From positions 12,152,001 through 12,216,000 of the forward strand of contig OX597842.1 of the NCBI GenBank assembly GCA_951406725.2: 64,000 nt of DNA, written 5' to 3'. Positions 1 to 64,000 of this stretch are shown here, piece after piece; the first letter of the stretch is position 1, and the number at the start of each line of letters is the position of its first letter. The notes beneath the pieces were generated by a model. It saw only the letters and a program-made list of their open reading frames with translations, made no database searches and was not told the origin of the DNA. The position numbers were made by a program, and so were the translations under genes. Origin of the DNA: Octopus vulgaris. Lineage: Eukaryota.

Positions 1-301
1 ATCTTATAGTCGTCATTCATATCGAGCCCTTCGGGGTATTAGCGCGCGTCTACGATGAGTCTACGATTTAAAAAAAAAATTACCATAATTTGTTTCCATT
101 TTAATGCATTTTTTCGCTATTATATAAGGGAAGTAACTCTCTAAAAATGTTTACGATGAATCAACGATTTCAAAAAAATTTACCATCATTCTTTTGCCAT
201 ATTTAATGCATTTTTTTGCTATTTTTTGGCTATAACTCTCTAAAAATGCTTATATAGTTATTTCCCTTACAAACCCGAAGAACGCCGGGCGATACTGCTA
301 G
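1..301 (+). mobile_element. Non-autonomous Helitron, 3' part (runs off the window start)
   Basis: Ends in a subterminal hairpin CCCG..CGGG, then CTAG|T. Same family as the copies at 4973, 24724, 32310 and 51764. Confidence 0.75.
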
Positions 302-589
302 TAATACATAAATACGAAGGGTTTGTTTCAGTTTCTGCCAACCAAGTCCACTACAAATGCTTCTGTCGGCCCGTGGCTATATATTAGAAGACACGGTATC
401 ACGCAGTGGAATTGAACCCGCAACCATGTGGTTGGGATGTAATTTTCTCATAATACAGTTACACCTGCACCTAGGAAAGTTCTTACGAGTTTATCCGGCA
501 GATACAATTTTGTGACTCCCATTAACAAATGAAATAGGATGAATAAATTATATCAAACATTTGCCCAACTTTCTTTAATGTAACCATTC

Positions 590-745
590 ACGCGCTGTTG
601 GCGATTTCTCTTCCTTCTTTGGAATTTTTCCTTTCTCCTTTCCGACGAAGAGCTATGCACGAAACATCAAACACTCTCTCCTTCAACCGAGCGTTAAACT
701 AATTCATTTTTTGTTCACATCCTCTTGTCCGTTAATTTCATTTGT
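590..745 (+). mobile_element. Degenerate PLE pseudo-LTR fragment with decayed minimal HHR-like motif
   Basis: ttt-CCGACGA-AGAGCTATGCAC-GAAACATC-AAAC resembles the 11139/31022/53420 family. Downstream gagcgttaaactaat is shared with the 50735 copy. Confidence 0.5.
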
Positions 746-750
746 TTATC

Positions 751-1426
751 TGGTAAGTAGCTTGCTAACCAACCACATGGTTCTGGGTTCAGTCCCACTG
801 CGTGGCATCTTGGGTAAGTGTCTTCTGCTATAGCCCCGGGCCGACCAATGCCTTGTGAGTGGATTTGGTAGACGGAAACTGAAAGAAGCCCGTCCTATAT
901 ATGTATATAGGCGCAGGAGTGGCTGTGTGGTAAGTAGCTTGCTAACCAACCACATGGTTCTGGGTTCAGTCCCACTGCGTGGCATCTTGGGTAAGTGTCT
1001 TCTGCTATAGCCCCGGGCCGACCAATGCCTTGTGAGTGGATTTGGTAGACGGAAACTGAAAGAAGCCCGTCCTATATATGTATATAGGCGCAGGAGTGGC
1101 TGTGTGGTAAGTAGTTTGCTAACCGACCACATGGTTCTGGCTTCAGTCCCACTGCGTGGCATCTTGGGCAAGTGTCTTCTGCTATAGCCCCGGGCCGACC
1201 AATGCCTTGTGAGTGGATTTGGTAGACGGAAACTAAAAGAAGCCCGTCCTATATATGTATATAGGCACAGGAGTGGCTGTGTGGTAAGTAGCTTGCTAAC
1301 CGACCACATGGTTCTGGGTTCAGTCCCACTGCGTGGCATCTTGGGCAAGTGTCTTCTGCTATAGCCCCGGGCCGACCAATGCCTTGTGAGTGGATTTGGT
1401 AGACGGAAACTGAAAGAAGCCTGTCG

Positions 1427-1457
<31 letters not shown>

Positions 1458-1677
1458 ATATGTGTTTGAGTGTCTGTTATTGTCCCCCTAGCATTGGTTG
1501 ACAACCGATGCTGGTGTGTTTTTACGTACCCGTCACTTAGCGGTTCGGCAAAAGAGACCGATAGAATAAGTACTGGGCTTACAAAGAATAAGTCCCGGGG
1601 TCGATTTGCTCGACTAAAGGCGGTGCTCCAGCATGGCCGCAGTCAAATGACTGAAACAAGTAAAAGAGTAAAAGAGT
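751..1677 (+). mobile_element. SINE family 1 with four tandem 177-bp heads and one body/tail
   Basis: A-box-like TGGCTGTGTGG and B-box-like GGTTCAGTCCC. Heads at 751 (truncated), 910, 1087 and 1264. Internal (TA)/(TG) tract and (TAAAAGAG)n tail. Confidence 0.9.
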
Positions 1678-1743
1678 ATATAAATATATATGTGTCTGTT
1701 TGTGTGTTCGTCTTCTCCGTGTATCTGTGTGTCTGTGTAAGGG

Positions 1744-1841
<98 letters not shown>

Positions 1842-2710
1842 GACTGATTGTCAGATCGAAGATAGATATAACAAATTTCCTATCATTTTCTCTCTTTCTC
1901 CTTAATAAAGAAATCTCATTAAAATTGATGTCCCAAAAGTAAAAGATCAAATTGCCAAGAACAAAAATAAGTACAAATTTCAAATCTACAAATAATTTAT
2001 TTTCAAAAAAATTAAAATACAAATAAAATCTTCCAGAAAATTCCTTCTGCATTTAAGGATACATACTAATCAATTCCTCTGCTAAAAATAGAATCTAAAC
2101 TATTTAAAGCAAACAATTACATCTAAAATATAAGGAAGACCTATAAAACTCTTAACAATCTCAAACACAACGCTAAAAAAATGTTAATGAAAACATCAGC
2201 ATCTATTGTTATTTAGTAACAATTATTTCTACTCGCGGCGGTGATAAACCTATGCAATGATGAATTTAATGCTTCAAATCGCAGTTAATTCCTATACGAG
2301 ACATATTAGAAGTTATTTTAAATGTTCAGACAATCAGAAAAGCAAGAGAAAATGATTAATAAAAGACATCAACCGTCCGTAGTTAATATTTCGGATGAGG
2401 AAAATGGAGGTGTCTGCTCAAGGTTTTATCTCCAACTGCTTCGAGAAAAAAAGCCATCCTTTTATGATGCGAGAAGTGGTGATTCCAAACTACATAGTTT
2501 CGGATTCAGTCCCACAGCTTAACACGTGGCAATTATTCGGTTGTCATAATAAAACTAGTTTTTAATTCTTTTTATTTTTTCCCCTTCGGGTTTTTTACCT
2601 GTATTTAGCCGTCATTCTAATATCTCTTTTGTTTGTCTTAATAACGGTCAATTACAAAGTAATTTCCCTCCATTTAAGGATTATTTTCATAGCATTTTTT
2701 TTTTTTTTTT

Positions 2711-2789
2711 GGTTGTCTTAATAACTGACGAAATGCCGGAGCAGATTTCCGCCCCGACTTCCGAAACTCAGAGTTTTATCATGGCAACC
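2711..2789 (+). ncRNA. Type I hammerhead ribozyme motif, partly decayed
   Basis: ggttgtcttaataa-CTGACGA-...-GAAA-CTCAGAG-TT-ttatcatggcaacc. Paralog of 3445-3523. Confidence 0.55.
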
Positions 2790-3062
2790 GAATAATTCTC
2801 ACAGCGTCACAGGCAAATATCTTCTGCTGTGCCCTAGTTCCGATCGAGAAGGTGAATCACAATGACCTCTTTGTGTGCACAGTTTGTGACAGACCATGCC
2901 TTTCTTTCCAAACTACACGGTTTCGAATTCAGTCCCACAGCGTAACACGTGGCAATTATTCGGTTGTCATAATAAAACTATTTTTTATTATTTTACTTTT
3001 TCCCCTTCAGGTTTTTTACCTTTATTTAACGGCCATTCCAAAAGCTCTTTTGTTTGTCTTAA

Positions 3063-3379
3063 CCCCTTACCCGGCAGAAACGAATATATGCGTTTTGACC
3101 GAAATCGTTTTTTTTTTTTTCTATCTCTGGCGAGTTAACTCGTCAAAAGATAGACTCGCCAAAATCGACAGCAAACGAGTTCCTTCGTCTATTATAAACT
3201 CTTTTTTGACATATACGAGTATATTCGCTCACTTTATACGTCTGGCAGTGACAATGAGTCCTTTTGATTTTTTTCTTTGTATATAGATGAAAGAGTTATA
3301 GAGCATGTATTGACTGAAACTAATAAAAAATATGTCTGAAAAAATACATTTATTTTCAAAATAATTGTTGGGTAAGGGG
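3063..3379. mobile_element. piggyBac-type MITE
   Basis: TIR CCCCTTACCC/GGGTAAGGGG with TTAA on both sides (3059-3062, 3380-3383). The paralog shows the empty site gtc-TTAA-taacgg near 2638. Confidence 0.9.
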
Positions 3380-3444
3380 TTAATAACGGTCAATTACAAA
3401 ATAATTTCTCTCCATGTAACGATTATTTTCATAGCATCTTTTGG

Positions 3445-3523
3445 GGTTGCCTTAATAACTGACGAGATGCCGGAGCGGATTTCCGCCTCGACTTCCGAAA
3501 CTCAGAGTTTTATTGTGGCAACC
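3445..3523 (+). ncRNA. Type I hammerhead ribozyme motif
   Basis: Stem I GGTTGCC-T-TAATAA pairs with TTATTG-T-GGCAACC. Core CTGACGA (3459) and GAAA (3497). Stem III CTC-A-GAG, GUU triplet. Base of stem II is imperfect. Confidence 0.65.
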
Positions 3524-3579
3524 GAATAATTGTCACAGCCTAACAGGTAAATATCTTCTGCTGTGCCCTAGTTCCGATC

Positions 3580-3962
3580 GAGAAGGTGAATCACAATGAC
3601 CTTTTTGTGTGCACAGTTTGTGACAGACCATGTCTTTCTTTTGCTGGACTCAAATCTCATTTGCGAACGCATAGAAAGCGAATCTCCACCAACTATTCTG
3701 CCTATCTGTCTGCGCACACCTTTGAATGCAGTCTATGCCAGAAGTTTTGCAAATCCAACGGAGGCCCCAAAATACATTTTAAGATCCACAAAGATCAGAA
3801 ATTATCTGCAGCTCTTGGTGGTCCAAATCGGATGTGCAATCTATGTGGGTGGCTTTTCAGAACATTGTCTGGTTTAAAAAGCCACATCAGACACCATGAT
3901 GGTTCTAAGGTGTAGGTAGAGGTGGTGGTCAGATGCTGCATAAGGAGTAGACAACCATCATA
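3580..3962 (+). mobile_element. Probable 3' end of an RTE-clade LINE encoding three C2H2-like zinc fingers
   Basis: ORF 3586-3915: CTVCDRPCLSFAGLKSHLRTH, CSLCQKFC..IHFKIH, CNLCGWLF..LKSHIRHH. No TGEKP linkers. Short 3' UTR ending caaccatcat. Confidence 0.55.
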
Positions 3963-3965
3963 TAT

Positions 3966-4376
3966 GGCGCAGGAGTGGCTGTGTGGTAAGTAGCTTGTCT
4001 ACCAACCGCATGGTTCCGGGTTCAGTCCCACTGCGTGGCACCTTGGGTAAGTGTCTTCTACTATAGCCTCGGGCCGACCAAAGCCTTGTGAGTGGATTTG
4101 GTAGACGGAAACTGAAAGAAGCCCGTCGTATATATGTATATATATATATGCGTGTATGTTTTTGTGTGTCTGTGTTTGTCCCCCTAGCATTGCTTGACAA
4201 CCGATGCTGGTGTGTTTATGTCCCCGTCAACTAGCGGTTCGGCAAAAGAGACCGATAGAATAAGTACTGGTCTTACAAAGAATAAGTCCCGGGATCGAGT
4301 TTCGCGATTAAAGGCGGTGCTCCAGCATGGCCGCAGTCAAATGACTGAAACATGTAAAAGAGTAAAGAGAGAGAGT
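3966..4376 (+). mobile_element. SINE family 1, full length
   Basis: Head, internal microsatellite, 3' CAGTC-AAAT-GACTG hairpin and tail. Confidence 0.9.
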
Positions 4377-4436
4377 ATACGTATATATGTATATGTGCAT
4401 GTTTCTCTGTGTGTGTGAGTGAGTGTGTGTGTGTGC

Positions 4437-4469
<33 letters not shown>

Positions 4470-4972
4470 TGTGTGTGTGTGTGCGTGTGTGTAAATTAGC
4501 GGTTCGGTAAAAGATTTACTTAGTACCAAGCTTCAAAATATACGTAAGTATATGGGTTCGATTAATTCGATTAACAACGATTCTTCAAAGCAGTACTCCA
4601 GCATGTCCGCAGTCTGACGACTGAAACACGTTGCAGGTAACCGTTAGAAGATAAAAGATGTGTAATTGAATGTCTCCAACGAACCAAGAATTAATTACTT
4701 TTCATGGTTGACATGAAATACGTACCGACTGAAGATGATATAAACTCTATTTTTATGTCGGTCATTAACATCATTACAGGAATGATCATGAAATTTAATT
4801 ACACCGTGAAGGCGTTAATTAGCAGCAACTTTTAATAGCTGCAGTGGATGTAAAGCTACGTGGAAATATAAACTCAGGTACGGCTATGGGGTAAGAAGTA
4901 GCTCCGTACTAAACATTACATTGTGTGACTAAAATTTAATATTTTTTTTTTATCTTTGAACATTAAGCGTTA

Positions 4973-5486
4973 TCTATATATATAAAACTGTAGTTGTGTG
5001 AGTGTCTTTCCCCCTACGATTTAGATTCCTAACTACTCCCACATTTTGCGGTCCAGTTTAAACTAATTCGGATATCTTATAGTCGTGATTCATATCAAGC
5101 CCGTCTGAGTATTAGCGCGCGTCTACGATGAGTCTACGATTTTAAAAATAATTTAACATCATTTTTTATTCCATTTTAATGCATAATTTTTCGTGTGTCG
5201 ATGGCGGCGGAGTTGGCGTCCATGGTCACACCTGCACCTGTTTGCTTCTCCCCCTTCTTCCCTCCATCGTTAAGCTATGGGGAAGGGAGTGTAAGGAAAT
5301 CAACGTCGTAAAGCGTTGTCAAGGAGACCAGCGTTCTTTTAGAACAACGACTTCATGGCTTGAAGACACCAAAACAGAAATGGCTAAGAAAGCCCGAATT
5401 GGCATCTATAAAGGAAGTAACTCTCTAAAAATGCTTATATAGTTATTTCCCTTACAAACCCGAGCAACGCCGGGCGATACTGCTAG
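4973..5486 (+). mobile_element. Non-autonomous Helitron, longer internal variant
   Basis: A|TC start, hairpin CCCGAGCAACGCCGGG, CTAG|T end, no TSD. Extra segment ~5190-5405. Confidence 0.85.
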
Positions 5487-5627
5487 TTTCTTATATGATT
5501 CTATCTAGAAATCAAATTTTGCTTTTGTCCCCTGAACAGCAATATTTTGAAACTCACCAATTTTCCATTACATTTCAGACACATGCAGCGTTGAGTTGCT
5601 GATGCAGAAACATCGTTATATCAAATA

Positions 5628-5842
5628 TTTACTCTTTTACTCTTTTACTTGTTTCAGTCATTTGACTGCGGCCATGCTGGAGCACCGCCTTTAATCGAGC
5701 AACTCGACCCCGGGACTTATTCTTTTGTAAGCCCAGTACTTATTCTATCGGTCTCTTTTGCGAACCGCTAAGTAACGGGGCCGTAAACACACCAGCATCG
5801 GTTGTCAAGCAATGCTAGGGGGACAAACACAGACACACACGC

Positions 5843-5913
<71 letters not shown>

Positions 5914-6253
5914 TACGACGGGCTTCTTTCAGTTTCCTCTACCAAATCCACTCACAAGGCTTTGGTCGGCCCGAGGCTATAGTAGAAGACACTTGCCCAA
6001 GGTGCCACGCAGTGGGACTGAACCCGAAACCATGTGGTTGGTAAACAAGATACTTACCACACAGCCACTCCTGCGCCTATATACATATATACAACGGGAT
6101 TTTTCAGTTTCCGTCTACGAAATCCACTCACAAGGCATTGGTCGGCGCGAGGCTATAGCAGAAGACACTTGCCCAAGGTGCTACGCCATGGGACTGAACC
6201 CAAAACCATGTGGTTGGTAAACAAGCTACTTACCACACAGCCACTCCTGCGCC
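5628..6253 (-). mobile_element. SINE family 1 with duplicated head
   Basis: Reverse complement of family 1 with two heads. Confidence 0.9.
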
Positions 6254-6507
6254 TATTCTGCTCAATACCATAGATTTGTTTGTTGTATTTGGCCAGCAAG
6301 CGTTATTTCTTATTTGCTTCTATCTAGAAATCAAAGGAAACGACTACTATTCCCTTCAGACTTTGCTTTTCTCGCTTAAACATCAATGTTTTGAAACTAA
6401 TCCATTTTCCATTATATTTCAGAGAGATTCAGCGCCAAATTACAGAAGTAGAAAAGTTATAAATATTCTGCTCGGGAGTCAGATTTCTTTGACAGTTGCT
6501 TGACCTT

Positions 6508-6742
6508 AACCTATTTCTTTACTACCCACAAGGGGCTGAACACAGAGAGGACAAACAAGGACAGACAAACGGATTAAGTCGATTACATCGACCCCAGTGC
6601 GTAACTGGTACTTAATTTATCGACCCCGAAAGGATGAAAGGCGAAGTTGACCTCGGCGGAATTTGAACTCAGAACGTAAAGACAGACGAAATACCGCTAA
6701 GCACTTCGCCCGGCGTGCTAACGTTTCTGCCAGCTCGCCGCC
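6508..6742 (-). mobile_element. SINE family 2 (tRNA-like head; central domain resembles the Meta-SINE domain)
   Basis: Reverse complement of ggcggcgagctggcag...gccgaggtcaacttcgcctttcatcctttcggggtcgataaattaagtaccag. Flanked by repeated gttgcttgaccttaacc. Confidence 0.85.
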
Positions 6743-7067
6743 TTGACCTCTGTTGCTTGACCTTAACCACTCGAGCATATCTCTTAATGGCTGACAATAT
6801 GTGCATCTCTGGTGACGAGCAAGAGTAGTGGGGGAACATCGCTACTATGTTGAGAAGGATTCTTTGGGGTTTGAGTAAATGTAACGAAAGCAGTTTGAAG
6901 GAAATATTAGCTATTTTTCATAGGTTCTAGGGATCAACAAATAAGGAATGACCGCTGCTGCCCAAGGACAAAAATCAATTTACATAGTTTTATCGATATC
7001 ACATATTCAATGTTAAGCGCTTTCATACAGCGGTACTTCGTCCAGGGAAAGTCGATTTAATGATGTA

Positions 7068-8178
7068 TTGGGTTGTCCGGAAAGTTCGTGCCGATTTATA
7101 CTAGCTTACCTTTCGATTTATTTTAGAACATGGTTGAGTTCATAAAATAGGATTTGGCTACACCTCCATTTAGAGCACAGTTTAAGCTATCTTTTCGTGG
7201 AAGAAGGTTTATGTTCCTTTTTTCATTCTGGTGTCCCCCAACCCACAGCCATGCGATGTTTAAAAACTAGTTTTATAGATATTACCCTCAAAATTCCTAT
7301 TTTGTTTTCCTCCCCCATTAAATTGTGTTGGTTGAACTATGTAAAATGTTTAAGAAACCTTACTCTTTCTTGTAATACATACAAATATTGGGTTGTCCAG
7401 AAAGTTCGTGCCAATTTATAGTAGCTTGCCTTTCTACTTATTTTAGAACATGTTTGAGTCCATAAAATAGAATTTGACTACACCTCCATTTAGAGCACAG
7501 TTTAAGCTATCTTTTCGTGGAAGAAGGTTTATGTTCCTGTAACCTGTGTTAATTCTGTAACCCTTTAAAATGGAAGATAAGAAAGTTCATTTTCGGCACT
7601 TGATGCTTAGGGAACCTGACAAAAATTGCTGCAGCTCGGCTGGTATGTGTTACCCACCCTCCATATTCACCAGATATTGCTCCTTTGGATTTCCACTTAT
7701 TCAGGTCTCTGCAGAATAGTCTTAAACCTTTTGTTACCATATTTCTGTTGAGATGTTCTGTGTTTCTTTCGATTAATTTTAAATATAACAAAGAATTTAG
7801 TAAAATAACTTCGTTATCCTTAAGCTAGTGTTGGGAACATAAATTGTGACTAAGGTTTGGTGGAAGATTTTAATTCAGAACTTATGAAAACATGACATTT
7901 GTACTACAAAGCCAGGGACGGTTTCAGCCAGGTCGGTATCAAAAGGGTTAATGGTAAAAATTTCAATTCCTTGGATGACGTAAAAAGATACCTTGATGAA
8001 TTCTTTACTATGAAACCGCCTCAATTCTGGGAAGAGGGTATTTTCAAGTTAAAGGATAGATGGAGACGCATTGTGCAACAAAATGGTTCATATTTGGCCG
8101 ATTAAAAATCTAATGGCAAGTATTTATTGACCTTTTTCTTTCCTTTAAAAATCGGCACGAATTTTCCGGACAACCCAA
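7068..8178 (+). mobile_element. Internally deleted mariner transposon with a duplicated left end
   Basis: TIR TA|TTGGGTTGTCCGGAAAGTTCGTGCCGATTT at 7068 and again at 7388. Right TIR ends at 8178|TA. Transposase C-terminus HPPYSPDIAPLDFHLFRSLQNSL/NGKNFNSLDDVK...RWRRIVQQNGSY. Confidence 0.9.
7726..7947. mobile_element. TTAA-flanked MITE nested in the mariner transposase
   Basis: TTAA at 7722-7725 and 7948-7951. TIR CCTTTTGTTACC/GGTATCAAAAGG. Removing it restores the frame LQNSLNGKNF. Confidence 0.85.
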
Positions 8179-8195
8179 TAGTTTTGAAAAACACG

Positions 8196-8559
8196 TCATA
8201 TTTCAAAGACAGGCGTAACTACTCGGTGGGAGATATGGATATTGCGTTTTATTTCACTGCCTTCGAACCGCCAATTAACGAGTGTAATGTTCGACTTGGC
8301 CATCAGAGATGTCAGGTCCTCTGTCGAATATCTCTTACAGCTCGTTTGACTGGGGCCAGGTGGGATCTTTTGACGAGTTGCACTTGTTTCATTGAACGGC
8401 GTCTTGGTTAATATGATCGGCCTGCGGCGACACACCCGTCTGAGTCCTTCGATGGGCTGAGCGATGCATCCCCGGACCACGTGGCACCATCGACATTTAA
8501 AATACGGGTTCTGGCTACAGCCACCCGATTGAGACAGGGCCTCATCCATATGAAGACAC
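8196..8559 (-). CDS. Candidate terminal coding exon of an unidentified Cys-rich host protein
   Basis: Unique, higher-GC sequence with acceptor ttgttcccgcAG. Phase-2 frame CLHMDEALSQSGGCSQNPYFKCRWCHVVRGCIAQ... is open to the stop at 8196. Confidence 0.35.
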
Positions 8560-8704
8560 CTGCGGGAACAATTACGGTAAATATAGAGCAAGCCGCCTTT
8601 TGGTAAAGTACTGTGCTGTAAGATTGAACCTGAAATTACGTAACTGTAAAGCAAACTTCTGAACCAAAGAGACATGCCAGCCACCGCTTATGTATGTATG
8701 TATG

Positions 8705-8738
<34 letters not shown>

Positions 8739-8832
8739 TGTATGTATGTATGTATGTATATATGTGCGTATGTATGTACGTATGTATGTATGTAGAAAAT
8801 TACATACATACATATATATATATGTATGTGTG

Positions 8833-8864
<32 letters not shown>

Positions 8865-8904
8865 TGTATGTATGTATGTATGTATGTATATATCTATCTA
8901 TCTG

Positions 8905-9031
<127 letters not shown>

Positions 9032-9488
9032 GGTGAGCTTCTTTCAGTTTCCGTCTACCAAATCCACTCACAAAGCTTTTGGTCGGACCCAGACTAAAAT
9101 AGAAGATACTTGCCCAAGGTGCCTCGCAGCGGGACAGAACGCCGAACCGTGTGGTTGGGAAGCAAGCGTTTTAAAAACACACCCACTCCCGCTCCCCCTC
9201 CTCCACCTTCTCCTCCTCCTCCTTCTCCTTCCAAACAATAATCTCCCTCCTCCTTCCTGCTCCTTCCTCTTCCTCGAACACAAATCGTCCCATCTTTAAC
9301 GTAATTAAATTAATAAAAAATCTCTTATGCGTTCTATTTTGTTATTTTATTCTATCGGTCTCTTTAGCCAAACTGCTAAGTTACAGGTACGTAAACGCCC
9401 CAGCATCGGTTGTCAAGCGATGTTGGGTGTACGAACACAGACACACAGACATATAAAAAAATAAAAATAATAACGAAATTATTGCATA

Positions 9489-9886
9489 GGCGCAGGAGTG
9501 GCTGTGTGGTAAGTAGCTTGCTTACCAACCACATGGTTCCGGGTTCAGTCCCACTGCGTGGCATCTTGGGCAAGTGTCTTCTGCTATAGCCCCGGGCCGA
9601 CCAATGCCTTGTGAGTGGATTTGGTAGACGGAAACTGAAAGAAGCCCGTCATATATATGTATGTATGTGTGCGTGTTTGCGTGTCTGTGTTTGTCCCCCT
9701 AGCATTGCTTGACAACCGATGCTGGTGTGTTTACGTCCCCGTAACTTAGCGGTTCGGCAAAAGAGACCGATAGAATAAGTACTGGGCTTACAAAGAATGA
9801 GTCCCGGGGGTCGATTTGCTCGACTAAAGGCGGTGCTCCAGCATGGCCGCAGTCAACTGACTGAAACAAGAAAAAGAGTAAAAGAG
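9489..9886 (+). mobile_element. SINE family 1
   Basis: Full-length match to the family consensus. Confidence 0.9.
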
Positions 9887-10429
9887 TGTTAACTGTACCC
9901 TTTGTGTTTTAAAACCCATAAATATGGCTTCGGGTGGGTTTTCGGGGTTGGAATGGATCAATTATATTCCACTGAATTTCAATGGCTAAAATTATTTTGT
10001 AAAACGTATAAATCGCAAGATAAGTTCGGTCGCGAAACAAATAAATCTCGCACTGCGAGTAATGACCTAAGGGAGTTAACTCATTAAACATTTACAAGAG
10101 TTATCTACCCTGGAATATTTTATGATTTCATTCGAATTTACGTTCATGGAGGACAACACTCCAAGACTCGCATTCATCTACCACGCCCTCTCTTCCCCTC
10201 TCTCCCGTACCTTCTCCCCCACCTCCCTCCCTCTTTTCCTCTCTCTCTCTCATTTTCTCCTTCTCCCTGCTTCTTTCTGTATGTGTTTGTATATGGACGA
10301 ATGTCATTTTCTGTGTGCACTCACAAATTATATTTATACACAAAAATACGCTTGCTCACATATACATACATACTCATACACACACACATTATATATATAT
10401 ATATACATATATATATATTGGTTGTCCCG

Positions 10430-10537
10430 TGGCTATAGCAGAAGACACTTGTCCAAGATGCCACGCAGTGGGACTGAACCCGGAACCATGTGGTTGGTAA
10501 ACAAGCTACTTACCACACAGCCTCTCCTATATATATC

Positions 10538-10579
<42 letters not shown>

Positions 10580-10642
10580 GATATATATAGGAGTGGCTGT
10601 GTGGTAAGTAGCTTGTTTACCAACCACATGGTTCCGGGTTCA

Positions 10643-10679
<37 letters not shown>

Positions 10680-11086
10680 TATATATAGGAGTGGCTGTGT
10701 GGTAAGTAGCTTGTTTACCAACCACATGGTTCCGGGTTCAGTCCCACTGCGTGTCATCTTGGGCAAGTGTCTTCTACTTCTCGGGCCGACCAATGCCTTG
10801 TGAGTGGATTTGGAAAGAAGCCTGTCGTATATATGTATATATATGTGTTTATGTGTATGTGTATGTGTTTGTGTGTCTGTGTTTGTCCCCCTAGCAGTGC
10901 TTGACAACCGATGCAGGTGTGTTTACGTCCCCATTACTTAGCGGTTCGGCAAACGAGACCGATAGAATAAGTACTGGGCTTACAAAGAATAAGTCCCGGG
11001 GTCGAGCTGCTCGACTAAAGGCGGTGCTGCAGCATGGCCGCAGTCAAATGACTGAAACAAGTAAAAGAGTAAAAAGAGTAAAGAGT
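10430..11086. mobile_element. Cluster of SINE family 1 fragments (head-to-head pieces plus a full + strand copy)
   Basis: Minus-strand head 10430-10530; plus-strand heads at ~10588 and ~10687, then the body. Confidence 0.85.
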
Positions 11087-11138
11087 ATATATAAATACAT
11101 ATAAATATGCATATATATATATATATATTTATATATAT

Positions 11139-11355
11139 AAAATGTGACCGCGTGTGTACCGTTGGCGATTTTTTTTTTATTTGCTCTGTCTTCCCTTCTC
11201 TGGATCTTTCCTTCTCCTATGTTTCCGACGAAGAGCTCCACTCGAAACGTTAAACCCTCCTTCATTCCTTCTTTCCTGAGTGTCCAATAATACTACACTT
11301 GTTCCACGTCCTCGCGTTGTTGTGTTTTCTTTTGTGTTTTCTTGTTTGGATTAAA
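11139..11355 (+). mobile_element. PLE pseudo-LTR fragment (family B) with minimal HHR motif at 11221-11255
   Basis: GTTT-CCGACGA-AGAGCTCCACTC-GAAACGT-T-AAAC, flanked by TA-rich tracts. Confidence 0.7.
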
Positions 11356-11403
11356 TATATATATATATTTATATGTATTCATATATGCATATATATATAT
11401 AGG

Positions 11404-11494
<91 letters not shown>

Positions 11495-11769
11495 TGAGGC
11501 GCAGGCGTTGCTGTGTGGTAAGAAGCGGCAACGCAAGCGAGCCTATGAGACACTGCCAGGAGCCCCGGAAGACCCGAGAAGAGTTCTCTCTCCTTCGTAA
11601 AGGACCGCGTTCGTGGAATCGGCTCGTCCGGAGATACGGATATGTTGCCTGTAGAGCGCCGCTTTCGGCGGCCCTGGTAAATCCGGGTCTGTAACGATTC
11701 GCACCACTCGAGTCGGTCCGTACCCACCATCCGTAGTAGGTCTCCAAGGTGTACAGCCTCTCGTCAAAA

Positions 11770-13465
11770 GGCGGTGAGCTGGCAGAGACGTTAGCACGTC
11801 GGGCGAAATGCTTAGCGGTAATTCGTCTGCATTACGTTCAAATTCCGCCGAGGTCGACTTTGCCTTTCATCCTTTCAGGGTCGATTAAATAAGTACCAGT
11901 TACGCACTGGGGTCGATGCAATCGATTTATTCCCTTTGTCTGTCCTTGTTTGTCCCCTCTGTGTTTAGCCCCTTATGGGTAGTAAAGAAATAGGTAATTC
12001 GTCTGCCGTTACGTTCTGAGTTCAAATTCCGCCGAGGTCGACTTTACCTTTCATCCTTTCGGGGGTCGATTAAATAAGTACCAGTTACGCACTGGGGTCG
12101 ATGTAATCGACTTAATCTCTTTGTCTGTCCTTGTTTGTCCCCTGTTTGTTTAGCCCCTTGTGGGTAGTAAAGAAATAGGTAATTCGTCTGCCGTTACGTT
12201 CTGAGTTCAAATTCCGCCGAGGTCGACTTTGCCTTTCATCCTTTCAGGGTCGATTAAATAAGTACCAGTTACGCACTGGGGTCGATGCAATCGATTTATT
12301 CCCTTTGTCTGTCCTTGTTTGTCCCCTCTGTGTTTAGCCCCTTGTGGGTAGTAAAGAAATAGGTAATTCGTCTGCCGTTACGTTCTGAGTTCAAATTCCG
12401 CCGAGGTCGACTTTACCTTTCATCCTTTCGGGGTCGATTAAATAAGTACCAGTTACGCACTGGGGTCGATGTAATCGACTTAATCTCTTTGTCTGTCCTT
12501 CTTTGTCCCCTGTTTGTTTAGCCCCTTGTGGGTAGTAAAGAAATAGGTAATTCGTCTGCCGTTACGTTGTGAGTTCAAATTCCGCCGAGGTCGACTTTGC
12601 CTTTCATCCTTTCAGGGTCGATTAAATAAGTACCAGTTACGCACTGGGGTCGATGCAATCGATTTATTCCCTTTGTCTGTCCTTGTTTGTCCCCTCTGTG
12701 TTTAGCCCCTTGTGGGTAGTAAAGAAATAGGTAATTCGTCTGCCGTTACGTTCTGAGTTCAAATTCCGCCGAGGTCGACTTTACCTTTCATCCTTTCGGG
12801 GTCGATTAAATAAGTACCAGTTACGCACTGGGGTCGATGTAATCGACTTAATCTCTTTGTCTGTCCTTGTTTGTCCCCTGTTTGTTTAGCCCCTTGTGGG
12901 TAGTAAAGAAATAGGTAATTCGTCTGCCGTTACGTTCTGAGTTCAAATTCCGCCGAGGTCGACTTTGCCTTTCATCCTTTCAGGGTCGATTAAATAAGTA
13001 CCAGTTACGCACTGGGGTCGATGCAATCGATTTATTCCCTTTGTCTGTCCTTGTTTGTCCCCTCTGTGTTTAGCCCCTTGTGGGTAGTAAAGAAATAGGT
13101 AATTCGTCTGCCGTTACGTTCTGAGTTCAAATTCCGCCGAGGTCGACTTTACCTTTCATCCTTTCGGGGTCGATTAAATAAGTACCAGTTACGCACTGGG
13201 GTCGATGTAATCGACTTAATCTCTTTGTCTGTCCTTGTTTGTCCCCTGTTTGTTTAGCCCCTTGTGGGTAGTAAAGAAATAGGTAATTCGCCTGCCGTTA
13301 CGTTCTGAGTTCAAATTCCGCCGAGGTCGACTTTACCTTTCATCCTTTCGGGGTCGATTAAATAAGTACCAGTTACGCACTGGGGTCGATGTAATCAACT
13401 TAATCTCTTTGTCTGTCCTTGTTTGTCCCCTGTTTGTTTAGCCCCTTGTGGGTAGTAAAGAAATA
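11770..13465 (+). repeat. Tandem array of nine ~184-bp SINE family 2 bodies behind one head
   Basis: Units start at 11817, 11993, 12178, 12362, 12546, 12730, 12914, 13098 and 13282. Variant order ABABABABB. Confidence 0.95.
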
Positions 13466-13614
13466 AGAAGCTTGCTTTCCAAACACATCGTTCCAAGTTC
13501 AGTTCCTCTGCGTGGCACCTTGGGCAAGTATCTTCTTAATACAGACTCGGGCTGACCAAACCTTGTGAGTGGATTTGGTAGACGGAAACTGAAAGAAGCA
13601 TGTCCTATATATAT

Positions 13615-13845
13615 ATTTCTTTTACTACCCACAAGGGGCTAAACGCAGAGGGGACAAACAAGGACAGACATAGGTATTAAGTCGATTACATCGACCCCAG
13701 TGCGTAACTGGTACATAATTTATCGACCCCAAAAGGATGAAAGGCAAAGTCGACCTCGGCGGAATTTGAACCCAGAACGTAACGGCAGACGAAATACGGC
13801 TACGCATTTCGCCCGCCGTGCTTACCACTCTGCCAGTTCGCCGCC
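13615..13845 (-). mobile_element. SINE family 2
   Basis: Full-length reverse-complement copy. Confidence 0.85.
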
Positions 13846-13916
13846 TTAATGTCCTATATATATATGTGTGTGTGTGTTTGTGTGTGTGTATGCCCGCGTG
13901 CGCATGTGTGTGTGTG

Positions 13917-13959
<43 letters not shown>

Positions 13960-14045
13960 GTAGTTCCCGGGTTGATTCGGGGTTAACCACAGTAAGTAAG
14001 GTACTCAATACATAGCAGAGTAAAATTAATTTATTATATAGAAGG

Positions 14046-14096
14046 AGCTTCTACAGGACTAGTACTGTTTCATTCAAGAGAAATCTTCAGGAAGCT
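14046..14096 (-). ncRNA. Type I hammerhead ribozyme (family A)
   Basis: Reverse complement reads AGCTTC-CTGAAGA-TTTCTCTTGAAT-GAAA-CAG-TACTAGTC-CTG-TA-GAAGCT. Confidence 0.85.
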
Positions 14097-14493
14097 ATTT
14101 AACAAGAATTGTATTAGCATTTATACATTTAGAGGAGTGGTGGTGGGGGACTTTTTGGGGGTAGGCATAGCGCAAAATATCATACTTGGGGAGTGGTCAA
14201 GGTAATAAAAAAATAAAATAAAAAAATAAAAAAAAAAAATAAAAAAATAAAAAGATAAAATAAAAGAATAAAAATAAAAATAAAAAATATAAAAAATATA
14301 AAAAATATAAAAAATATAAAAAATATAAAAAATATAAAAATATATATAAAAAAATATATAAAAAAATATATATATAAAATATATATATAAAAAAAGGGGG
14401 GATAGAGTTATAGGTAAATAAGGAGATTCTCACTTATACCTATACACACATGTATACGTATCTACACACACATACGCACATACACATATATCT

Positions 14494-14544
<51 letters not shown>

Positions 14545-15003
14545 CCTACACATACACACATACATACATACAAATATACATATACATATATATATATACA
14601 ATCCAATACAGGCCCATTCCCTAATTTTAATTTTATTATCTTCATTTATTACTTTTGTTATCTTTGATCGCTAAGGCTAAGAATCCTGGCAATAGCTGCT
14701 TGTCCGTTTGTCTGTCTACTAGAAGGCAAGTACTCATTCCCGCACGCACACTCATTAGCACGTACATTCACCCATTCGTACACTCATACACATACACGTA
14801 CGCACGCGTTATATTCATACATACAAACAACTACATACGTTCACGTATATACACATACGTACTCGTACCTACAGATTCGTGTCTACACTTTAGGAGGCTA
14901 GTCTATACATATACACCAATAAATATACATATATATATATATACATATATACCCGCACATACATACACACACACACATATATACTCCTACATACAGATAC
15001 ATA

Positions 15004-15051
<48 letters not shown>

Positions 15052-15251
15052 TATATATATATACATACATACACATACATACACATACACACATACACAC
15101 ACATACATACACATATATATACATACCCAAACATATATACACACACATATATATACATACACACATACACACATACATACGTATACATACATACATACAT
15201 CTATACATCCATACTTACATGCATTTATACGCATACACACACCCATCTATA

Positions 15252-15288
<37 letters not shown>

Positions 15289-15567
15289 TCACACATACAT
15301 ATACAAGTCTACGCACACACATACATACATACACGTATACGCATACACGCACATACACATATACATGCGTACCCATACACGTGCACACACGCACGCGCAT
15401 CCATATAAATACACACACACACATATATATATACACGTGTGCAAGCATACATACATACTCATACGCGCACACATACTTACAAATACATATATGCACACAC
15501 TTACACACATATATATACATACACATATACATGCATACATACATATATGCATACATACACACACACA

Positions 15568-15629
<62 letters not shown>

Positions 15630-15937
15630 TACATACATAGACACATATACACATACATACACATACACATACGTACACACACATATACACATATATATAT
15701 ATACATATATATATATATACACATATACGCATACATATATACACATATACATACATATACATACACACACACATACATATATACATATACACTGATACAC
15801 ATACCCATACATACACATGCATATACTTATATTACTACATACTCACATTTATAGACATATATACATATACACACATACATATATACATGTACATACACAT
15901 ACGCATGCATATATATATATATACATACATATATATA

Positions 15938-15968
<31 letters not shown>

Positions 15969-16251
15969 ACATACACACACACACACACATACATATACAC
16001 ATATACATGTATACATACGCAAAAATGATACGCATATATACACATACACACACACAGACAGATGCATATACATACATATATATATATATATAAACTACAT
16101 ATCTATATAAATACATACATAATACACATATACACACACATATATATACATTCATGCATATACATATACAAGTATACATACACAAACATACACACACACG
16201 CGCACACATACATATACACACACACATATACAAATACATACATACACACAT

Positions 16252-16289
<38 letters not shown>

Positions 16290-16415
16290 ATACATACATG
16301 TACACATATACATATGTATATATATATCAACAAGGGGGGGTAAAGTTAATTAGTTATTAATCAATTTCATCAAGTGTTCAGTATGTAAAGGGACCATTAT
16401 TATTTTGAGTAAACA

Positions 16416-17487
16416 ATGTTAGACCCCAGGACCACGGATGGGTTCCGGAAAAATCTTCACACCTTCTTTAAAAACTTAGGCCTTAGGATTACCCTAGAAT
16501 CCAACTTAACTAAGGCTAACTTCCTAGATGTCACCCTCGACTTAAAAACCTCACTTTATTACCCGTACCACAAACCAAATGAATCCCTTAGATATATAGA
16601 TATCAATTCCAACCACCCCAGAAATATATTAGATAACCTAGTAAAAAGTGTCTCAATTAGAATCTCTAGCCTGTCCGCCACGGAAGATATCTTTAAGGCC
16701 GCAGCCCCCTATTACAACGAGGCCCTGGCCCGTAGTGGTTTTAAAGATAAGATTACCTACACTAGTATAGCCCCACGCCAACCCAGGAAAAATAGACGAA
16801 GACACATTAGCTGGTATAACCCCCCTTCAACCGTGAGGTCGCTACACCTGTAGCTAAGATCTTTTTCACTCTCCTACAGAAACACTTCCCCACCCAACAT
16901 AAGTACTACACTATCCTAAATAAGAACACTATTAGACTCTCCTACTCTACCACGCCCAACCTAGCCAGGAACTTAGCCAACAACAATGTGAAAAAACTTA
17001 ACATATCTACTTTCTCCGGGGCCCATCCAACGTCCGATAGCAATTGCAACTGCCATGATAAAACCACCTGCCCCTCAACAACAACTGCCTACAGAGGGAC
17101 CTAGTATATAAATGCGAGGTAAGATCAGGCCTTGACGATAAAAGTAAATCCTACATTGGAATGACGTCAAACAGCTTTAAGACCCGCTGGTATGCACATA
17201 CACACTCGTTCCGGCGACAGGATAAATCCAACCAAACTACCCTCGCCGCCCACATCTGGTACCTTAAAAGGAACTCAATCCCCTTCAAGACCAAGTGGAA
17301 ACTACTACAGAAGGCGCGCTCGTACACAGGAGGACATACCTGCTGTGACCTATGCATATCAGAGAGCCTAGAGATCTTGTTCGCCAAAGGCCCTCTCCTT
17401 AACAAATTTTCAGAACACTCCCCAAACTGTATGCATAAGAAGTATGCGAACTACAAGAACTATAGACCTACCCGGCAACCTGATTGA
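16416..17487 (+). pseudogene. PLE ORF C-terminal half: RT thumb, linker and GIY-YIG endonuclease, with two single-base frameshifts
   Basis: NFLDVTLDL..PYHKPN..SNHP..WYNPP / FNREV..KHFP..NTIRLSYS..CNCHDKTTCP / LNNNCL..LVYKCEV..YIGMT..FKTR..H..SF..CDLCISE..LLNK..CMH. Frameshifts fall in C-runs at ~16820-16825 and ~17071-17074. Confidence 0.92.
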
Positions 17488-18158
17488 TGACAACCCCCCT
17501 ACAACCCCCCAACCCCACTGTTCCCCTAGCACCCCCGATTACCTTTTCTCCTAAGACCTTTCACATATTATATGTGCACGCATATTATATGTGCACGCTT
17601 GTATATGTGTATCGTATGTATGTATGTATATATGTATAGAAATGCATGGGTACAGTAGGAATATACGCATGTATTATGTGTGTGTGTGTGTATGTATGCA
17701 TGTAAAAAAATATATATGTATATATGTTTGCATGTATATATATATATATATATGTGTATATATATGTGTATATATATGTATATATATATGTATGTGCTTG
17801 TATGTGTGTGTGTGTGTATATGTGTATATGTGTTTGTATGTATATGTGTATATATGTATATGCATATGTATGTGTAAATGTATGTGCTTATGTATGTGTA
17901 TGTATGTATAAAATATTATATAATTAGGGCTTAGGAAAATAAAATAAATTACTTTGCCACATACTAAACTTTCTAGAAATAGCAGCCAATAAAGTTTTTT
18001 AGCCTCTTCCACTACTTAGAGAATTTTTTTCCCTCTAACATTGTTTACTCAAAATAATAATGGTCCCTTTACATACTGAACACTTGATGAAATTGATTAA
18101 TAACTAATTAACTTTACCCCCCTTGTTGATATATATATACATATGTATATGTGTACAT

Positions 18159-18206
<48 letters not shown>

Positions 18207-18491
18207 ATGTGTGTATGTATGTATTTGTATATGTGTGTGTGTATATGTATGTGTGCGCGTGTGTGTGTATGTTTGTGTATGTATACTTGTATATGTATAT
18301 GCATGAATGTATATATATGTGTGTGTATATGTGTATTATGTATGTATTTATATAGATATGTAGTTTATATATATATATATATATGTATGTATATGCATCT
18401 GTCTGTGTGTGTGTATGTGTATATATGCGTATCATTTTTGCGTATGTATACATGTATATGTGTATATGTATGTGTGTGTGTGTGTGTATGT

Positions 18492-18522
<31 letters not shown>

Positions 18523-18832
18523 TATATATATGTATGTATATATATATATATATGCATGCGTATGTGTATGTACATGTATATATGTATGTGTGTATATGTA
18601 TATATGTCTATAAATGTGAGTATGTAGTAATATAAGTATATGCATGTGTATGTATGGGTATGTGTATCAGTGTATATGTATATATGTATGTGTGTGTGTA
18701 TGTATATGTATGTATATGTGTATATATGTATGCGTATATGTGTATATATATATATATGTATATATATATATGTGTATATGTGTGTGTACGTATGTGTATG
18801 TGTATGTATGTGTATATGTGTCTATGTATGTA

Positions 18833-18901
<69 letters not shown>

Positions 18902-19169
18902 ATGTATGCATATATGTATGTATGCATGTATATGTGTATGTATATATATGTGTGTAAGTGTGTGCATATATGTATTTGTAAGTATGTGTGCGCGTATGAG
19001 TATGTATGTATGCTTGCACACGTGTATATATATATGTGTGTGTGTGTATTTATATGGATGCGCGTGCGTGTGTGCACGTGTATGGGTACGCATGTATATG
19101 TGTATGTGCGTGTATGCGTATACGTGTATGTATGTATGTGTGTGCGTAGACTTGTATATGTATGTGTGA

Positions 19170-19208
<39 letters not shown>

Positions 19209-19408
19209 TATAGATGGGTGTGTGTATGCGTATAAATGCATGTAAGTATGGATGTATAGATGTATGTATGTATGTATACGTATGTATGTGTGTATGTGTG
19301 TATGTATATATATGTGTGTGTATATATGTTTGGGTATGTATATATATGTGTATGTATGTGTGTGTATGTGTGTATGTGTATGTATGTGTATGTATGTATA
19401 TATATATA

Positions 19409-19460
<52 letters not shown>

Positions 19461-19919
19461 TATGTATCTGTATGTAGGAGTATATATGTGTGTGTGTGTA
19501 TGTATGTGCGGGTATATATGTATATATATATATATGTATATTTATTGGTGTATATGTATAGACTAGCCTCCTAAAGTGTAGACACGAATCTGTAGGTACG
19601 AGTACGTATGTGTATATACGTGAACGTATGTAGTTGTTTGTATGTATGAATATAACGCGTGCGTACGTGTATGTGTATGAGTGTACGAATGGGTGAATGT
19701 ACGTGCTAATGAGTGTGCGTGCGGGAATGAGTACTTGCCTTCTAGTAGACAGACAAACGGACAAGCAGCTATTGCCAGGATTCTTAGCCTTAGCGATCAA
19801 AGATAACAAAAGTAATAAATGAAGATAATAAAATTAAAATTAGGGAATGGGCCTGTATTGGATTGTATATATATATATGTATATGTATATTTGTATGTAT
19901 GTATGTGTGTATGTGTAGG

Positions 19920-19970
<51 letters not shown>

Positions 19971-20353
19971 AGATATATGTGTATGTGCGTATGTGTGTGT
20001 AGATACGTATACATGTGTGTATAGGTATAAGTGAGAATCTCCTTATTTACCTATAACTCTTTCCCCCCTTTTTTTATATATATATTTTATATATATATTT
20101 TTTTATATATTTTTTTATATATATTTTTTATATTTTTTATATTTTTTATATTTTTTATATTTTTTATATTTTTTATTTTTATTTTTATTCTTTTATTTTA
20201 TCTTTTTATTTTTTTTTTTTTATTTTTTTATTTTATTTTTTTATTACCTTGACCACTCCCCCAAGTATGATATTTTGCGCTATGCCTACCCCCAAAAAGT
20301 CCCCCACCACCACTCCTCTAAATGTATAAATGCTAATACAATTCTTGTTAAAT

Positions 20354-20404
20354 AGCTTCCTGAAGATTTCTCTTGAATGAAACAGTACTAGTCCTGTAGA
20401 AGCT
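20354..20404 (+). ncRNA. Type I hammerhead ribozyme (family A) at the element 3' end
   Basis: Stem I AGCTTC/GAAGCT, core CTGAAGA, stem II TTC-TCTT-GAA, GAAA, stem III CAG/CTG, GUA triplet (predicted cut after 20398). Confidence 0.85.
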
Positions 20405-20694
20405 CCTTCTATATAATAAATAAATATATATATATATATATATATTCTGTTATTCTGTTATTCTTTTACTTGTTTCAGTCATTTGATTGCGGTCATGCTG
20501 GAGTACCGCCTTTAGTCGTACGAATCGACCCAATGATCGGGTGCTGGTAATGGTGATCCGGTTCACCATTAGCATCTCATTAGCTCTTTGTTCTTCTTTG
20601 GTGCACATTGCTACTGGAGCGGCCATGCTAACAACTGACCATCGCTTGACAACATACATATATACATACATACATACATACATACATACATACT

Positions 20695-20725
<31 letters not shown>

Positions 20726-20728
<3 letters not shown>

Positions 20729-20924
20729 GGTCCCGGGTTGATTCGGGGTTAACCACAGTAAGTAAGGTACTCAATACATAGCAGAGTAAAATTAATTTAT
20801 TATATAGAAGGAGCTTCTACAGGACTAGTACTGTTTCATTCAAGAGAAATCTTCAGGAAGCTTCCTGAAGATTTCTCTTGAATGAAACAGTACTAGTCCT
20901 GTAGAAGCTCCTTCTATATAATAA

Positions 20925-20926
<2 letters not shown>
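20726..20926. mobile_element. Mini foldback of family A: 132-bp perfect palindrome of two HHRs plus a 69-nt extension
   Basis: Palindrome 20795-20926 centred on AAG|CTT. HHRs at 20812-20862 (-) and 20859-20909 (+). (TA)n on both sides. Confidence 0.9.
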
Positions 20927-20965
<39 letters not shown>

Positions 20966-20991
20966 CGAGAGAGAGACCGATAGATAGATAG

Positions 20992-21031
<40 letters not shown>

Positions 21032-21196
21032 GACGGGCTTCTTTCAGTTTCTGTCTACAAAACCAACTGACAAGGCTTTGGTCGGCCCGAGGTTATAGTA
21101 GAAAGCATTTGTCCGAGGTGCCACGCAGTGGGATTGAACCTGGAACCATGTGACTGGGAAGTAGGCTTCTTACACACAGTCGCTCCTGCACCTATA

Positions 21197-21231
<35 letters not shown>

Positions 21232-21233
<2 letters not shown>

Positions 21234-21505
21234 CTTTATAAAAATAGGGTAAAGTAAAATAATTTATTTTACCACACAAAGAGCTTTTTAGAAATAGCAG
21301 CCAAAAATTTGGCTATTTCTTCTACTGCAAGAAAAGCCTCCCAGTCAATGCATACTCAGAAAATAACTCACATAGGTATAAGGGAAAAACGACGAAAGAT
21401 CACATCCATATAAGATACCCGAGGACAGCCTGTTTCTGGGTTTATTTCAAACATACCGTAAATGGTCGTTTTACATACCGAACACTGCTCAGTCGAATTA
21501 ATTAT
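21232..21505 (+). mobile_element. Diverged relative of the PLE 3' UTR
   Basis: Shares tagaaatagcagccaa and atggtc..tttacatac.gaacact with 17940-18090. Confidence 0.55.
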
Positions 21506-21529
21506 ATTTTTCTATTATTTTTTTTTTTT

Positions 21530-21921
21530 TACTTGTTTCAGTCATTTGACTGCGGCCATGCTGGAGCACCGCCTTTAGTCGAGCAAATCGACACCGGGAC
21601 TTATTCTTTGTAAGCCCAGTACTTATTATATCGGTCTCTTTTTGCCGAACCGCTAAGTGACGGGGACGTAAACACACCAGCATCGGTTGTCAAGCAATGC
21701 TAGGGAGACAAACACAGACACACAAACATACACACACATATACATATATACATATATACGACAGGCTTCTTTCAGTTTCCGTCTACCAAATCCACTCACA
21801 AGGCCTTGGTCGGCCGGAGGCTATAGTAGAATACACTCGCCCAAGATGCCACGCAGTGGGACTGAACCCGGAACCATGTGGTTGGTTAGCAAGCTACTTA
21901 CCACACAGCCACTCCTGCGCC
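21530..21921 (-). mobile_element. SINE family 1
   Basis: Full-length reverse complement. Confidence 0.9.
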
Positions 21922-22734
21922 TATATATATATAGTTATGTATGTATGTATGTATGTACGTATGTATGTATGTATGTATGTATGTATGTATGTATGTATGT
22001 ATGTATGTATGTATGTATGTATGTATGTATATATGTATGTATGTATAGGACAAAACACTCAAACGAATTCTTCGCTGTGCATGAAGAATATCCGTGCAAA
22101 CGAAATTATTGATAATCTAAGGGAGATAAACTATTATTCCATAGAAAGAGTTATGTCCCCGGCTGATAAACCGTAATAACTTCATATTAAGGGTTTAAAT
22201 AATCAAAATGAACATAATTTTTTCAGAACGAGGCAAGTCGTCTGCCGCACAAACTGTGTAGAAATGTTGTATGTATACGTACATATCTACACATACCTTC
22301 CTTTCGTCTTTGGTTGCGTTGCTTTCGCGTATTCCCATGACTTACTATCGCTGTCCAATTCCATTTTTATGAATTTCCATTGGGAGATCGAACTTTTCAT
22401 TACGTGAAATTTTTCATTACGCAACCATGGACACCATCCCTCTGGATGCATTGTAGTTACTCCCTTAATAGAGCCTGGTGATCTTTACTGTTGATCTACT
22501 CGGTTTCTTCTGCTCAGCATCATGGTAAGAAGCACTGTTGAGCTCTTCCTATTCCCATTCACACTCCGACGTGCTGCAGTCTCATGGCATTGCTGGATAA
22601 CGGAAGGTATGCCTTGCCAAGAGGCACCCGTAACTTTGCAGGCCACGGTCAGCACCCTGTGCGCTTTCACCCGCTGGTTACATCATCATGAACATCACCT
22701 CTATGGACATTTTGTAATTACTGCCTTCATAGAG

Positions 22735-23525
22735 TTTGGTCAGCCTGTAATGATATGCATAAGATCTGGTCATCAAATCTAAGTAGAGACTTCAAACTTA
22801 AAATCTTCAAAGCCACAGTTGAACCAATTCTACTCTATGGCTCAGAAACCTGGACGTTATCAAAGACGCTTGAGAGGCGGTTGGATGGAACTTACACTCG
22901 CCTCCTTATGAGAGCTCAAAATCTCTCGTGGAGGCACCATCCAACCAAAATGCAAATATATGGGAAACTACCACCTGTATCATCTCTTGTGAAAGGTAGG
23001 AGAGTCCAGTTTGCTGGACATTGTTGTAGAGCTGAAAACAAGGTAATTTCTACTCTTCTCCTCTGGAAGCCACCTACTCGCGATACCAGAGGGCGCACAC
23101 TCTTCTACCCTGATGTAATATCCAGGGATACAGGCATCCAGCAACAGGACCTCCGTAATGCCATGATGGACCGTGAGGTCTGGCGTAACATAGTAAATTC
23201 CATTGTCTCTCGTGGAGGCGCCATCCAACCAAAATGCAAATATATGGGAAACTACCACCTGTGTCATCTCTTGTGAAAGGTAGGAGAGTCCAGTTTGCTG
23301 GACATTGTTGTAGAGCTAAAAACAAGGTAATTTCTACTCTTCTCCTCTGGAAGCCATCTACTCGCAATACCAGAGGGCGCACACTCTCCTACCCTGATGT
23401 AATCTCCAGGGATACAGGCATCCAGCAACAGGGCCTCCGTAGTGCCATGATGGACCGTGAAGTCTGGCGTAACATAGTAAATTCCATTGTCTCGACAACG
23501 GTCGAACAATGATGATGAAGATGAG
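22735..23525 (+). mobile_element. 3' end of an RTE-clade LINE with a 284-bp internal tandem duplication
   Basis: KIFKATVEPILLYGSETWTL..RRLDGTYTRLL..FAGHC..MMDREVWR. Duplicated units start at 22922 and 23206. (TGA)n-like tail. Confidence 0.85.
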
Positions 23526-23807
23526 AGTTTGGTGAACCTGATCTAAGAAGCACCAGTTGATCTCTTCAGATACATCTTCACAACCCGCCACATTTCAGTT
23601 CCATCAGCTCACCGTATCCATAACAGGGTGGCTGAAAGGGTGTTATACCTCGCTAAAGAGTACTCTGTAACAAAGTAGAGCACAATGTGGTCACTCAGTT
23701 AGCATTCATTTCCTGATTACACAACGATGGACGCCACCCCTCTGGATGCATTGCAGTTACCCGTTTGATACAGCTTGGTAATGTTGACCCTCGAACTCGG
23801 TTGAAAG

Positions 23808-23943
23808 TGTAACGACGGCTGCTACTGAAAGGACCCCGCGAAGGGTGTACTTCAAAACGTTACTTCCAGGCTCCTCTCAGGAAGAGAGAACGGAAAAGAT
23901 TTACGGGCAGAGACCCTTAAAATGAATAAGGTAACGAGTTACT
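23808..23943 (-). repeat. 136-bp LTR-like repeat, inverted relative to 25700-25835
   Basis: TGTAAC...GTTAC termini; reverse complement of the 25700 copy. Confidence 0.6.
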
Positions 23944-24364
23944 CAGCATCAATGTATAAAAAGCACAATTGACTCAGCTGAGATTTTCATTTACCTCTTC
24001 ACACTCCGTCACAATTCCATGACTTCGTCGTGTCCCTGGCAGGGTGTCTGAACCGGTGCTACCATAAACACCACCCTTATGGATATGGACATGCTAAAAC
24101 TTGGTGGTCGGGACCGTTGATATTCTAGGATTCCTCGGCTCGGGATGAAGCACGACTTGCTCAGTTGAGCTCTCGCATTACCTCTTCACTCTCCACCGTG
24201 CTGCAGTCCCATAACTTCCCTGTATTCCTGAGAGCGTGGTTGAACGTGTGATGTTCCTTGCCAAAGGCCAGACCGTAACAATGGGAGGAGCGATCGTCAC
24301 TCTGTGAGCTTTCATTAGTCGATTACGCACACACACACACACACACAAGGCACATACACACACA

Positions 24365-24405
<41 letters not shown>

Positions 24406-24723
24406 TCACACACATACACAGTCACACAAACCCAGATGTGTGTGTGTGTGTGTGTGTGTGTGAGTGTGTGTGAGAGTGTGTATATGTGTGCGTGTGTGTG
24501 TACATATATATGTATGTATGTATGTATGTATGCATGTACGTTTGTATATATTATTATCGAATATGGAAACAGATCTAATGGATACTAATTAATTTCTTAA
24601 TCAATTAAGATATTCACCAAATGAATCATATACGTGTGTATATATATATATATATATGTGTGTGCGCGCGCGTGCGTGTGCATGTGTAAATATATATACA
24701 TGCACACACACACACACACATAA

Positions 24724-25127
24724 TCTTTATATATAAAACTAAAGTTGTGTGTGTGTGTGTCTGTCTACTCCGATTTAGATTCCTAACTACTCCCACATTT
24801 TGCGGTGCAGTTCAACCAAAACCGGGTATCTTATAGTCGTGATTCATATCGAGCCCTTCTGGGTATTAGCGCGCGTCTACGATGAGTCAACGATTTAAAA
24901 AAAAATTTACCATCATTTTTTCCATTTTAATGCATATTTTTTTAAATATAAGGGAAGTAACTCTCTAAAAATGTCTACGATGAGTCTACGATTTTAAAAA
25001 AAATTACCACCATTTTTCCGCATTTTTAATGATTTTTGCTCGGGTTATATAACGAAAGTAACTCTCTAAAAATGCTTATATAGTTATTTCCCTTACAAAC
25101 CCGAGCAACGCCGGGCGATACTGCTAG
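24724..25127 (+). mobile_element. Non-autonomous Helitron
   Basis: A|TC ... hairpin ... CTAG|T. Confidence 0.85.
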
Positions 25128-25699
25128 TTATGTATAAAATTATATCCTCAGCCGAAAGAGCTACTAATGATTTCATGCCATTATGATACTTGAACAGGCA
25201 TATTTGAAAAAGGAGAATTGTTTGTGTGTGTGTGCGTGTGTGTTTATATGTATGCATGTATACGTATATGCAATTATATATGTGCGTGTCTGTGTGCGTG
25301 TGCGTACGAGTGTGTGTGAGCATGTGCGCGTGCACGTGTGTGTGTGCGTGCGTATATATGTGTTTGTGTGCGTGTATCTTTGTGTGTTATCCTACACCTT
25401 GGCAACCAGTGTTGGTTTGTTGACGTCCCTGTAAGTAATCGGTTCTGCACAAGAGACCGACAGAATAAGTACAAAAGATCTTTCAAATAATCCCCGTGGT
25501 CGATGTGGTCAACAAAAATATCCTTAAGCCAGTGCCCCAGCCTGGCCGAGGCACCTTCAGTCAATGAGTGAAACAAGTAAAAGATAGAATATAATAAACA
25601 CATGCATACCAACCGTGACATTCACCTTTTAAAATTCTCACTCTTTCATATTTCCATGCTATCATGTTCTGTCACTCTCAGGACACGAAACCGTGCCGC

Positions 25700-25835
25700 T
25701 GTAACACGTTACCTTATTCATTTTAAGGGTTTCTGCCCGTCAATCTTTTCCGTTCTCTCTTCCTGAGAGGATCCTGGAAGTAACGTTTTGAAGTAAACCC
25801 TTGGCAGGGTCCTGTCAATAGCAGCCGTCGTTACA
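25700..25835 (+). repeat. 136-bp LTR-like repeat
   Basis: Begins TGTAAC and ends GTTACA. No TSD seen. Confidence 0.6.
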
Positions 25836-26039
25836 CTTTCAACTTAGATTCCCAAGTGTGACCATCTGAAATTCTAGATGTTATCCAACAATCTTGTTTT
25901 GGTCAAACCCTGTATCTCGTGCAATTTGCCTACTTCAAGAAGCCCTCTTGCGATTTTTACCTGCAAATTTCTAGTCGGATGTTCGTAGTACAGGAGCTGT
26001 AAACTCTCAATGCAGAGAAGTCATGGTTCGAACTGAAGA

Positions 26040-26345
26040 GGCCATGGATAATATCCTGAGACCATGGATAGTATCCTGAGACAATGGATAATTTTCTGAG
26101 ACCATGAATAATATCCAGCCATCTTATTCTTGGAGTACCTCTGGATCTCTTGTCCGTTGCCTCGGCTTGAAGAATCTGTTTTGCGATTCTTTCCTGCGAC
26201 ATCCTAATGATATGTCTGTAGAACCAGAGTTGTGGTCTTTCAGCGCAAAGAATTTGCGATTCGTCCTTAACAGACTCCCCAAGATTATGGATATCATCCA
26301 AGCATCTAATACTTGGTAAACCCACTGACCCTCCAACCGTTGGTT
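26040..26345 (-). mobile_element. Degenerate RTE-like LINE 3' fragment
   Basis: LWFYRHIIRMSQERIAKQIL..RSRGTPRIRWLDII. Ends in ~20-bp tandem repeats. Confidence 0.6.
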
Positions 26346-26669
26346 CGACTTGAAGAATCCGTCTTGGAATTCTTCCCAGGAATATTCTAATCACAGGTCC
26401 ATTGCACTGGAGCTGTAACCCCTCACTGCGGATAGTATGCATGGATGCAGTCACCCAACCGTGCATGAATTCACCCTCCCATCCATTCATCCATTCACTC
26501 ATCCATGAATATATTTCTTTCTCTATTTTCTCCTCCATCAATTCCTGGAAGAGTTGTGCGTGCAATGTCCTCAGGCACCGCCCCCATCGTGTCCTGTCAG
26601 TACCAACCATCATTACACTTTTCTCCGGGACTTCCGAGCGTGCCCAACTAAGACTATACTCTCTTAGTC

Positions 26670-26873
26670 TTTTACTCTTTTACTTGTTTCAGTCATTTGA
26701 CTGCGGCCACGCTGGAGCAGCGCCTTTAGTCGAGCAAATTGACCCCGGGACTTATTCTTTGTAAGCCAAGTACTTATTCTATCGGTCTCTTTTGCCGAAC
26801 CGCTAAGTGACGGGGACGTAAACACACCAGCATCGGTTGTCAAGCAATGCTAGGGGGACAAACACAGACACAC

Positions 26874-26950
<77 letters not shown>

Positions 26951-28460
26951 TGACAGGCTTCTTTCAGTTTCTGTCTACCAAATCCACTCACAAGGCATCG
27001 GTTGGCCCGGGGCTATAGCAGAAGACACTTGCCCAAGATGCCACGCAGTGGGACTGAACCCGGAACCATGTGGTTGGTTAGCAAGCTACTTACCACACAG
27101 CCACTCCTGCGCCTTAATATTGTCCAACCATTTTCTTCTTGGTCCACCCTTGGGCCTCCTGCCGCTTGGCTCGACTTCAAGAATCCGTCTTGCGATTCTG
27201 CTTTGTAGCATTTTAATCACATGTCTCTAATACTGGAGCCTACTACCTCACAATAAAGAGAAGTAGAGGCTCGATTTGAAGAGAGAGACTCCCTGGGACT
27301 TGCCCTCTCTCTTTTGCTCTTTTACTTGGTTCAGTCATTTGACTGTGGCCATGCTGGAGCACGACCTTTAGTCGAGCAAATCGACCCCAGGACTTATTCT
27401 TTAGAAGCCTAGTACTTATTCTATCTGTCTCTTTTTCCGAACCGCTAAGTTGCGGGGACGTAAACACACCAGCATCGGTTGTCAAGCCATGCTAGGGGGA
27501 CAAACACACACACACTCATATACATATATATATATATATATATACATATATACGACAGGCTTTTTTCAGTTTCCATCTACCAAATCCACTCACAAGGCAT
27601 TGGTCGGCTCGGGGCTATAGCAGAAGACACTTGCCCAAGATGCCACGCAGTGGGACTGAACCCGGAACCATGTGGTTGGTTAACAAGCTACTTACCACAC
27701 AGCCACTCCTGCGCCTAAATATTGTCCAACCATTTTCTTCAGGACTTATTCTTTAGGACTTATTCTTTAGAAGCCTAGTACTTATTCTATCTGTCTCTTT
27801 TGCCGAACCGCTAAGTTGCGGGCACGTAAACACACCACCATCGGTTGTCAATCGATGTTGGGGAGACAAACACAGACACACAAATATATTCACACACATA
27901 CATATATACATATATAGGACGGGCTTTTTCAGTTTCCGTCTACCAAATCGCCTCACAGGGATTTGGTCGGCCCGAGACTATAGTAGAAGACACATAGCCA
28001 AGGTGTCACGCAGTGCGACTGATCCCGGAACCATGCGGTTCGTAAGCAAGCTACTTTATTTCATAAAATTTGTCATATAGACAGTACAAAGATTGCGTGG
28101 CTTTGCGGGGTTGGACAAACACATTAATGAGTGAAAATGAAATAAAATGAATAAATGAGAAACGAAACCCAACACCCGCCGATTGGATTTTTCTCGAAAA
28201 CATATTTTCTTTTTTTAAAAGTCTATATGAGGTTTCAAACCTCTTACTTAACATGTTTTGTTTTAAACACACAATTCAGTTTATAAACCTCTACAAATAG
28301 GCGCAGGAGTGGCTGTGTGGTAAGTAGCTTGCTAACCAGTCACATGGTTCCGGGTTCAGTCCCACTGCGTAGCATCTTGGGCAAGTGTCTTCTACTATAG
28401 CCCCGGGCAGATAATGCCTTGTGAGTGGATTTGGTAGACGGAAACTGAAAGAAGCCTGTC

Positions 28461-28512
<52 letters not shown>

Positions 28513-30366
28513 TCGTATATATTTGTGTGTCTGTGTTTGTCCCCCTAACATTGCTTGACAACCGATGCTGGTCGATTTGCTCAACTAAAGGCGGTGCTCC
28601 AGCATGGCCGCAGTCAAATGACTGAAACAAGTAAAAGAGTAAAGAGTAAAAGAGTATACATATATATTATATATATATATATTTGTATGTCTGTCCTTCC
28701 ACCATCACTTGACAACCCGTGTTGGTGTGTTTACGTCCCCGTAACTTTGCGGTTCAGTAAATTTGACCGATAATATAAGTACTAGGCTTACAAAGAATAA
28801 GTGCTGATGTCGATTTGTTTGACTGAAGGCGGTGCTCCAGCATGGCCACAGTCAAGCGACTGAAACAAACAAAAGAATAAAGGAATACTCTCTCTTTTAC
28901 TCTTTTACTTGTTTCAGTCATTTGACTGCGGCCATGCTGGAGCATCGCCTTTGGTCGAGCAAATCGACCCCGGGACTTATTCTTTGGAAGCCCAGTACTT
29001 ATTCTATCAGTCTCTTTTGCCGAACCGCTAGGTGGCGGGGACGTAAACACACCAGCATCGGTTGTCAAGCAATGCTAGGGGGACAAACACAGACACACAA
29101 ACACACACATACATATATATATATATATACATATATACGACAGGCTTCTTTCAGTTTCCGTCTACCAAATCCACTCACTAGTCGGCCGGGGCTATCGCAG
29201 AAGACATTTGCCCAAGATGTCACGCTGTGGGACTGAACCCAGAACCATGTGGTTGTTTAGCAAGCTACTTACCACACAGCCACTCCTGCGCCTGTTTCAT
29301 TAATGAATATTTCATTACTAATATTTTTGTGTACTTATTACGCAGTTCTTAAAATTTCAAGTCTTTGCTATTCATTTAGCGAATTCTTTCATTCTTTTCA
29401 GAAACCATCAGAATGATTATAACGTGTTTCGTATTAATTAAACGTTTAACGAAGTCAGACATTTCATTGAAGATGCGAATAATTACAGCCAGGCGGGAAG
29501 ATTATAAAATGTGCTTTTGTTTCCTCGTCTGGTGAGAACATTAAGAAGACAGGACCGGAGAGAATAGACAGAAAGTTCTTAGTATCTTGTATATGTACAC
29601 ACAGAATAATAACTATCTCCAGAGAATTCTACGACGTGTGAATGTCTTTTATTAACCAATAAATTCAGTTTTGGCTACATACAACTTCACAAACCAGTCT
29701 CTCGTATATTCTTTGAGGTGTCGACATTGGTTTCTAGCAGCTAGTACGGACTTGCATCTCTTTGTTATGTCGAGGAATAGACATCTATTCATAGACCATA
29801 CAACCCTAGAACAAACGTAAATAACCTCAACTTGAGAACTCTGGTATTCACAATCTGTTTTCCGATATATTCTCTCGAGCGTCGACATTTCTTTCAAGCC
29901 GACATTTTATTTGTATCCATCCTTTGTTATGGAATGGAACGGACGTTTATTCACAGGCGCAGCAGTGGCTGTGTGGTAAGTAGCTTGCTTACCAACCACA
30001 TGCTTCCGGGTTCAGTCCCACTGTGTGGCACCTTGGGCAAGTGTCTTCTACTATAGCCTCGGGCCGACCAAAGCCTTGTGAGTGGATTTGGTAGACGGAA
30101 ACTGAAAAGAAGCCCGTCGTATATATGTATGTATATGTGTATATGCGTGTGTGTGTTTGTTTATCTGTGTTTGTCCCCCTTGCATTGCTTGACAACCGAT
30201 GCTGGTGTGTTTACGCCCCCGTAACTTAACGGTTCGGCAAAAGAGACCGATAGAATAAGTACTGGGCTTACAAAAGAATAAGTCCCGGGGTCGAGTTGCT
30301 CGATTAAAGGCGATGCTCCAGCATGGCCGCAGTCAAATGACTGAAACAAGTAAAAGAGAGAGAGAG
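26670..30366. mobile_element. Cluster of about seven SINE family 1 copies in both orientations
   Basis: Approx. 26670-27113(-), 27305-27715(-), 27740-28055(-), 28300-28655(+), 28700-28885(+), 28890-29292(-), 29956-30366(+). Confidence 0.85.
29695..29805 (-). CDS. Candidate internal exon (111 bp, phase 2-2)
   Basis: Acceptor tttgttctAG, donor TG|GTTTGT. Encodes VVWSMNRCLFLDITKRCKSVLAARNQCRHLKEYTRDW. Confidence 0.35.
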
Positions 30367-30624
30367 TATCATTTATAGTTTGAATTTTACTTATCTCAGT
30401 GATATATCACCGTGGCCATTCTGGGGCACCGCCATCAAGAATTTTTTTTTTGGTTCTTGTGCAATGAATCAATCCCAGTACTGACTATTTATCAAGTCTG
30501 GTACTTATTCAGTCAGTTTCTCTTGCCGAACCGCTAGATTACGAAGACGTAAATACAGCAACTCCGATTGTTAAGCGGTGTTGCGTGTGTATATATATAT
30601 ATGTATATATGCGTATATATATAT

Positions 30625-30745
<121 letters not shown>

Positions 30746-30904
30746 TGTGTATATGTATGTATATATATATATCAATATATATATGTATATATATATTCAA
30801 AATGTGACCTCGTGTGTACCGTTGGCGATTTTTTTTCCTCTCTCTTCCCTTCTCTGGATCTTTCCTTCTCCTATGTTTCCGACGAAATATATATGTATAT
30901 ATGC

Positions 30905-30965
<61 letters not shown>

Positions 30966-31021
30966 TGTGTATATGTATATATATATATCAATATATATAT
31001 GTATATATATGTCTATATATA

Positions 31022-31237
31022 TTCAAAATGTGACCTCGTGTGTACCGTTGGCGATTTTTTCCCTCTGTCTTCCCTTCTCTGGATCTTTCCTTCTCCTATG
31101 TTTCCGACGAAGAGCTCCGCTCGAAACGTTAAACCCTCCTTTTTCCCGTCCTTCCTGAGCGTCCAATAATACTATACTTGTTCCACGTCCTCGCGTTGTT
31201 GTGTTTTTTTGTGCTTTCTTGTTTGGATTAACCTTAT
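31022..31237 (+). mobile_element. PLE pseudo-LTR family B with minimal HHR motif (31100-31134); a truncated duplicate lies at 30797-30887
   Basis: GTTT-CCGACGA-A-GAGC-TCC-GCTC-GAAACGT-T-AAAC, flanked by TA tracts. Confidence 0.7.
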
Positions 31238-31579
31238 ATATATATATATATATATATATACGGCGGGCTTTCCATCTACCAAATCCACTCCTGATGCTTT
31301 GGTCGGAATGAAGCTGTTCTCGAAGACACCTGCACAAGGTGGCACAGAGTGAGACTGGCACCGGAACCGCGTCCTCTAGAAAGAAACTTCTTCCTACACA
31401 ACCACGTCTGCGCCTTTTATTAATAAAAATAAGATTAAAACACGGCGAGAAACTCCAGAACCCTTACGCAGATAATGGCGGTCTTTCCAACCCGAACCGA
31501 TTCCAAACTCTGGTGGTTCACAAGACAAGGAGAATAAAAACGATGACAGAGAGGCAAGAATATGATTCTTTTATTCTTT

Positions 31580-31808
31580 TATTCTTTTACTTGTTTCATT
31601 CATTTGACTGCGGCCATGCTGGAGCACCGCCTTTAGTCGAGCAAATCGACCCCAGGATTTATTCTCTGGAAGCCTAGTACTTACTCTATCGGTCTCTCTT
31701 GCCGAACCGCTAAGTGACGGGGACGTAAACGCACCAGCATCGGTTGTCAAGCGATGTTTGTGGGACTAACACAGACACACGAATATATATATACACATAC
31801 ATACATAC

Positions 31809-31896
<88 letters not shown>

Positions 31897-32058
31897 GAAG
31901 GGCTTCTTTCAGTTTCCATCTACCGAATCCACCGACAAGGCTTTGGTCGCTCCAAGGCTAACGTAGAAGACACTTGCCCAAGGTGCCACACAATGGGACA
32001 GAACCCAGAACCACGTTGTTGGAAAGTAAGCTTTTTACCACACAGCCACTCCTGGGCC
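31580..32058 (-). mobile_element. SINE family 1, diverged
   Basis: Reverse-complement match to the consensus. Confidence 0.8.
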
Positions 32059-32211
32059 TATTTATATATATATGTGTCTGTGTATGTATGTGCGTGCGTG
32101 TATGAATGTGTATTTGTGTGTGTGTGTGTGTATGTATATACACACGCACACAGAGGCACACACAAATATATATATATATATGCATATATACATACACAAA
32201 CATATATATAC

Positions 32212-32630
<419 letters not shown>

Positions 32631-32649
32631 TATATATATATATATGCCG

Positions 32650-33585
32650 GAATCACTAAGAAGTTGGGCCAAATGCTTATTGGCGTTTCTTGCGTCTTTA
32701 CGTTGTAAGTTCAAATTCCACTGAGGTCGACTCAGCTTTTCAATATTTCGGACTCAATAAAATAAATGCTAGGGGAGAACTGGGGGCTACGTAAATAACT
32801 TGGTTCCTCCCTAGGTTCAAATTCCGCCGAGGTCTGCTTTGCCTTTTATCCTTTTGGTTCGATAAATTAAGTACCAGTTGCTTACTGGGGTCGATATATT
32901 CGATTAGTCCCCTCCCCAAAATTTCGGACCTTGTGCCTATAATAGAAAGGATTATTAAGGCTTCGACCTGGCAGAGTCGTTAGCACGCCGGGCGAAATGC
33001 TTAGCTGTATCTCGCCCGTCGCTAGGTTGTGAGTTCAAATTCCGTCGAGGTCGGCTTTTCCTTTTATCCTTTCGGAGTCGATAAATTAAGTACCAGTTGC
33101 TTACTGGGTCGATCTAATCGACTGTCCTCCTCCCCTCAAATTTCGGGCCTTGTGCCTAGAGTACGGCAGAATCGTTAGAACGTCGGACCAAGGCCTTAGC
33201 TGTATTCCTTGCGAAATTATGTTTTAAGTTCAAATTCCACGGAGGTCAACTTTGCCTTTCAATATTTCAGGGTCGATAAAATAAATACCTATTTCTTTAT
33301 TACCCACAAGGGGCTAAACATAGAGGGGACAAACAAGGACAGACATAGGTATTAAGTCGATTACATCGAACCCAGTGCGTAACTGGTACTTTAATTTATC
33401 GACCCCGAAAGGATGAAAGGCAAAGTCGACCTCGGCGGAATTTGAACTCAGAACGTAACGGCAGACGCAATACCGCAAAGCATTTCGCCCGGCGTGCTAA
33501 CGTTTCTGCCAGCTCGTCGCCTTTTAAAATAAATACCAGTGAACTACTGGGGATCGATGTAATCGAATTTACGCGTCCCCTGCGT
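32650..33585. mobile_element. Nested cluster of SINE family 2 copies
   Basis: Several + strand diverged copies and a younger - strand copy at ~33288-33522. Confidence 0.8.
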
Positions 33586-33618
33586 GTCCCCCAAATTAGA
33601 AATTGCTACTTTTTGTAA

Positions 33619-33882
33619 ATGTGGAGGCGCCTGGTTTAGTGGTTAGGGTGTTGGACTCATGATTGTAAGATTGTGGTTTCGATTCCAGGGCCGGGCGACG
33701 AGTTGTGTTCTTGAGCAAGACACTTTATTTCACGTTGCTCCAGTCCACTCAGCTGGCAAAAATGAGTTAACGCTGCGATGGACTGGTGTCCCGTCCAGCT
33801 GAGGAAAACATGCGCCATAGAAACCGGGAATCCGGGCCCATGAGCCTGGCTAGGCTTTAAAAGGGCGCATTTATTTATTTAT
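33619..33882 (+). mobile_element. SINE family 3 (tRNA-like head) with a 16-bp TSD
   Basis: TGGTTTAGTGG and GGTTTCGATTCC boxes, (TTTA)n tail, TSD ttgctactttttgtaa at 33603 and 33883. A head fragment also occurs at ~50390. Confidence 0.85.
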
Positions 33883-34192
33883 TTGCTACTTTTTGTAACT
33901 AAAATGAAAACGTTTTGCCTCTTATGTATTTATCTGTGACATCATTCGGTGCGTTGATTGTACAAAGAGATGCAATCTGGAGGCAATTACACTTTTAAAA
34001 TCACCACCACCACCACCACCACCACCACCACCGCAACCACCACCACCGCAACCACCATCATCATCATCATCATCATCTCCAGCGACAACATCTTCATTGC
34101 TGTTAATGCGAATGCTGCTGCTGTTGTTGTTGTTGTTGTTGTTATTAATATTATTAATAATGATTATGCGATTATGATAATTGTTATTACTA

Positions 34193-34227
<35 letters not shown>

Positions 34228-34341
34228 TTTATTTGCATTGGAAATATCAATAAAAATTTTGATTTAATTAAGAATATTAATAAAATCTATACGAATTACA
34301 AAGAAAAATCGATATAAGTAAATACACAGAATTACTACATA

Positions 34342-34466
<125 letters not shown>

Positions 34467-34541
34467 AGTATACATGTATGCATGTATATTTATGTGTGTA
34501 TATATATATTTATATCCCTGGATGTATGGAAGAATATACAT

Positions 34542-34612
<71 letters not shown>

Positions 34613-35088
34613 CACATACATGAATACGCCCAAAAACAAATGAAAATTATTGGTTATTAATTAAATTTATTAATGGCTTCTGAGATCGATAATTATAAAG
34701 ATAAGAAAAAATAGAAAATAGAAAAAAAAAAATTAATAATACAAATAGTGAAATAGAAAAAAAAATATATATATATAAGATAAAAAAAACCCAATAAAAA
34801 TCCAAAGATCGAAAATTCAATTCGGTGTCAAAAGAGATTTGATCTCTGACCCTCCATGTTTACATAAACCACTTAGCTATATTGGTTTATTAGCGGTTTA
34901 CAGGGCCGTGATAGTTATGGCACGAGTTGTTGTTGCCATTATTGTCATCGTCATCGTCGTCGTCGTCGTCGTCGTCATCTTGGAAGATGTTGTTGGTGTT
35001 GTTGTTGTGGGTGAAGATGAAGGTGGCATTGGTGGTGCGGCGGTGACGCTTTTCCGTTTTAAAAGATTTCAGAATATTACGTTTTTGC

Positions 35089-35110
35089 AAATAATAATAA
35101 TAACGATAAC

Positions 35111-35175
<65 letters not shown>

Positions 35176-35228
35176 TGATAATAATAATAATGATAATAGT
35201 AATAATAATAGTAATAATAATAATAATA

Positions 35229-35274
<46 letters not shown>

Positions 35275-35327
35275 TGATAATAATAATAATGATAATAGTA
35301 ATAATAATAGTAATAATAATAATAATA

Positions 35328-35375
<48 letters not shown>

Positions 35376-35441
35376 GTAATAATGATAATGATAATAATAA
35401 TAATAGTAATAATAATAATGATAATAACAATAATAATAATA

Positions 35442-35478
<37 letters not shown>

Positions 35479-35566
35479 TAATAATAATAATAACAACAAC
35501 AATAATAATAATGATAACAATAATAATAGTAATAATAATAATAACAATAATAATAATAACAACAAC

Positions 35567-35615
<49 letters not shown>

Positions 35616-35660
35616 GTAATAAAAATGATGATGATGATGATGATGATAATAATGATAATT
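35089..35660. repeat. (AAT)n compound microsatellite
   Basis: Read directly from the sequence. Confidence 0.95.
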
Positions 35661-35836
35661 TCGCTGATGTTTTCAGATAGCATTGCTTCGTAATGTAATG
35701 GGTGTATATAGGTGAGTGTATAAACATGCATGCGTGTGTAAGTGTAACACTGTATGTGCGCGCGTGTGTGTGAGTGTGTGTGAGTGTGTGGTGGGGTGTT
35801 GCGGGTGCACATATCTGTGAACATACATATGTGTAG

Positions 35837-35912
<76 letters not shown>

Positions 35913-36012
35913 ACACGTTTGTACATATACGTATATGAATATTAAAAAAGAAAAGGCGGGAGAATAAAGAGGAACAGGAAGTGAAACAGAGAGAGAGGGG
36001 CACATGCACATG

Positions 36013-36058
<46 letters not shown>

Positions 36059-36060
<2 letters not shown>

Positions 36061-36485
36061 CGCAGGAGTGGCTGTGTGGTAAGTAGCTTGCTAACCAACC
36101 ACATGGTTCCGGGTTCAGTCCCACTGCGTGGCATCTTGGGCAAGTGTCTTCTGCTATAGCCTCGGGCCGACCAAAGTCTTGTGAGTGGATTTGGTAGACG
36201 GAAACTGAAAGAAGACGGTCGTATATATGTATATATATATATATTTATGTGTGTGTGTGTGCATATGTTTGTGTGTCTGTGTTTGTCCCCCTAGCATTGC
36301 TTGACAACCGATGCTGGTGTGTTTACGTCCCCGTCACTTAGCGGTTCGGCAAAAAGAGACCGATAGAATAAGTACTGGGCTTACAAAGAATAAGTCCCGG
36401 GGTCGAGCTGCTCGATTAAAGGCGGTGCTCCAGCATGGCCGCAGTCAAATGACTGAAACAAGTAAAAGAGTAAAAGAGTAAAAGA
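36059..36485 (+). mobile_element. SINE family 1
   Basis: Full-length copy. Confidence 0.9.
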
Positions 36486-36656
36486 TATATATATATATAT
36501 GCTTGTTTGCCAATCTGTTTGTCTTTCTGCCTTTCTGTCTGTATATATGGGTATATATGCATGTATATGTCTATCTATATTTATGCCCATATCACTCTAT
36601 CTACTTATTTATCTCTCCCGTTTTATCCTACTCCCTCTCTCTCTATCTCTGTTTGT

Positions 36657-36718
<62 letters not shown>

Positions 36719-36970
36719 ATATCTGTCTATTTATCAATCTGTCCTTTATTGTTTTCATAATATATCTATACATCTGATTTTCTTGTATATGTACATATGT
36801 ATGTATGTGTGTATGTATGAATGCATGCATGTATATATGTATGTATCTATCTATCTCTCTCTATATATATCTTTCTTTTTTCTCTCTCTCTCTCTCTCTC
36901 TCGATATATATATATATATATATATAAATGAAAGAATGGAGTTGAACGACGAATTAACAAAATTCCTTTA

Positions 36971-37053
36971 TTCTCGACATATGTTTCGAAAGCTGCATAT
37001 TCCTAATTTCGAAGGAATAAGGGGTGCATTATGCCGCCTTCTCATCAGGAAAA
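36971..37053 (-). ncRNA. Type I hammerhead ribozyme (family C, within pLTR fragment 36925-37106)
   Basis: Reverse complement: TTTTC-CTGATGA-GAAGGC...GCTTTC-GAAA-CATATG-TC-GAGAA. Palindromic stem III CAUAUG, GUC triplet, long stem II. Confidence 0.8.
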
Positions 37054-37289
37054 ACAAGGAACTTATGTCAGCATGAAGATGAACAAAAACTTTTAGATGA
37101 CTGCCCATATATATATATTAGTTTGTTCCTTCTCGAGCCATGCCTGGCTCATAAGGGCCGGTTTCCCGGTTTCCTTGGCATATAGGTTCCCCACCTGGAC
37201 GGGACATCGGTCCGTCCCAGGTAAGCTGCAAAATGCAGGAGGAAAGTGTGAGAGAAAGTTGTGGCGAAAGAGTCAGCAGAAGTTCGCCA

Positions 37290-38851
37290 TTACTTATTCT
37301 TTTGTAAGCCTATTACTAATTCTATCGGTCATTTTTTTGCCGATCCACTAAGTTACGGGGACGTAAACACACCAACATCGATTTCAAGACTGCGGCCATG
37401 CTGGAGTACCGCCTTTTTTAGTGGAGCAAATCGACCCCAGGACTTATTCTATGTAAGTCTAGTACTTATTCTATCGATTTCTTTTGCCGAACTGATAAGT
37501 TACGGGGACGTAAACACACCAACATTGGTTGTTAAGTGATGTTGGGGAGACAAACACAGACACACAAACATACACACATATACAGACACACACATATATA
37601 TATATACATATATACGACGGGCTTCTTTCAGTTTCCATCTACCAAATCCACTCACAAGGCTTTGGTCGGCCCGAGGCTATAGTAGAAGATAATTGCCCAA
37701 GGTGCCACGCAGTGGATCTGAACCCGGAACCATGTGGTTCGTAAGCAAGCCACTTACCACATAGCCACTCCTGCGTATTTCAACAGAGGTAAGCGTGCAT
37801 GTGTGTGTGCGTGTGTGTGTGTTTGTGTGTGTGTGTGAGTATGTGTATGTTCTCTTTTTTCTCTTTTATTCTCTTTTACTTGTTTCAGTCATTTGACTGC
37901 GGCCATGCTGGAGCACCGCCTTTAATCGAGCAACTCGACTCCGGGACTTATTTTTTTGTAAGCCCAGTACTTACTCTATCGGTCTCTTTTGACGAACCGC
38001 TAAGTAACGGGGACATAAACACACCAGCATCGGTTGTCAAGCAATGCTTGGGGGGACAAACACAGACACACAAACACACACATACACATATACATATATA
38101 CGACAGACTTCTTTCAGTTTCCGCCTACCAAATCCACTCACAAGGCATTGGTTGGCCCGGGGCTATAGCTGAAGACACTTGCCCAAGGTGCCACGCAGTG
38201 GGACTGAACCCGGAACGATGTGGTTGGTTAGCAAGCTACTTACCACACAGCCACTCCTGCGCCATACATGTATGTATATATGCATATATGTGTATGTACA
38301 TATGTACGTACGCATGTATGTATGTATGATATTTGTAACGAGTAAAATTTCTAGGTTCAATATTAGGTCGAGTAAAAAGTAAGCAACGTTTGGAACGGTT
38401 TGGCATTAGACAACGATAGAATAAATATCAGGCTTAAAAAAATATTAAATATTAAATAGGTACTGCTATCGATTCATTCGGCTAAAATTCTATGCAAGTC
38501 ACTGCCCCAGCATGACCGCACTCCAAAGCCTGAAACAATAAATACGAACGGTTAAAACTAAGAGATTAAAAATTGAAGAAGATTAAAACCATCTGAGTCC
38601 ATATGTCTGACGTAGGACGACGACCCTCGCCAGCATTCAACAATTTAATTAATTATATACGCAGCTCTATAACTGACAATCTATTCAATCAAGTAATTAA
38701 AAAAAACTTTAATTAATTAGGCGCAGGAGTGGCTGTGTAGTAAGTAGCTTGCTAACCAACCACATGGTTCCGGGTTCAGTCCCACTGCTGTGCCCCGGGC
38801 CGACCAATGCCTTGTGAGTGGATTTGGAAGACGGAAACTGAAAGAAGCCCG

Positions 38852-38907
<56 letters not shown>

Positions 38908-39457
38908 GCTTGTTTACCAACCATATGGTTCCGGGTTCAGTCCCACTGCATGGCATCTTGGGCAAGTGTCTTCTACTATTGCCCCGGGCCGACCAATGCC
39001 TTGTGAGTGGATTTGGTAGACGGAAACTGAAAGAAGCCTGTCGTAGATATGTATACATATATATATATATATGCATGTGTGTGTATGTTTGTGTATCTGT
39101 GTTTGTTCCCCTAGTATAGCTTGACAACCGATGCTGGTGTGTTTACATCCCCGTCACCTAGCGGTTCGGCAAAAAATATAAATATACAGGCGTATGTACG
39201 TACATGCATACGTACATACATACACACATGTATGCATACATACACACATACATACGTACATATATATGACGAACTAACTGTTACTTTCTTAGATGCAGCA
39301 CGGATTTTTGTCAGTGAACAGGTCACGGATTTTAGCGACGAAAATATTTTGACAAATTAAACTTAAATGTTGAAGTGAATCGAACGGCTTTTGTGTGTTT
39401 CTTAAATGGCTTACAAACACCTTCCACGCTGCAATCGTAGCCCTGCCAATATACACA

Positions 39458-39515
<58 letters not shown>

Positions 39516-40550
39516 CGTATATGTAGGTAGGTTTCGGCGTATTGGTATGTGGGTATATAGGTACATAGTGATATGTGTTTATAGGTACATTTGTGTGTAT
39601 AAAAGTTTCTGGATACATGTATATGTGTGTGTGTGTGTCTGCCTGTATATATAGGTCACATGTGAACGTGTGTATATAAGTCTGTGTGGGTGTGGGTAGT
39701 TAAGTCCTGACGTAATGTAGGTTTGTAGGTACACCGGTTAGGGACTGTACATGTGAGGTCTGATCAATAAGTATCCGGACTGTTGCCATAGTAACGAAGC
39801 CAAAGCAAGCAGAGTAAGGCCACTTGGCAAAACTTGACCTCGAACTCTACTGTGCATGCACACGAAGGTTTATGTCTGTGTGTATGTGCTTGTCTGCTCA
39901 ACATCACTTGATAACCGATGCTGCTGTGTTTACGTGCACGTAACCTAGCGGTTCAGCAAAAAGAAATCGATAGTATAACTAGTAAGCTTACAAAGAATCA
40001 GTCCTGTTGTCGATTTGCTCGACTGAAGGCTCTGCTCCAACATGGCCGCAGTCAAAGTGACTGAAACAAATAGAAGAATTAAAGGATAAAAGAAAATATA
40101 TATATAGGTGTAGGAGTGGCTGTGTGGTAAGTAGCTTGCTTTCCAACCACATGGTTCCGGGCTCAGTCCCACTGCGTGGCACCGTAGGCAAGTGTCTTCT
40201 CTTATAGCCTCGGGCCGACCAAAGCCTTGTGCGTGGATTTCATAGACAGAAACTGAAAGAAGCCCATCGTATATATGTATATATATATAATATATAAAAA
40301 TAATATACACATATATATATATATATATATATAATATACATACATATATATATATATATATATGTATGTATGTGTGTGTGTATGTTTGTGCGTCTGTGTT
40401 TGTCCCCCCAAGATCACTTGACAATCCATGCTGGTTTGATGCCGATAGAATAAGTACTAGGCTTACAAAGAATAAGTCCTGGGGTCGATTTGCTCTACTA
40501 AAGGTGGTGCTTCAGCATGGCCAAAGTCAAAATGACTGAAACAATTAAGA
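37290..40550. mobile_element. SINE family 1 copies interspersed with microsatellites and other repeat fragments
   Basis: Approx. 37290-37775(-), 37860-38263(-), 38720-39175(+), 39880-40090(+), 40107-40550(+). Confidence 0.8.
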
Positions 40551-40692
40551 GAGATATACATATATACGTACGCACATACAGACACACGCACACACACACA
40601 TATGTTAAATAAAATGAGACAACAAAGCGAATGTTGTGTGGCATTTTCTGGACATTTATAAAAAGGGTTATCAATAACTCTCAATTACACAT

Positions 40693-54779: not shown

Positions 54780-54832
54780 TTCTGATACATATATATACAT
54801 ATATGTTTGTGTTTATATGTATATATATATAT

Positions 54833-55228
54833 AGGAGTGGCTGTGTGGTAAGTAGCTTGTTTACCAACCACATGGTTCCGGGTTCAGTCCCACTGCGTGG
54901 CACCTTGGGTAAGTGTCTTCTACTATAGCCTCGGGCCGACCAATGCCTTGTGAGTGGATTTGGAAACTGAAAGAAGCCCGTCGTATATATGTATATATAT
55001 GTATGTATGTGTGTATGTTTGTGTGTCTGTGTTTGTCCCCCTAGCATTGCTTGACAACCGATGCTGGTGTGTTTATGTCGCCGTCACTTAGCGGTTCGGC
55101 AAAAGATACCGATAGAATAAGTACTGGGCTTACAAAGAATAAGTCTCGGGGTTGATTTGCTCGACTAAAGGCGGTGCTCCCGCATGGCCGCAGTCAAATG
55201 ACTGAAACAAGTAAAAGAGTAAAAGAGT
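54833..55228 (+). mobile_element. SINE family 1
   Basis: Near full-length copy. Confidence 0.9.
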
Positions 55229-55326
55229 ATAATATATACAGAGTACGTAAGGTATTTGAGGACATACATTTTTGGGGGACATTGCTGCATCTTTTGCTGA
55301 CTCTGTACAATCTTTGTCTTAGAAAA

Positions 55327-56025
55327 TGATAAAGGCAGACCCTCAGCCTAGTCAAGAAATGAAGAGGTATGCTATTATTGTGGCTATATAGGCTGAGCAT
55401 AGTGTTTTAGAAATATCTCGATTTTTGAAATTTGTCAGATCCTTCGTCTGCAAAGTTTGTAAGGCGCTAGAGACTGAAAATGATAACATGTCATCATTAT
55501 CAAAGCATAAAAAGCATTCTAAAAGCTCTGAAATAATCAGAACACATGAATTTATCCTGTAAGTTCAACAGATCATATTTTACAATCCTCGAAAGTCCAT
55601 GAAGTCAATTGCAAAAGATCTCAATATATCAGAAGGAAAAGTCAGAAATGTTGTTCACGAAGACATCAGATATAAATCTTTCCTGATGAGGAAAGGTCAA
55701 TTTGTCAGAAAAATCGAAAGAAAATCACTACATCAGATCTAAAAAGTTCTTATACAAACTGAAAAAATCTAGCAGATGATTCGACGTCGTTTTTCCCAAA
55801 CGAGAAAATCTTCGACCAAGATCAAAAAGTTAAAAGAACAAATGACAGTTATTTGGAGACCCTTCTGGAGTTCCAAGTGTTATGCACACAAAATTGTTTG
55901 AAACTGTCATGGTTTAGGGGTTATCAGTAATGAACGACATGTGAGGCCTCCTTCTTTCCACAAGGCCTTAGAGTTAACTCTGACACCTACATTGGGGTCC
56001 TGGAAATAATTGTTAAGCCCTGGAC
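55327..56025 (+). pseudogene. Degenerate Tc1/mariner-superfamily transposase (maT-like), N-terminal and first catalytic region
   Basis: Broken frames: NPRKSMKSIAKDLNISEGKVRNVVHEDIRYKSF, NEKIFDQDQKV, VPSVMHTK, GVISNE, FPQGLRVNSDTYIGVLEIIVKPW. Confidence 0.75.
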
Positions 56026-56261
56026 AATGAATTCCTAAATACAACAACATCTGTTTCAACACACGGTTTCACATCAAGAATCTTGCAAAACAAATATATA
56101 GACAGACACATGGATAAATAAAAAGAGAGAAAGATAGATAGGTAGATGAGTTGATAGAAAGATAGATAGATAAATAGATGAATAGAGAGATACAGAGACA
56201 GACAGACAGAGAGATAGATAGACATACATATGAAAAAATAGACAGAAAGAAAGAAAGATAA

Positions 56262-56743
56262 GTTTCTTTATTGGCCACACAGGGCTGCACACAGATGGGA
56301 CAAGTTACAAGGTAGAGCTTTTCTTTTGGGGGATGAAAAAAAATGGCGTAGGTTTTCGATCAAAAGGGATCGTAAAAGGAAAAAATTGAAAAAAAAAGGA
56401 AAAGAAACAAAAGAAAAGAAAAAGAAAGAAGAGGAAGAAAGAGGAAGAAAAAAACGATCAATAGGGATCGTGTATCACAGTGTCATGATGTACGGTGTAA
56501 AGGGGAAAGCAAGTAAGGTTTATCCGTGGGAAGAAAAGCCTACGAAAAAGTCCACGGTAACCTCGGTCAATATTGTTATATGTTACCACATTTGTTTGCA
56601 AGTGGGTAACCCTCTGTTTTCAATTTCTGGGTGCATAGGATTATGCTCAAGGTGGCTCCGTCATTCATACCTGTCATCCTTACTACATTCACCCATCTTT
56701 TTTTAAAACATTCGCTAGACAAAACTTGCCTCTCTACTCTCAC
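56262..56743 (-). mobile_element. Probable 3' end of an L1/Tx1-like LINE within a (GATA)-type microsatellite
   Basis: ORF end VRVERQVLSSECFKKRWVNV, pyrimidine-rich 3' UTR, AATAAA at the end. GATA/GAAA repeats on both sides. Confidence 0.5.
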
Positions 56744-56827
<84 letters not shown>

Positions 56828-56962
56828 CAAATAGATAGTTAGATTGATGGTGGATGGATAGATTGATAGATAGACAGTCAGACAGATAGATAGAAAGATA
56901 GATACATAGATAGACAGACAGATGGATAGATAGATAGATAGATCGACAGACAGACAGATGGA

Positions 56963-56994
<32 letters not shown>

Positions 56995-57244
56995 TAGATA
57001 GATAGATAGATAGATAGGAAGATAGATAAATAGATAGATAGATAAATAGATAGGTAGACAGACAGATAGACAGAGAGGGCGAGATAAAAAAAACTAAATA
57101 TGGATGATAGGGTAGAATACCTGTAAACCCGGTCCCGTTTCTAAGCTTTAGGACCTGAAGTCAAATTCAAGATTAACCCTAATTGGTAAACCGAGTAAAA
57201 CCAAATTGAAGTATATTTAGCGAGAAAATATTAGAAAAATATCG

Positions 57245-57403
57245 GGTGGCTGTGTGGTATGATGCTTGCTAACCAGCCACATGGTTCCGGGTTCAGTCCC
57301 ACTGCTTGGCATCTTGGGCAAGTGTCTTCTGCTATAGCCTCGGGCCGACCAATGCCTTGTGAGTGGATTTGGTAGACGGAAACTGAAAGAAGCCTGTCGT
57401 ATA

Positions 57404-57462
<59 letters not shown>

Positions 57463-57678
57463 ATGTGTTTGTGTGTCTGTGTTTGTCCCCCTAGCATTGC
57501 TTGACAACCGATGCTGGTGTATTTACGTCCCCGTCACCTAGAGGTTCGGCAAAAGAGACCGATAGAATAAGTACTGGGCTTACAAAGAATAAGTCCCGGG
57601 GTAGATTTGCTCGACTAAAGGCGATGCTCCAGCATGACCGCAGTCAAATGACTGAAACAAGTAAAAGAGTAAAAGAGT
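57245..57678 (+). mobile_element. SINE family 1
   Basis: Near full-length copy. Confidence 0.9.
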
Positions 57679-57859
57679 AATTTCTCCAGGAAATGCCGTT
57701 TCTCCATTAAGATTTTCGTGCAACATTTCAGGTGTGCTGAGACGGTTTCGAGAAATAAAAGATGGTTCGTTAATTCACGCCGTTCGATATCGTCGTCGTC
57801 TTTGATTTTCCAATAACCAAACCTGGTTCATTGGAGGCCCCAGATTTGGTTTTACTCAG

Positions 57860-58150
57860 TCGAATAACATTGTGATTATGGACGCTAGAAAATCACCACA
57901 ATTTTTCGATAACGATATATGGATTAAGAAAAACGGGGATGGATTCTTCAGTGTCTCTATGGGAGAATATGATTGCGCTGAGGCGAACGAAATTATAGGG
58001 CATGATTTATTGAGAAAATTTCATGAAATGCTTTTTCGGTTCCGCCTTGATAACGGTCTGATCTTTTCCAGGAACTCTAACGATCTTACCTTATATATCT
58101 TCATCTAAAATTTAATAAATGTATTTCGGGAAGCAGGACTCAAACTTTAT
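57860..58150 (+). pseudogene. Degenerate PLE (Naiad-type) RT core fragment
   Basis: IMDARKS..IWIKKNGDGFFSVSMGEYDCAEANEIIG..RLDNGL resembles the Naiad FDVTMGSYDGAE..YRDDGL motifs. Confidence 0.7.
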
Positions 58151-58159
58151 CTTTTACTA

Positions 58160-59163
58160 TACTCTTTACTCTTTTTACTCTTTTACTTGTTTCAGTCATT
58201 AGACTGCGGCCATGCTGGAGCACCGCATTTAGTCGAGCAACTCGACCCCGGGACTTATTCTTTTGTAAGCCCAGTACTTATTCTATCGGTCTCTTTTGCC
58301 GAACCGCTAAGTAACGGGAACATAAACACACCACCATCGGTTGTCAGGCAATGCTAGGGGGACAAACACAGACGCACAAACACACACACGCACTACTATT
58401 ACTATTTTGTTTCAGTCATTTGACTGTGACCATGCTGGAGCACCGCCTTTAGTCGAGCAAATCGACCCCCAGGACTTATTCTTTGTAAGCCTAGTACTTA
58501 TTCTATCGTTCTCTTTTGCCGAACCGCTAAGTGAGGGGGACCTAAAAACACCAGCATCGGTTGTCAAACGATGGTGGGAGGACAAACACAGACACACAAA
58601 CATATATATATACACACACACACACATACATATATATACATATATACGACGGGCTTTTTTCAGTTTCCGTCTACCAAATCCACTCACAAGGCTTTGGTCG
58701 GCCCGAGGCTATAGTAGAAGACACCTGCCCAAGGTGCCACGCAGTGGGAGTCAACCTGTAACCATGTGGTTGGTAAGCAAGCTACTTACCACACAGCCAC
58801 TCCTGCGCCTATATACATATATACGACGGGCTTCTTTTAGTTTCCGTCTTCTAAATCCACTCACAAGGCCTTGGTCGGCCCGAGGCTATAGTAGAAGACA
58901 CTTGCCCAAGGTGCCACGCAGTGGGACTGAACCTGGAACCATGTGGTTGGTAAGCTAGCTACTTACCACACAGCCACTCCTGCGCCTATATACATATATT
59001 CGACGGGCTTCTTTCAGTTTCCGTCTACCAAATCCACTCACAAGGCTTTGGTCGGCCCGAGGCTACAGTAGAAGACACTTGCCCAACGTGCCACGCAGTG
59101 GGACTGAACCTGGAACCATGTGGTTGGTAAGCTAGCTACTTACCACACAGCCACTCCTGCGCC
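58160..59163 (-). mobile_element. SINE family 1 with three tandem 177-bp heads and two bodies
   Basis: Head 5' ends at 58809, 58986 and 59163. Confidence 0.9.
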
Positions 59164-60004
59164 TATCTGTTAATTTTCATGATACAATAACATGACTAGA
59201 CAACAATAGCTTAAGATCAAACAAACGAATGGATAAATTGGTGTATACAGACACAGGTAATCAAATCACAAATTTAGCATCTTGAGGAAGTTGGTTGAGA
59301 AGTTAATTAAAAGTACTGATATCTTTACACGAAGATGCTTTTATAGGGCAGCAGGGTATTTTAATGAAGCGCTCGAAATTAGTTGATTTTCAGATGGGAT
59401 TTGATACGTAAAACCACTGAAAGCGTGCTGCGTTAGAAAATAGAACACAGTAACATCTTATGGTAAAACCCAGTATTTAATCTAGCAGTAAGAAATAATA
59501 TAGCAAGAGAATTCCTTAATTTAAGAGATCACCATTTCCCTCAAGGGCATACGTATATTAAGATATTACGTAGGAGCCTTGCTTAGATTAGTTATTGAGC
59601 TTGTTAGAATTTCAATTGTTAAATACAGTTTTCTTGCTGTTAGGCTAAAGAAGAACATTGGCAAAGAGACCTCATCAGAATTAACCAAGCATATTCTGAA
59701 TTCATAACAATTGCTCATTATGTGGTAGCTGCTTGGAAGAATGGATAGGCTACAGCGATAAAGAAGAGACAAACGGAGAGAGAAAGAGAGAGAGAGATAA
59801 ATTATATATACTGCTGCAAAATAACATTCGAAAATCAATTTTATAAGCACAAATTTCATTTATCAGGTCTGATTAAAAATGTGCTATGACTTTGTTGAAA
59901 ACGAAATGGCTCTTATTTGAGGTGAGTCATCAGGAACATAGGACCATCAATTCGATTGTAGCTGAGATATGACTGTACAGGAAAGATAGGTTCAAAGAGG
60001 TTAA

Positions 60005-60600
60005 GGCGGTGAGCTGGCAGAAACGTTAGCACGCCGGGCGAAATGCGTCGCCGTATTTCATCTGCCGTTACGTTCTGAGTTCAAATTCCGCCGAGGTCGA
60101 CATTGCCTTTCATTCTTTCGGGGTCGATAAATTAAGTACCAGTTACGCACTGGGGACGATATAATCGACTTAATCCGTTTGTCTGTCCTTGTTTGTCCCC
60201 GCTGTGTTTAGCCCCTTGTGGGTAGTAAAGAAATAGGTATATCGTCTGCCATTACGTTGTGAGTTCAATTCCGCCGAGGTCGACATTGCCTTTCATCCTT
60301 TCGGGGTCGATAAATTAAGTACCAGTTACGCACTGGGTTCGATATAATCGACTTAATCCGTTTGTCTGTCCTTGTTTGTCCCCGCTGTGTTTAGCCCCTT
60401 GTGGGTAGTAAAGAAATAGGTATATCGTCTGCCATAACGTTGTGAGTTCAATTCCGCCGAGGTCGACATTGACTTTCATCCTTTCGGGGTCGATAAATTA
60501 AGTACCAGTTACGCACTGGGTCGATATAATCGACTTAATCCGTTTGTCTGTCCTTTTTTTTCGCCTCTATGTTTAGCCCCTTTTGGGCAACAAAGAAATA
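60005..60600 (+). repeat. SINE family 2 trimer (one head, three ~184-bp bodies)
   Basis: Same junction as the 11770 array (aagaaata|ggtat..cgtctgcc). Confidence 0.9.
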
Positions 60601-60611
60601 AGAATGATATT

Positions 60612-60814
60612 CTACTCTTTTCTTTTACTTATTTCAGTCATTTGACTGCGGCCATTTAGTCGAGCAAATCGACCCGGGACATATTCTTTGTAAGCCCAGT
60701 ACTTATTCTATCGGTCACTTTTGCCGAACCGCCAGGTGACGGGGACGTAAGCACACCAGCATCGGTTGTCAAGCAATGCTAGGGGGACAAACACAGACAA
60801 ACACACACACATAC

Positions 60815-60863
<49 letters not shown>

Positions 60864-61210
60864 TACGACAGGCTTCTTTCAGTCTCCGTCTACCAAATCC
60901 ACTCACAATGCATTGGTCGGCCCTGGGCTATAGCAGAAGACACTTGCCCAAGATGCCACGCAGTTGGACTGAACCCGGAATCATGTGGTTGGTTAGCAAG
61001 CTACTTACCACACAGCCACTCCTGCGCCTATATATATATATATATGCGACGGGCTTCTTCCAGTTTCCGTCTACCAAATCCACTCACAAGGCTTTGGTCG
61101 GCCCGAGGCTATAGTAGAAGACACTTGCCCAAGGTGCCACGCAGTGGGACTGAACCCGGAACCATGTGGTTGGTTAGCAAGCTACTTACCACACAGCCAC
61201 TCCTACGCCT
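60612..61210 (-). mobile_element. SINE family 1 with two heads
   Basis: Reverse-complement match. Confidence 0.9.
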
Positions 61211-61229
61211 ATAGGTTCAAATATTTAAA

Positions 61230-61360
61230 AAATACTACAGCATGACATTTATTTGAACGACAAAAATGAATAGTGTTTCAAGGGGTAACAATTTGAACAG
61301 AAGAACTGAATTTATAGGACGTTGTATACATGAAGCTAAATATCATTTGTGTAAGAATCC
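61230..61360 (+). pseudogene. Relic of a PLE GIY-YIG C-terminus
   Basis: NLNRRTEFIGRCIHEAKYHL resembles the LNKRxExxxxCRHxxK terminus; compare LLNKFSEHSPNCMHKK near 17400. Confidence 0.5.
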
Positions 61361-61829
61361 TTGTGCTAGGTTTTTAAAGCAAAACATTATATTCGAAGAG
61401 TTTAAAAAGACAGGTTTTTATAATATTGCTTTAAGCAAAAAACATAATTTCAGTTTTTTATGAGCTTAAAAGTTGAATACAAAGATAACTTTTAAAATAC
61501 GTTTGGAATATTCCGATATTCCGACAAGAGCCAGAAATAAAAGGAAAAACGCGGGTTTGAGATAAATGTTTTCATACAGTAGCGTTCACATAACATTGTA
61601 CAAAAAAAAAAACCCCAGAAAGGTGAACGTTTCTTTGATAGGTTTTGAATAGTATGTGAAAATATATTCAAACGAATTTATAGATAAGTCAAGAGAAGAG
61701 AGACTCGGATTACCCGCTGAATAATTGGAATACTGAAATGCAGAGAAATGGAATCGTGAGCTTCTCAGTTATATTGCAGTGGAACTATGCCGGGTTTATA
61801 CATGGGGTTCTATAAGTAATCGTCTCTTG

Positions 61830-62207
61830 GGGGCTGACGATATGTGCATCTCTGATCACGAGCAGAAGTAGTGGGGGAGCATCATAGCCGTGTGTTGAGA
61901 GGGACTCCTTGGGGTTTGAATAATTCACCTCTGGAAACATGGGTGGTTCTTTCAACATCCTTAAACAACCCTTATTCAGGGACCTTTTGAGCGGGATGGG
62001 CTACTCAACCAGAAGAAAATTCTAACTGGGCCCAACCTGCAAGGTCATGTGCTGTTTATCTTGATATGAGATCACCATGTCGCGCACATATGGTTGTGAT
62101 GCATGTGTCTGGTGTACCTTTATCAGACGGGTAGTCATGATGGGTATACTGGGCTTCGTATATTTTACCCCAGTGTCACTTTGATGGCATGCTCTGCTCT
62201 CTCACTC

Positions 62208-62250
<43 letters not shown>
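61830..62250 (+). mobile_element. 3' end of a non-LTR retroelement with an (AAT)n tail
   Basis: Related fragment at ~6790-6875; ends ctcactc(aat)n. Confidence 0.6.
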
Positions 62251-62251
<1 letters not shown>

Positions 62252-62291
62252 TATAATGGTATATATATATAAATTTATATATGTATATATA

Positions 62292-62485
62292 CTTTATTTA
62301 AAAGCAGCAGAAATTTAACAAAAGCTGTTACTCGGAGTTTCACATTCCAGTTCGTTGGGAACGTGAAACTCCGAGTAACAGCTTTTGTTAAATTTCTGCT
62401 GCTTTTATATAAAGCATATTACTCTAGCTCTGGTATTTGAGTACTCTTTTTTCCACCTTCTTTCACATTTATGTGTTTACTCGGT
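62292..62485. mobile_element. Foldback of family D with a one-sided extension
   Basis: Inverted arms span 62292-62414 and contain GAAACTCCGAGTAACAG. Extension 62415-62485. TA-rich flanks. Confidence 0.8.
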
Positions 62486-63513
62486 ATATATTTATATGAA
62501 TTTATATATGCATATATGTATATAAATATGTTTTTATATATATATACATGAATATGCATGTATATATATGCGTGTGTGTACATATATATGTATATATGGA
62601 CATATACATATATATATATATACATATATATATATACATATATATATATGTATGTATATATGTGTATATATATATATGTATATATATGTATGTGTATGTA
62701 TATATATATATATATTCACACACACACACACACACTCATTAAGTCTATATAGATATCCGTGTTATTACACACTTCGTGTCTCAAAACGAAAACTCTCTCT
62801 ATTAATTACTCTATTAAAGTAATTAAGACGTAAATCATGAGATTACACGTAATTACAGTAAAGTAAGCTGCATCTGAGTTTAGTGCAGAGCTTAAAAATT
62901 TCTAAACACGTCACTTCCGTTTAAAATGTAAGAAAAAAAAAGCGCAAAGTTAACTTTGAATGGTTCTCTTGTCCGCCATCTTAGCATGCCTTTGTAAACT
63001 CGTAAAAACATTTTTCATTTAATATTGTAATTATGCATGCATGTATGTATGTATGTATGTATGTATGTATGTATGTATGTATGTATGTATTTATGTATGT
63101 ATGTATGTATGTATGTATGTATGTATGTATTTATGTATGTATGTATGTATGTATGTATGTATTTATGTATGTATTTATGTATGTATGTATGTATGTATGT
63201 ATGTATGTATGTATGTATTTATGTATGTATGTATGTATGTATGTATGTATGTATGTATGTATTTATGTATGTATGTATGTATGTATGCATGTATGTATGT
63301 ATGTATGTAAGTATGCATGCATGTATGCATGTAAGTATCTATATATATATGTGAGTTTTGTGTATACATACACACATATATATATATATATATGTATATA
63401 TGTACACACATATGCATATATATATACATATATATATATATAATTATATATATAATAATCTCTCTCCCTCTGTCTGTCTGTCTCCCTGTCTCTCTCTCTA
63501 TATATATAAATAC

Positions 63514-63567
<54 letters not shown>

Positions 63568-64000
63568 GTATACACACACACATTTACATAGAATTATGTA
63601 TGTTATATTTTAAACTTTTACATAGAATTACGTATGTTATATTTTACAAGTTAATGTTTGAGTGTATATATATATATATATATACACACTCAAACATGTA
63701 TGTATGTGTTTATGTATATTAATATATTATTTTATGAATGTGTATATTTATAAGCCTGAATTATAATTATATTTGACTGCATATGTGAGTGTGTGTTTGA
63801 GAGTAGGTATGAACATGTCTTATAATACTATATACCTACGCACATATATATATGTGTGTGTATATATATGCATCTACATGTATATATATATATATATATG
63901 AGGTATAAGGAAAGGAAAAATTGTGAGTGTAGACGAACCAATATACATTCGCTCTGTATATGTATGTATATGTGTGCTTACATATGTATATATATATATA

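Follow-up and report, generated by a model that had tools for sequence, protein, structure and literature searches.

Inverted ends, a tail on one side only and two start sites for reverse transcription have already been published for Penelope-like elements (PLEs; PMC3846280, PMC8557442 and PMC11167929). In vitro, both target strands are cut and extended from two start sites that bracket the tail, and hammerhead cleavage is dispensable (PMC11167929); the anole enzyme PAc showed no strand difference in start site and no homology between RNA and target. Among Hydra-clade PLEs, Penelope-13_HM is listed with an inverted 5ʹ-truncated copy (PMC8557442). Non-LTR retrozymes, in turn, have been proposed to be PLE derivatives (PMC7229834; bioRxiv 10.64898/2026.07.22.740005). 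The layout of the octopus locus considered here is thus a known one. Although the preliminary description of this DNA proposed a new retro-system, its tail and two-start-site behavior are those published for PLEs (PMC3846280 and PMC11167929). The value of the family lies instead in the large, young and clean record it offers of how such elements insert, a mechanism still described as unresolved in reviews.

Two foldback insertions and the element behind them

The window, the whole 64,000-nucleotide stretch of Octopus vulgaris contig OX597842.1 that was analyzed, contains a large and a 201-bp palindrome. Judged from sequence, both belong to one Hydra-clade Penelope-like retrotransposon family and are inserted in (TA)n. 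Their features are as follows, with offsets counted from the short end of the element.

13960-14028, minus strand: 69-nt tail of the large insertion, or 73 nt if the shared ATAT is counted
14029-16423, minus strand: left arm, carrying the final 2.4 kb of 3ʹ UTR and pLTR in antisense
14046-14096, minus strand: type I hammerhead motif of the left arm (exact string match)
16423-17487, plus strand: 5ʹ-truncated ORF with the end of the RT and thumb, CxCX5C linker and C-terminal GIY-YIG
17488-20421, plus strand: microsatellite-rich 3ʹ UTR and pLTR, of which 18034-20421 is the right arm
20325-20330, plus strand: TATAAA, 29 nt upstream of the putative start
20354, plus strand: putative capped transcription start at -68, the base with which stem I of the hammerhead begins
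20354-20404, plus strand: type I hammerhead motif of the right arm (predicted cut 20398/20399)
20726-20794, minus strand: tail of the 201-bp insertion (69 nt)
20795-20926, no strand assigned: 132-bp perfect palindrome, both arms reaching the putative start and sharing AGCT at 20859-20862

The inverted arms of the large copy (about 6.5 kb) are real by alignment: 14029-16423 and 18034-20421 are reverse complements, with 2379 aligned columns, 6 mismatches (one of them immediately beyond the arm, at 14028) and 10 small indels, every one within simple repeats or homopolymers. Each arm contains sequence missing from the other, and the tailed arm is here the shorter. The left arm would be the cDNA from the long start site, and the right arm terminates at the short start site. 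The coding fragment, once placed from 16416, is present but begins at 16423, the single base through which it meets the left arm; compared with an intact copy, it has lost one base in each of two C runs, near 16821 and 17071. The statement that both ends abut (TA)n holds overall, except that the right end of the large element has an extra AAAT before the (TA)n, a variant present at other copies too.

The 69-nt extension corresponds to the tail already known from PLEs. Full copies have it as the 5ʹ leader between the hammerhead and the ORF, and a small hairpin with an AC-rich loop is predicted at its end (13966-13981). Its length, first given as 69 nt, is better stated as 69-73 nt because the element itself continues ATAT. 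The smaller insertion (20726-20926, 201 bp) consists of a perfect 132-bp palindrome and the 69-nt extension, which, as originally reported, differs from 13960-14028 by one base. The same exact AGCT turn is found in 303 copies genome-wide.

Four identical 51-nt hammerhead strings lie in the window, two on the plus strand (20354-20404 and 20859-20909) and two on the minus strand (14046-14096 and 20812-20862), so that the 201-bp copy has one on each strand, as does the large element. The motif comprises a stem I of 6 bp, CUGAAGA, a weak stem II, GAAA and a stem III of 4 bp with an 8-nt, partly palindromic loop; cleavage is predicted directly after A20398, which leaves 23 nt to the arm end. Motif, core and stems agree with the earlier reading of an intact type I ribozyme; Rfam and folding lend it no support. 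No hammerhead family is among the Rfam matches listed (150 of 155 rows), shuffled sequences fold as well as the motif does (z -0.18), and when folding starts at -68, the minimum-energy structure is an alternative hairpin.

The element had been labeled Naiad-type, a label that gives way to the Hydra clade in an assignment based on motifs. A 713-aa open frame in copy L082 carries YRDDG and LVY..YIG, and its motifs agree by eye with the published Hydra alignment, with the references taken as paper text. The GIY-YIG endonuclease is C-terminal to the RT, the CxCX5C linker is present as CNCHDKTTC, DKT replaces DKG (PSDKTKN), and the N-terminal RWK motif reads RIRWRSFFF, a conservative K-to-R change (Hydra-1_Obim has RMRWKAFFF). 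By eye, the endonuclease is without CCHH, having a single Cys between its GIY and YIG halves, and shows CxxC and CxH around the conserved E and N (CDLC..E..N..CMH). The element also has a hammerhead that is canonical at the motif level, a (TA)n target and a pLTR-ORF-pLTR partial tandem layout, full copies running from hammerhead to tail to ORF; tail-to-ORF junctions number 88. A Pfam search of the element protein returned no RT or GIY-YIG match. Naiad membership was rejected: the N-terminal GIY-YIG, DKA and CCHH are absent, and a canonical hammerhead is present, though Naiads are without one. A frameshifted non-autonomous subfamily was also considered, as the first frameshift is common to many copies, yet both breaks are 1-base losses in C runs, which makes read error likelier.

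Arm ends across the genome

Genome counts were taken from exact sequence-pattern matches, with reversed patterns as controls. Exact tailed junctions numbered 2319 and exact untailed ends 1355, against 0 in the controls, and the palindrome ends are therefore not a product of chance. (TA)n flanks the copies, in keeping with the TA targeting proposed at the outset. Target-site duplications are unreadable in a (TA)n target.

Foldbacks were paired over 2.2-97.3 Mb of C1. All 82 pairs combine one tailed with one untailed arm, which bears out the claim of two fixed start positions with one arm from each. Tailed ends fall at +73 in 78 of the 82, and untailed ends at 0 in 57, the remainder lying within -8..+4; the short site is thus a single base in most pairs and a cluster in the rest. 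There are accordingly two preferred 3ʹ ends, 69-73 nt apart, and not the random arm end-points that had been named as evidence against the preliminary description. Under the pairing rule used, 40 ends were left without a partner. Tail-tail foldbacks also exist (L088 and, from pattern matches, the pair at C21:13162981/13163125).

By arm length, 48 pairs are short-short, 32 long-long and 2 mixed (Fisher p 2e-20). Of the 32 long foldbacks, 15 have the tail on the longer arm and 11 on the shorter, and in 6 the arms are about equal; these lengths are approximate because arms were placed by k-mer mapping, which mis-maps inside microsatellites. Either arm can therefore carry the extension, which does not belong to the antisense arm as had been supposed. 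That each arm can hold sequence the other lacks supports the earlier proposal that both target strands are primed from RNA. The subfamily base at -37 is the same in both arms of 73 of the 74 scored pairs; this concordance could also stem from timing or gene conversion.

Nor does the fold-back point vary freely, as the original account held; it is strongly non-random. Of 206 arms, 110 end in -68..-25, none at -69 or -70 and 14 in -71..-164; 42 finish on one base, -68 (20354 in the window), a peak inflated by perfect palindromes, which share AGCT and count both arms, and read-type errors of the assembly in hairpins make the position of turns that lie up to about 10 nt from AGCT uncertain. The pile-up base is the first base of the hammerhead, 29 nt below the TATA box and 45 nt upstream of the predicted ribozyme cut. 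Genome-wide, 31 of 43 TA-flanked junctions have, directly before -68, an extra G that neither the element nor the target contains; without 3 partner-templated cases and 1 duplicate, the count is 27 of 39. In the loci examined individually, it was seen in 42 of 63 cases, or 29 of 42 with strict exclusions, and at 12 of 60 other breakpoints. In full-length L1 insertions, an additional G at the 5ʹ junction is the signature of a copied cap (PMC11702581), and -68 is likely a capped transcription start. In several inserts (L036, L123, L287, L303 and L322), both arms reach -68, each with its own extra G and with filler between. Heads of full-length copies extend upstream of -68 in 18 of 26 rows, so a simple linear capped RNA does not explain most of them. 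A 3ʹ splice site at -67 (TAG) was rejected, as no constant base precedes the extra G and there is thus no common upstream exon.

Two cDNAs from one RNA as the probable origin, and the competing readings

The reading we consider probable is that an element protein nicks both target strands and one sense RNA is copied twice, with the two cDNAs joined head to head. A protein dimer would prime one strand at the tail end, where ATAT pairs with the target over 4 nt, and the second strand at the short site, where the match (AT) is 2 nt long. Both cDNAs would extend to the RNA 5ʹ end across the uncut hammerhead, and their 3ʹ ends would be joined through 0-6 nt of complementarity or short filler, with repair filling in the rest. 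Where the primed pLTR copy comes first on a capped transcript, synthesis of both cDNAs would reach the cap within 68 nt and end there, which would yield the 201-bp class; this form is likely a remnant of copying that runs off the capped start of the RNA rather than a ribozyme cut. Kilobase arms, as in the 6.5-kb copy, would arise where 3ʹ UTR lies upstream, be it in a 3ʹ pLTR, a tandem read-through or a circular RNA. The behavior of anole PAc counts against this model, the strict pairing and ATAT match seen here being unlike it.

Three retrozyme-like arrays lie elsewhere in the genome (L146, L147 and L149), with at least two tandem units each, of 277, 333 and 271 bp, and 14, 20 and 24 exact hammerhead motifs, respectively. 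They share about 99% identity with the autonomous parent, as well as its two insertion ends; the window elements are head-to-head copies and not tandem. A fuller scheme may be put forward tentatively, with somewhat less than even confidence. An asymmetric RT dimer would act on a single capped sense RNA with one start per strand without exception, the promoter would direct initiation at the hammerhead base, mini-foldbacks would be strong-stop-like run-offs, and pLTR circles would be copied by rolling circle from both strands into newborn retrozyme arrays bearing the parent's two ends. If true, the question of sense versus antisense template would be settled, and retrozymes would be born from, and inserted by, a named PLE. 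The family as a whole yields three predictions: a single RNA should be copied from a separate start site for each strand, capped transcripts should begin at the first base of the hammerhead, and the arrays should have been inserted by the parent protein.

The alternative that survives best, itself improbable, is that hammerhead cleavage sets the element boundary and the template 5ʹ end. Among 30 of 38 matches examined, 13 (12 loci) start at the cut and 8 join stem I to stem I there; in L151, a 125-bp tandem, the ORF leader is fused exactly to the first base after the cut; and more-than-unit heads and tandem arrays are compatible with cut-and-ligated circles (circles were proposed in PMC4209133). 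However, cut-site ends make up about 1% of roughly 2300 tailed arms and arms read through the uncut motif, so the earlier term "ribozyme-delimited" fails. A control window just upstream gave 19 matches with about 6-7 true ends by eye, which limits cut-site enrichment to 2-3 fold or less, a value itself confounded by the TA and the stem-I complementarity present at the cut. The element 3ʹ ends, moreover, lie 23 and 92-96 nt beyond the cut, and the weak fold of the motif and the alternative hairpin from -68 add to the case. The counts argue that the hammerhead is not the element boundary.

Slightly less probable again is that snap-back of one cDNA, or self-priming on an antisense template, makes the inverted arm. 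This is the published reading of head-to-head palindromes (PMC3846280), and it suits both the nearly identical arms and the 303 perfect palindromes centered on the self-complementary AGCT. However, snap-back predicts that the tailed arm is always longer, whereas 11 of the 32 long pairs, and the long copy in the window, have it as the shorter one; inserts with both arms at -68, separate extra Gs and intervening filler also speak against it, and the extra G points to a capped sense template rather than an antisense one. For long copies, snap-back is largely refuted.

It is very improbable that the 201-bp form is a self-propagating non-autonomous (MITE-like or SINE-like) family rather than a recurrent abortive product. 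Its 303 exact copies with one turn would fit such a family, but that turn carries both subfamily bases on both arms (A/A in L030, L135 and L140; T/T in L009, L194 and L226) and sits in a continuum of other turns, single-arm copies stop at the same base, and the form is without a TATA box and has asymmetric ends. Hundreds of perfect hairpins of about 200 bp could nevertheless pass for MITEs or microRNA precursors; among the Rfam matches listed (150 of 155), the best sub-threshold match is a microRNA model.

An assembly or library artefact, to which hairpin-linked G losses in about 170-190 tailed arms, C-run frameshifts suggestive of long-read consensus errors and the lack of a short-read contig covering the full 201 bp might point, is scarcely credible given that hundreds of loci, each set between unique flanking sequences, have the same asymmetric ends, and that short-read contigs from other studies cross the AGCT center and show other turns with filler. 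The G-loss variants beside the cut are absent from the short-read indels listed and were therefore treated as likely errors. They also spoiled the downstream control for cut-site ends.

Comparison with known systems

Like Hydra-clade PLEs (PMC8557442; Craig et al. 2021), including Hydra-1_Obim and Penelope-13_HM, the octopus element has a C-terminal GIY-YIG, CxCX5C, DKT, RW(K/R), CxxC and CxH without CCHH, a canonical hammerhead and a (TA)n target. Hydra-1_Obim is a separate family, with a hammerhead and protein sequence that differ by eye. The octopus unit (about 4.8-5.3 kb) is larger than the usual <3 kb of the clade because of its microsatellite 3ʹ UTR of about 2.9 kb, and its tail measures 69-73 nt versus the usual 30-40. 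Naiad PLEs, which octopuses also carry, share the (TA)n target, inverted copies and tail, but have an N-terminal endonuclease, DKA and CCHH and no canonical hammerhead. Non-LTR retrozymes (PMC7229834; bioRxiv 10.64898/2026.07.22.740005) resemble the family in their type I hammerhead and, through the arrays, in their tandem units of about 300 bp, whereas neither window element is tandem.

In PAc (Poseidon, anole; Frangieh et al. 2024, PMC11167929), two internal RT starts likewise bracket a tail with an AC-rich stem-loop, both strands are cut and extended, a dimer is predicted and hammerhead cleavage is dispensable. The PAc starts lie inside the ORF, whereas the octopus starts lie in the 5ʹ leader and both have short (TA)n matches; strict pairing of one site per strand and cap run-off are not described in the accessible part of that account. 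EN+ PLE insertions (Arkhipova et al. 2013, PMC3846280) share the head-to-head inverted arms, the tail on one arm, the junction palindromes, and TATA and Inr-like motifs in the pLTR. There, the palindromes were read as self-priming on an antisense template, whereas the counts obtained here favor two cDNAs copied from a capped sense RNA.

Two foldbacks of a Hydra-clade family

The structures reported in the preliminary description are real, whereas its Naiad label, its antisense-only extension and its ribozyme boundary do not hold. Inverted arms, the 201-bp copy, the common extension and four hammerhead motifs are all present as described, apart from small corrections, and the two elements are separated by a gap of only 305 bp:

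13960..20421: large foldback, with an ORF piece between 2.4-kb arms
20726..20926: 201-bp foldback, palindrome center (AGCT turn) at 20859-20862

Positions are counted from the short end (window 20421), whose last base is -1. The tail spans +1 to +69/+73, stem I begins at -68 (window 20354), and the predicted hammerhead cut falls between -24 and -23. In the large element, k-mer mapping placed the tail in the tailed arm only and 1.6 kb in the untailed arm that the tailed arm lacks. Among other repeats in the window are an abundant SINE-like repeat of ~211 nt (family D20), found at 700-1441 as a tandem with a 177-bp period and at 14 further places up to 57414, and a long block rich in (AAT)n at ~34950-35600.

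The genome searched comprises 2.8 Gb in 227 contigs, and the SINEs and microsatellite load of the window are suggestive of an octopus. Hundreds of copies have unique flanks at both sides, which argues against an artifact, and near-identical sequence is present in sequencing runs carrying four organism labels. Short-read contigs from four runs in four studies cross the palindrome center, none covering all 209 bases, and also display other turns with filler. The foldback observation is therefore real, with the window's own junctions known from the assembly only. That assembly probably contains hairpin and homopolymer errors. Both frameshifts in the window (16821 and 17071) are 1-base losses within C runs and the first is common to many copies, so many "broken" ORFs of the family may be assembly errors. 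Likewise, one or two G are repeatedly missing right after the cut site at loci L284-L313, mainly in short foldbacks; these losses, absent from the listed short-read indels, are likely long-read hairpin errors.

Full copies consist of a hammerhead, tail, short leader, ORF of ~713 aa, microsatellite-rich 3ʹ UTR and second hammerhead; this identifies the 69-nt extension as the PLE tail, which in this family is the 5ʹ leader. The ORF begins with the RT and ends with GIY-YIG, and contains CxCX5C, DKT, RWR, CxxC and CxH motifs but no CCHH. In the accessible parts of Craig et al. (PMC8557442), this domain order, CxCX5C, DKT, RWK (here in the conservative form RWR), CxxC, CxH and the lack of CCHH are Hydra-clade features, and by eye the motifs agree with the Hydra alignment. 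An RT followed by a C-terminal GIY-YIG, together with a hammerhead motif, is the opposite of Naiads, which that source describes as having the reverse domain order and no canonical hammerheads. The best 150 protein matches are 86-100% identical, indicating that the family is young.

Arm ends and the origin of the two arms

Exact pattern counts across the genome gave 2319 tailed junctions, 1355 untailed ends on TA, 303 perfect AGCT turns and 88 tail-to-ORF junctions. Ends were surveyed in the first 100 tailed and 61 untailed exact matches (C1, up to 97.3 Mb), which form 114 clusters; DNA of these was extracted and 206 arms were mapped with a looser anchor. The seeding patterns are biased to 0 and tailed ends, although tail-tail or tailless-tailless pairs would still be picked up. 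The claim of fixed arm ends held for most arms, with 3ʹ ends at +73 in 104 (2 internal) and at 0 in 71, but 26 of the 206 scatter within -8..+4; the remainder lie at +67..+70 (4) and +17 (1).

Of 204 terminal ends, 164 form 82 head-to-head pairs and 40 are unpaired, some of the latter having a partner that is diverged or tail-only. One tailed and one untailed arm were found in all 82 pairs of this C1 sample. Outside it, the rule is broken at L088:7740-7990, where both arms are tailed, and, by coordinates only, in the same way at G000:C21:13162981-13163153. Either arm, ORF-sense or inverted, can be the one with the tail. Mini-foldbacks also lie in TA runs within or directly beside other family copies (L081, L127, L150, L183).

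One cDNA folding back cannot yield the window arms, each of which holds sequence missing from the other. Two long pairs exceeded the scorable length; in the 32 that were scored, the tailed arm is the longer of the two in 15 cases and the shorter in 11, and in 6 the lengths roughly match. Such shorter tailed arms, and the extra 1.6 kb of the window's untailed arm, exclude a single fold-back for these copies. Arms pair by class, 48 pairs being short-short and 32 long-long with only 2 mixed (Fisher p 2e-20), although the lengths of long arms vary widely. Of 74 pairs scored for the subfamily base at -37 (6 more were left unscored), 73 have the same base on both arms. Two cDNAs per insertion were thus probably made from one RNA; on the simplest reading, both target strands would be primed on the same pLTR copy. 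The start sites show short target matches of ATAT and AT, and a predicted hairpin (z -2.3) whose loop is AC-rich sits directly above the long one.

The -68 stop, the hammerhead and tandem arrays

Arm stops fall within -68..-25 in 110 of 206 arms (42 exactly at -68), at -69/-70 in none and within -71..-164 in 14. Because a shared AGCT inflates the -68 peak, palindrome-free junctions were examined. The base between the TA run and -68 is G in 23/31 and 8/12 cases in two genome-wide pattern sets; at this position the element has T, and only T or A could come from the target. After removal of 3 partner-supplied cases and 1 local duplicate, the extra G is present in 27 of 39 TA-flanked -68 junctions. 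Of 63 junctions in the extracted loci that are neither natural nor palindromic, 42 have G directly before -68; strict exclusions leave 29/42, versus 12/60 at other breakpoints (p 1e-6). The 21 rows dropped by hand comprised 5 diverged natural junctions, 3 variants of the palindrome, 6 joins at stem I and 7 junctions templated by the partner arm. An extra G at full-length L1 junctions is described as the mark of a copied cap in the available part of PMC11702581. TATAAA lies 29 nt upstream of -68, and three listed short-read joints (run X1) also fall on -68. A capped transcript would start at -68, and mini-foldbacks would be run-off products at the cap, joined via AGCT.

The hammerhead motif has a canonical core, a 6-bp stem I, a weak stem II and a 4-bp stem III. 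Its predicted folding is not better than that of shuffled sequences, and an RNA beginning at -68 is predicted to prefer a different hairpin. Deviations at the cut are confined to 38 tailed arms genome-wide. Inspection of 30 of these showed 13 that start there, 8 in which stem I is joined to stem I and 9 with point changes; a control window upstream gave 19 matches (~6-7 true ends by eye). The predicted cut thus bounds only ~1% of copies, too few for a "ribozyme-delimited" element. Cleavage may nevertheless occur: in a 125-bp tandem at L151:4018-4329 (G000:C15:44664000-44664330), the leader at ~+102 runs precisely into the nucleotide that follows the predicted cut, and no other single locus hints at cleavage in vivo as clearly. 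At L156 (G000:C5:10362900-10363300), the leader at ~+105 is joined to -68 via an extra G; the two loci hint at short RNAs ending near +100. A tailed arm starting at the cut is joined to unrelated, very GC-rich sequence at L283 (G000:C18:49340858), possibly by a template jump onto another RNA, and L296 (G000:C1:151333728) is a ~60-bp tandem, with a small inversion inside it, of the hammerhead 3ʹ half and the short end.

Sixty of the 88 tail-to-ORF junctions sit in three retrozyme-like arrays, whose units contain hammerhead, tail and ORF start:

L146, G000:C2:64628300-64632200: 277-bp units
L147, G000:C5:37481400-37489300: 333-bp units
L149, G000:C8:91475100-91483400: 271-bp units

Units begin upstream of the TATA box, include the hammerhead and the tail, and end at +160..+178. 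All three arrays are single foldbacks in (TA)n, with one end at +73 and the other at 0 or -1. The unit junctions occur 14, 24 and 31 times, each within its own array, and are absent from every other extracted locus, including all 28 non-array junction places. The template would be a circular RNA. Of 26 tail-to-ORF heads, 18 reach >100 nt upstream and 4 begin at -65..-76, the remaining 4 being diverged and unmapped. Long heads need either tandem read-through or the cut-and-ligated circles proposed by Cervera and de la Pena (PMC4209133, accessible part), neither being preferred.

Relation to known elements

A literature search, with most subscription papers beyond its reach, turned up no published mention of a strict pairing of one tailed with one untailed arm, of the cap signature or of arrays built as foldbacks; Fig. 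S2 of PMC11167929 may bear on end counts. The value of the finding lies in testable mechanistic detail. According to the accessible parts of the sources, inverted arms, a one-sided tail and junction palindromes are already described (PMC3846280, PMC8557442), as are priming of both strands from two starts with a dispensable hammerhead (PMC11167929), hammerheads within pLTRs (PMC4209133) and retrozymes derived from PLEs (bioRxiv 10.64898/2026.07.22.740005, PMC7229834); PMC13282606 and PMC2377424 are further related sources. The three arrays satisfy the tandem definition of non-LTR retrozymes in that preprint. A Hydra element of Octopus bimaculoides is on record (PMC8557442 supplement), but its hammerhead differs from that of the window family, which is a new Hydra-clade family with an already known PLE insertion layout.
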